DNA of 64,000 nucleotides from Octopus bimaculoides (lineage: Eukaryota). Numbering within the stretch: position 1 is the first letter of the stretch; each line of letters starts with the position of its first letter. The notes beneath the pieces were generated by a model, which saw only the letters and a program-made list of their open reading frames with translations, did no database searches and was not told where the DNA came from. A program made the translations under genes and the position numbers. Positions 1 through 64,000 of this stretch are shown piece after piece. The stretch is from positions 17,362,183 through 17,426,182 of the forward strand of contig NC_068994.1 in assembly GCF_001194135.2 (NCBI RefSeq), given 5' to 3'.

Positions 1-465
1 CTAATGTGACATTAGTAAGAAGACAGTGCACTACTGTTGGTGAAAATGGTTTATAGATATTGGTTTTTCTTGATGTATATTGATCATTCAGTTGCTGAGT
101 TTTCTGATAGTTTTACATTTGCTCTTTCAAGTGTATTTCTCTTGTGTCTTATCATTTCTCAATCTTTCATTAAACACTTATCTGGCTAATATTTATTGAT
201 ATACATAGGAGCTATAACTTTTTCAAGGTTTCACACCTAATAAAAAGTATAAAGAGGTTATAACTTGACCTGCTTGGCAGAAGTTGATACATAAATAATA
301 AAATAATATACTCATTGTAAGTGTTATTTTGTTTCAGAAGTAGAATTCCTCTGAAAGTAAACTAAACAAACATTCATAACTCTCAGTTAGCTTTCTGTCA
401 CTTGTCTCATCTTGAAGGCAGATATTTTCTTACTGCTATGATACTTTGTATTTTTCTTCCTGTAG

Positions 466-507
466 CCCTCTCAGAATCGATTTTATGACCAAGTATCACA
501 ACTGAAG
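466..507 (+). CDS. Possible 42-nt phase 0-0 micro-exon (PSQNRFYDQVSQLK), perhaps part of CCDC186
   Basis: Acceptor tttttcttcctgtag, donor AAG|gtttgt, open frame, phase compatible with the exon at 1124. The peptide does not clearly match the CCDC186 residues I recall for this position. Confidence 0.2.
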
Positions 508-1090
508 GTTTGTCAGCTCCCTTCTATTCTCTAGACCTTGAAATATTCACAGATTTTGCCTCCTAGCACTCTCTACAACATATTACTTATACCTTTCTCT
601 TTATCTCATATCTGGAATTAATATTTTTGATTTGTATCAGGTCAGATATTTTTTTCCCATTTGGAATAAAAGAAATTAACCAGGCTTTGTTGATCTAATT
701 CTTCTGGCTTTTAAACCTCATGTTTCTTTCAGAATTACAAGAAGTAAAATCTAATTAATGGTTTAGGGAAAATGATTTTATGCATGCTTCTGCTTTCATA
801 ACTCTCCTAGTCAACTTTTAACTGTGTTCTTTGTGCATGCTTGCTTTCAAAACTGATTTTCCTCTTTGCTTTTTATTTACCACTACCAATTATCAATTCT
901 TACTTAACATAGCATTATTTCCATGTCTCAAAATCATTTATAAGGTGGCTTTTACATTGGTCAAGAATTTCTGGTTGCTTTTTTCTCACATTTTCTTATT
1001 TTTTAATATTTACAAATTGCCTTCTTTTCTATCTCTCTCTTTTACTATTTTTGTCTCATTAACTCTTTTCTTATCACTTCTCTTTGTTGA

Positions 1091-1288
<198 letters not shown>

Positions 1289-1959
1289 TAAAAAATTATA
1301 AGGAAAACAAAGCTACATTAATGAATTCTTTTGTTTTGTGCTTGTCAGGATACATTTTTACTGAAATATTTTGCTTTCTCTTAGAGTTTCTTCCTCTCCA
1401 AATTTATGTTTCTAACACCTTTTCATAAGTTCAGTTACTGTGAGAGAGGAAAATATTGAAATTCTTGAACTCTTGCATGAACTCTTCTATTGACTTATTG
1501 TTACTGGTACAAACCATCACCAGTTTCTTCAGATGCCAGATTTTAATTTAGCCTTAAAGATGTTTTGTACTGCTTCAATTTAATGTAACAAAAATTCCTG
1601 TGTTAATTAGCCAAATATCCTTCCAACAATATATCATGCCAAATATATTGCATGAAATATTGTAGAATAACATAAAATATATCACATTCTGCAGGTGATC
1701 ATGATAAATGAATGGATCCCCCCTCCCTTTTTTGTTAGCAAGACTGGGAGAAGGACACTCTGATATAAAACCACTGGAGAGGTTACCTCCAGGATAATAA
1801 AACATGCAACCTCCATAATCACCCAGTCATCTTGCCTTGGATATCAGATTTTGGGGGAGGATTGGGTGCTATACATGTTGTACAAGTGTGTGGCGTTGAT
1901 ATTTAAATGTACAGATATCTCTTCAAGTCCCATCGCGATAGAATAGTGGTGGCATGTGC

Positions 1960-2635
1960 AGGCTTAACAGGCTGGGAGCGCATAGTCACGAATCTGCACG
2001 TGGGTAGCTCAGGGCCCATATAATGTCACTGCATTGTTGAAAGAACAGCAGCAGAGCATCTGAGCAGCCCTCTCTAGGGTAGCACTGCTCACCCCAGAAA
2101 CCTGGGAAAGGTCTAGAAAAGGATGACCCAAACAAATGTCTGTTCTACCATCAAGCTGGTCAGCAACCTGCAGCTGACAGCTGTTCACTACAGCAGGAGG
2201 AATACAAAGATAAAACATGCAAGCAAGAAATATAGATTATGGGTAGGTGGATGGAATGTCAGGACATTTCTTGATCATGAAGGGTCAAGTAACTCTGAAC
2301 AGCGAACTGGCATAATAGCCAAGGAGTTGGCATCGCCATTGCTGCACTCTCTGAAACTTGGTTGAGTAATAAAGATCAATTGACAGAAACAGGTGTTAGA
2401 TACACTTTCTTTTGGAAGGGTAAACCAAAGAGCGAAAAATGAGTAGGAGGTGTTGGCTTTGCCATTCGTACTGAGTTAACTCACAAAATAGAGCAATCTA
2501 ATGGTTTCAGTGATAGGATTATGTATCTTCAAGCTCTCCTATCATGTAATCGTTTTATGACTGTTATCTCTGTTTATGCTCCTACTCTTGATAGCAGCAG
2601 TGAATCTATTATGGATTTCTACAAAATCTTCTAAT
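1960..2635 (+). mobile_element. RTE-clade LINE 5' fragment (UTR plus decayed AP endonuclease) in the last CCDC186 intron
   Basis: WNVRTFLD...RTGIIAKEL, then YTFFWKGKP..E..VGGVGFAIRTEL...DRIM...TVISVYAPTL with a stop and frameshifts. Confidence 0.85.
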
Positions 2636-2923
2636 GTTCTTCTGTAAAGAAGTGGCAATCATCATACCATTTGTCTACTGCTACTGTTCAATAACTGGTG
2701 TTGGTTTGTTTACATCCTTGTAACTTAGCAGTCTGACAAAAGAGACCAACAGAATAAGTATTGGGCTGATTTCTTTGACTAAACTATCCAAGGTGGTGCT
2801 CCAGCATGGCTTCAGTCCAATGGCTAAAACAATTAAAAGCTAAATAATCACAATAAAAAGAAAATCTATTTTTAATTTTTCTGCAATAATTACTTTTATC
2901 TGTCTCTCTCTTTCTCTCCACAG

Positions 2924-3007
2924 GACAGCCTTGATACACTGGGTAAGGAAATATCTCGTCTCTCACGAGAGAATCGAAAACTGCAGCTTGAACAACAGAG
3001 CCAGTGA
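2924..3007 (+). CDS. CCDC186: Terminal coding exon of CCDC186
   Basis: Acceptor ctctctctttctctccacag, phase 0. Encodes DSLDTLGKEISRLSRENRKLQLEQQSQ*, matching the recalled human ENLQTLGTEIERL. TGA at 3005-3007. Confidence 0.9.
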   Translation, partial: DSLDTLGKEISRLSRENRKLQLEQQSQ

Positions 3008-3759
3008 CATCTTTAAAAAAAAATAACAAGGTGTTTATCATATCATCTAAAACAAGCGAAAAAAAAAATTCATGGAATGAAGCTACACACACATACACAC
3101 AAACATATACATCGGTACGAGGAAAATACTTTTTGGAGGTATGAGGAACATTAGAAGAACACGGGATTATGGTTTCCAAAAAATTTGACATACCAACTAA
3201 ACAATAGCCACAAAATCCTATCTTCTGTTAAAGTAACTACTTCCTTATAATCTTGCATTATTTTCACAGTATATATTTGTGTGTGTGTGTCTGTTTGTGT
3301 ACATGCATGCCGGTGTGTGTGTTTGTGTGTGAGTGCACATACAAATTAGTGTGTGAATTTTTCAGCAAGATCTCCTATATTCTTCACAAATATGAATTCA
3401 CTAAAGAAGTATATAACACACATGTTTCTGTACATATAATTATATAGAATGCAAACACTGGATGACTGTGAAGCTGTGTGTGTTTCTCTATGATTTTCTG
3501 TAAATGAACATATACATGTGTGCATCATGAGTCAGTGAAAAGAAGAAAAACGAAAATCGGTTGAGTTTATATATTCAAACTTCAAAATCTACTTTGAAAG
3601 TTCTTTTTGCAAACCATTAGAATTTGCTAAAACCAAAAAAATATATTGTTCATCAAGATTGCATAAACTCATCTTATTTTTATAAAAAATACTTTCATTT
3701 ACATGGATCCTCTCTCTTTATATATAATGTACGTGAATATATATATTTAGGAGTATGCA

Positions 3760-3992
3760 TAAATTTATATATATATAGACACATACGCACACACACATAT
3801 TGGATGCATGCACACAGACATGCAGGTATGTGTGGGTATAGCTATGTATATATGTGTGTGTGGATGTATAGCTATATATGTGCATGTGTTTGTGTGTATA
3901 ACTATATATATATAAATGGATGGATATGTGTGTGTGTATGTATATATAAGTATATATATATGTATACACATATGTATATGGGTACATATGTA

Positions 3993-4046
<54 letters not shown>

Positions 4047-4052
4047 TATACA
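3760..4052. repeat. Compound (TA)n/(TG)n/(CA)n microsatellite
   Basis: Directly visible. It explains the YIYI/VCVC ORFs. Similar tracts lie at about 19700-20060, 25090-25412, 27795-28170, 33505-33620, 35290-35450 and 55080-55310. Confidence 0.97.
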
Positions 4053-4333
4053 TAATGATTTTAAATAAATAATTTTAGAGCAGTCAAAAGAACTCTTTTT
4101 GTGCATTTGTTGGTTGTGAACAACAATCGAAACTCTTCTGAATTACTGCTTTCAGACTTTGGCACTGATTTAGAAAAACAAACAAAAAAAAGCAAATAAA
4201 AAAAAAAAGGAAAGAAAAAAATGGAAAACTGATCCTGTGTAGACATATTTATTCATTTATTTTCTGAACAATGCCTGAACATATCTTGTCCATACAAGAA
4301 ATCCTTCAAGTTTTAAAAATTGCATAGTGCTTC

Positions 4334-5034
4334 NNNNNNNNNNNNNNNNNNNNNNNNNNNNNNNNNNNNNNNNNNNNNNNNNNNNNNNNNNNNNNNNNNN
4401 NNNNNNNNNNNNNNNNNNNNNNNNNNNNNNNNNNNNNNNNNNNNNNNNNNNNNNNNNNNNNNNNNNNNNNNNNNNNNNNNNNNNNNNNNNNNNNNNNNNN
4501 NNNNNNNNNNNNNNNNNNNNNNNNNNNNNNNNNNNNNNNNNNNNNNNNNNNNNNNNNNNNNNNNNNNNNNNNNNNNNNNNNNNNNNNNNNNNNNNNNNNN
4601 NNNNNNNNNNNNNNNNNNNNNNNNNNNNNNNNNNNNNNNNNNNNNNNNNNNNNNNNNNNNNNNNNNNNNNNNNNNNNNNNNNNNNNNNNNNNNNNNNNNN
4701 NNNNNNNNNNNNNNNNNNNNNNNNNNNNNNNNNNNNNNNNNNNNNNNNNNNNNNNNNNNNNNNNNNNNNNNNNNNNNNNNNNNNNNNNNNNNNNNNNNNN
4801 NNNNNNNNNNNNNNNNNNNNNNNNNNNNNNNNNNNNNNNNNNNNNNNNNNNNNNNNNNNNNNNNNNNNNNNNNNNNNNNNNNNNNNNNNNNNNNNNNNNN
4901 NNNNNNNNNNNNNNNNNNNNNNNNNNNNNNNNNNNNNNNNNNNNNNNNNNNNNNNNNNNNNNNNNNNNNNNNNNNNNNNNNNNNNNNNNNNNNNNNNNNN
5001 NNNNNNNNNNNNNNNNNNNNNNNNNNNNNNNNNN
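4334..5034. other. Assembly gap (N run)
   Basis: Other gaps: 21844-21878, 28606-28927, 35464-35582, 38878-38887, 50292-50543, 55252-55261, 61398-61889. Confidence 0.99.
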
Positions 5035-5792
5035 CGTGGCACCTTGGGCAAGTGTCTTCTACCATAGCCTCGGGCCGACCAAAGCCTCGTGAGTGGATTT
5101 GGTAGACGGAAACTGAAAGAAGCCCGTCGTATATATGTATATATATGTATGTGTGTGTGTATGTGTATATGTTTGTATGTCTGTGTTTGTCCCCCCAACA
5201 TCGCTTGACAACCGATGCTGGTGTGTTTATGTCCTCGTAACTTAGCGGTTCGGCAAAAGAGACCGATAGAATAAGTACTAGGCTTATAAAGAATAAGTCC
5301 TGGGGTCGATTTGCTCGACTAAAGGTGGTGCTCCAGCATGGCCACAGTCAAATGACTGAAACAAGTAAAAGAGTAAACTCTTTTGTTTTTAAATCACAGT
5401 TAAAAATACAGTCTGAATTTTTGGCTTAAATCCTAGCTATAGACCATTAAATGTATTTATGGGGAGAGGGATATTAAAAAACATCAAAGTGTCAGTGACA
5501 AACAAACAAAAACAGTATGAGATGGTTGTGAGATGTGCTAAAAATAACAGTTAAATACCCACTAAATCACAAAAAAAAAAATATTTTTTCATTCTTATTT
5601 TTGCTTTAGTCATATGATTTCCCATGTGTAAAACACAAATTCACGAACATTTTCTGAAAATTCAAAGAAATAAGGAAGTTATGAAGGGTTATATAGCATG
5701 TGTAAACCAGAATTCTGCCTCTCTTAGAACTAATAAATACCTTGCTGCATATGAAACGTCTAACCTCCCATCAGTATATTTTTAGACATTAA

Positions 5793-6394
5793 CCCTTTCA
5801 CATTTGAACTGGCCACATCAGGCAAAAAAGTTTTGTCTGTCTTTTGTTCGACCTCTCACATCTACCTTACAATGTTGTTCTAAAAAATAAACAATCGCAT
5901 CATTAAAATCTTGAAGCTACGTAATAAATGCATGTTTATTTCAAAACAATCATCATCATCATCATTTAATGTTTGCTTTCCATGCTGGCATGGGTTGGAC
6001 AGTTTGACATGAGCGGGTCATCTGAAGAACTGCCCCAGCTCCATGTCTGTTTTGGCATGGTTTTTTTATGGCTGGATGCCCTTCCTAACACCAACCACTT
6101 TACAGAGTGTACTGGGTACTTTTACACAGCACTGACATGGGTGCATTTGTGTTGCACCAGCACCCACAAGCCTGCAAGATTAGGAACACCCAGCTGTAGA
6201 GGGATGCAGGGGACATACCTGTATGCAAGGACCCTGTCATCCCCCACTGTGAGGCCCAACATCTGAAGATCCTTTCTCACCATTTTGTTCTATGTCTTCC
6301 TGGGTCTACCCCTTCCACATGTTCCCTCCACAATGAGAGATCAATGTGAAGAAATAAACATTACATTTGACAAAGTAATCTTAATGCTAAAGGG
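5793..6394. mobile_element. piggyBac-type MITE interrupted by a (GAT)n-tailed SINE (about 5950-6345)
   Basis: TTAA at 5789-92 and 6395-98. TIRs CCCTTTCACATT / AATGCTAAAGGG. Related copies near 8630-8829, 8893-9488 and 35668-35862. Confidence 0.75.
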
Positions 6395-8232
6395 TTAACT
6401 TATATGATATCATATTCGTACCTACATAGGGGTATCAAGGAGGATGCCTCTACGTGGTTTCTCAATTTGCTAGAAATAGCAGCTAAGTATACCTCAACTC
6501 ATATTCCACCATCTTAAATAACAAAAGGTTGCATTAGAAAATGTACTCCCATATGCCCCTTAAAAGCAAGACAGCCATGGGTGGAATGCTTTTGATCATT
6601 TTGCATGCTGGATCAGGGCTGACCTTGACTAAATAAGAGCAACAAGAGATTCTTTCTAGCATGACATGATTCTGTCTGTAATGAAGACATTCCAACAGAT
6701 TCTTGCTACAAACATTACTGTGAACCAAACTTTGTTAAATCTTAACCTACTGTAAGAGCCATTCCCATTTTGGCTCTTACATCTTTATCTTCCAAAAATT
6801 TGAGTGGTTGATTTTGAAGTTATTTCCTTTGATTGCTAATTTTAGATTTTTAACACTTCTTAGGTGAAGTTTTGGTCTATCAATTATATGGATAAGCTTA
6901 GCTAACCAAAGTTTTCCATCTCAATATATCAAATCTCTGAGTATAATATAGTTTGCGCAACAGAAGTTGGTTCTCTTTAGCAAAGCATAACATGGCACGA
7001 GCCAATTGAACACCCAGAAGAACTAATTGCATCATTGGTCTAGCTGTGTCTCTTTGCATTATTGTATGCTGGCAGAATTATTAGCATGCCAAGCAAAATA
7101 CTTAGTAGCATTTCGTCCATCTTTACTTTCCGAGTTCAAATGCTGCCGAGATCAACTTTGCCTTTCATCCTTTCAGGGTTGATAAAGTACCAGTTGAGTA
7201 TTGGGATCAATGTAATCAACCTTCCCCCTCCCACAAAATTCTGGCCTTGTGTCTATAATAGAAAGGATTATTGTATGACTTGCAGCGAGCTGGCAAAATC
7301 ATTAGCATGCCAGACTAATTACTTAGTGGCATTTCTTCGGGTCTTACATTCTGTGTTCAAATTCTGCTGGGGTTGCTTTGCTTTTCAAGGTTGATGGAAT
7401 AAGTACCAGTTGAGCATTGGAGTCAATATAATAGACTATCATCCTCCTCAAAAGTTTCAGGCCCTTTACCTATATAGAAAGGATTATTGCATGATTACCT
7501 CATAGATATATGCCACATACTCCATACTTCATATCATACTTCCAAATTTCAAAAAAATTATACAACTCACTCCCATCTGAAAAAAAAAAATGTGTAAAGT
7601 GATGGCAAATTCCCTGATTTGCATCATTTCTGATGACCACATTTCTGTATGATGTTACTTTAAGCTGATTAAGAAATACGTAGAAATTCTCTCTTTGTCT
7701 TAGTGACAATAATGATGGCAGATATGCATTGACATTGATAATTTACTTAAGATTAACAATCATCTTAGATAAATCAGGATCTCCTCCTTTGTTGTTACTT
7801 GAGCATTAGGCTCACAATCATGAGGTAGTGAGTTCGATTCCTGAACTTGGCTGTGTGTTGTGTTTTTGAGCAAGATACTTTATTTCACATTACACCAGCT
7901 CACTCAGCTGTAGAAATGAGTTGCAACATCACTTGGTGCCAAGCTGTATCAGCCTTTACCTTTCTCTTGACATCAGTGGCATGGAGAGGGGAGGCTGGAA
8001 TGCATGAGCGACTGCTGGTCTTCCATAAACAACCTTGCCTGGGCTTGTGCCTCGGAGGGAAACTTTCTAGGTGCAATCCCATGGTCATTCGTGACTGAAG
8101 GGGGTCTTCACATCTTCCGTCCTTGTTTGATATATAACTAATACTAAGAAAAAAAAACATATTTCTAGTTCAATGCAAACCCCAACATTTACAGACTTCA
8201 CAATCTCTTTAACCCTATAATATTTAAACATA

Positions 8233-8403
8233 GGCGCAGGAGTGGCTGTGTGGTAAGTAGCTTGCTTACCAACCACATGGTTTCGGGTTCAGTCCCACTG
8301 TATGGCATCTTGGGCAAGTGTCTTCTACTATAGCCTCAGGCCGACCAAAGCTTTGTGAGTGGATTTAGTAGACGGAAACTGAAAGAAGCCCATCGTATAT
8401 ATG

Positions 8404-8434
<31 letters not shown>

Positions 8435-8626
8435 ATGTTTGTGTTTGTCCCCCTAGCATTGCTTGACAACCGATGCTGGTGTGTTTATGTCACTTAGCGG
8501 TTCGGCAAAAGAGACCGATAGAATAAGTACTAGGCTTCCAAAGAATAAGTCCCGGGGTCGATTTGCTCGACTAAAGGTGGTGCTACAGCATGGCCGCAGT
8601 CAAATGACTGAAACAAGTAAAAGAAT
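8233..8626 (+). mobile_element. Full-length tRNA-derived SINE, family A (head GGCGCAGGAGTGGCTGTGTGGTAAG, CORE-like CCTTGGGCAAGTG, tail GAAACAAGTAAAAG)
   Basis: A/B-box-like head, internal microsatellite, conserved tail. Other copies (approximate): 5035-5376+, 9049-9449+, 12408-12580+, 17389-17490+ (5' part only), 24235-24575+, 30657-31018+, 32460-32672-, 41590-41990+, 49947-50680-, 55757-56215+, 60100-60315-, 63100-63497+. Confidence 0.92.
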
Positions 8627-9966
8627 AAACCAGTTATATCTGGCCCGAATATTCTACCTGTTCTATGTTCAAACTAGCCAGATCCAAGCTCTCATATCTA
8701 CCCTGCATTCTAAAATCAAATGCATCACTGAAATCTTGAAGCTACATGATAATGCACGATTAATTCAAAACAATGTGAATATATAAGCATTATAATTGAC
8801 AGAGTAATCTGAATGCTAAAGGGTTAAATTCATAAAAGCAAATAAAATTGTGTCAGGTTCATCTAAAAAATTAACAATTGTTAGGAATATTACCCCTTTA
8901 GTATTTAAACTAGCTATACCCAGCCCGATTATTCTATCTGATCCAAACTCTCTCACTTAACCAACAATATCATTCTAAAAATATTTGATCACATCATTAA
9001 AATCTCAAAGATAAGGCATGATAAATTCAAAACAATAAATAAACATTAGGCAAAGGCATGGCTGTGTGGTAAGAAGTTTGCTTCCGAACTACATGGTTCT
9101 GGGTTCAGTCCCACTTCATGGCACTTTGGGCAAGTGTCTTCTACTATAATCTCAGGCCGACCAAAGCTTTGTGAATGAATTTGGTAGACGGAAACTGAAA
9201 GAAGCCTGTCGTATGTGTGTGCGTGTGGCTTTGTATCTATGTTTGTCCCTCCCCCATCATGACTTGACAACCAGTGCTGGTGTGTTTATGTCCTTGTAAA
9301 TTAGTGGTTTGGCAAAGGAGACTGATAGAATAAGTATTAGACTTATAGATAAGTCCTAGGGTTGATTTGTTCAACTAAAGCCCTTCAAGGTGGCACTCCA
9401 GCATGGCTGCAGTTAAATGACTGAAACAAGTAAAAGAATAAAAGAAAGAATTACATTTGACAGAGTAATCTGAATGCTGAATGGTTAACTTGTTGGTTTA
9501 GCTCACAACTAGCTCTCGAAGCAAGAATCATTCAAAGTTATAAAGAAAATAATGATTACAAAAAACAAAAACACAATAATCTGAAAATGGAAACGATTTA
9601 ATTTTCATTATAGGTTCCTTAGTATAAAATACATTTTCTAAAGCCTAGAAAAGATGCAACAAGGAAATTTAAAACTTAGTGACAAGAAGATAATTAAACA
9701 ATATTATCTATTTAATCTATACTACACTACATCAGAGGTAAGGCACTTGTAGCTTTTGCAGTCCTTACATGTTGTCTTCTGGAAGAAGTTTGGATTTTGC
9801 AATGGTTCTAACCAGCAATCAACAAACATGGCCTCATTTTAGTGAAGATTAATTCTTATTCTATTAATTTTACTAATTTTGAGTAATCATGTAGAAGTGC
9901 CTTCTTTGGCTCATAGGGCACCAGCATTATTGTTTAGTGGTGAATTCATATGCTCTTTATTTACAG

Positions 9967-10072
9967 TTAGGTTAGTTGGGCCATAATGTAATCTCTACCA
10001 CTGAGCTGACACTGTGCCAGCAACAGGAGACTGTCATCAATCTCTTTTAGCGCATAGGCTGTTGCTGTTAAT
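9967..10072 (-). CDS. Candidate exon of an unidentified minus-strand gene
   Basis: Strong acceptor ttttatttgttcaccttcag. Phase-2 frame reads LTATAYALKEIDDSLLLLAQCQLSGRDYIMAQLT*; phase-0 frame reads INSNSLCAKRD*. Confidence 0.25.
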
Positions 10073-10256
10073 CTGAAGGTGAACAAATAAAATTACAGGA
10101 ATAACTCATATTTAATTTAAATACCATTAATAGAGTAACTGAATAATGTTTTGAGTTACTTATTATCTGACAAAGCAAGACTTGTATACAATGACAGCAC
10201 AATCTTATTATAATGATGAATTATATGTATATATGGGGCTGAAAAAGAAACCTCAC

Positions 10257-10451
10257 CTGCCCTAAGATAAAACTGAGATCATATCTAAATGCAACAACTT
10301 CAAAGAGGTAATGAACTGCTAAGCCTGCTTGCAGTTCAATCACCTCATTGAAAGAGATATGAAGGAAAGTGTAAATCGGAAAGATGAAAAGAACACTATT
10401 GGTCATTTGTATATTTTTTTTAAACAAGTAGCCAACAAGTGGCCATTCAAT
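10257..10451 (-). CDS. Candidate 195-nt phase 0-0 exon of an unidentified minus-strand gene
   Basis: Acceptor ttgctattttctgcag, donor CAG|gtgagg, open frame IEWPLVGYLF...NEVIELQAGLAVHYLFEVVAFRYDLSFILGQ. No recognised homology. Confidence 0.3.
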
Positions 10452-11245
10452 CTGCAGAAAATAGCAACCAAAACACTCGCATATTACAATATATTAAATA
10501 AACCTATTTTGAATAATGTATTTCCTGATATACTACTGGGATTATCACATCTAGAATATATTTTATCATTGTTTAGTTTCTCAACAAAGTTTTCATAGAG
10601 CCAACAAGGGAAGATTCTCTCATGGGCATGCAACCTGGTGGATACAACAGTCAAATTTCCCTGAAATCAGAACTCTCCATTTTAAAAGGACAGACTGGAA
10701 AACATAGTCCTATATATATACATATATATATACATATATATATATAGTAAGTAGAATAAGAAATAGAAAGTCCTTGGTACAGTATAATATATATATATAT
10801 ATATGTGTGTGTTTGTGTGTGGAGGGTCATAGGATCGCAGTTTCGATTCCCAGACTGGGCGTTGTGAGTGTTTATTGAGTGAAAGCACCTAAAGCTCCAC
10901 GAGGCTCTGGCAGGGAGTGGTGGTGAACCCTGCTGTACTCTTTCACCACAACTTTCTCTCACTCTTTCTTCCTGTTTCTGCTGTAGCTGTATTTCAAAGA
11001 GCCAGCCTTGTCATGCTGAATCTCCTCAAGAACTACGTTAAGGGTACACGTGTCTGTGGAGTGCTCAGACACTTGCACATTAATTTCACGAGCAGGCTGT
11101 TCCATTGATCGGATCAACTGGAACCCTCGTCATCATAACCGATAGAGTGCCACGATATATATATATAGTAGAATAAGAATAGAAAGTCCTTGGTACAGTA
11201 TTATATATATATATATATATACAGACAAGATGTGTGTGCATAATA

Positions 11246-11882
11246 CAGGGTGACCATAAAGTCACGCACCATGGGAGATATCAAGTATGCTTTATTAGCA
11301 AAGAAGTAGGTAATCCATTACAAATGTTCAAAGTGTTGGCCATATAGCTCTAAACAAGTGTTCATATGGAATTTGAAATTGCAGTGAACCCTCTCAAATA
11401 GCTCTTCATTGCCGTTGACTTGTTCACACACTTCAACAATTCTTTGTAGATGTCCTTGGTCACAAATCTTTTCAGAATACACAAGGAATTTAATGTAGAC
11501 TCAGAAGAAAAAGTGCACGGGAGTTAAATCTGTGGTGCCCATTCAATTGGTGCACAATGCCTGAGACATCTTCTGGGAAAATGTTCTTTCTGAAAATCAC
11601 GAACCTGTAATGCATTCCAAGTGAATGTATGTGAGGCATGTCCAGATATGAATCACCTGTCACAGAGCCCTCAAAATAAAGTGGTCCAATTATTTGATGT
11701 GCCAAATCCCACACCACACTACACCATTACCTTGCCCCTACCTTGTTGATTATCTGCCTCCATCCAATGAGGATTGGTTTGTGAGTAATATCGGCAGTTA
11801 TGAAAAAAGATTAAAAAAAAAAAAAGAGAATGTTTGTAATTTCATATATTGCAGGATGGTGCATGACTTTATGGCCACCCTG
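11246..11882 (-). mobile_element. Internally deleted Tc1/mariner element (rosa/DD41D- or maT-like) with intact TIRs
   Basis: 27-bp TIRs CAGGGTG(A/G)CCATAAAGTCA(C/T)GCACCAT at 11246-11272 and 11856-11882, TA on both sides. Transposase remnants VW...IIGPLYFEGSVTGDSYL, DLTPVHFFF*VY and CLELYGQHFEHL*. Confidence 0.88.
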
Positions 11883-14120
11883 TATATAGGCACACACACA
11901 AAACAGTGCATCAACATGGACGTCTCAAGCTTAAATAAGTATAAGAAAACATATATCCATATGTATAAATAATGGAGAAGACCTGTGGAGAAAGATAAAA
12001 TAAATACAACTTGAGAACTGATGTTCAGTCTCAGTAACACACACACACACGAGGCCCTCCCCTCATAAAAACTTACTAAAAACTGCCCAGAGGGTGGTGT
12101 TTCTACTTGTTTATACATACTATAAAAAATATTACATTTCATTCAATATCTGAGTTAACAAAAAAAAAAATTCAAACCATAAGTGTTAAATCAGTCATTT
12201 ATTGAAATTTTTCTGAAAATTACTTGGATTTGATTTAATTAGTTGTGTGGTTTGTTACAAGATCATTTTTTTAATTTTTAAATTAAAAGTCCTTTGGTGT
12301 TCATAACTTACACTTGTAAGAGAAAAGAGCAATTTGTAGCAAGTCTAGATGAGGTCTGACTCATGAAAAATCATAAGATAATTATGTGTATGTGTGTGTG
12401 TGTGTGTACAGGCAGGACTGTATAATTAAGAAGTTTGCTTCCCAACCACATGGCTTCGAGTTCAGACTTACTCTATGGCATGTTGAACAAGTTCTACTAT
12501 AATACTACACCAAACAGACTTATGAATGGATCTGGTAGACAGAAACTGAAAGAAACCTGTCATTTATAAATATATTTATGTATGTCTCTGTATATATATA
12601 TAATGTGTGTTATTTCTTTACTACCCACAAGGGGCTACACACAGAGGGGAGAAACAAGGACAGACAAACGGATTAAGTCGATTATATCGACCCCAGTGCG
12701 TAACTGGTACTTATTTAATCGATCCCGAAAGGATGAAAGGCAAAGTCAACCTTGGCGGAATTTGAACTCAGAACGTGCTAACGTTTCTGCCAGCTCGCCA
12801 CCTTATATATATATCGTGTGTGGGTGTGTGAGATTGTGCATATGTTTATATATCCTTGTCTTGACATTACACGACAGTTGTAAACGATTGTCACTGTCAT
12901 ACAAGCAGTGTCATTCATTTCCATTATTTTGTGAAAAAAAATGTTTGACCATGGAGAGACATTATCTTGTTTGGAAATACATGAGGGTTGGTACTAGGAA
13001 AGGCATCCAGCCATAGAAAATCCACCTCAATAAATTCTGTACAATCCATGCAAGCATGAAAAAGTGACCTTTAAAATAACAATGATGATGATATATATCA
13101 TCTAAATTTTGCAAGACTAAACATTGGTAGCAATCTTTGAAGCTGAATAAGTCAACAATTCTTGCTTCATCGTAATTTATCTATTTCACTTCATTTAGAT
13201 TTTCGACACCACTGAAACAGGTATCATTGTCAACCTTAAATTTGTCCTTCCCCAAAGTCAACAGGGTTAATCTCTTATTCATAAATGTATCTCTGGTCAT
13301 ATATTTTCAAACAATCGGTTCTATCCTAGTTGCTTTCAATATTTATCTGATTGATATATAATGAGAAATTATTGATCGATTGATTGATTTCAGTCCAGGC
13401 CTATATGTGCAGGTATAATGCGGTTTTACTGGTGTGGATAAGAATCTTGAATGAAAAAGCTATACTGATGAAATATTAAAGGGAGGTCACTCAAAGTATC
13501 TTTTAAATTAAAATTTTGTAACTTTGTCGTAATTAAAAAAAATTCTTTTAGTTTTGTAAAGATTTCAAGCACATTCTGTCTTAATGCATTTTAAATTTTG
13601 TTCATTATTTTGTTACACTAGGAGTGGTCTGCATCTGTAAATATCGCAATCTCTTGAGAATTTCTCGACCAGTACAACTTAATACATTTGCAACAATTAA
13701 AACTTGACATTAATTGTACAGTAAAAAGAAAGGAGATATTAGATGAGGTAGTCCTCCACCCAGCTCAAAAGACAGGAAAGCTATGGTTGGAATGTTTTTG
13801 GTCATATGTCTGAGTGATCAGACTTGACCTTGGCTAAACAACAGTTTCTAATACAATTACAACTAGATCGATAATAATTCACGGTTAATTTTCATTTATT
13901 GCTATTAGCATTGTAGTGTCATAGATGGTTAGATTTGCTTATGCGATATTTCTAATAAAAGCGTTTAATTATCTTGAAGCTTTCCGGTAACTGCATTCAG
14001 TGGATAAAAATCTTTTATTAAAATTTTTTCCCCTAGAAGGAATGTGAAGGTGAACGAAAATAGTTTCATCGTTAATATTAAACATGGTATTTTCAGTCGC
14101 TTGTTTACTGATAATACATT

Positions 14121-14167
<47 letters not shown>

Positions 14168-16928
14168 AACAGACAGAGACAATGCATTTTTTTTTTTTAC
14201 TCTAGGCACAAGGCCTGAAATTTTGGGGGAGGGGTCCAGTCGATTAGATCGACTCCAGTACGCAACTGGTACTTAATTTATCGACCCCGAAAGGATGAAA
14301 AGCAAAGTCGACCTCGGCAGAATTTGAACTCAGAGCATAAAGACAGACGAAATACCGCTAAGCATTTCGCCCGACGTGCTAACATTTCTGCCAGCTCGCC
14401 GCCATAGAGAGGATGCCTATTGGCTTTTGTACATCGGCGTGTGTGTACACACACACACTGTGCCTTTTTGTCTCCGCTTGATTCTCAGTCAACAATTTAT
14501 CACGAATCACTTTGGAGTATTTTTCAACTGGGGTTCATATAAGATTTTGTTGTTAAAATTTATGTGGTTATACTCTTACAATATACTCTTACAATATACA
14601 AAATATTCTAACAATTTTTTATGCAGTTCCTAATAGTATTTAATTATGAAAATATAACAGAATTTTTTGTATGTTCATCGAATGGCTATGAGGGTCTACC
14701 CAAGTGGAATATGAATCAATGGGATCCACAGGCCAAAATTGGTTGAAAACCACTACTCAAAGTGGTCGCACTACCCATCAGAAATAGCAGCAAAATCTCA
14801 CTAAACCCAGACCTTTCAGCTTGAAAAAAAGGATAAATACTTTGGATAATGTAGTCATAGATACACCATGTCTGAAAATAAGACGTGATAGCCACGACTG
14901 GAACGTCTCTGATATTAATTAGCTAGGTTGAATTCGGTTTGATCCGAGTCCAAATAACAATCATTTTTCTCCCCCACTATTTTATCACTTGGTATCACAT
15001 TTTGACCGCATTATATTCAGGAACATCCTTAGTTTAATCCTAAATATTCTAAACTGGTTCTTATAAATGTTAGGGTTAGAATTCTCATTATTGTTTGTCA
15101 AATTCATATATTGTGGGTGTTTACTTTTACTAGATAAACCGGCTAGGCTGTATTTCATGTCAAGCAGTGTCATTTGAAAACCGAGTTTTATCAGATAAAA
15201 TGTTGAAGATGGTGACTCATCGGTGGTTTCAAGACAAAATAACTGCATATGACGCAAAATAACATCGATTGTATTGGGTGTTAGGAGCACTTGTTGATGT
15301 AGACGTATTATTATTAACCTTCCTTATTTTATCCTTGTGCGCACAAAACTAAATTTGACATACGAGAAGACATCGTAACTAATTTGACGAGTTAAATTTA
15401 TACGGGATCGACAAAAGCTTTCGATGGATTAAAAATCGAACTTTTAAAGTATATACGTACATTCATGACTAGATGGTCATTTAAATCAAAATTTGTCAAT
15501 GTACGATTTGATTTTAATTCTTAATTTCTTCTTAGCTTTATCCTGTTTCCATCGAACTTTCCTTAACCCTTTTGTTACCATATTTCTGTTGAGATGCTGT
15601 GTTTCTTTCAATTAATTTTAAATATAACAAAGAATTTAGTAAAATAACTTAGTTATTATTAAGCTCGTGTTAGGAACATAAATTGTGACTTAAGTTTAGT
15701 GGAAGATTTTAATTCAGAACTGCATCCATCATTCTAGACGTTCTCAGAATTCACCAGTTTATGTTTGTATGAAAACCGAAGCCTAATTAAGTTTGTAAGC
15801 TTTTCTTTTAAACCGCTTCTTTTTTCATAAAAAAATTTCCGATGTTTTCGTATTAGTTTCATTCATTGAACTACATTTACGTATATATATTACTTGGCCT
15901 TGTGTGTAGACATTTGTACATAAGCACAAGTTCATCTATTGTTAGTAAAGTTGTCAAATGTCATGAAACACCTTGCTTAGAATCAGGTTAATCATGATTG
16001 TGCTGGCTTATGATCAAACGTGTTCCAGTCGTAACAAACCAGGTTTTTTAAAACTACATTATCCAATGTGTCCATTGATGCTGTTTTCTAAAATAGTAGG
16101 TTGTGATGAGATTTGGTTGCTGTTTCTAGCAGGTCGAACCACAACCTGGAGGGTTTATCATAACAGTATCTTTTTAATTATTTTTCTTTCAATTCTGAGG
16201 CAGAGGAAGGGCAAAGCCCATGGTGATTTTTCAGGTCGGAAGGGAAAGTGAAGAGATCCTCAGACTGAAGACTTGGCTTGAAACTGAAAACTTGCAACGG
16301 AGTGGGCTCCGCTAACACTACCCAAATATTAGATGGTGGTGATATAAAATTGGATGACAAAATAAGATTACCACTCACCAAAAATAAAAAGCAATTATTC
16401 TCCACAATTTGAGAATGAAAAGCATTAAATGAAAAAATTAATAAAACAAGTATTTCAGGGTCTTGTCCCATAAGTAGGGGGAGGTAAATTTAGAAATGGA
16501 GAAAATTAAATTACTACTACTAAAGATGAAAAAGAACGTAATAGAAATGGGTTCGGTTATGCCAACAGGAAAACAGAACTTGAAACATGAGTATTTATAG
16601 TTTGTTTTTGTTTTTTATCAATAATCAGCAGAATTGTCAATGCACGAAGTTCTCGGTACTTCAGTCACTCTGTAACTTCTACCGATTATTAATAAAAAAA
16701 AAAAAAAAAACGTATTAACAGAAATGTATATTTATTCAGTTGAATACGTTCTTTATATATTAAGTTTAAATGATATCAGATATGTATGGTTACATAAAAT
16801 GATTTATCATTTTCGTGTCATTGATGCCAACATGAGTTCGGTCGAGCAAATGTTTGTTTCTCCAGCACATACTTTTAAAACAGTCTTTCAAAGTATTTTC
16901 AAATACATATATACTGGGAGGTTCATTG

Positions 16929-17022
16929 TTATGGCCGGTCAGAGTGACCATTAGGTTTCGCACCTATAAAGCGCTTAGCCGTATAGGTAACTCGTCAGAC
17001 TCAAATAGTCATCGGCGCATAA
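16929..17022 (-). ncRNA. Type I hammerhead ribozyme with extended stem I
   Basis: Minus strand reads UUAUGCGCCG AUGACUA UUU GAGU CUGACGA GUUACCUAUA CGGCUAAGCGCUU UAUAGGUGC GAAA CC UAAU G GUC ACUC UGAC CGGCCAUAA. The catalytic core is complete, all three stems pair, and the GUC site predicts cleavage between 16946 and 16945. Confidence 0.88.
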
Positions 17023-17239
17023 GATTATTAATAATCAAGGGTAGTACAGGTAGCACCGGCACGCTAAAAATAGCAGTCAGAAGACAACTACAACCACAAA
17101 TTTCCACTGATACACATTAATTGAAGTCAGGGTAATGAGCAAAAATTCTAAGCCCCCGTACCAATAACGAAAAGATTACAATTCTTCAGTGTATCATATT
17201 CCCCAAAAAGAAACACACTCTAAAGCAGTAATGTATTTA

Positions 17240-17388
17240 TATGCAGTTAAGTCTGTATCCGGTCATAGAGTGACCAAAGGTTTCGCATCCCTAAAGGGCC
17301 TAGAGGCTAGCCCCGTCTATGGAGCCAGGCCATTTATGGATGCGAAATCATTGGTCACTCTATGACCGGAGACAGACTTAACTACATA
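17240..17388. repeat. 149-bp fold-back built from two copies of a hammerhead 3' half
   Basis: 51-bp arms with 4 mismatches plus about 11 further paired bases. Each arm reads outward ...GATGC GAAA (CCTTT/TCATT) GGTC ACTCTATGACCGG, homologous to the 16929-17022 motif. Confidence 0.85.
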
Positions 17389-17519
17389 GGTGTAGGAGTG
17401 GCTATGTGGTAAGTAGCTTGCTTACCAACCACATGCTTCCGGGTTCAATCCCACTGCGTGGCACCTTGGGCAAGTGTCTTCCGCTATAGCTTTTCTTTTA
17501 AACCGCTTCTTTTTTCATT

Positions 17520-18410
17520 GGATCAATGAAAGTCTGAAAATAATTGGCCCTATTGCGAATTAATTTCCGGAAGCATAGACACGTCACTTTCCTAATTATG
17601 CTACATGTAATATAAATAATCTTTTCTAGCGTTATACGCTTTCTTAAAAAAAAAAAGGCAATAAAGGTATCCACAGATCTGTCCTCAGAGAAACACGAAA
17701 GATCTACCGTGATAATATGACTATCTTCTGGTTTTGAGAACACCCATGCCTTTTATAACAGTACTGATTTCAATATTTCGAAAGCTAATTGAAATATATA
17801 ACTAAGGGTAACACGACACTCGTTTCCTTTACCCTTCTCATACAGTATTTTGACAATTTGGTTTAACACCCGCGGATGAGGAAGCGGAATTAAAGAAAAC
17901 ATAACTCATGCCAAGAAAAATCAAATGTCATGGGCAATGTTGAAGCTAAAAGGTGCTATTTCATTATATATACATATATTTAAGGAGGCGGGAGAATAGA
18001 CAGAGAAGTAGTGGAGGGCATCCAAATGTAACATATGTTATTGATACCGTGTTACAGGAAGTTCCGGGTCGAGAAAGGTGAAACTGAATTTTGATAAGGG
18101 ATTAGCTGACGGATGTCAGTATTGCGCAGACGTGTATTATGTGTTCTTAGCAGCAAAAGCATAACAGAAGAGAAATGGAAAGCTTAAATGAGAGAGAGAG
18201 AGAGAAATACAATGACAAAGTAGGAGGGGGAAGTTGAGAGTGAGGGAGAGAGATACAAAGATAGACGGGGCAGTCAAGAGTGAGGGAGAGAGATACAAAG
18301 ATAGACGGGGCAGTCAAGAGTGAGGGAGAGAGAGCGATACAAAAATAGAGGGGTGAAGGAGAGAGAGATACAAAGATAGAGGGGGGAATAGAGAGAGAGT
18401 TGAAGCCAGT
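17520..18410. promoter_or_regulatory. Probable divergent (bidirectional) promoter region
   Basis: CpG-retaining by eye. ETS-like TTCCGGAAGC (about 17565) and CAGGAAGT (about 18054), CRE-like CACGTCAC (about 17579), GC-box-like GAGGCGGGAG (about 17984). Minus-strand donor AGG|gtaaag at 17833/17832; plus-strand ATG exon at 18411. Confidence 0.5.
18238..18332 (+). repeat. 40-bp purine-rich minisatellite (2.4 perfect copies plus degenerate copies to about 18400)
   Basis: Unit GAGTGAGGGAGAGAGATACAAAGATAGACGGGGCAGTCAA at 18238 and 18278, partial copy at 18318. Confidence 0.95.
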
Positions 18411-18592
18411 ATGGCGACTGCCGATCGTGGAGTACCTCCCCCCAAAACATTTCAATACAAACAATGGGAAAGAATGGGTGAGACGACTGTCAAAGATGCT
18501 GACTTGGTTCGAGAAGAAGCCATCAAAGCCCATCACGATCACCTTATTACGGAAATCGAATCTGCCGACGGTCCACTGGCCACCACTCTCAG
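18411..18592 (+). CDS. First coding exon of an unidentified gene (MATADRGVPPPKTFQYKQWERMGETTVKDADLVREEAIKAHHDHLITEIESADGPLATTL)
   Basis: Good Kozak context gccagtATGG, coding-like composition against an AT-rich background, phase-2 donor AG|gtaaac. Confidence 0.8.
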
Positions 18593-19729
18593 GTAAACTT
18601 CTTAACGTCATAGCATTTGAAACCCAAGTCAAACTTTACTTCCCACTCGAAAACAATTCCTTTTTGTCCTTTTCTGACAAATCACTCCTCGAGTAATAAT
18701 AATTCCAGACAACTATTCAATTCCGTTTATTTCTCATGGATAATTTCCTATTGAAATGCCAACTTCTTTTAAACTTTTACATCTTAATTGTCGCTTTTAC
18801 ATTAATTAATGCCTTATGTAAAACATAACAAGTAGCACCTTCATTTAAGAAGGGAGACACCCCTCTTGTTTCTCATTTGTCAATCCATCCTTGTCTTTGC
18901 TGTTATTTCGGCTGTAAACAACTTACATGGTAACTTTTGGTGAAAGGGTCATCCTTCTTATCAACTTCGAAATTGTGTGGTGACATTCAATTTAGTTAGC
19001 CTTCTCTGTTGTACATACACACGCACACACGTACACAGCTATACATATATAATATAAAATTCCCTAGTTACGAAGCCTTCTCCCTTCCAAATTAATAATG
19101 TCTGTTATTTAGATGTAGTTGCATATATCGATTTCAAGAAAAGTAGTGTTTGGGTGGTTTAGGGTTCAGAAAATTGAGGAATAATTCTCAATAGTATTTA
19201 TGTATATTGCCTATATACGACAGCATGGTCAGGCTTCTGCAGTTTCGTTTCTCAATAAAAGTTTTGTTTTCCTACAAAATATAGACCTTTTCTGTGTTAT
19301 TTCCTGTGTTACAGACCTTCGCGCTAGGGTCTGCTGGTTTTCATAAATTAGTTTACAAACATCTTCGCCAACAAGCTGTCTTCTATAATTAAATCTGCTT
19401 GCTCCATAGAAAATCTGACTTAACTAGGTATCGTATTTTTTTTCCTTTCCTATTTGACAAGCATAGATTTTTTTTTTTTTTACACTTAACAGAATTTCTA
19501 AAGCATTGCATTTTGATCTAATCTGGCAAAACCCTTTTTCAGACGAGCCCTTGTCGTTTTTGCCGATAGACCTGTCTGACACTTCCTCTGCACCTTACAT
19601 ATATACGTATGTGTATATTTACACACACACACACTTGTATAAATATATATATGTGCTCCAGTATGGCCACAGTCAAATGACTGAAATAAAAGATATATAC
19701 ATGTGTGTATGTATTTATATATGTGTGTA

Positions 19730-19770
<41 letters not shown>

Positions 19771-19867
19771 ATGTATATGTTTATGTGTGTGTGTATATAT
19801 GTATATGTGTGTGCATGCATATGTATATATGTGTGTATATATATATGTGTGTGTGTATATATATATG

Positions 19868-19918
<51 letters not shown>

Positions 19919-19964
19919 ATGTATGTGTGTATATATGTGTATATATACGTATATATATGTGTGT

Positions 19965-20026
<62 letters not shown>

Positions 20027-20475
20027 ACACGTGTGTATATATGTATATGTGGGCATATATTTGAATGTATCTATCTATATAGTGGTTATAATCCAAGCTG
20101 TGTCCTTGTAAAGCACACCTGTATGTTCACATTCATCCAATGTATGTATATAGGCGTTTTGTTTTAAATGTGATATACATAGTAGTTGACATTTTTGGTG
20201 CATTCAGTTTGCAGAATGATTACATATCGAAACAGAAGACTGAAAAAATTTGGTATATTATTAATTCCATGTTACAGGTGTTTCATTACAAGATACGAGT
20301 AACAAAGATATACATGTAGAAAAAAAGGAAGAAAAAAACATAGTATCTCCTATCTGTAATTCTTCAGGCAGATTCAAAAGTAAAAATAATATGCATTTTT
20401 GAATCTTTGTCCAAAGAATTATGGATATGAAATTCTATACATGTTTTTTTTTATGTGTGTGAGTGTGTATACACG

Positions 20476-20507
<32 letters not shown>

Positions 20508-20528
20508 CACAGACACACACATACACAC

Positions 20529-20670
20529 ACGAGGGGGTGCTGAAAAGTTGCCTGGCTTTGGGTAAAAGAAAATACAGAAGGATCAGTTTATTATGATTTT
20601 ATTCAGCATATTCCCCTCATGGGTTCACACACTTATTGCAGCAGCCCCTTAGTTTTTCTGTGCCCTGTAA
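20529..20670 (-). mobile_element. Mariner 3' end fragment
   Basis: TIR-like CGAGGGGGTGCTGAAAAGTT. Minus-strand C-terminus FLQGTEKLRGCCNKCVN..RGEYAE*. Confidence 0.7.
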
Positions 20671-21402
20671 AAGATTTTATCTTACTCTGTAACTCACTCC
20701 CCATTTTTATCCAACTGAAGTATCCATGTGTCTGCCCTACAGCAAGACACCTATACCTGTCCCTGTATACCTTATATTTTTCAACTAGCACAAGGCCACA
20801 CTCACTCAATTCTACTCCCTCACCCACAGTTGAGGGGTTTACACCTTCAAAGCCCTCACATATCTACCACAACCACCACCCAGGAGGCTCTCCTATGTTT
20901 CTCTCCATCATTTACTGCAGTCATCTCCCCTACCTACTCACCCAGCCCAAGCCTCAATATCACCACCTATTCTCACCAACCTTATTGTCCCTCAAGGACT
21001 TGTCCTGATAAATTGGCTGTAATCTTTGTCACTATCACTGTCTTTATGTTACTCTCTAACTCACTCTCTTTTCTTTTCCAACTGGAGTATCCATGTATCT
21101 ACTCTACAGCAAGACACCTATACCTGCCCCTCTATACCTTTAATCTCTCAACTGGCACAAACCACAGCCCATCAATGCTACTCACCCCCAGTTGAGGGGC
21201 TTTTGTCTTCCAAGGTACTTGGTAACCCTGTTGGTGCTGGTGCCACATAAAAACCACTCAGTACACTCTGCAAAGTGGTTGGTGTTGCTGTAGAAACCAT
21301 GCCAAGACAGACAATGGAACCTGATGCAAACCCCAGCCATGCCAGCTCCTTATAAACCATCCAACCCATACCAGCATGGTAAACAGATGTTAACTGATGA
21401 TG
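20670..21402 (+). mobile_element. Long copy of SINE-like family B ((GAT)n tail, GGAAGGGCATCCAGCC family motif) with an internal ~170-bp direct repeat
   Basis: Shares GGTGTCTTGCT(A/G)TAGAG and ACCAGCAC..ACAGGGT.ACCAAGTA with the copy at 28965-29520. Shorter copies at about 5950-6345, 33630-33790, 40410-40582, 47330-47733, 49270-49700 and 50180-50291. Strand inferred from the tail. Confidence 0.75.
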
Positions 21403-21525
21403 ATATATGTATGTATGCATATATGTTTGTGTGTGTATTTATATATATATGCAGATATATGTATGTATGTATGTATATATATGTGTGTGTGGTGTGTATG
21501 TATGTATATATATGTATATATATAT

Positions 21526-21648
21526 ATATATTAATCAATGAAATTCCAACTAAGCATGGTTTTCATGTTTATTATTTGCTGTTTTCACAAATTGAAAATA
21601 ATAAAACATGAAAACCAGACTTAGTTGGAATTTCATTGATTAATATAT
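21526..21648. repeat. Fold-back with 45-bp arms (2 mismatches)
   Basis: ATATATTAATCAATGAAATTCCAACTAAGCATGGTTTTCATGTTT, then a spacer of about 33 nt, then the reverse complement. Confidence 0.92.
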
Positions 21649-21699
21649 TCTTCTATACACAATCATAAAAACCTCTATATAAATATATATATATATAGT

Positions 21700-21843
21700 T
21701 AAAAAAAAAATAACAAAAAAACAACAAAGTGAGGACGTGATATGGATAGTATTATTGGACGCTCAGGAAAGGAAAGAGAGAGTGTATGACGTTTCGGGCG
21801 TAGCCCTTCGTCGGAAAGATGGAAAGTTCGGAGAATGGAAGAA
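21700..21843 (-). mobile_element. Penelope-like element terminus with a minimal hammerhead motif (21788-21814), truncated by a gap
   Basis: Minus strand CCGACGA A GGGC UAC GCCC GAAA C GUC. Same architecture as 63590-64000. Minimal hammerheads are a known feature of Penelope-like termini. Confidence 0.7.
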
Positions 21844-22324
21844 NNNNNNNNNNNNNNNNNNNNNNNNNNNNNNNNNNNACACTACTGAATGTATAATTTT
21901 GTAATTGTGATATATAATTAACTGAAAAGGCATTAAATTAATTTTAAAACTGTTTACCCAAATCACCAGGAATGTCACATTATTTTAAACAGATAACTGT
22001 TACTGGTTTAAATTAATTAAGACATAAAAAACACCAAAAAGAAGAGGAAGGACAAAAAAAAATGCTAAATACAAAAATTCCTCCCCATATCGCGGTCCAC
22101 CTATCATGGTTTATTATTTAAGCTTACATCGATTCCTCTGTGGCGTTGTTTTGCATTTATAATAAAATAAATATATACAAATTATAAAAATAATAATAGA
22201 TATATATAGTACATTACTGTTTCTACTTCATGGATTTTCACCTATCGCAGGGCAGTTTTGGAATGCAACACCTGTGATAGTCGAGGGATTACTGTATATG
22301 GATGAGTGTGTGTGTGTGTGTATG

Positions 22325-22363
<39 letters not shown>

Positions 22364-22989
22364 GTTTATAGTGCATGTGTTTTTATTGGCAATATGACCA
22401 TCCCCAAATACAACAATATATATATATCTTTATATATATATATGCTGATCCCTATATTTTAGAATTATTTGGTCCTTTTTCCACTTCTTCCTAATGTTTT
22501 CTCTCTTAGTAACATTTGATAGTATTTATTTTAATGAAAAAACTTTGAGCATAATTAAAATATGAACTGTATGTGAAACTTATGCTTTTCTGCTAAATAT
22601 GTTGCTCTTAAAGACTATTGTAGCTGATTATGCATTAACATGCAAGTCAGTCCTGTTTGAATTGACTTCAATCTACCTTGGTGTGTAACGTGTTTATTTA
22701 TTGAGCTCTTAATCACCATAAATTTATTCTTTGGTATTTATACACCAGACAGCACTGCTAGCATGCTTTGCCACATGTCATCCATTTTTATGTTCTGATT
22801 TCATATTCAGCTGAGATGGTCTTTGCCATATGTCCTTTCCCAGTCAATGAAATAAGTACCAGTTGAGCTTTATGGTCAATGTGATCAACTTGCCCCACCA
22901 AAATATTTCAGACCTTTTGCCCAGTATCAGTTAGAAAGTGATTCAATAGCCAAGTGTTGTGCATGACACTTGATAAGTGCTAGGCACGA

Positions 22990-23580
22990 AACTCCTGACC
23001 TTATGCAGTAATATACATCTGGAAGATCCTGGAAGGAATTTTGGCATTGAAAGCTACACCAATGCCAGAATGGGACGACACTGCATAGTGCCAAACATCC
23101 CAGCAATGCCATCGCGCTTCAGGACCAGTTGCTGCAACAGTTTGGGTTTCAGGGGCCCACAGCTTTTTAATATTCTCCCAAAGAGCCTGAGGAACCTGCA
23201 CAAAGTAAGGCGGCGAGCTGGCAGAAGCGTTAGCATAACGGGCGAAATGCTTAGCGGTATTTCGTCTGCCGTTACGTTCTGAGTTCAAATTCCGCTGAGG
23301 TCGACTTTGCCTTTCATCCTTTCGGGGTCGATAAATTAAGTACCAGTTACGCACTGGGTCGATGTAATCGACTTAACCCCTTTGTTTGTCCTCTCTATGT
23401 TTAGCCCCTTGTGGGCAATAAAGAAATTGAACCTGCACAAAGTAGATGTAGGGGGGTTTTTAAATCAAAGCTGGACCTCTTCCTGTCGAGAGTCCCAGAT
23501 GAACCTACCTCACGGCAAGAGGTGCAAATGAGGGTTGCTAAATCAAACTCCATTCTTCACCAAGTGCCACATATTGTAGG
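22990..23580 (+). mobile_element. CR1/L2-type LINE 3' ORF2 fragment split by a SINE
   Basis: IYIWKILEG..NFGI...NARMGRHC.VP...NSLGFRGPQLFNILPKSLRNLHKV [SINE] D.GVFKSKLDLFLSRVPDEP...SNS. Confidence 0.8.
23208..23428 (+). mobile_element. Young tRNA-derived SINE, family C (head GGCGGCGAGCTGGCAGAA), with a perfect 16-bp TSD
   Basis: GAACCTGCACAAAGTA at 23192-23207 and 23429-23444; CpGs intact. Other copies at about 7066-7490 (two), 12610-12800, 14190-14405, 23705-24150 (two), 37850-38040, 38941-39415 (two), 45650-45760, 58625-59105 (two) and 60830-61015. Confidence 0.95.
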
Positions 23581-24574
23581 AGGCTCCCTGTAATAACAGT
23601 GTAGCAAAACGGCGGTGCATCAGCATGGCCGTAGCTCTGAGCTGAAACTATAAAAAAAAAAAAAATTTTGTCAATGTTAATAATAATAATAACAATAATA
23701 ATTCTTTCTACTATTGGCACATGGCCTGAAATTTTGTGGGAGGGGGCTAGTTGATTACATGGACCTCAGTGCTCGTCTGGTACTTACTTTATCAACTCTG
23801 AAAGAATGAAAGGCAAAGCTGACCTCAGCAGAATTTGAACTCAGAACATAAAGATGAAGTGCTGCTAAGCATTTTACCTGGTATGCTAACAATTCTACAA
23901 GCAGACCACCTTAATAGTAATAATGGTTTAAAGTTTTGGCCCAAGACCAGCAACTTCAGGGAGGGGTTAAGTTGATTAAATCAACCCCAGTATTCAACTG
24001 GTACTTATTTTATTGACACCAAAAGGATGAAAGACAAAATCGACTTCAGCAGTATTTTAACTCAGAATGTCAAGATGGATGAGATAGCACTAAGCGTTTT
24101 ACCTGGTATGCTAATGAGTCTATCAGTTCTTTTATTTGGCACCAGGTTGAAGAATGAGGGGTACAATACAAAGATAGACATAAAGTGCGGAGGTTTACAT
24201 ATAATGAAATGGTAAAAAAAAAATATATATATATTGGTGCAGTTGTGTGGTAAGAAACTTGCTTCCCAACCACATGGTTATGGGTTCTGTCCCACTGCAC
24301 GGCACCTTTGGTGAGTATCTTCTATTGTCTCAGGCCAACCAAAACCTTGTGAGTGGATTTGGTAGATGGAAACTGGAAGAAGCTTGTGTTTGTCCCCCAC
24401 CACCACTTGACAATGGTTTTTGATGTGTTTATGTCCCAGTAACTTAGTGGTTCAACAAGAGACCAAAAGAGTAAGTACAAGGCTTCAAAATTAAATACTG
24501 GGGTTGATTCGTTCAACTAAAATTCTTCAAGGCTGTTCCCCCATGACTGCAGTCTAATGACTGAAAAATGTAAA

Positions 24575-24915
24575 GGATATACGTCTGTCGTAAAAGGATA
24601 GAAGGTGGGGGAAGGATGATACAGGAGGACCTCCAGGGATAATCGAGGAACCCAACTGTCCAAGCTCTCTTTGAACACAAAGAGCGGTACCATCCACTCC
24701 TGCCATTTTTGCAACCTTCACCCATCTTTCAATAAATTCACTAGAGGACAGCACATGCCTCTCCATCGTCACTATCGTTTTCTAGTGAAACTTGAAAAAG
24801 TCGATGAGGGGGCTCAACGAGAGAGGAATATCTCTGCTCTCGTGCCTTTTAGCCTCGTCCACCAGACGACCTCTTTCGCCACAGCCACCAGGCGAAGGAA
24901 AACTGCCTTACCTGG
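24575..24915 (-). mobile_element. Tx1/L1-type LINE 3' fragment
   Basis: GKAVFLRLVAVAKEVVWWTRLKG...FFKFH*...ERHVLSSSEFIERWVKVAKMAGV resembles a Tx1-clade ORF2 C-terminus. Confidence 0.65.
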
Positions 24916-25194
24916 CCGATTGTAGGAGGGCGGCGGGGTAATCATTACTAATAATATACGTATATGTATATTTATGAATATTAATATACATATATTTGTG
25001 TGTGTGTGTGTATGTATATATACATATGCAGGCGAAGGTAAAGGATATGCATACCACCCGTTTTGGGCGTTTATAGTTAGAATGACACCGAAAACGGGTG
25101 GTGTGCGTATTCTTGTCCTCTGCCCATATGTGTGTGTGTGTGTGTGTGTATATGAGTGTAAGTTTATGTCTATGTGCATTCATATATATACGTA

Positions 25195-25235
<41 letters not shown>

Positions 25236-25346
25236 TATGTATTTATGTATGCATGTTTACATATATACACTAGCATGTAGTTATATGTATATTGATATAT
25301 ATGTAATTATTTTGCGTGTGTGTGTATACATATATACATCTATCTA

Positions 25347-25417
<71 letters not shown>

Positions 25418-27355
25418 TCCGTCACTTGACCTAACAATTTTCAGAAAATATTTTGGGGTTTGGTTCAAAGTTTGGTTGCTTGAATCTTTTGACTGCGGAA
25501 CATAAGAAGCGTGTTCGCTCACAAATTAATATATATTATTCTAACAATTCAAATGTTCGTAATTTCCAATGACGGAGCAGTTTCAGTTGATATAACTGTG
25601 TTAAAAATAACGATAGAAAAAACACCGCAATGTCAAGGTTGTGTAGCCCCGATCAAATAGACATCTGATTAATTATGAGCCAACGACGGAACTCTTCTAT
25701 CCTGGTATCGAACCATGTAGCACAGTAAGGGATGTCAGTTCTACGAGCCGATGGGTTTCTGCTCAATTTTTATTATTATTATTTTTTTTTTAATACAAAT
25801 TCCACTTGCATGTTATTGTTCGTTCAACCCGTTAGAAACAGCAGCCTAATCTCTTAAAAAAGGATGGATATATCGGACAATGTAACCCTAGATATACAAA
25901 AAAGACGAGATGGTGATAGCTGGAATGACTCTGGTAATGTCTTGCTCGATCATAGCGAAGCTGGGGTTAAACAACCTAAGATAAAATCATTCTCGTAGTG
26001 GCCAGTCCCTCTTTTTACCAGGCATAAGTACACGCATGAATACATTATTCAATGTGTCTTTTTTTTAAGACTGGGAGGGTCTAATTTGAGAGATTTGGCT
26101 GCTATTTCTAACAGGTTTCCGTTAGTTCTTTTAGCCACTGGTCAACTCTGATCGAGCAAGCCTATGATCCGATGGGTTCTAGTTAAGACCATCTCATTTT
26201 TTTTGGTATATCTAGGACGTCATTGCCCAATGTGTCCCTTCCCTTTTTTTTTTTTTTTAAGATGTTAGGGGGTGTGGCTGCTATTTCTAGCAGTCAAGCA
26301 AACTGCGTCAGGATTCCTCCTTTTGGTTCGCAATGTCATGGTGAATGCACAATGTGAAACTGAGTTGCTTGCCAATACGGAAAATAAGTTAATATTTTGT
26401 GAATGGAAGAATTGTATTAGTTCAAGTATAAAAATAGTACTAAAAATTGTAATTTAATCCGTCAACTGTTCTTCATGGTCTCGTTTTAAAGTTTCCCTTC
26501 CGTTTCTCGAATACCGCAGAAACAACCGCTTGAAATCTTAAGTGGACACCACACACATATGTATGTGTATGCGACTGTGTGTGTGTATGTGTGTGTAAAT
26601 ATATACACTCACTTTATTCGTATTAGCGTATCATTAGTATCATTTCAGAATTAAAAAAAACAACAACTGTTTCCATTATGTACAAGAATCTTAATGAATA
26701 GTAGTGATACACAATCTAATTACTGGTACATACGCTATCAGTCGTTTATTACTCAGACGAGACTATCTCGTTAGCAGCGACGTATTTATTATATATTAGC
26801 TGATATTGACTGCAATAATGCAAAAACAATTCCTCAATGGATGGTGGTAGTTGAGTGTAGGGGAGCAAAGACGAGGGCTATAGAAATTGAATTGAACCTA
26901 GTGTATTACTGGTACGCATTTTATCGATCGATCGCGTGAGGATAAAGAGCATATTTGCTAGCCTGCAACTGTAGATTCTACTATGGTAATTAAATAATGT
27001 GGTAGAAGGCTGTTCGACTTTGTAAAGCGAGGATATGCATCCAGAATCTTATAACATTGCGTTAGTATGTTTAACATAGAACAGACCATCTGATGATAAG
27101 TAACATCACAAGATAATATTGCATTCAGTCACTCAGGTAGTGCTGCTATTTAATATTCGCAGATTCTTATTTATTTATTTATTTATTTATTTACCCTATA
27201 ATTATTATTTTTTGGTTTCATTACGGTTTTGTTGTAATTATATAAATATTATGAGGAAATATTATTTTTTATTCCGGTGTTTTGAACTAGTAGCGCGTAG
27301 AATCGCATTATTACAATAGACCAATGAGATTCTCGGTTTGGGTTATTCTGCTGAA

Positions 27356-27618
27356 ATGTTATGCCAAATTTATTCTGCTATTGCTATTATTATTTTTATT
27401 ATTATGGAACTTGGAGTCAGTTGCATGTCTGATGATCAAAAATCGCTTGAGCTGTTCGGTAGAGGAGAGGCCGTCGAAGACATCGCCTCTCCTTTGTTGG
27501 CCTACCAAATGGCAGATATCTTCAACGACAGACGACTCAGTGACATTTTCAAGGACTGTGATGGTTTGGTACAGGTTCTCGAAGCAGGAGAACCGGGCAG
27601 CATCAGTTTTGTTATCAG
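27356..27618 (+). CDS. Exon 1 of a putative small secreted precursor protein (signal peptide MLCQIYSAIAIIIFIIMELGVSC)
   Basis: Coding-like codon pattern (GAC ATC GCC ... TTC AAC GAC), hydrophobic N-terminus, phase-2 donor AG|gtatat. Confidence 0.72.
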
Positions 27619-27791
27619 GTATATAGCTATATGCATCAGCACCTACATACTTACGCACACACACACAAACAAAAAACACAAACACAAACACATTTAATAA
27701 ATGTGTGTATATATATATATATACAAATGGCGGTGCCCCAGCATGGCCACAGCTCATGAGCTGAAACTAGATAAAATGAAAATGAAAATGA

Positions 27792-27844
<53 letters not shown>

Positions 27845-28033
27845 CATATACATACATACATATATGTGTGTGTGTTTATATGTACTTAACTGTGTATTTG
27901 TATGAGTATGTAGTTTTGTATATGTACATATTTGTGCATGTGTATGTATATGTGTACATATATGTATATATATTTATATATACACATATATTTATGAGAG
28001 AAAGAGAGATACATTTATCTGTGTAAATGTATC

Positions 28034-28064
<31 letters not shown>

Positions 28065-28238
28065 CCATACACACACACACATTTACAGATATACACATGT
28101 AAATGTGTGTGTATTTTTATATGCATTTGTATATATGTACGTTGTGTGTGTGTATGTGTGTGTGTATCTATCTGCACAAATCATGGCTTCATCTGATTTT
28201 TTGATAGATATTATTTTTTTATCTTGTTGGGTTTCTAG

Positions 28239-28293
28239 CAACTGTACTCACCAAGCAAAACCTGATGAGGGGAGCCAGCTTGATCGTCGTTGA
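28239..28293 (+). CDS. Exon 2 (terminal) of the putative secreted precursor: (S)NCTHQAKPDEGSQLDRR*
   Basis: Acceptor ttattttttttatcttgttgggtttctag. Phase 2 matches exon 1 and supplies the second Cys of the mature region. Total 105 aa. Confidence 0.6.
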
Positions 28294-28567
28294 CCTGACC
28301 ATGCAACAGGTTGTACTAGACTACGTTACGAGTGTCAAACATGAGTGACCCAATGTTTATGTTTATAAACACATATGTATGTGCATACACACATACACCA
28401 AGTGCTTATGAATATATGTACATATATATGCGTGTGTATTTATATATATAAGCATGTATGTATATGTACATATCTATGTATATAATATATGCATATACTG
28501 TATCTATCTACACACACACACATATATGTATTACATATATGTGTCTAGTCTTTATAAAAATATATGA

Positions 28568-28605
<38 letters not shown>

Positions 28606-28927
28606 NNNNNNNNNNNNNNNNNNNNNNNNNNNNNNNNNNNNNNNNNNNNNNNNNNNNNNNNNNNNNNNNNNNNNNNNNNNNNNNNNNNNNNNNNNNNNNN
28701 NNNNNNNNNNNNNNNNNNNNNNNNNNNNNNNNNNNNNNNNNNNNNNNNNNNNNNNNNNNNNNNNNNNNNNNNNNNNNNNNNNNNNNNNNNNNNNNNNNNN
28801 NNNNNNNNNNNNNNNNNNNNNNNNNNNNNNNNNNNNNNNNNNNNNNNNNNNNNNNNNNNNNNNNNNNNNNNNNNNNNNNNNNNNNNNNNNNNNNNNNNNN
28901 NNNNNNNNNNNNNNNNNNNNNNNNNNN

Positions 28928-28966
<39 letters not shown>

Positions 28967-29929
28967 CATCGTTTAACGTCCATCTTTCATCCATGTATGG
29001 GTAGGACGGCTGACTGGAGCCAGCCAGGTAAAAAAAAAACTACCCCAAACCATTGTGTCTGTTTTGGCAGGGTTTTTACGGCTGGATGCCCCTCCTAACA
29101 CCAACAACTCCGCAGCATGGACTCATTGGTTTTTATGTAGCACTAGCACAGGCGAGGTTAGTTTTAGCATGAGTTTTACAACTGAATGACCTTCCAAACG
29201 TCAACCACATTACAGTGTGGACTGGATGCTTTTAACATGGCACCAGCACTGACAGGGTAACCAAGTAACTCGCAAAACAAGGAATTATGAGAGAAGCAGG
29301 GGCATTTGAGGAGGGTAACACTTGTCAGAGGACAAAAGGCTAGAGTGTGACAAAGAGACAGTGAGACAGAAGCAGTTGTCTTGCCACAACAGAGGGGACA
29401 TTAGAGGAGGTGCTCCAGTATTAGATGATGAAATGTTAGAATGTGACAGAGAAATAGAAAGGCAGAGATGGGTGTCTTGCTATAGAGGAGGTACATCGTT
29501 ACCCAAGGAGAGAGAGAGAGGCCAGAAACCTTATAAAGTAATTTTCTTATTCTTTGAATTCCATAATTGAAATGATAGGTAGTACACTAATACTCCTAAT
29601 TGTTGTTTCCTTACACATTATTTATAACAATTATACCAATAATAATTCCATTTTAGGTACACACGTCTTTCTATTACAAGCATGTTTGTCTATCACCTAT
29701 AATGTATTTGTTTTTATATTAACATCCTGCCTTTATATTTCTTTACCAAATAAACATGTATACATTTATATATATTTATAAAGATTAAACACATATGTGT
29801 ATATATATATATATATGCACGTGTGTATACATATGTGTGTGTGTAGATAGATAGATATAGTATATGCATATATATGTATATGTACATATATATGCATGTT
29901 TATCTGGTACATGTGTATATGAGTCTGCA

Positions 29930-31330
29930 GTTGAGCTATTTCTCTCAATGTCCCCATTTTGTAACACTCAGGTTGTCTCTTTTGCAAAATTATAGAAAGC
30001 CTTTGGGTTAATCTTTATATTTTCTATAGCTCTAGTTTTTCTTTGTGCCCCTTTGTTTTCACAAGGGAGTGCATATTTCTTTTTGATCTGGGAGTGTTCA
30101 TTTTAAATGGGGCTCCTCACTATCTTCAACTTTGTGATTTGAGATGTTTAATGTTCATCTCCAATGGACTTTCTATCTTTGGGATATTTTTGTGTATATT
30201 CGCCCTTCACTTTGGAACAAATATGTTACATTATGATTTGCATTATTGACATAAATTTTGTTTTATGTCATTTTGCATAGAGAGACTTCCAGGTGAATTC
30301 TATTTGAAGTTTTCTATTTGGATTGATTTTTAACAAACCTTATGAATGTTAAGGCAAGATCATACATTTCTTGTAGGGTACATATCTATGGTTTGGGCCA
30401 TAGATTGAAGTTGATCTGAGAAAATCATCAGCTCACTTTGACTTTTTGGATGAATGCTATGTTATTTGTGAAGTAGAGATCTAAAATGTTTTTGCCCCTG
30501 GTTGAGTGGCGTATACATTGTTCCATAAACAGTGTAATTGAAAATTCAAATAGATATTTCTACTTACCTTTGTTCATGTAGTGACATTCCAAAGAGAGTG
30601 TGATCTACAAACCATTTGGCAATCTGGAAGTTGTTTAAGAGACAGGTATATTGTAGGCACAGGTGTGGCAGTGTGGTAAGAAGTTTGTTTCCCAACTTCA
30701 TGATTCTTGGTTCAATTCCTTGGGCATCTTCTGTTACAGCCTTGCTAGAGGATTTGGCAGGTGGAAACTGAAAGAAGCCCTTTGTGTGTGTGTGTGTTAC
30801 CATCTTCATTGTATGATAATTATAAACGAATGTCATTAGCAAGTAGTGTCCTTCATTCTCAATTTTCCACAAAAAGCATGTCTGGTTATGGGGTAATATT
30901 ACCTTATTTGGAAACAGGTATGGGTTGGTAACAGGAAGAGCATCCAGCCATGGAAAATCCACCTCTACAAAATTCTATCTGATCCATTCAGGCATGAAAA
31001 AGTGGGTATTAAGATGATAATAATGGTTCAATGTGTTGGTATGTGTCTGGTTATTAAACCTTCTGTCTTTCTCAGGCTATGTTCAAATTTACCAGCATGA
31101 TTTGAAGTAGCCAATAAATAGTATATTGTATATATAATTACATTGGATTGCTTAATATATACTATTGGTGTATGACAAATTGAGTTTTTTAGTTTGTATG
31201 TGCCAGCAACACCAAGAGAATGACATCTTCACAGAAGTACATGGTAACTCTGCCATGATATTTTCCCTTTCAATACAGAATATAACATGCTTTGGTATGT
31301 GCATCTCTGTGTCTGCTATGTTTATTAATT
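29930..31330 (-). mobile_element. Decayed CR1-type LINE (endonuclease region) interrupted by a SINE at about 30657-31018
   Basis: EQCIRHSTRGKNILDLYFTNN and IKINPKAFYNFAK motifs. Confidence 0.75.
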
Positions 31331-31599
31331 AGATGTGTTTCTGTGGTTGCTAAGCATATTGCTTGATTGCATGCAGCAAGATCTCACTTGTATGAGATCT
31401 TACATCTGTTACTGATTTGTAATAGAATTCTACTATTCAGCTGTAATTTGGGAAAATGATAAGTGGCAGCCTTGTGTATTGATGAGCATGACATTGATTC
31501 TGTATCTGCTGCAGATAAGGTACCTATCATATGATCTTTTGCACAATATTTTTAAAAAGTAAGCTCGGCCAAATAGACTAATGACATAGAAGATTGCAC

Positions 31600-33505
31600 T
31601 CTGAAGAAGCTTCAAAGAAATTGTGAACACAACATGCAATGAGGTGACTGAAAATATGAAGCAACAGCACAAGAAATGTATATATGCACAAAAACTGAGA
31701 AAGATTGGGACCAGAAACCTGAAAAAAAAGCCATGGTCAATACAAGGCAAATAAGATGTGTCAAAATCACTATCCAAGAAGCATACTCCAAGGAAGTCAA
31801 GGACAGCATCTGAGTAGAAAAGTACAGGTACATTGGTGACCTGGTAGACAAAGTGGCCATGGCATGTGGTTTTATTACACCATGAGAAAGGTGAATGGTA
31901 AACTCCAGAGAAACAACTGCCCTTTTTGTGACAAAGAAGTTAACATCATTGCTGATGTGGACCTGCAGCTGAACAAATGCGCAGAATTCTTCAGCCACCA
32001 AACCAGGCAGAAATCTGAAAAATAAAATGCCCCTCAAGAACAATTAAATAACAGAACCAGATATCTCTAAAGAACCTTTCAACCCTAAGACCACAGTGCA
32101 GCTGCTCCAATTAATCTTTTAAATCTGGATCAAGGAGGAATTCCCTACTAACTGAAAAGAGGATTCAGATATAATCTCAACTGTATTGGCTGTGGTCACA
32201 TTACACTTTCAAGAGCCAAACTTCTCATCCATGAAAGGTTACATATCAGGAAAACAACATGGGATGCTTATAATGCAAACAGCTCTAATGGCATCAAAAG
32301 AGCACTGCTATCTTTATGTCTAAATGAACACTGGACTGAAAATTCATTTTGGATGAATGCATAAAGGCAGAGCTACTATTGGTGGCATTCTTGATCAGAT
32401 GATGTGGTATATGTTTTTTAACAAACACTTAGGGTTAATTTGTCATCTGAAGGGCTATGGTAGAAATTTATCAAACCTGCTACAGGAAAAAATATATATA
32501 TATGCATATGTGCATGATGAGCTTCTTTCAGTTTCCATCTACCAGATCCACTCACAAGGATTTGGTTGGCCTGAGGCCATAGTAGAAGACACTTGCCCAA
32601 GGTGCCACACAGTGGGTTAGAACCCAGAACCATGTAGTTGGGAAGCAAGGTTCTTACTACACAGCCATACTCACAGCTACATTAACTCATTTCGATGTCA
32701 TTCATCAGCAGCTATGCACTACCTTTGACTGTCCTCAAACACATTGCTTTTATAGTTGTATTTTTCCTTCCTGTCTATCACAAGAGTCATAAGCACTCTC
32801 ATGCATGCATATACACACAACATAATTTCTGCCTACCAAATTCATTCAGAAGGCTTTACATCATCTTTTTACATTCACCTTCCATGATATAAACATACAA
32901 TTATCATATATATGTATACATATGTGTGTGTCTATTTATTGTTGACAAAAAGGAATTCATATATATTTTTGTGCCCTGAACTTTTTGCCAGCTGCCTTCA
33001 GAATGCTCAGACCCATTTGATGATTACAGATCATTTGGAGATCACAAACAAAACTCAGGATTTTTAACATGAATATGAAGATATTTCTGCTGTATGTATG
33101 TGAAACCTGGTGCATCACAAAGTTCTCCATCAACAAACTGCAAACATTTGTGAATGAATGTCTGTGGGACATCTTTTGGATGAGGAGTTAAGACAGGCTC
33201 ACGATGCTATTCTGGGTGCAAATGAACCAACGACCTATCAAGACCAAGATCAAGAGGGGGGAATACGGGAGCTGGCTCACATTCTACAGAGCCCAGTTTC
33301 TAGCATTATAAGGCAAACCCTTCAATGAGCATCCCCAAGGGAGATGGAGGCATGGAATTCTGAAAACAACATGCAGAAGGACCACAGAGACTGAAGCTCT
33401 TACTATACATGGGGAAAACTGCAATCTATTGCCAAATATTGAGACAGGTGGAAATTTCTTTTCCCTGTTCTCTACTCCATATGGAGACAAAGGAACTAAG
33501 GAAGA
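31600..33505 (+). mobile_element. Decayed RTE-clade LINE (RT and 3' end) interrupted by a SINE at about 32460-32672
   Basis: KLQTFVNECL...SIIRQTLQ*...GILKTTCRRTTETE...WGKLQSIAK.RDRW resembles the RTE C-terminus. Confidence 0.7.
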
Positions 33506-33546
33506 ACATATATATGTATATATATGTATTTATGTGTGTGTATGTA

Positions 33547-33616
<70 letters not shown>

Positions 33617-33789
33617 TAATATGTATACATAGCAGCAGACATCCATTTTCTATACTGGTATGGGCTGGACGGTTTGACAGGAACTGGCCAGCTGAAGAGC
33701 TGCCCAGGCTCTGTTTTGGCATGGTTTCTGCAGCTGGATGTCCTTCCTAACACCAACCACTTTACAGAGCATATTGGGTATTTTTATGC

Positions 33790-33965
33790 AGGACCATCTG
33801 TCACATGTAAAGACTATTTTCTGTTAGCCTTCCAGTGATACTGCTGTACCTCTTATGTGTCCATAGCTTGCACTGGTTACACCTTATGGCGTTTCTCCCA
33901 ACACCTTTTCTACATATCAAGCATCTGTGATTTCTCTGTTTTCTTACTTATCAATACTTTGGTCA
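33790..33965 (-). mobile_element. RTE fragment (Cys-rich region)
   Basis: Degenerate TKVL.SK...C.ICRKGVGRN.IRC.QCKLWTHKR. Confidence 0.6.
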
Positions 33966-34309
33966 TATATATACATACATATATATGTGTGTGTGTGTAT
34001 ACATATATGTATATACATATATATCACATGACTGACCAGGCTATCAGGTGTTGTTACACATAGCTAGTCACAATGTACTTTTGCATAGTTTTAGCCTTCA
34101 AATGGTGCCACCCTGATCGCTAGGTGAGCAGGCTAACATTCCTCCCTGATCAAAAGTGGACTGCAGCAATGTGAAATGAGCTGTTTTGTTGAAGAACACA
34201 ATGTGCCGCCCAGTCAAGGAATCAAACTCATGATCTAGTGATCATGAGTGCAACAGCCTAACCACTTGGCACACTTTCACTATATATATAATATAATATA
34301 ATGCATGTG

Positions 34310-34695
34310 TGGAGGCGCGATGGCCCAGTGGTTAGGGCAGCGGACTCGCGGTCATAGGATTGCGGTTTTGACTCCCAGACCGGGCGTTGTGAGTGTTTAT
34401 TGAGCGAAACCACCTAAAGCTCCACGAGGCTCTGGCAGGGGATGGTGGCAAACCCTGCTGTACTCTTTCACCACAACCTTCTCTCACTCTTACTTCCTGT
34501 TTCTGTTGTACCTGTAATTCAAAGGGTCAGCCTTGTCACACTGTGTCACGCTGAATATCCCCGAGAACTACGTTAAGGGCACACATGTCTGTGGAGTGCT
34601 CAGCCACTTGCACGTTAATTTCACGAGCAGGCTGTTCTGTTGATCGGATCAACTGGAACCCTCAACGTCCTAAGCGACGGAGTGCCAACAACAAC
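34310..34695 (+). mobile_element. Full-length tRNA-derived SINE, family D (head GGAGGCGCGATGGCCCAGTGGTTAGGGCAGCGG, (CAA)n tail)
   Basis: tRNA-like head. A 5'-truncated second copy lies at about 10822-11155. Confidence 0.88.
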
Positions 34696-35290
34696 AATAT
34701 AATGCACATATTGTCACTCTCTTATGACATTATCCATCTGTATTTCCTCATCCTCAGTCCCTATTCTCTTTTATACTCACCTTCTTATATTTTGAGAGTA
34801 TGCACTGACACCTTATCACCAATGCCTTTAGCTTCTTTCTATCTACTCCCACCCACTCCTATTATAATGTGAGGGAGCTGTGTATCTCTTCAAAAGCGAG
34901 ACACTTGTGCCTGTTCTTGTATCATACTTTAATACCAATACTTTTCTTAAAGCCACCTCTACCTGAGGTTTCTTCTTTTTCTTCGTTTTGCAATTTAGTC
35001 GATATGACTTCACTGGTGTCACTGTCACAAAAAATGCACCCAGTGCACTTAGTGAAGTCACTGGCATTACGAAGGGCATTCCAGCCATAGAAACCATACC
35101 AAAGTAGATGTTGGTGCTTGACACATTCCTCTGACTTGTGGGATCATGACAAACAGTCAAACCCAAGCCAACATGAGAAACAGATATTAAATAATGATGA
35201 TGATGGTGATTATGATGTTTGTGTATGTAATTTTTACTTAGGTATATATACACATATATATTGTATATGTACATACTTATGTAATGAGTT

Positions 35291-35357
<67 letters not shown>

Positions 35358-35861
35358 TTGTGTATATATATGTGTATGTATATATGTGTGTATGTATATG
35401 TGTGTGTGTGTGTGTGTGTATATATATACATATATATATATATCATCATCAACGATGATGATGNNNNNNNNNNNNNNNNNNNNNNNNNNNNNNNNNNNNN
35501 NNNNNNNNNNNNNNNNNNNNNNNNNNNNNNNNNNNNNNNNNNNNNNNNNNNNNNNNNNNNNNNNNNNNNNNNNNNNNNNNNNATATATATCCATATGTAG
35601 ATATATATGCATATACAGGAGTTGGATGAAATATTGGAAATACCTTGCTATATGGAAGTTATATTATTTAAACCAGCCATATCTGGCCCAAACAGATGAG
35701 ATGGGTCAGATCCAGCCTCTCACACCTACCCTACAATGTCATCCTAAAAATATACAAACACACTATTGAAATCTTAAAGCTACAAGATATTGTGTGATTA
35801 ATTCAAAACAATGTGAATAAATAAGCGATACATTTGACAAAAATCTGAACACTAAAGGATT

Positions 35862-36890
35862 AATATAGTGTTGGTCCACCTTTGGTGTCAATCACAACTT
35901 TAATACGTTGAGGAATTGGCTAGTATAGGTTCTGAGTGGTTGTAAGCAGAATTATGAGCCATACTTCAAGTAAAACCTGCTTCAGGTCTTTTAGCAACGA
36001 TGACAGAAGGAAGTAGCTCGCCACTTGTTGCTCCTAAATCCACAATAAATGTCTGATTATGTTGAAACCCAGTAACTGGAAGAAGCCAATTTAAGTGGTC
36101 TCCTTCACTTTTGTGTTCTTTGTACCAATTTTGAATAAAATTAAACTATGTTAATTGGTATATTATCATTCTAAAAGACTACGCTACCATCATGGAACAT
36201 TGTCTGTACCATAGAATGGACACAATCAGCCAAAATTCTCAGATAATCCTTGGCATTAACTCTTATGCAGAACAACTGAAGGGCCAATAGAACACCCTGA
36301 TATGATTGTCCAAATAATTGCCAAGCCACCTCCATAACTGCGGAGCCACCTACTTCATGGTAGGGGCCAAGCAACCAGAGTCAAAGGCTTCTTTGTGCTG
36401 TCTCCAGTCATGAACTTGTCCCAAATTGGGGTAAATAGATAAATAATGATTTATCAGAGAGATGACATTGTTTCTTTAAGCCACTGACCACTTCTGATAG
36501 TCTGGACTCGGTTTTCCCCTCTTATCAATGTTGATGGAGGACAGGTTTAGCAATTGCAGCCCCTTCATGGTATTCAGCTTTATGGAGCTCATGACATGTG
36601 GTTTTGGTGGTTGACAAAGTGGTGGTTTCGCTCTGCTGTCACTTTTGCTGGTGTTGTTCCATGGTCTTTAGACACAATATGTTTCACTATTTTGTGGTCC
36701 CTTTCTGTGGAACTTTGCCTTCTGTCCAGAATATGTTTGCCAGAGCTGACATTAGATATGGAATGCCAACAAGGTTTTAGAGACTGTGCCTCCCAAAACC
36801 TTGAACAATTCAGCAGTTTTAGTTAATGAAGCTCAAGCTATCTGTACTCCAACAATTTGTCTTGTTTGGAAATCAGGTAAGTTACACGTT
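35862..36890 (-). mobile_element. Decayed Tc1 (DD34E-type) transposase
   Basis: N-terminus DFQTRQIVG..A.ASLTKTAELF...TVSK, core YHEVGGSAVM...NAKDYLRILADCVHSMVQTMFHDG, C-terminus IPQRIKVVIDTKGGPTLY*. Confidence 0.85.
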
Positions 36891-38335
36891 TTAATTTATT
36901 TAGATATAAGTATCAACAAGAAAAAAAAAAAAGAATAGCAGAGGTCTATATCAAGAAGTAGAAGGCACAAATGATGCATATGAACACATATATATATATA
37001 AAGACTCGAACAGTTTTGAATTTGTCATATTGTCAAAAAAAATATATATATAGTTAAATAGTAAGCAGTGTTTACATTATTTCGTCCAAACCCTGAATAT
37101 GTCTGTGTTTGTATGTGGTATATATATAGGAGGGATGATATGTTTGTATGTGTACATATATGTGTGTGTGTTTATATGTTGCATCTGCTTTGGTGATGAT
37201 GCTTATTGAAGCAGAAAGATATGTCCTCAGTTGTTCACATCTCCCTACACATTCAGACTCTTTTAATGGTATGTCAGTTTTGGAGATTTCTTTATTCTTG
37301 GGATCATTTCATCTGGAGTTGGAGATTATATATATTTATATCCCCCCCACACACACACACACACGCATGCCGTGGTATGTGTAAAATTGATTTTGTGAGT
37401 CAAGCCTAATAATATATTGGGTCAGTTTAATGTATTATTATACATGTAACTTGTTATTAGTATGTTAAATAACATTATTCAAAACTTCCAATTCTTGCCT
37501 GAAATCCAAAGTTAGTTTTTTTTTTTGCTTCTGTTTTCTTCAGCATATCTGTGAGGTACCCCATTTTTCTCTTTTTATTTAAAGATGTTCTTTTTCTTAT
37601 GTTTAACTGAGACACAATGATTTATTTACTGATTGTTTGTTGATTGCAAATGTTTGCTAAATCTCTTTCTCATTTCAAAAGCACATAGACATTAGGAAAT
37701 GCATCTAGCTGTAGAAACCATACCAAAGCAGACACTGGGGCACGTTGCAGTCCTAGGACCCATTGTATCTTGTCAAACTATCCAGTCCATGCCAGCAAGG
37801 GACAGGATGTTAAATGGTGTTCATTATTTATAAACCATTTATATGTTGGTTTCAAATTTTGGCACAAGGCCAGCAATTTAAGGGAACGGGTAAGTTAATT
37901 ACATCAACCCCAGTGCTCAGCTGGTATTTATTTTATCAACCTTGAAAGGATAAAGGGCGAAGTCGACCTTGGCAGAATTTGAACTCAGAATGTAAAGACA
38001 GATGAAATGCTGCTAAGCATTTTGCCCAGCTTGCTACCTTAAACCATTTATATATTAGCTTGTTAATAGGAAAACAATTTCCAGTGGCTATAAACAAATA
38101 ATTTTAAAAATGTAAAATAACTACATATATCCAGTATTTTTGTGGAGTTTGTGGTTGGTCCCATTAACCAAATTTATAGGGTTTAAATTGCTCAATCATC
38201 TCAGAAGTTTTATTTCTTAAATACTATATATACTGTTTGGGTATAAGGTGTAATGGATCACTTTAGGAGCCCTTGAGAATCTGAATGTAGTTTCTTGAAC
38301 AATCAGGTATTCTCTGCTTCATTCAGCGTCATCTA

Positions 38336-38378
<43 letters not shown>

Positions 38379-38839
38379 TGCTTCTATTACTATCTACTTT
38401 AATGTCCTGCTTTCCACTCACCTGTGCTTAAGAAATTTATTTATGTGTTTGTGTTCATATTTATAAGTATGTGTGAGTATGTATTATCTATGTGTGTATG
38501 AGTGTGTGTGTGTGTTCATTTATTTGTTTGTTTGCTTATTTCACTGCAGTGCAGCAGCATCAGACAGCTTCACAATAAGTATGGTCCTGTGCTGTTGAGG
38601 AATTGTTGCTAGTTGTACAGCAGCTGCAACAATCAAACGATCATTAAGTCATTAAGTGTCGTTTGCCTTGCATATCTTACTATAACTTGTGCGTGTGTGT
38701 GTGTGTATATATATACACACAATCCTGCATGATGCTTGATCACACACACATACATAATATATACACACCTAACATGGGCTACTTGTTCATTAATAAAAAA
38801 ATTTTCTTCAATATAATTATTTTTATTATAGTTCTCATA

Positions 38840-38840
38840 A

Positions 38841-38877
<37 letters not shown>

Positions 38878-38887
38878 NNNNNNNNNN

Positions 38888-38921
<34 letters not shown>

Positions 38922-38935
38922 TATTATTATTATCA
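38840..38935. repeat. (ATT)n microsatellite with an internal 10-N gap
   Basis: Directly visible. Further (ATT)n tracts at about 39152-39200 and 39415-39455. Confidence 0.97.
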
Positions 38936-39168
38936 TTTAAGGCAGCGAGCTGGCAGAATTGTTGGCATGCTGGGCAAAATGCTTAACAGCATTTCATCCG
39001 CCCTTACATTTTGAGTTCAATTTCTGCCGTGGTTGACTTTGCCTTTCATCCTTTCACGGTCAATAAATTAAGTACCAGTGAAACACTGGGGTCAATGTAA
39101 TCGACTAGTCCCCTCCTCACAGATTTGAGGCTTTGTGCCTCCAGCAGAAAAGATTATTATTATTATTA

Positions 39169-39199
<31 letters not shown>

Positions 39200-40685
39200 G
39201 GTGGTGGTGAGATGGCAGAATTGTTATCACACTGGGTGAAATGCTTAGTGGTATTTTGTCAGTCGGTACATTCTGAGTTCAAATTCTGCCAAAGTTGACT
39301 TTGCCTTTCAGCCTTTCGGGGTCAATAAATTAAGCACCAGTGAAACACTGGGGTCATTGTAATTGACTAGTCCCCTACCCCCAAATTTCAGGCTTTGTGT
39401 CTTTAGTAGACAGGATTATTATTATTATTATCATCATTATTATTATTATTATTATTGCTACTGTTGTTATTAATTTCTCTTTTTGATTTACAAATCAAGT
39501 TGCAAAGTATTTTTTTTTTTACATTTCTTCAGAAATATGCAAATATCTTCTCATAGCTGTTTGTAATTGGTATGTCACAACAATATGTAGGCACACCTCT
39601 TTATTTTTTTTTTTTTTAATCAAACTGAATGATTTATATTATTTATGAGTGATTGAATGAATGCCAGTCACATTGTTGTAGTGTTGTGTAGCCCCGAGTC
39701 ATCTCTGATTGAGCAAACCTGTGATGGAAAACATTCCAGTTGTTTCAATCCCACCTTTTGTATATCAGAGATTTCATTTAAAATGTAAGGGAGAGATTTG
39801 TTTACTACTTCTAGCATGTGAAGCAAACATTTAGAAGTTCTTTCTTTAGTGGTTGACACATCTATGTCAATCACATTGGTATAGATCCGTATCCACTTTG
39901 ACAAAATAAGTGCCAGTAATATACTGGGTCAATTTAATTACCTATATCTTCTCTTCATATCAAAAGAAACCACCAATTCATAATACATTTGACCCAAAAA
40001 TTAGACGACTCAAGACTCATTTAAATCCAAGAAATCACAGAATACCTCAGTCATATATTACTATAGATTTTCCCCAATACTTTTGTGACTGTGTTAAGAA
40101 GTTCACTTATCAACCACTTAGTTTCTGTCCCGCTATGTGACATCTTGAGCAAGTGTCTTCTACTATAGCCTCAGGCCAAGCAAGACCTTGTGGTTTTAAT
40201 ACACAAACTGAAAGAGCTTGTCATGTCGGGCCTCACGGAGGCAAAGTAGCTGAGTACCTTTTGAACATTGGGCCTTATAGAAGCAAAGTGGCCAAGCTCC
40301 TTTCGAGTGTTGGACCTCACAGAGGCAATGACCAAGATCTTTGGCATTATGCTGTGCTTAAGAAGACCCATCAAGCCGAGCAAAATTACAGTCACACAAA
40401 TGGCACCCATGCTGGTGGCATGTAAAAACACCCATTACACTCTGGTTGGCATTAGGAAGGGCATCCAGCCATAGAAAACCATGCCAAATCAGACTGGATC
40501 CTGGTGCAGCCTTCCAGCATGCCAGCCCGGTCAAACCGTCCAACCTGTACCAGCATGGTCAACAGACGTTAAATGATGATATTTGTTTTTGATATTTTAC
40601 TTTGGCATTACAAGATCAATAAACTGATGTAGAACTCCATATACATGTGCTTCAGAACAAGGCATTAGTTGAGTACAGAGTGGTA

Positions 40686-40972
40686 ATAAGAAAATGAGAT
40701 GACAAAGGAATAAATGATAATCTTACAAACCTCATTAGCTTACAGCTGTTTCTGCTATAAGATGCAGTGGACTCATTGTTGAGTGCATTAATAACACCTT
40801 ATAGCTTCATTGGAGCCTTGTATAGGAAACTTCATTTTGAGGCTCTGATGAAGCTATAAGATGTTACTCAAGTACTCAACTAAAAGTCCACTGCATCTTG
40901 TACCAGAAACAACTGTATACTAATGAAGTTCATAAGATAATCATTTATTTCTTTGTCATCTCATTTTCTTAT
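40686..40972. repeat. 287-bp fold-back (133-bp arms, 21-nt loop) carrying two decayed minimal hammerhead motifs; probably Penelope-derived
   Basis: Arms 40686-40818 and 40840-40972, roughly 80% identical by eye. The right arm has CTGATGA (40845-51), GAAA (40906-09) and GTA (40915-17). The left arm (minus strand) has CCAATGA ... GAAAC AGCT GTA with a fully paired stem II. Confidence 0.85.
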
Positions 40973-42368
40973 ATATATTTATATATGTGTGCGTATGTGT
41001 TTTTTGTGTCTCCTTGTGTCTCAAATATTAAAATTGGGAAGGTGAAGAGGCAAGCCTTGCTGTTTGTTGGTTTTTAGTTCTTAATAAAAATCATGCCTCT
41101 CATGTTTCCTAAGGCTGACAAAATAAGTAATATTAGTGTACTGTTGCCCTTCACCTGTGTCATAAAATGCACTCAGTCTAATTACAGAATACAGCTATTT
41201 CTGGAATGCATCATACCAATTTTAGTTATTTAGTGCTGGTGCATTAATAGTGTTTTACTTCAATATTATTTTGTACTGTAGAATATATTTATAGGTTTTA
41301 ACCAATACTATATGTCATAAACAAATGTAAATGTCTTGTCTTCATAAACAATATCTTTGTAGACAGAAAAACAGAAAATAGTTTCAGTTAAACTATTTTC
41401 AGTACTGTGTTAGGATTTCATGAGTGGCTGAGTATTCTCTTTAACTGTTCACACAGACATTTCTTATAAACCTATTACTATTAAAGGCTTAAGTAAATTA
41501 GATAGACCAATTTATATAATGCATTCTTGGCAGATGGCTTGGTTAGTAAATTACTGGTACATTATTAGTGATTTGTTTCAATGTTATTATGTGGCTGTAT
41601 GGCAAGAAGTTTGTTTCCCAATCACATGATCTCAGGTTCAATCCCACTGCATAGCATCTTGGGCAAATGCCTTTGACCACAGCCCCAGGCTGACCAAAGC
41701 TTTGTGAGTGGGTTTGGTTGACAGAAACTGAGAGAAGCCCATCGTATATATACGTATGTATGTGTGTATGTGTCTTACTCTGATAGTTGTAAACAAATGT
41801 CACTGCCATGTAAGCAGTTCCCTTCATTTCCACACTTCCGTGAAAATATATCTGGCCAAAGGGAACAGGTAAGGGAACATGCTTGGAAATAGGTGAGGGT
41901 TGGTGACAGTAGGGTATCTGGCTCTAGAGAATCCACCTCCACAAATTCCATCCAACCCATACTAGGATTGAAATGTGCATGTTAAATGATGCTGATATAT
42001 ACTTCAGAGAATATCAGTTTTAGCCAACACTATATAAGAGACAAATGTTAACTCGTCTTTATATGTAGTATCTTCATGAACAAAAAAAGACATTTCAACT
42101 GGCCTAGTTTCACTCCTATGTAGGGATTTCATCAGTGACAGCATCCAATCTCTACTTATAAACCCAACATTACAAAGGGCTTAAGTAAATTAGACCAATT
42201 TATACATATGAAGACAGTCTTACAGCAATAAATTGCAAATTTGTTATTTGTTTCAATGCTATACTGAATTAGACTTTTTCTGTAGAGTCTGTTACCAACA
42301 CTGTGTAGACAGCTATAAACACATCTTCATTATATAGTAATTTCATATAATATTTCATTGGTCTTTAA

Positions 42369-42585
42369 CCCTTTAAGGTTGGGTATAAACAGCTAGTTTT
42401 TTTTATGTGGGATGCAAAAAGAAAAGGGAAAAACACAAGAGGATAATCAATCAAATATCTTATAACACAAATGTGGCTTATTTACCACACCTGTCTTCAG
42501 AATTTAGCAGTGTGTCAATAAGCCACATCTGTTCTCTGCAGAAGAAAGCATGTTGTGTCACTAAACCACACCTGGGCTTAAAGGG
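42369..42585. mobile_element. piggyBac-type MITE, 217 bp
   Basis: TTAA-CCCTTTAAG ... CTTAAAGGG-TTAA. Confidence 0.75.
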
Positions 42586-42706
42586 TTAATGAATCCCCAA
42601 CACAGGGTTGATACCAGTTTAGCGGATGCCCTGTTTCCATTCGCAAAGAGATTGTATATAAAAACAAAGTGTTTGCATCTATCTGTCCATACAGTGTTGC
42701 TAAAAG

Positions 42707-42782
42707 TTTATAGTAGTATAGTAAGTGCTAAGTATCCTTGCCTGTCATGCAGGAAACTGGGGTTCAATTCCCTGCCAGGGAA
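42707..42782 (+). pseudogene. tRNA-Asp(GTC) pseudogene
   Basis: TAGTATAGT..AAGTATCCTTGC CTGTCAT GCAGG AAAC TGGGG TTCAATT CCCTG CCAGGGA aligns to metazoan tRNA-Asp, with anticodon GTC at 42744-46. It has a D-loop insertion, a degraded acceptor stem and no remaining CpG. Confidence 0.85.
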
Positions 42783-44158
42783 ACCATTTAGAAATTTATA
42801 TATATGAATTATGGACTTTCCTGTTGTAGACAACATATGAAAATTCTTTGATTTCTTGCTGAACAACCTGCACAGATTGTTTATAGTGATCAAATGTTTG
42901 TGTTATATGATAGTTCACTCCTTCTATCAAATCAAGGTTACCTATATACAAGTGCATGGTGTGCCATACATCAAATGTTGAAGTGATTGTAGAGCAGTGT
43001 GAAAAGAGGTATTTTACTCAAGAATACAATGGATTGCCAGGTCCAGGAATTGAAGCCATGATCTTGTGATCATAAGTGCAACACCCTAAGCACTAAACCA
43101 CATGCCCTCACAGGGCACATGGCCTAGTGGTCCTATGTATGTTCTGTTGTACAGTACATATATGTATGTTCTATAGTGCATTGTAATATTACAACAAAAC
43201 ACCATTAAGTACTAGTAATTTAATATATATCTTTTCAACCAGACAGGTTGTGTGTCTTGGTTGGTTTGACTTTCAATAGATCCTCTTTGCTTTCACCATC
43301 AACCTGTTTCTCTGACTGTCAGTCAAGCCAGCATCTGTTTTTTTTTTTCCTTTTTTGATAGTCTTTCTTTCTCTTGTTTTGTATTGGTGCAAGCAATTCA
43401 TGAACACTTGGAGGCAAGCCTGAATGATGAATTTAGCATTTAGCAAGTTTTTATATGAAATCTCTTTTTTTTTTTCATCTCTCTTCACCTTCCTTAAATT
43501 GGAATAGCATTGAAAAATTGTACTTTTATCTTTGGCTATAATCTATAGTATGGTACCAGAACTGCACACACATTAACTCTCTCTCTTTCTCTCTATCTCT
43601 TTCTCTCTCTCTCTCTCTCACACCACACACACACACACACATTGATATATTATACTACCAACTTCTAATGGTATTGACCACTTCCATTCTATCTTTTTGT
43701 CTCTCCAGCTGAATGAATTGTCGTCAATTAATCAATGATTTCCTTTGACCAATTATGAGAAACATTCTGTAAGAGGAAGAGTATATAACTAATAGTATCA
43801 ACCCCTTAGCATTTCTGTCTGATTATTTTATTCTTATAAGAAAAAATGAAATAGTAAAATCAATGATATTTACAATATTTGAACTAAAAAAAAATTAACT
43901 TCCAAAACAAAAGTACCATAAAAGTGATGAAATAGCCAAGTGGATGAAATATTTGGTTAGCAGTTCATAACTCATGAGTTCAAACTATGATACAAGTGTT
44001 TCATTGTATTACTGAGTGGGGATAAATTCTACATTCTTTAGATGACCCAGCCATTAAAACAACACATTACATTGTGTTATATTTGTTTGAGAAACACTAT
44101 GGAGAAACTGCTTTAATATAATCTTCCTTTGAAGATCATATAATCTCAAGAAGTTATC

Positions 44159-44214
44159 TTCATTTTGAAGCAAACCTGATTCTTTGTTCATTTTGAAGCA
44201 AACCTGATTCTTTG
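44159..44214. repeat. Perfect 28-bp tandem duplication
   Basis: TTCATTTTGAAGCAAACCTGATTCTTTG x2. Confidence 0.95.
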
Positions 44215-44369
44215 TTCTTTATACAAACATCATATCAACAATCCAATTTTCTTTTTTTCACATTATTTATGCTAACCTATAATTGTTAGTTTTATGATCT
44301 TAATATCTGTTAGTATCACATCTCAATGGTTTCACATCTTTACTGCTTTTTAAACATTTATTAGGCTTT

Positions 44370-44640
44370 AGGCTGTTTTAGAGGAAGGGGCTGCACTTTT
44401 CATGCTCTCCATGACCAGTGAGATTGATGCCGTTGATATTTCACTTGATCTGATGCAAGTCAACAGTTTCAGGGAGGGAACCGCAGAGGGCCGAAACCAT
44501 GGGGAGAAATGATTTTGGCAGGAGAGTCAGGACATAATATGGGGAATAAGAGGAGGTGAAACAAGCAAATCAGAAGAGCCCAGTTGGAAGTGATTCGAAA
44601 TCAGTCACTGCTGAGCAGCATCTCCCACATTAGTGGCACT
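44370..44640 (-). mobile_element. Jockey-superfamily (CR1/L2/jockey-like) LINE 3' end
   Basis: SFLPMVSAL.GSLPETVDLHQIK*NINGINL. Related fragments at about 45830-46190 (-), 51640-52250 (-, PELALILAKVYKLF RT region) and 54600-55050 (-, LADET). Confidence 0.65.
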
Positions 44641-47600
44641 AGAAAAGGCAAAATGAGAAACTACAGCATTTTGTGAACCAGAGATTGGGTGTATATGTGT
44701 ATGATTTTTATACCAATAAGTCAAGTAGCTTTTCTTTGGATGTATGTCTTTGTGTGAAGCAGATCCACTAGCCCACATGTGTGAATATTATTCCATTGTG
44801 GGTTTTTCTTGGGTTTTGTTAAGGTTCAATAGTTTTGGAGCTGAAGTATTTTCTGGCTCTGAAGAGGTAGACTCTGAGTTGAGGATGTGTGCTTGCAATA
44901 TAAAATAAATGGTCTTATGCCAATAATACTTTTAAGAAAAGGATGAGCATTACAAATTTTCTTTAACCCCTATAAATGTGAGACCACAAGCCTATATAAG
45001 AAATTGAAGGAAGAGTGCTCTTGTCATTTCTTACTTATTTGGTGTGTTTCTGGACCTGTTTTCTTAATGCCAGTTTAAAATTCTTTTGTCATAAAACTGT
45101 GAATCAATAAGCAACTATCAAAATTTGCTTCTATTTGCAAAATTACTGGTGACTAAATGCAACTGAATGAGAGAATTATTTAAAATAAAATAAACACAGT
45201 GGTATTGTTATATGCTACAATTTGCAATGGAAAAAAAAAGATAGTTCACAAGTCCACTGATGTTGGTGTACCTGTTGATCTGTTTTGGTGCTTATAATGC
45301 CTTATACCATTTCATTTAAAACCTTAGTCTGTTAATTAATAATGGAAGTAGCAAGCAATAAAAGAATAAAAAGATAAGCCCTGAAGAGTGAAGAAAAAGG
45401 TGAAAACAGAGGTGATTAGATGTGAGGGTGGAATGGAAAAGAGGTGTATTAAAAAAGAGAGCAAAGAACAAGGATATAAAGTAAACACATGCATGCATGC
45501 ATATGTACACACACATGCATATGTGTGTATGGATGAACACATACACTTTTAGTCTACATAGTTTTAGTCATTTTTTTAGACTTCCTATAAAATTATATTT
45601 AACTGATTTCACTGATTTTATCCATTCATATCTAGGATCTGTTTTAGGAATATGGATTGACTTAGTACCTTGCTGGCACTTGATTTTAACTACTTATCCA
45701 CCCTGGAAGGATGAAAGGCAAAATTTAACTTACCAGGATTTGAACTCAGAATGTAAACAATGTAAAGAGCCATACTAATTACCCATTAGGCTTCTTATTT
45801 TTTTTTTTTCAGTTGCTGGGTCTGGAGGAAGGGATAATGCCAATAGTCTTTACAGGTCCTCTCAAACCAATAAGATTGATGCCATTAATGTTCCTCTTTA
45901 ACCTTTGCAAGTCAGCATTTGTATGAAAGACATGAGCAGTAAGGGACTTTCCAGAAGGTTGATGTTTTGGAAAGGAAGGGGTGAATGTAGTGGCTAGTGC
46001 AGGCTTGGGAGTAGGATAGATACAACAGAGGTGATGAGGGGAAGAGAATCACTAAGCGAAGTTTGCACAAGCCCACCTAATTCCGAGGCGCAAAGGCCAT
46101 AATAGTATCAGACGATGCAACTATATGCCAGAGGCTGGAGTGTTATACTAATGATTCTGCATTTTGATATTGAATGATCTCTCCATCAAATTGATCAAAC
46201 CCCTTGTTGACAAAGCTTTCCTGATAACAGTGGAGGTCTTCACCCAATAAATTGGTTAAACTTGTTCTTCATTTTCTTCACACTTTGCTCTCATCAGCTG
46301 CCTTTGCAGCAAACACTGACACAGGCAGTTTGTGATAGATGGCATGTGTTTTGAGGGTGTGTGGGTTATCTTTTATTTATTCTTTTGTTTTTATCTTTTT
46401 TTTTATATATTGTTTGCCAACCATCCGTTAATGATCTCTACTGAATCCTAGCCAAAGCTATTTGCGTATACTGAATAAATCATTATTTCATTATATGATG
46501 CTTTAATCGGCTAGAAAGGAAAAAAAATTAGCTTCAGTTTTCTCATTGATGTGTTTCAGTGTCTTGAGAGAAAGAGAGAGAGTTTATGTGAGTTTGTATG
46601 CAAATATGTGTAGGGGTGTAGGTGGGTGTCTGAATAAACTACTACTAAAACAATGATTCTATGGCTATATCTAAATATTATACTCATTTCAACAGGAAAC
46701 ACAAGTTTATCATATAGACTCTGTCTATTGACATTTCATAACACAATACTGAGGCACCTGATCAATGTTGCTTGATCTACCTTGATCTGCCAGTAATAGA
46801 GCAAATAAGCATTACATTACTAGCAAATATGATCATTAATGATTGATTTGGAATCACGAAAAAAAAATAGACAAAATTTATTTCACTTCTCATATTTGAT
46901 GTATTCTAGAAAATTCTGTTATTAGATAAATAGTTCCCCTTTTCCACTGTTTTATCTCCATTTTTCCACATTCAAATTTTGGATACTGTTGGAGCAATTT
47001 ATTTTATAGCTGGACAACTCTAGATACTGCTAGCCACTTGTATGTGAAGTAAGCAAAGGAGGTCATTGCTATCAAGCTGATTTGAAGGCAATCAGAATTA
47101 TGCACCTTGCTCAAGAACACAACCCAATAACTATAGCTAAATTTGAATTTATGCCTGTGAAGTCAATAACCCAGTTACTTAATCACACACCCATTGTGCC
47201 TTAGATATAAAATATACATTGTATGTGTGTATTATACATTATATATTTATAAGATACACCAAACTAAGTAAAATCATGGATATCCTTGCATACAGGCATG
47301 TCCTCTACATCACTCATTCGAGTAATAGATCTTAGTCTTGTGGGTTCATGGGTGTTGGTGGCATATAAAAGTATCTGTGCTGGTGTTGTTTAAAAACACC
47401 CATGCCACTGCTATGTAAAAGCGCTCGTGCCAGTGCCACAGTAAAAGCACTTGTGGTGGTGCCATGTAAAAGTGCCTGTGCTAGTGCTGTGTAGAAGCAT
47501 CTGTACTGTGTAGAAGCATCTGTGCTGGTGCCACATAACAGTGCTGGTGCCATATAAAGGCATTCAGTGCACTCTGTGAATTGGTCAGCATTAGGAAGGA

Positions 47601-48059
47601 CATCCAACCATGCTAAAACAAACAAATGGAGCCTGGGCAGCTCTCCAGCTGGTCAACTCCTGTCAAACTGTCCAACCTATGCTGGCATAGAGAATGGACA
47701 TTAACAAATGATGATGATGATGATGATGATGATATTTATATACATTGTAATAAATATACATGACACATACTAAGTTATTTGTTTAGCATATACATTTGTT
47801 ATTCTTCCTTTCTACTTTCAGGGACAACTATCCCATTAGCTAAGTTTGTTATTCTAAAAACTAGCATAAATCACCAAGAGATTTAACAGTCTTTATTCCA
47901 CTAGATCTTAAAATAGACAGTCTGAAAGAATTTGAAAGTGGTACACTGACTACTATGGGAGTTTCATGTTTCCAGTCTGATAAATCCCTGTTCACCTAAA
48001 ACTACAGTCTTTAAAGTTTTACTCTGATAGAGGCTTTGAGGAAAATATGAAATCTATTG

Positions 48060-48450
48060 AATATGTCTTGCAAACAACTCGCACATGCAAGTGCTACCAG
48101 TCGAGAACTCCGCATACCGGAAGCTAGCAGGTGTATGGGGTCATCAGGAGAGAATGCGCACCTTTTCGGGGCCTACCTCTCGACGGCATCAATGCACACC
48201 AGCCCCCCTCACTGATATGAGGCCCCGCTTGCTAGATCAACTGGTTATTAAAGACAAAGCTCAATATTTCTCTAGCCATCGCTCATTGTCTCTTTTGAAC
48301 CAAATCCAATGGCTAGTGGCTAGCCTTCTCCACTGTATTTTGGATATCGGTCATGGTGGTATTTACCTTACGATGAGTTAGGCCTAACGATAACAGCAGT
48401 CGTCTCACACTGTGTCCTACAAACCCTCTACATCCAACTTCGATTGAATA
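48060..48450 (-). mobile_element. R2-superfamily (Hero-like) LINE 3' end: restriction-like endonuclease C-terminus plus 3' UTR
   Basis: YSIEVGCRGFVGHSVRRLLLSLGL...VEKASH/WIWFKRDNERWLEKY* with one short-duplication frameshift. TGA at 48261-63. Confidence 0.8.
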
Positions 48451-49713
48451 TTAATCTACTGAATATTAATTTTAATTTTTTTTTTTTAACTTCATAGCAA
48501 TTGTTCTTAATATGACTGTTCTCCCTGGTCTTGCTGGACTGCCCTTTATCTTTATACACCACATGTCTAGATTCCATCAACTTGAGCTGCTTGACAACGA
48601 ACCAACTGAAGCTATTGTTGATGTCCTGGACCTATTGTCAATCTCCTGGACAAACTCAGGATATATTTTCCTGCCAGAATGGATACATGCTTCAGGGACC
48701 TATAGTTTTTTTGTTTTTTTTTATTCTCCATTTCTACTAAACAGTGATACTTTTGAGAAAGTCTTGAGCTTATTAAAAATCTCATACCTAAAGTCTTGTC
48801 ATCAGTCACTGCTGTACCATCTAGAGTGCTATTATAAGATAGTCTATGATATAAACTTATCAAAGATTGACTAGCTCAGCATAAATGTGAAATTGGTTTC
48901 AACTAGAAAGCTGATTAAACCAAGAGTATGCTGAACCACATATAAAAATGACTTGCTTTTTTCTGCACATTGTTACCAAGTATTATAATGGTTATTTCTT
49001 GATTGTGTACCATACTTTATTTGATCTGTGCCAATGAAAGATTCCAATTAATCAATCAATCAACATTTATTGTCTAAGAAAATGTCAGCAGCCACCTCAG
49101 ATCTCGATTCAATTAAATTTCTCTAAAGAGTGATTTGTCAAATTGTTTGCATTTGATATCTTGTATGCACAAGTTTTTTATGTTTTTTCCTTCCTAGTGG
49201 ATTATACTTTGAATGATCCATGCTTAAAGAAGCAAAATTCTTTTAGAAACAGGGATTCCAGTAAGCAGATTATCATCATCATTTAATGTCCGTTTTCCAT
49301 GCTAGCATGGGTTAGATAGCTTGACGGAAAATGGCCAGCTGAAGAGCTGCCTAGGCTCCATGTCTGTTTTGGTATGGTTTCTATGGGCTGGATGCCCTTC
49401 CTAATACCAACCACCTTACAGAGTGTACTGGGTGTTTTTACATGGCACCAATGCTTTCACATGGCACCAGCATGGGTAACACTGGCACAGGTACTTTTTA
49501 CGTGACTCCAGCACCCACAATCCTGCAAAGGTTAAGATCACTCAGTTGAAGAAGGATATAGAGGACATGTCTGTATGCAAAGATAGCCACAATTTTACTT
49601 AGCTTAACATGTCTTCTCAAGCATAGCAAACCACAAGAAGTCTCAGTCCCTAGTCATCCCCTCTGTGAGGCCTAATGTCTGAAGATCCTTTCTTACCACT
49701 TCACCTGAGTATA

Positions 49714-50179
49714 CGAGGGGGCCAACCAAAAGAAACCAGAATTTTGCAATATTATTTTATTCACTTAGTTTTATATGTTTGTACTTTTATCATCTTCAAA
49801 GTATTCTCCATTTGAAGCAATGGATCGGCCCAAACGTGTTTCCCATTGTTCGAAGCAGTGCTGGAACTCTTGCAAAATGATGCCTTTTAACACTTTCGCA
49901 TCTGCAAATTCCATAGCACCAGCTTTCATCACCAGTGATGACCTTTACTCTTTTACTCTTTTACTTGTTTCAGTCATTTGACTGCGGCCATGCTGGAGCA
50001 CCGCCTTTAGTCAAGCAAATCGACCCCAGGACTTATTCTTTGGAAGCCTGGTACTTATTCTATCAGTCTCTTTTGCCGAACCGCTAGGTTACGGGGACAT
50101 AAACACACCACCATCGGTTGTCAAGCTATGTTGGGGGGGACAAACACAGACATACAAACATATACACACACATACATAT

Positions 50180-50215
<36 letters not shown>

Positions 50216-51324
50216 GTTTAACGTCCGCTTTCCATGCTAGCATGGGTTGGACGATTTGACTGAGGACTGGTGAAACCGGATGGCAACACCANNNNNNNNN
50301 NNNNNNNNNNNNNNNNNNNNNNNNNNNNNNNNNNNNNNNNNNNNNNNNNNNNNNNNNNNNNNNNNNNNNNNNNNNNNNNNNNNNNNNNNNNNNNNNNNNN
50401 NNNNNNNNNNNNNNNNNNNNNNNNNNNNNNNNNNNNNNNNNNNNNNNNNNNNNNNNNNNNNNNNNNNNNNNNNNNNNNNNNNNNNNNNNNNNNNNNNNNN
50501 NNNNNNNNNNNNNNNNNNNNNNNNNNNNNNNNNNNNNNNNNNNCTACCAAATCCACTCACAAGGCTTTGGTCGGCCCGAGGCTATAGTAGAAGACACTTG
50601 CCCAAGGTGCCACGCAGTGGGAATGAACCCGGAACCATGTGGTTGGTAAGCAAGCTACTTACCACACAGCCACTCCTGCGCCTTTGAAAGAAAAGATCCA
50701 AATCAATTTCCAACTGTTGTCTTAGTTCACGACACACATTCAGTTGTGACAGCTTTTGATCTTCCTTGAGCAAGTGAGACACAAATTTTGCTGCAACTCT
50801 TTTCATTCACAATTCTTTGCCCAAAATTTATTGGCTGGAGCTCCAGGACACACCAGTCATATCAACAAGTTTGTCAACTGTTCAGTGATGGTCCTCCAAT
50901 ATCAGTTCATGAATTTTCATAAGGTTTTCATTTGTTCAGGAGGTTGATGGATGCCCTGAACAAAGTTGGTCTTCAATCGACAAGCGACCTTTCCTAAAGC
51001 ATGAAAACCACTCGTAAACTCATGTTTTGTTCATGGCACAGTGTCTTGTAAGTTGTTTGAAGCATGACAATTGTTTCAGCCACTGTTTTCCCCAGCAGAA
51101 AACAGAATTTCATGTAAGCATGTTGTTCCTTTGTTTCAGCCATTACAAAAATTGACGAACAGGGGAGAGGCACTGCAAAACAAAGATGCACCGTGTGGCA
51201 GTACAACTTCACTCAACAATGCCAGTCGGCATAATGATGCCTGAGGGTCACATCAAGTGACTTCTAGCGGTGGAAGCCTGAACTACAATGGAGAACATTT
51301 CCAGTTACTTTGGGTACCTCCTTG
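49714..51324 (-). mobile_element. Internally deleted mariner element with nested SINEs
   Basis: Degenerate TIRs flanked by TA (49712-13 and 51325-26). Remnants EQHAYMKFCFLLGKT, MKRVAAKFVSHLL...EIDLD, KVITGDESWCYG fused directly to FQHCFEQWETRLGRSIASNGEYFEDD. SINE A at 49947-50680 is flanked by CCTTT. Confidence 0.88.
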
Positions 51325-54175
51325 TATAGAGTATATATAATATGTACACAAGGATGCATGCACTACTGAATCTCTGTAAACTGATACATATTTCATACCC
51401 ATTCTCCATACTAATTTTCTCTGATGTTACTCATTGACACATTTATTCATCAAATGAATTACGTACAATACTTTAATGTAAAAAGACTAGCATGGCTGTG
51501 TGGTTAGGAAGTTTGGGCTTTGGTCCTCCTGCATGGTACCTTGGTTAAGTGTTTTCTACTGTAGACCTTGACCAACTGATGCCTTATGAGTAAATTTGAG
51601 AAATGAAAACTGCAGGAAGTCTGTGAATGTTAATATTACATGCTTGTCACCACTTGAGAGAAATAGTGATGATGTTGACATTTGTTGTTGATCAGAGAGG
51701 TTGGCTCTTTTTGGTGAATAGTATGCATGGTAACATCCTTCTAAAGGTTCGAATGGATCTTTGTAGAGAGAAAAAGCTTGTAGACTTTGGCCAGGATAAG
51801 TGCCAGCTCTGGGTTGCTTTATTTATGATATGAACACCATCATGACTAGTTCCTTTGCTGGATTAGCACGATCAGAGATATTTTTTGTATTTTGTGACCA
51901 TAAGTACATTGTATGAGATTGACAGAGTGGAAAAAGAGGACTTGGAAGGATGTTTGATTAACTGCAGTGTGACCATGTGAGCAGCACTTCTGGTAACTTT
52001 CTGTGTGAAAGCAGCTTACAGAATCCTTTAAGCTGTGGATTGACCTGTTGGAGGATTTTGAAAAGTTGGTAGAGACCGTATTAACAAGGAACTGGATTCA
52101 ATAGCTACAGCTTGGAAGGTGGAAAGTTGAGAAATATATTTGCATGTATTGCTTTGTGGTTTCCATTCTACTGTTTCATAATTTTGACCTTTGTTGGAGA
52201 AAGTTATCTCCATTAGATTAGCGTCTAGTTCAGAGAAAGATTTCTTTCTCATTTGCTTTAATGTTAATGAAAACAAACTAAACACAAGTTTTTATAGAGA
52301 TCTGATTGGTATGAAAGAAGTAAATTTAGCTTTGCTTTTGGTCTACATGGAGTGATGTATAAAGTAGCTGTTTTGTGGTTAAATATTTAAGGATAAAAAT
52401 TCAGCTTTAATATCAGTGGTTGAATATTTGACTCAGCTACCTGAGTTTGCTAAGTTATCCAGTCTATATTGAAAAAAATCTTTTTTTAGTAAAACTTATG
52501 TTGATGACAAATAAGTAAATGAATGAATGATCTAATCCACTAATGCTTAAAGCCACCTTAAATAACTTCTGATTAAGAAATTTATGTTATATCTTTTCTG
52601 ATACTCTTTTTTTAAATAAAGAACAGGTGCTGAAAATTAACTTTAAGTCCAAATTTAAATGCTATATTAGTTAGAGAAAAATATCTAACTGCTCAGCAAA
52701 ACTTATGCTGCTCTATATTATTATGCACTTCTCAGTCAACCTTGCTAAACCTCTATTACCGGACATCAAAACTAACTGTGTTAGACTAAAAGCTTATTTA
52801 TTTATTTGTTTTTTCATAAATACATTCATAAATCTAAACATAATAACTTTATCTCAAATCCTGTTTCTATACCAAAACTTTCTTTAAATACTTATGTAAG
52901 GAAATTGGCTATAATGTGCTAAAAATAGTTTTGTCCCTCTTTGTTTAATATATGTTCCTGATGCTCTTTTATCGTATTTTTATAGTTTATTTTCATATCC
53001 TTTTAACTTGTAACCTTTGAACAAAAACAGTCTGTTTTAAAATTTTGTTTTGTCTTGTGCTTGTTTGTAACTACTTTAATAAATAATATAAAAGATCTAC
53101 AGCAGCATAACTACAGCCTTTAAACCCAAACTTACAGGTTATAGTGCTAAAAATAGATGATTCTCATTGGCTATATATGTGATATGTTAGTCTAATTACA
53201 AAGAGAGGAGTTGGAATAAGTGGTACTGTGAATTGAGGAGTTTGAATACACACTGATTCTATAACATTGATCCCTTCAAAGTAATGTAGAAGACCTAGAA
53301 AAATCTAAGTTTTTTGCCTTTCTTGTTAAGACAAATAACAATGAAAGAGACCTGTCACAGAGAACAAGATTGTCTCCATTACAACTGACTTTGGCCATCC
53401 AAAACAATTACTCGAACTGTGTTCAGCCTTCAAAAAGAAAATTAAGAACATGTTATAACACTCTTCTTCTATAAACAAGATGGGGGAATTTTTACATAAG
53501 TTCTCAATCTGTTCAATATATCAACTAAATCTCCCTCAGTAAATGCTCTGCTATCTCTAAATTTTAGACTAGTTCATATTAAAGATAAAACGGTAATATC
53601 TACAAGACTAATCATACAAAGAATTTCATCATAAACTGACACACCCACTATGACTTGAAATCTGAATATTCAGGAAGCTTAATCTATAAGGTTGATATTA
53701 AACATTTTATTATTAGCCTCAGTAATGTTATCTCTATTCAACAAAACTGATGTAAAGATATATTTTCAGAATTTCTTCTAACGACAATGCTTGTGATAAG
53801 GTAATAATACTATGGGCAAGACATTAAACTGCATCTGATAATGAGGCTCCAGCTCGGAAGTTCACCATTAGTATCCACTACTCCCAGGTCTGCTCTGGCC
53901 CAGGGTGGTAATATCTATCGAGGTTGTGGGTTTAATTGTAGATGATCCTGTGGCTAAGGCATATAGGACTTGGAGGAGAGTTAGTCCACATGTGTCACTT
54001 AGGTCCACCAAGTTGTGGATGTGTCCTGGTGTCATGTGAACAATCTCTCTACCTAAGAACCAAATAGCCCTTGAGCTTCAAGAGCAAACTTGAGAAAGCA
54101 GGAGATTAGCTGGGTAAATTGTAAATAAACTGGCAAAAAGCAACAGAAAACCACTGCTGTATCTTTCCCCTAAAA

Positions 54176-54497
54176 CAGTGGTTCTTAAATGGGATCTATT
54201 TAAGACTTTTGGAGGGCCATGCAAGCAAGATAGTAAACTGGAGGTGCAAAGTAGGGTCCATGAAAAAATGTTACTTAGGATGTATTTATTAAAAAAAAAA
54301 CACCTAGTTTTTTTTTCTCTAATGTTTTACATAGTTCAGCCTACACAAGTTAATGTGTGAAAAACGGAATTGGAATTTTGAAAGAAAGGTCTATGAAATT
54401 AATTTTTGATCTTCGAGTGGTGATGGGGGAGGGGTTCCACCAGAATAAAATAGTAATCAAAGGGGTCCATGGGCAAAAAATGGTTTGAGAACCACTG
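54176..54497. mobile_element. hAT (Charlie-like) MITE, 322 bp
   Basis: TIRs CAGTGGTTCTTAAA / TTTGAGAACCACTG. Perfect 8-bp TSD CCCTAAAA at 54168-75 and 54498-505. Confidence 0.92.
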
Positions 54498-55204
54498 CCC
54501 TAAAATATTTGGATCTCATTGAAAGACATAGTGTATTGATGCCAAGTAATTCCTAAGAACAAAATAACATCATTCAATTCAGATAGGTGGGTGAGAAGGC
54601 TGGGTGTTGAGGGAAATAATGGGAGAAATCTACCTGAAACAAAATAGATGAAGTAATTCTTTGAAACAATGGATGAGGGATGAAGTCTGTGAGAATGTTG
54701 CTAAGTGGTGCTTAGAAGAGATTAATCATTATGTGTGGAATTTGAGTAGGTAAAGAAGAATTCTAACTGTAGTAGATTTATAGAAAAGGCCATTCACACC
54801 AATCAAAGCTGGAAGTGGTGGTTGTGATGGTGGTGGCAGTGGTTTGGTGAAAGCAGCAGCAGAGGTTGTTATGAGAAGACTAAAGTATGAGAGCAGCTGG
54901 TCCTTCAAGTGATATGGTGGGGAGAGCATTAAATGAACGGATCTAGATGAAGATGATCCTTCTTAATCTAGTTATGGATCATAGCAGTTGGGATTTTGAA
55001 GAATGTGTTTAATAGTCTTGGAGAATGGCATGTATGTCTCATCTGCCAGCTATTTATATATATAAAAGGTTTCTAAAGGTCACATAGACACACGCACACA
55101 CACACACACACACACACATAAGCATACCTAGAGATAGAGCATGCATATGTCCGCACTTACACATGCACTGACACTTGTTTAAACAGAGAAACCTCTGTGT
55201 AGAT

Positions 55205-55251
<47 letters not shown>

Positions 55252-55261
55252 NNNNNNNNNN

Positions 55262-55312
<51 letters not shown>

Positions 55313-58259
55313 TGTATTCAGAGACACATGTATACTGACACACATGCACTCACACACATATTCAAATATACACATATACGCAAACATGTACTTAATTACA
55401 TATATGTAGATGCATACACAATCACTCACATAATCAAGAGATGCGCACACATACACATTAACACACGCAGACACACACAATATAGATTTGTTCGGAAGGT
55501 TTCTAATGATAATGTCTTTGGATCTTTTTAATTCCAATAGACAGATACACAGACTTTCATTAATCTTTGGAAAGCAGATCTCAGAAATCAATAGAATATT
55601 ATAGTTCTAACTGAGCAAATAATCTGTTAGGAAATTTGCAGAACACTTATTCCATTTTACTAGAATATTAGATCTAAATGTAACTTCAGTGGTATTATCA
55701 TCAGCAAAGCAATAGTTAATTCCTTTTTGCTATAGTTATTTTTTTGTTATTAATAGGCACAGGTGTGGCTGTATGGTTTTAAGAAGCTTGCTTCCCAACT
55801 GTAGGGTCTTGGGTTATGTTCAATCCTACTGCATGGCACCTTGGGCAGATGTCTTCTACTATAGATTGCCCTGGGCCAATCAAAGCCTCGTGAGTAGATT
55901 TGGTTGACAGAAGCTGAATGAGGCCTATTGTGTGTGTGTATGTGTGTGTGTGTGTGTGTGAATATGTGTGTGTGTGTATCCTTGTTTAGACATCACGTGA
56001 TGGTTGTAAATGTGCATCATCATCATTATCATACAAGTAAGGTTGCTCGTTTCCAGTCTTCTGTGAAAAATGCATTTAGCTACAGAAAAATATTACCTTG
56101 TTTGGAAACCAGTGAGGGTTGGTGACAGGAGGGGTGTCCAGCTGTACAAAATCTGCCTCAACAAATTCTGTTTTTACCCAATCATAGAAAAGTGGACTTG
56201 AAATGACAACAATGACAATAACAACATAGCTGTTTTGTGTAAAAGGCAACAATAAATGGTTATGTTATTATGGTAAGGTTTCCTAGGTTACAGTGAGTTC
56301 TAGTCCTACTGCATGCATAGCCTCAGGTGGTGGTTTTTGTTGTTTAGCTTCAAGTCAGCCCTGATGATAAAAGGCATTCCAGTTGTGACCATTCCATCTT
56401 TTTCTAGGCCCTGTGCATACAAGCCATTGCCATTCACTGTGTCCTTTCTGTTTTAACCTTTTGTCTGTCTCGTATACCACATATGACACATAGGACATAT
56501 TTCCCGAACATCCATGGATCATCTATGGTACACATCCCCAATTCTTTTCAACCACCAGAGCAACTTGGGACTTATTAAAGGAAAGCTTTATATTACTCAG
56601 AATATATGAAACAAAGGCTAACTAAAAGTCTGAAAAGAAGCATAAATGTTTAGGATAGACTTATGAAAATGTTTCAGCCAGGTAAAGGGTTAGGGCAGTA
56701 GGGTCTGTGTTATTTGAAAGAGATTTCTGACAGGTTCAGTGACTATATAGAGGCTCCCTTATTCATACCTTTGGGTAAGTCACCTTGTTGAAAAACAGCT
56801 AACTATGAGACAAGGAAGTGTCGATCTGCTAGAAATGGCAGCTAAATCCTTTAAATCATATTTACGATCTTGAAATGTCAGATTGGATAGTATAGGTGAA
56901 GGCACATTTTTCATTATTATTATGGCCATAATTTGGATGTCTTTGATCATTGGGTCTGCTTGATTAAAGCTGCCTTCGGTGCAAATGACAAGAAATAGCT
57001 TAACAACCAATACTAACTCATGACAAAGTATTTAACAGTAAATGACAAAGTCATTAACAATAAAACGGTGATTTGTTTGAAATATAATTTTTCATAAATC
57101 TATAACTAAATTCACAATCATATGAAATAGTTATTGCTTAAAAGAAGAATCTAAAAAAAAAAAAATTTTTTTTTAAGTATAAAAAAGTATGCAATTAATA
57201 TATAACATTTTTCAACATCACATTTCTCTTTAAAATTCACATTCCTCTACATAAATTTCAAATATATAATGTAGAAAAACAAATATAAATTGTTTTAATT
57301 GCTTATGTGTGTATTCCTGTGTGTGTGTGGGCATGTTTGTTTAAGCATGTATGTGTGCAAGTTTAGCAGAAAACAGTAAAAGATCTTTGAACTGTAATTT
57401 ATGTATTTGTGCATTTTTAATTAATATGAATTTATATAAAATTTCTCAGTTGTTAATGTGTCTGTGAAGCGAAAAACATCATTAAAATATTTTTCAGTAC
57501 TTCAGTGATATTTTCCAATAGTTAAAAACTGTCATACCACTTACCTAAAACATTAAAAAAAAAAAAATACCTATTCATTGAATATTAAAAATTCTTGTAA
57601 TATTTACTTTTCCTTCATTCCATGTGATAATATAAATCGCACGCACGCACACACAAATAAATAGATAAGTAGAGATATTTAAATTCCTGTAGTAACTTCT
57701 GCAGTTCATATTTCCCTTCCTTGCATGTTTTTTTTTTCTTTTTTCTTATTTTCTTCTTTTTTTGTTGCATTCTTCAATACACAGTTGGTGATTTTTTTTG
57801 TGGCCTTTTCTTCAGACACACAGGCACACACTTATAGAACATTATTACTAAGTAACTATGTCTGATTGAAAGAAAACCTTGAACTAAAGCATGGTTGTGC
57901 TTGGTTATATTAACTTAAGTAACCTAATGTAATTTCGTTTCACCAGGTAATTAAGAATCTTCTGTAATTGTTCTTATGATATATTTAGCCTAAACTCAGT
58001 TCACTGTTTGTTTCTTCCACGTTGTTATTGTTAGTGGTGGTGGTCAGTTCTTAGCAGTTAGTGCCAGCAGCGACGACAAGAGGTTTCTTTTCATAAAACC
58101 TCTCATGGTGGCAGATAGGTATCCTCTGATAAAACATTAGTGCAGCCCTTCTTGGCAATGCCATGCCACTCACTGCTCTGCTCATTGTTCTGTGCAGCAT
58201 AAGCATTGAAATTACACCATCAAGAATAGCAGCGTGTTTAAAGCAGAGTGAAGAACGGA

Positions 58260-58351
58260 ATGAGCAGCAGTGAGTCTGAAATCAAAAGGGCTGTGTGTAG
58301 AAGCCTAGCTTCAGGTCTGCTAAAATTGCCTACCACTGCTTGTGCCGTAAG
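58260..58351 (+). CDS. Probable first coding exon (or uORF exon) MSSSESEIKRAVCRSLASGLLKLPTTACAV
   Basis: First ATG after an in-frame stop, context ggaATG, very strong phase-2 donor AAG|gtgagt, locally GC-richer. Confidence 0.55.
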
Positions 58352-58778
58352 GTGAGTGAGTATTATTGTTGTTGTTGTTGTTGTTGTTGTGACTGTTATT
58401 ACTCGCTGTCTTCAGTACTAGATCCACTTTTAACTTTTTTTCAATTCATTCAGATATTTTCTTTTCACCACAGGCTTCCTTGCATTTATTTATTTACTAT
58501 TTTGCACACTTAGTTAATAGAACTATATCAGTCGTTCTACAATTTACCAAACTTACAAATGTATGAAAAGCATGTGATACTAAGTAATAAAACTACTACT
58601 ACTACTATAAATAATAATTATAATTTTGGCTTGAGGTCAGCAATTTTGAGGGGAGGGTGTCAACACAATTACATCGATCCCAGCACCTAAATGGTACTTT
58701 CTTTGAATGACTTCGAAAGGATGAAAAGCAAAGCTGATCTCAGTGGGATTTGAAGTTAGAACATAAAGAGCTGGAGGA

Positions 58779-58809
<31 letters not shown>

Positions 58810-59390
58810 GTGGTTTTAAATTTTGCTGCATGGTCAGTAAGTTTTTTTTTTTATGCAAGGGGTTAAGTCGATTACATTGACTCTAATGATCAACTTAATA
58901 ATAATAAGAAGAAGAAGAAGAATCCTTTCTGCTATAGGCACAAGAGCTGAAATTTTGGGGGAGGGGCCAGGTCGATTACATTGGCCCCAGTGCTCAAAGT
59001 AGTACTTGTTTCATCAACTCCGAAAGGATGAAAGGCAAAGTTAGCTTCAGTGGCATTTGAACTCAGAACATAAAGCCGGAAAAAATGCCGCTAGGCTGAC
59101 CAGCAATAATAATAATATCAATAATGATTACTATATTTGCTGCTTGAGAAGAAAAAGGTTACAGATACAAAAATAATCATATAAAATAGTGTAGTAGTTT
59201 ACAATAATTGTGTGTGTGTGTGTGTGTGTGTGTGCATGAAGTAAATATATTTGTTTATACTGAAAGATAAAGTAAACAGTGAGGATAGTTATAATAGAAC
59301 AAGGCCGCAGAAATAAGAGAAGGCAAAAATATTCATAATTTATAAAAAAAAAACTTTGCTATTAGGTAGGTAGTGCAAAGACTTATAGAA

Positions 59391-59423
<33 letters not shown>

Positions 59424-62093
59424 CTCTCTCTCTTTCTCTCTCTCTCTCATGCGCTCGCATGCAGATGCATAAAGACAGGCAATTTAGAGAAACAAAACTA
59501 CTACTCTCAGTCTACTAGAATAATGGAACTTGATAAAAATCAAATTGAGATCCTGGCAAACATTAACACTTGTACATTACTGCTGAAGATAACAACAATA
59601 ATAAAATTGATGATGATGATGATGACGACAATGATAAAAAATAATTTAAGAGGGGGCAAAGTTTGGATATTTTCTTATAAAACAACCTCTTCAGAAATTA
59701 TTTGTTTTGGTTTTATAGAATATGATTTATCAAAAATTTGGTATTCTGATGCATTACTATAGACCCCATTAGAAATATTTTATTATATACTTATACCTGA
59801 TTTAATAGATATGTATATAAGCTTTTTCATTTTTAAGAGCTGGTAAATTCCTTTGAGAATTTGATTTAAATTATATAGAATCATTAATCGTTACATTTTC
59901 TTGTTAGTCTAGTAGTTAGTCTCATACAGTAATAGTGATTCTTCCTTTATTGGTTTCAGTTGTTTCATGGTGACCATGCTGGGGACACATGAAGGGTTTT
60001 AGTCAATTGCATCAACTCCTAGTACATATTTCAATTTGGGGCTAGTTTTATCGATCTCTGTTTGTTGGGCTGCTGAATTACAGGGCACAAAGATATATAA
60101 AATAAACAACATTGATTTTTTAGACCGGTGTAAACATAGATACACACGCACGCATATATGTCAGACTTCTGCAATTTCTGTGTACCAAATTTCAGTTGCA
60201 AGGCAGCAGTCAACCCAAGACTGTTGTAAAAGACATTTGTCTTAGGTACCATATAGTAGGAGGAAACCTAGATCCACATGGTTGTGAGGCGAACTTAAGC
60301 ACACAGCTATGTCTGCATCTCTCTCTCTGTTTTTACATTAAGGCATCTCATGTTTAAGGTTGTTTTAAATAATTCCTTATGGTTTATTGATTAGCTACAA
60401 CTAGGCATGAAGCCAACATTTTTGTTGGTGGTGGGGGGTTATAAGTTAATGAGGATTGAAGTATGTAAAGTACATGTGGCCCAAATGGAATCTGATCAGT
60501 GAAACTCTGAATTTGACATATTAAATCCCCAGTGAAAACACTTTGCTCTCTCTGTGCCAGCTTCACCTCCCTCATTTATTATAATCATTTTGGGGTTTTT
60601 TTCTCATTCTTTCCTTATTTAGAAACAAAGTTAAAAGTTAGAAGAATGTGGCTAAAATGTTCATGCTTTTCTATGGGGAATTAAATATTGTAATTTAAGT
60701 GAACTAATTTCAGCTAAAAATTAAAACTGACTTGCTAACTTAAGATTGACCAGTGTTCATTCCTTTCTTTAGGTTTTTCCATCCTATAATTATTATTATA
60801 ATAGAAAGTAAGATGGCAAGTTGGCAAGTTGGCAGAATTGTTAGCACACCAAACAAAATGCTTAGCAGCGTTTCACCCATCTTTATGTTCTGAGTTTAAA
60901 ATTCCACCAAGATTGAATTTGCCTTCCACCCTTTTGGAGTTGAAAAAAAATACCAGTTGAGTACTGGGGCTGATGTAATCAACTAGTCTTTCCCACCAAA
61001 ATTTCAGGCCTTGTGTTTATTATTATTGTTATAGAATAATATTATTCTAGAATGATGGAATAATATTATAATAATAACAGCAATGAAAAAATATTTTAAT
61101 GTATAAAGACATTTAGTTCCATGTTTTGATGTTTTTGGTTTTATAACTATAGCTGTTAAAAAGATAATGGTATAAAAAATTAAAGGATCCCTTTGTGTGT
61201 GTGTGTGTGTGTGTGAATGTTGCTAGATATTTTTTTAATAAATATTTAATATCTGACAATCTTTTATTTTGTATGTATGTGTATAAATATATATGTATTC
61301 ATATAAAACATGATTTCTTATGGGTCTAGTTTTTATGTTTAGCAATCTCTTATATATATTATGCATACATGCTTTATATGCATGTGTATGTATATATNNN
61401 NNNNNNNNNNNNNNNNNNNNNNNNNNNNNNNNNNNNNNNNNNNNNNNNNNNNNNNNNNNNNNNNNNNNNNNNNNNNNNNNNNNNNNNNNNNNNNNNNNNN
61501 NNNNNNNNNNNNNNNNNNNNNNNNNNNNNNNNNNNNNNNNNNNNNNNNNNNNNNNNNNNNNNNNNNNNNNNNNNNNNNNNNNNNNNNNNNNNNNNNNNNN
61601 NNNNNNNNNNNNNNNNNNNNNNNNNNNNNNNNNNNNNNNNNNNNNNNNNNNNNNNNNNNNNNNNNNNNNNNNNNNNNNNNNNNNNNNNNNNNNNNNNNNN
61701 NNNNNNNNNNNNNNNNNNNNNNNNNNNNNNNNNNNNNNNNNNNNNNNNNNNNNNNNNNNNNNNNNNNNNNNNNNNNNNNNNNNNNNNNNNNNNNNNNNNN
61801 NNNNNNNNNNNNNNNNNNNNNNNNNNNNNNNNNNNNNNNNNNNNNNNNNNNNNNNNNNNNNNNNNNNNNNNNNNNNNNNNNNNNNNNNNTATATATATAT
61901 ATATATATATATATTATTTGTTTGTGTATTTATACATTTGATTTTGTACCTTGTATTGAGTTCTATATTTAATAATTGCATAAAAGCAACGGTTGTTGTT
62001 TTTATATATACCCCAGATTATACATGTACAGTGTGGCATTCATGAACCAGAATATATTTCACCTATTTTTATTTTATTGTTTTTTTTCCCCAG

Positions 62094-62186
62094 TTGACTG
62101 TGTAAAAGATATTTCCTTGGTGGAATGGGTGGGGTTGTATCTGTTGCCTCAGCTAAGAACATTAGAGCTTTTATGTGTAACTTTGG
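62094..62186 (+). CDS. Probable 93-nt exon, reading frame uncertain
   Basis: Strong acceptor ttgttttttttccccag and donor TGG|gtaaga. The phase-1 frame is fully open (DCVKDISLVEWVGLYLLPQLRTLELLCVTL). The phase-2 frame reads *LCKRYFLGGMGGVVSVASAKNIRAFMCNF. Confidence 0.45.
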
Positions 62187-63589
62187 GTAAGATGGAATAG
62201 ATAGGAAATGAGGGAAATAAATGATTGCTATGTTTTTATGTTATCTTATCATGATGTTTTCTTTTGAAAATACAAGTTTATTTATTTTTGTAAATTTAGT
62301 TTTCTGCATGGTTTTATTTTAATACCTATTAACATGTATATATTGAACATAGATTTGTGAGGCAGTTTCTATTTCTTATTCCTATCTGGCCATGCAGCGT
62401 TACTGAAGTCGATGACGGTCTAACGGAGTCTATTCCCTTAGATTAGTTCACATGAAAATCTGAGGATCTAATCATTAGTTAGTCAATACTTACTATAATA
62501 GCGAAGGCTTATGGCTTATTGGTCAGGCGTATTCAGTTCAGGATCATAAAGTCTTGGATTCGATTCCTAGCAGCACATTGTGTTCTTGTGTAAGACACTT
62601 TATTTCTCATTGCTCCAGTCAACTTAGCTGGCAGAAATGAGTTAAGAACTACATTAAGGATGTATGTGTTTGTGGAGCATTCAGCCATTTAGATGTTAGT
62701 TTCAAGGGCAGACTGTTCTGTTGACTGGATCAGCAGGAACATTCATCTTCATAATTAACAGAGTTCCAGTCTTACTATAATACATGTAGTAGGGTAGCCT
62801 CATAGAAAGGTTTGCTCTGCAACTATGGACCCTTTGTACCAGAAATTACATTTAAATTTCTCTTCATAATCATTTAATTAAGCATTTAGTAAATTTCAGA
62901 CATGGTCTCTTCACCTCTGAGTAACTTATGAAGAAATGAAAAAAAAAAAAAAATGAACAAGAGGGTGTGTATGTAGTTGCTGTTATATATTGCAACCAAA
63001 TATCCCTAAACTCAGACCCAGTCATCTTCAAACATTTACAGCACACATGATCATCCTAGGCTTTCACAGTCTGTTGATGTGTTGGATTTTCAGCTTGAAT
63101 GCCTGTGGCTGTGTGATAAAAAGTTTTCTTCCCAATCATGTGGCTCCAGATTCTGTCCCACTGCATGGCCCCTTGAGCAAGTGTCTTCTACTATAGCTCC
63201 AGGCTGACCAAAACCTTCTGAGTACATTGAATAAACAGAAACTGAAAGAAGTCCATTGTGTGTGTGTGTATATGTGTGAGAATATTTTTGTGGTCATTGT
63301 CCCCTGCCACTGATTGGCAACCAGTGTTCTTTTGTTTACATCCCTGTAACCTGTAATCTGGTGGTTTAGCAAAAGAAACCAATACAATTAGTTACTGAGC
63401 TTTGAAAAATAAGTACTGAGTCAATTTGTTGAACTAAAGCTGTTCAAGGCAGTGTCCCATTATGCCTGCAATTTAGTGACCGAAACAAGTAAAAGATAAA
63501 GATATATATATATATACATATATATATATAATATGAAAATATATATATATAATATGAATACAGGAAGAATTCACAAAAAAACAAAAGAT

Positions 63590-64000
63590 GAAGACAGGTG
63601 GTGTAGAAAACAAACAGATGTATTAGTATAATGTTCGGGAATTGAAAAAGTCTTTAACATTTCGAGCCTACGTTCTTCCACAGAAAAGAACATAGAAAGA
63701 AACAAGGAGAGAAAAAATGTGTCTAGTGGTTAGCGATCTATCATGGCGAATGCCGGACAGAAGGGCCACACAGGAGAGCTAGGAAGAAGGGGAGATAACA
63801 AGGTAGTAGTGATCCCAAAACGAAGGTGCGCATGTGTGTAAGAGAGTATGTATGTGCGTGTGAAAGAGGGCTGGTGATCTTGACGTGTGCGTATGTGTAG
63901 GTGTGAAAATGTGGGGATGGGAATTGGTCAGTGCTGGTGTGTGCGTGGTGGTGTGTTTTGATGTGTAGTGTGGTGTAGTGTGATGGTGTTGGGAGATGGG
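63590..64000 (-). mobile_element. Penelope-like element terminus with a decayed minimal hammerhead motif (63656-63683); runs off the window
   Basis: Minus strand CUGUGGA A GAAC GUAG GCUC GAAA U GUU AAAG. Same layout as 21700-21843. Confidence 0.6.

What the first reader, a model, noticed from the sequence alone, without database searches (positions are those of the whole stretch)
16929..17022. Intact extended type I hammerhead ribozyme next to a divergent promoter
Seen (minus strand): core CUGACGA (16998-16992) and GAAA (16959-16956), a G-C pair closing a 9-bp stem II with one bulge, stem III A-U/C-G/C-G with a UAAU loop, and a GUC triplet (16948-16946). Stem I has 4 proximal bp, then U-U, G-U and A-U, an asymmetric AUGACUA loop and a 9-bp distal helix. 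Established: this is the conserved hammerhead core, and a stem I internal loop docking on loop II is what gives natural type I ribozymes fast cleavage. Inference: it lies about 0.8 kb downstream of a minus-strand donor (17833), so it may be a sense-oriented, first-intron self-cleaving RNA acting on the nascent transcript, or a domesticated retrozyme/Penelope relic. Mammalian CCDC186 (C10orf118) carries the conserved intronic hammerhead HH10. Here the motif is 14 kb downstream of CCDC186 and antisense to it, so that link is probably coincidence but easy to test.
Basis: partly seen in the sequence, partly recalled or inferred. Interest (0 to 1): 0.9.

Follow-up and report, generated by a model that had tools for sequence, protein, structure and literature searches.

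The report
Hammerhead ribozyme in a retroelement relic
The sequence is a genuine, complete hammerhead self-cleaving RNA motif, but it is one untranscribed copy of a mobile repeat family found about a hundred to ten thousand times in this animal and its relatives, so it is an ordinary retroelement remnant and not a host gene-control device.

Summary
The motif is real. It is the only hit to a type I descriptor in the window (0.035 expected by chance).

It is not a single-copy host element. DNA reads show the 50-nt core at about 100 copies in this species and in two relatives. A more distant species that lacks the orthologous flank has about 10,000 copies. The catalytic core is the least variable part.

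The locus has the insertion architecture of Penelope-like elements and non-LTR retrozymes:
- an inverted 5'-truncated copy (17333-17388, + strand);
- a direct 5'-truncated copy (17303-17243);
- a full unit of about 174 nt carrying the intact ribozyme, split by an unrelated 149-bp repeat.

The two truncated copies together form a 150-nt hairpin.

No RNA read at 97% identity or more covers this copy. The splice donor proposed at 17833 has no support. The probable orthologue in a sister species has diverged at least as much as its flank. No Rfam hammerhead model scores it, HH10 included, so the CCDC186 link is coincidence.

Verdict: a new member of a known kind. Catalytic competence is plausible but untested, and interest is low to moderate.

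The parts
16929..17022 (-). Intact type I hammerhead (copy H-). Core CUGACGA 16998-16992; helix II 16991-16960; GAAA 16959-16956; helix III 16956-16947; C17 at 16946; predicted cut between 16946 and 16945; helix I 17022-16999 paired with 16945-16929.
   Evidence: Sequence read; descriptor hit; pair list and energies; the family consensus aligns over 17006-16925 at 88%.
16920..17026 (-). 3' part of repeat unit 2: the hammerhead plus a tail of about 25 nt. Family similarity ends near 16920.
   Evidence: DNA depth falls to the unique level below about 16920. The alignment to the family consensus runs to CCATAACAAT.
17027..17175 (.). Unrelated 149-bp interspersed repeat inserted into unit 2. It has no terminal inverted repeats.
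   Evidence: Many contigs in three species match exactly 17027-17175 at 80-99% with their own different flanks. The TIR check was negative. Removing it restores the match to the family 5' flank.
17176..17242 (-). 5' part of repeat unit 2. In other family copies this sequence follows the 3' end of a preceding hammerhead.
   Evidence: Elevated DNA depth. Contig joints link the hammerhead 3' end (16925-16932) to 17223-17235 through 15-39 nt in organisms B and F.
17243..17303 (-). 5'-truncated unit 1 (copy P-). It begins in loop 2 and carries the helix II 3' strand, GAAA, helix III, a C17 equivalent at 17272 and the helix I 3' strand. It has no catalytic CUGANGA half.
   Evidence: Alignment to H-. 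In other copies the missing half is GAGUCUGACGAGUCGUCCAUAGGG (loose ends at 17303). blastn to the consensus.
17304..17332 (.). 29-nt junction filler between the two head-to-head truncated copies. It forms the apical part of the 150-nt hairpin.
   Evidence: Low copy depth compared with both arms; fold.
17333..17388 (+). Inverted 5'-truncated copy (P+). It is a hammerhead 3' half in sense on the + strand, with a C17 equivalent at 17356.
   Evidence: 113-115 DNA reads from other copies precede 17333 with GTCTGACGAGTCGTCCATAAGGCTAAGCGC, which completes a hammerhead. The same is seen in organisms B and C. blastn to the consensus at 92%.
17389..17487 (+). Context: a fragment of a hyper-abundant tRNA-like SINE abutting the inverted copy. 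It is not part of the hammerhead family.
   Evidence: DNA depth of about 40,000 per bin against 1-3 for unique sequence. The family consensus continues differently after 17481-17490.
18313..18592 (+). Context: first exon of a + strand gene (ATG at 18412, GT donor at 18593). Its promoter is the 'promoter' of the finding's title.
   Evidence: These are the first 280 nt of a 1629-nt RNA contig that ends its match at 18592. Sequence.

Best explanation
The motif is one copy of a short, non-coding, hammerhead-bearing retroelement family. The unit is about 174-177 nt with 39% G+C. [quoted passage not shown]

How active family members would work is inferred from the literature, not shown here. Head-to-tail copies are transcribed. 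Each type I hammerhead cuts after its GUC. The resulting monomers, with 5'-OH and 2',3'-cyclic phosphate ends, can be ligated into small circles. A Penelope-type reverse transcriptase/GIY-YIG endonuclease then copies them into new sites, leaving 5'-truncated copies, partial tandems and inverted copies.

At this locus that process left four pieces, read along the minus strand:
- an inverted truncated copy;
- a direct truncated copy;
- one full unit whose hammerhead still has every catalytic nucleotide;
- a later insertion of an unrelated 149-bp repeat into that unit.

Only this one hammerhead could cut, between 16946 and 16945, and only if the minus strand were transcribed. No such transcription is detected. 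The copy is best read as a neutrally evolving relic with latent catalytic potential and no host function.
For: 1. Complete core and three helices.
2. Family membership. With DNA reads at 80% identity or more, 16956-17006 is 130-170 reads deep against 1-3 for unique flanks, which is about 100 copies. Organisms B and C show similar ratios and the same flanking consensus. Organism F shows depth of about 1.3-2.6e5 against about 20, which is about 10,000 copies, with no orthologous flank.
3. The core is the conserved part. In organism F only 16977, 16980, 16988 and 16989 vary at 15% or more, and all four lie in helix II or loop 2. In organism A the commonest core variant is at the free position N7 (C>U, 17%), and the G12 variant sits in a CpG.
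4. Variant frequencies fit compensation in helix II: 16987/16963 at 12-15% each, and 16985/16965 in RNA-derived copies. The consensus also has one extra base on both strands of helix II.
5. Architecture. Both arms of the 17241-17388 hairpin are hammerhead 3' halves whose missing 5' halves are present in other copies. This matches the published description of PLE insertions: 5' truncation, partial tandem, and an inverted 5'-truncated copy at the 5' end (PMC8557442).
6. Hammerhead style. [quoted passage not shown] Pairs on opposite strands 100-700 bp apart are also reported there (PMC4209133).
7. Unit size and low G+C fit non-LTR retrozymes (PMC7229834).
8. No locus-specific RNA.
9. The orthologue is more diverged than its flank.
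Against: - Self-cleavage was not, and could not be, tested here.
- No Rfam hammerhead model scores the motif.
- The catalytic fold is about 5 kcal/mol less stable than a competing fold.
- Loop-loop tertiary contacts cannot be recognised. The 9-bp helix II places loop 2 far from the helix I loop.
- A true multi-unit tandem is not present here. There are about 1.3 units, and the evidence that the 149-bp repeat is an insertion into a unit rests on a short match across the junction.
- No reverse transcriptase or GIY-YIG ORF lies in the window, so the link to Penelope-like elements is by architecture and literature only.
- No circular-RNA-type joints were seen in RNA reads.
- Family consensus sequences come from read loose ends with 0.55-0.8 agreement, and linkage between variants is unknown.
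Confidence: 0.8

Rival explanations
1. Host-exapted ribozyme. The copy is kept because it cleaves a minus-strand host transcript. That transcript would be either the first intron of a minus-strand gene or the upstream-antisense transcript of the + strand gene's promoter at about 18.3 kb, so the cut would terminate or destabilise it.
For: The hammerhead core is intact although the insertion is old enough to be shared with organism C. A real promoter lies 1.3 kb away. Two low-depth RNA contigs lie at 17843-18194.
Against: Depth is about 0 over 16870-17280 at 97% identity or more in two raw RNA runs and two contig sets, and no joint leaves 17833. The orthologue shows 14 of 155 differences against 3 of 112 in the flank, including changes in helices I and II. 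The copy has drifted from the family consensus in helix I, losing the middle UCAG/CUGA segment. It is one of about 100 similar copies.
Confidence: 0.04
2. A hammerhead in form only. This copy, and perhaps the whole family, is catalytically dead or needs a partner copy. The reasons would be that the competing fold sequesters both strands of proximal helix I and that no loop-loop docking exists.
For: The hammerhead fold scores -21.8 against an MFE of -27.1 kcal/mol. Rfam models are silent. Metazoan PLE hammerheads were reported to cleave poorly in vitro (PMC4209133).
Against: All catalytic nucleotides are present and conserved across about 10,000 copies in organism F, which argues that the family was selected for cleavage when it spread. 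Helix III has 3 bp, so it is not the 1-bp form that requires dimers. Nearest-neighbour energies ignore tertiary contacts and co-transcriptional folding.
Confidence: 0.25
3. A LINE-mobilised SINE-like element carrying a hammerhead, as with Schistosoma Sm-alpha, and not a Penelope-type or retrozyme element.
For: The unit is short and non-coding, and many copies appear solitary or embedded in differing flanks. No PLE ORF lies nearby.
Against: The unit shows no poly(A) or A-rich tail at its 3' end. The head-to-head inverted truncated copy and the partial tandem are typical of PLE-type integration and not of LINE target-primed integration.
Confidence: 0.08
4. A chance resemblance to the hammerhead consensus inside a long AT-rich hairpin-forming repeat.
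For: A loose descriptor would hit by chance about once per 1.8 Mb, which is on the order of 1,000 times in a genome of a few Gb. No Rfam model supports it.
Against: The same core with the same helices recurs in hundreds to thousands of copies in four species labels, and variation is concentrated outside the catalytic nucleotides.
Confidence: 0.02

Closest known systems
Metazoan non-LTR retrozymes: short tandem repeats with type I hammerheads, expressed as small circular RNAs (Cervera and de la Pena 2020, PMC7229834)
   Same: Type I hammerhead with a helix III of more than 1 bp, as in invertebrate examples. The unit is non-coding, about 174-177 nt (their range is 150-450 bp), with 39% G+C (theirs is under 45%). 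The family is multi-copy and lineage-specific, and the ribozyme is its most conserved part. Head-to-tail continuity is seen here and in contigs of other copies.
   Different: Only about 1.3 units lie at this locus. No circular or abundant RNA was detected. Helix II is much longer (9-10 bp plus an 11-13 nt loop) than the canonical 4 bp. The conserved loop 1-loop 2 nucleotides are not recognisable.
Hammerheads in the pseudo-LTRs of Penelope-like elements (Cervera and de la Pena 2014, PMC4209133; Craig et al. 2021, PMC8557442)
   Same: Large helix II with a bulged base near its 5' end. Short proximal helix I with an ill-defined loop 1. G10.1-C11.1 is kept. Copies occur on opposite strands a few hundred bp apart. 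The insertion shows 5' truncation, a partial tandem and an adjacent inverted truncated copy.
   Different: No RT/GIY-YIG ORF is within 64 kb. Helix III is a 3-bp hairpin with a non-palindromic loop, not the minimal 0-2 bp form thought to act as a dimer. The unpaired base lies after the second pair of helix II, not between A9 and G10.1.
Amniote intronic hammerheads HH9 and HH10 (Rfam RF02275, RF02277; HH10 lies in an intron of C10orf118/CCDC186)
   Different: HH9 and HH10 are single-copy, ultraconserved and sense-intronic. This motif belongs to a repeat family of 100 to 10,000 copies, lies outside that gene on the other strand, matches neither Rfam model, and its orthologue is not conserved above background.
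Schistosoma Sm-alpha, newt satellite 2 and cave-cricket pDo500 hammerhead repeats
   Same: Type I hammerheads carried by short, dispersed or tandem non-coding repeats in animal genomes.
   Different: Those match Rfam Hammerhead_1 and have a 4-bp helix II with defined tertiary contacts. Several have a 1-bp helix III and act as dimers.

Membership tests
Hammerhead ribozyme, type I | Invariant core: C3 U4 G5 A6 N7 G8 A9, G12 A13 A14, the A15.1-U16.1 pair, and H17 (not G) at the cleavage site | tested here: met
   CUGACGA 16998-16992; GAA 16959-16957; A16956-U16947; C16946.
Hammerhead ribozyme, type I | Three helices around the core, with helices II and III closed by loops and helix I open | tested here: met
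   Helix I 4+2+9 bp, helix II 9 bp, helix III 3 bp. All pairs are standard or G-U.
Hammerhead ribozyme, type I | Match to a curated covariance model (Rfam Hammerhead_1, Hammerhead_3, Hammerhead_II, HH9 or HH10) | tested here: not met
   No hammerhead hit at gathering score, nor at E<=10 on 601, 102 or 65 bases. The long helix II and the interrupted helix I probably account for this, but that is inference.
Hammerhead ribozyme, type I | Core conserved, and helices maintained, among homologous copies | tested here: met
   In about 10,000 copies in organism F no core position varies at 15% or more. In organism A the main core variant is at N7. Helix II variant frequencies fit compensation, but linkage is unverified.
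Hammerhead ribozyme, type I | Loop 1-loop 2 tertiary interaction | not testable with these tools
   No recognisable conserved loop nucleotides; this needs structure probing or kinetics.
Hammerhead ribozyme, type I | Mg2+-dependent site-specific self-cleavage | not testable with these tools
   Experimental. The thermodynamic prediction shows a competing fold 5 kcal/mol more stable.
Metazoan non-LTR retrozyme | Head-to-tail tandem repeats of 150-450 bp, each with a type I hammerhead | tested here: inconclusive
   One truncated unit plus one full unit lie in direct order. C17-to-C17 spacing is 326 nt, or about 177 nt without the 149-bp insert. Contig joints in other copies link a hammerhead 3' end to the unit's 5' part. 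No long array was seen.
Metazoan non-LTR retrozyme | Non-coding, low G+C (under 45%) | tested here: met
   The unit is 174 nt with G+C 0.39. No ORF with a Pfam domain.
Metazoan non-LTR retrozyme | Expressed as linear and circular monomer RNA | tested here: inconclusive
   Some other family copies are transcribed. No 'goes back' joints appeared in RNA reads. This locus is silent. Poly(A)-type libraries are poorly suited to the question.
Penelope-like element (pseudo-LTR) | Hammerhead-bearing repeats flanking an RT plus GIY-YIG ORF | tested here: not met
   No ORF above 314 aa. 20 ORFs scanned show no Pfam domain.
Penelope-like element (pseudo-LTR) | Insertion architecture: 5' truncation, partial tandem, and an inverted 5'-truncated copy at the 5' end | tested here: met
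   P+ 17333-17388 is inverted, P- 17303-17243 is direct and truncated in loop 2, followed by unit 2. Definition from PMC8557442.
HH10/HH9 amniote intronic hammerheads | Single-copy, sense-intronic, conserved at the orthologous position; matches RF02277 or RF02275 | tested here: not met
   Multi-copy. No model match. No supported intron. The orthologue is not conserved above its flank.

The most novel reading that the evidence does not exclude
This old, still-intact copy has been co-opted. It lies in sense orientation 1.3 kb into the upstream-antisense transcription unit of the + strand gene's promoter. There it would cleave that transcript co-transcriptionally and enforce early termination of divergent transcription. 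The resulting RNA would be too unstable to appear in standard RNA-seq.
Probability: 0.04. Interest if true: 0.65.

Novelty: new member of a known kind. Interest (0 to 1): 0.27.

Why it matters
Type I hammerheads in animal repeats are well known, so the find does not change the picture. Three points are of practical interest.

1. This family is invisible to every Rfam hammerhead model although it has a perfect core. Rfam-based censuses of this clade, such as the 235 Hammerhead_1 loci reported for the giant squid (PMC6962438), therefore probably undercount ribozymes. A model built from this family would add hundreds to about ten thousand loci per genome.
2. The family differs about a hundredfold in copy number between related species. 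That makes it a usable case for studying bursts of retrozyme or Penelope-type amplification.
3. The locus is a clean example of the tandem-plus-inverted insertion signature. It also shows how two truncated ribozyme halves create a very stable 150-nt hairpin (-102 kcal/mol) that could be mistaken for a MITE or a hairpin RNA gene.

Tried and rejected
- **Rfam at four settings.** No hammerhead model matched. The only return was a 10-bit chance match to SNORD49, which I disregarded.
- **The 17241-17388 hairpin as a MITE, a foldback element or a mutated second ribozyme.** Rejected. Reads from other copies show that each arm is the 3' half of a complete hammerhead on its own strand.
- **The 149-bp segment 17027-17175 as a MITE.** It has no terminal inverted repeats, so it stays an unclassified interspersed repeat.
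- **A nearby autonomous element.** No long ORF, and no Pfam domain in 20 ORFs.
- **Other CUGANGA...GAAA matches in the window.** There are 12 against 3.9 expected, but none besides this one passes the helix tests.
- **Splice structure of a minus-strand gene.** On 15500-19600 no joint from 17833 was found.
- **My first shuffle script timed out.** I replaced it with an order-1 Markov simulation.
- **Identity of the organism and of CCDC186.** Run labels are coded, and I ran no further search on a point that the family evidence already settles.
- **Circular RNA evidence.** No back-joints appeared in RNA reads. The libraries are not suited to the question, so this is uninformative and not negative.

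Full report
**1. The observation**

- Core: CUGACGA at 16998-16992 and GAAA at 16959-16956.
- Helix II: 9 bp, closed by G16991-C16960, with U16989 bulged and a 13-nt loop.
- Helix III: A-U, C-G, C-G, capped by UAAU.
- Cleavage site: GUC at 16948-16946.
- Helix I: four proximal pairs (GAGU/ACUC), then a U-U mismatch, U-G and U-A, a 7-nt 5' loop AUGACUA, and a 9-bp distal helix.

The only corrections are that the distal helix holds a bulged C17017 and that C16938 is unpaired (pairs listed).

A descriptor of my own asks for the core, helix I of at least 4 bp, helix II of at least 2 bp, helix III of at least 3 bp with A15.1-U16.1, and H17. It finds this site and no other on either strand of the window. 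In 400 window-equivalents of order-1 Markov sequence it finds 0.035 sites per window. A bare descriptor hit would therefore be expected roughly a thousand times in a genome of a few gigabases. It proves little alone, although the real helices are much longer than the minimum.

Two things count against a naive reading.
- No Rfam hammerhead model reports the site, at gathering score or at E<=10, even when only 102 or 65 bases are searched.
- The hammerhead fold (-21.8 kcal/mol when enforced) is less stable than the predicted minimum (-27.1). In that minimum both strands of proximal helix I are locked in small local hairpins.

**2. It is a member of a repeat family**

Public DNA reads of the same species (coded organism A) were laid on the region at 80-85% identity or more.
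- 16956-17006 (proximal helix I 5' strand, core, helix II, GAAA) is 130-170 reads deep. Unique flanks are 1-3 deep.
- That is on the order of 100 copies.
- Nearly all these reads run on into unlike sequence, so they come from other loci.

Their loose ends give a family consensus on both sides.
- 5' side: CAGUUGUAGAGAGGUUAUGUGCCUUCAGCC, followed by AUUUGAGU-CUGAYGAG.
- 3' side: GAAACC-AAU-GGUC-ACUCUCUGACCGGCCAUAACAAU.

The extended helix I with its distal GUUAUG.GCC/GGCCAUAAC helix is therefore a family feature.

Variation falls where a hammerhead tolerates it.
- The commonest core variant is C>U at the free position N7 (17%).
- The G12 variant (16%) and the C11.1 variant lie in a CpG.
- G5 and A9 variants are at 6-9%.
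- Loop 2 and helix II positions 16980, 16988 and 16989 vary in 55-80% of reads.

Two helix II pairs show matching variant frequencies that would keep pairing. These are 16987/16963 (C-G to U-A, 12-15% each) and 16985/16965 (U-A to C-G, in the RNA-derived copies). The consensus also has one extra base on both strands of helix II relative to this copy. Linkage could not be checked.

**3. Other species**

Runs labelled organisms B and C carry the family at similar relative depth and with the same consensus.

Organism F shares no unique flank with the window at 80% identity or more, so it is more distant. It still has the hammerhead core at contig depths of 1.3-2.6e5 (run X44) and 3-6e4 (run X45). 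Single-copy contigs in those runs have depths of about 20 and about 5.5. That is roughly 10,000 copies.

In organism F only 16977, 16980, 16988 and 16989 vary at 15% or more. All four lie in helix II or loop 2, and no catalytic nucleotide does. A catalytic core held fixed while thousands of copies spread is what is expected of a ribozyme needed for the element's propagation. It disposes of the chance explanation.

**4. Anatomy of the locus**

326 nt upstream on the minus strand lies a 150-nt near-perfect hairpin, 17388-17241 (-101.8 kcal/mol, z = -16). Its 3' arm (GGAUGCGAAACCUUUGGUCACUCUAUGACCGG) is homologous to the 3' half of the hammerhead. Its 5' arm is simply the complement, with no CUGANGA.

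Reads from other copies resolve this.
- On the + strand, 113-115 reads place GTCTGACGAGTCGTCCATAAGGCTAAGCGC in front of 17333. That completes a + strand hammerhead whose 3' half is 17333-17388.
- On the minus strand, other copies have GAGUCUGACGAGUCGUCCAUAGGG in front of 17303.

The hairpin is therefore two copies, each truncated at its 5' end inside loop 2, joined head to head through a 29-nt filler.

Downstream of the direct truncated copy, family sequence continues through 17242-17176. It is interrupted by 17175-17027 and resumes at 17026 with the intact hammerhead. The interrupting segment is a separate 149-bp repeat that occurs elsewhere with its own flanks and has no terminal inverted repeats.

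With the 149 bp removed, the junction reads TTGTA|AAATCTTATG against the family's TTGTAGAGAGGTTATG. The match is short but correctly placed. It gives a unit of about 174 nt with 39% G+C. Contigs from other copies in organisms B and F join a hammerhead 3' end to the unit's 5' part across 15-39 nt, so head-to-tail order is a family trait.

Only these three family pieces occur in the 64-kb window.

**5. What kind of element**

[quoted passage not shown] This locus shows exactly that.

The hammerheads found in Penelope pseudo-LTRs have a larger helix II, a bulged base near its start, and a short helix I with an ill-defined loop 1. They often sit as pairs on opposite strands 100-700 bp apart (PMC4209133). 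The present motif shares those traits, but its helix III is a proper 3-bp hairpin and not the minimal form.

Short tandem, low-G+C, non-coding units of 150-450 bp with type I hammerheads are the metazoan non-LTR retrozymes (PMC7229834). A 2026 preprint argues that these derive from Penelope pseudo-LTRs (10.64898/2026.07.22.740005).

No reverse transcriptase or GIY-YIG ORF is in the window. The longest clean ORFs have no Pfam domain, so this copy is non-autonomous or solitary. Whether the family is a retrozyme in the strict sense or a set of pseudo-LTR fragments cannot be settled without the whole genome.

**6. Host function?**

At 97% identity or more, two raw RNA runs (about 6% of each read) and two RNA contig sets give depth of about 0 over 16870-17280. 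At lower stringency RNA reads do lie on the motif. Every one of them is under 95% alike and carries the variants of a few other copies. Family members are therefore transcribed somewhere, but this copy is not detectably so.

No splice joint leaves the proposed donor at 17833. The only minus-side signal is two low-depth contigs at 17843-18052 and 18021-18194.

18313-18592 is the start of a 1629-nt RNA contig, with ATG at 18412 and a GT donor at 18593.

In organism C the unique flank 16800-16911 differs at 3 of 112 positions. The contig spanning 16893-17047 differs at 12 positions plus 2 gaps in 155. Fisher p is 0.04 counting the gaps and 0.11 without them. Several of these differences restore the family consensus, so this copy has itself drifted. 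Nothing suggests purifying selection.

The HH10/CCDC186 idea fails on copy number, strand, model match and conservation.

**7. Mechanism, and what is shown versus inferred**

Shown:
- the motif and its completeness;
- family membership;
- copy numbers;
- conservation of the core;
- the truncated, inverted and tandem architecture;
- lack of locus-specific RNA.

Inferred from the cited literature:
- active copies self-cleave after GUC;
- the monomers are circularised;
- a Penelope-type enzyme reverse-transcribes and integrates them.

Untested: whether this copy, or the consensus, cleaves at all. The competing fold and the absence of recognisable loop-loop contacts leave real doubt about rate.

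**8. Verdict**

It is an ordinary relic of a clade-wide hammerhead-bearing retroelement family and not a host regulatory device. It is a new member of a known kind. Its modest added interest is that Rfam models miss the family, and that its copy number ranges from about 100 to about 10,000 among related species.

Noticed in passing
window 17389-17487 (+): Fragment of a tRNA-like SINE present at enormous copy number. DNA depth is about 40,000 per bin against 1-3 for unique sequence, and it is also abundant in RNA. Here it is cut off at 17481-17490, where the family consensus continues CTCGGGCCGACCAAAGCCTTGTGAGTGGAT. A diverged copy lies at 12427-12492.
   Followed up: partly
window 15798-15828 and 17488-17518: A perfect 31-bp direct repeat (AGCTTTTCTTTTAAACCGCTTCTTTTTTCAT). 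It brackets the whole 1.66-kb block of repeats that contains the hammerhead copies and the SINE fragment. It could be a long target-site duplication or the trace of a duplication or template switch. Unexplained.
   Followed up: no
window 17027-17175: A discrete 149-bp interspersed repeat with sharp boundaries. It has tens of copies in organisms A, B and C at 80-99% identity, no terminal inverted repeats, and is essentially absent from organism F. Some contigs show opposite-strand joints inside it (17100-17175).
   Followed up: partly
window 18313-18592 (+): First exon of a + strand gene supported by a 1629-nt RNA contig. The ORF starts at 18412 (MATADRGVPPPKTFQYKQWERMGETTVKDADLVREEAIKAHHDHLITEIESADGPLATTL) and the donor GT is at 18593. 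No Pfam match for the 60 aa; the gene was not identified.
   Followed up: partly
window 18189-18399: GA-rich 40-bp and 31-bp tandem repeats. They run from upstream of the + strand gene's first exon into its first ~90 nt. Related copies are transcribed and give many loose ends.
   Followed up: no
window 15500-15773: Strong RNA signal at 97% identity or more (contig depth up to about 2,300), with 'goes back' joints and divergent loose ends at 15592. This is probably an expressed repeat and not an exon.
   Followed up: no
organism F runs X44 and X45, laid on window 16947-17009: The same hammerhead family is about a hundredfold more abundant (about 10,000 copies) in a more distant species that lacks the orthologous flank. 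The non-ribozyme part of the unit (17178-17240) is there only at tens of copies.
   Followed up: partly
RNA run X24, loose end behind window 17007: The main transcribed family copy elsewhere in the genome continues on the opposite strand into a second, degenerate hammerhead (ACCGAAGTCGCCTATACTGCTAAGCGCCTT, 26 reads, agreement 0.95). A head-to-head pair is therefore transcribed at another locus.
   Followed up: no
window 12676-12805 and 14238-14406: Two copies, about 90% alike, of another interspersed repeat (AGTCGATTA.ATCGAC...GGCGGAATTTGAACTCAGAACGTGCTAAC...). They look like a second SINE family.
   Followed up: no
window 19693-20017; whole window: A long (TA)n/(TG)n microsatellite.
   Followed up: no
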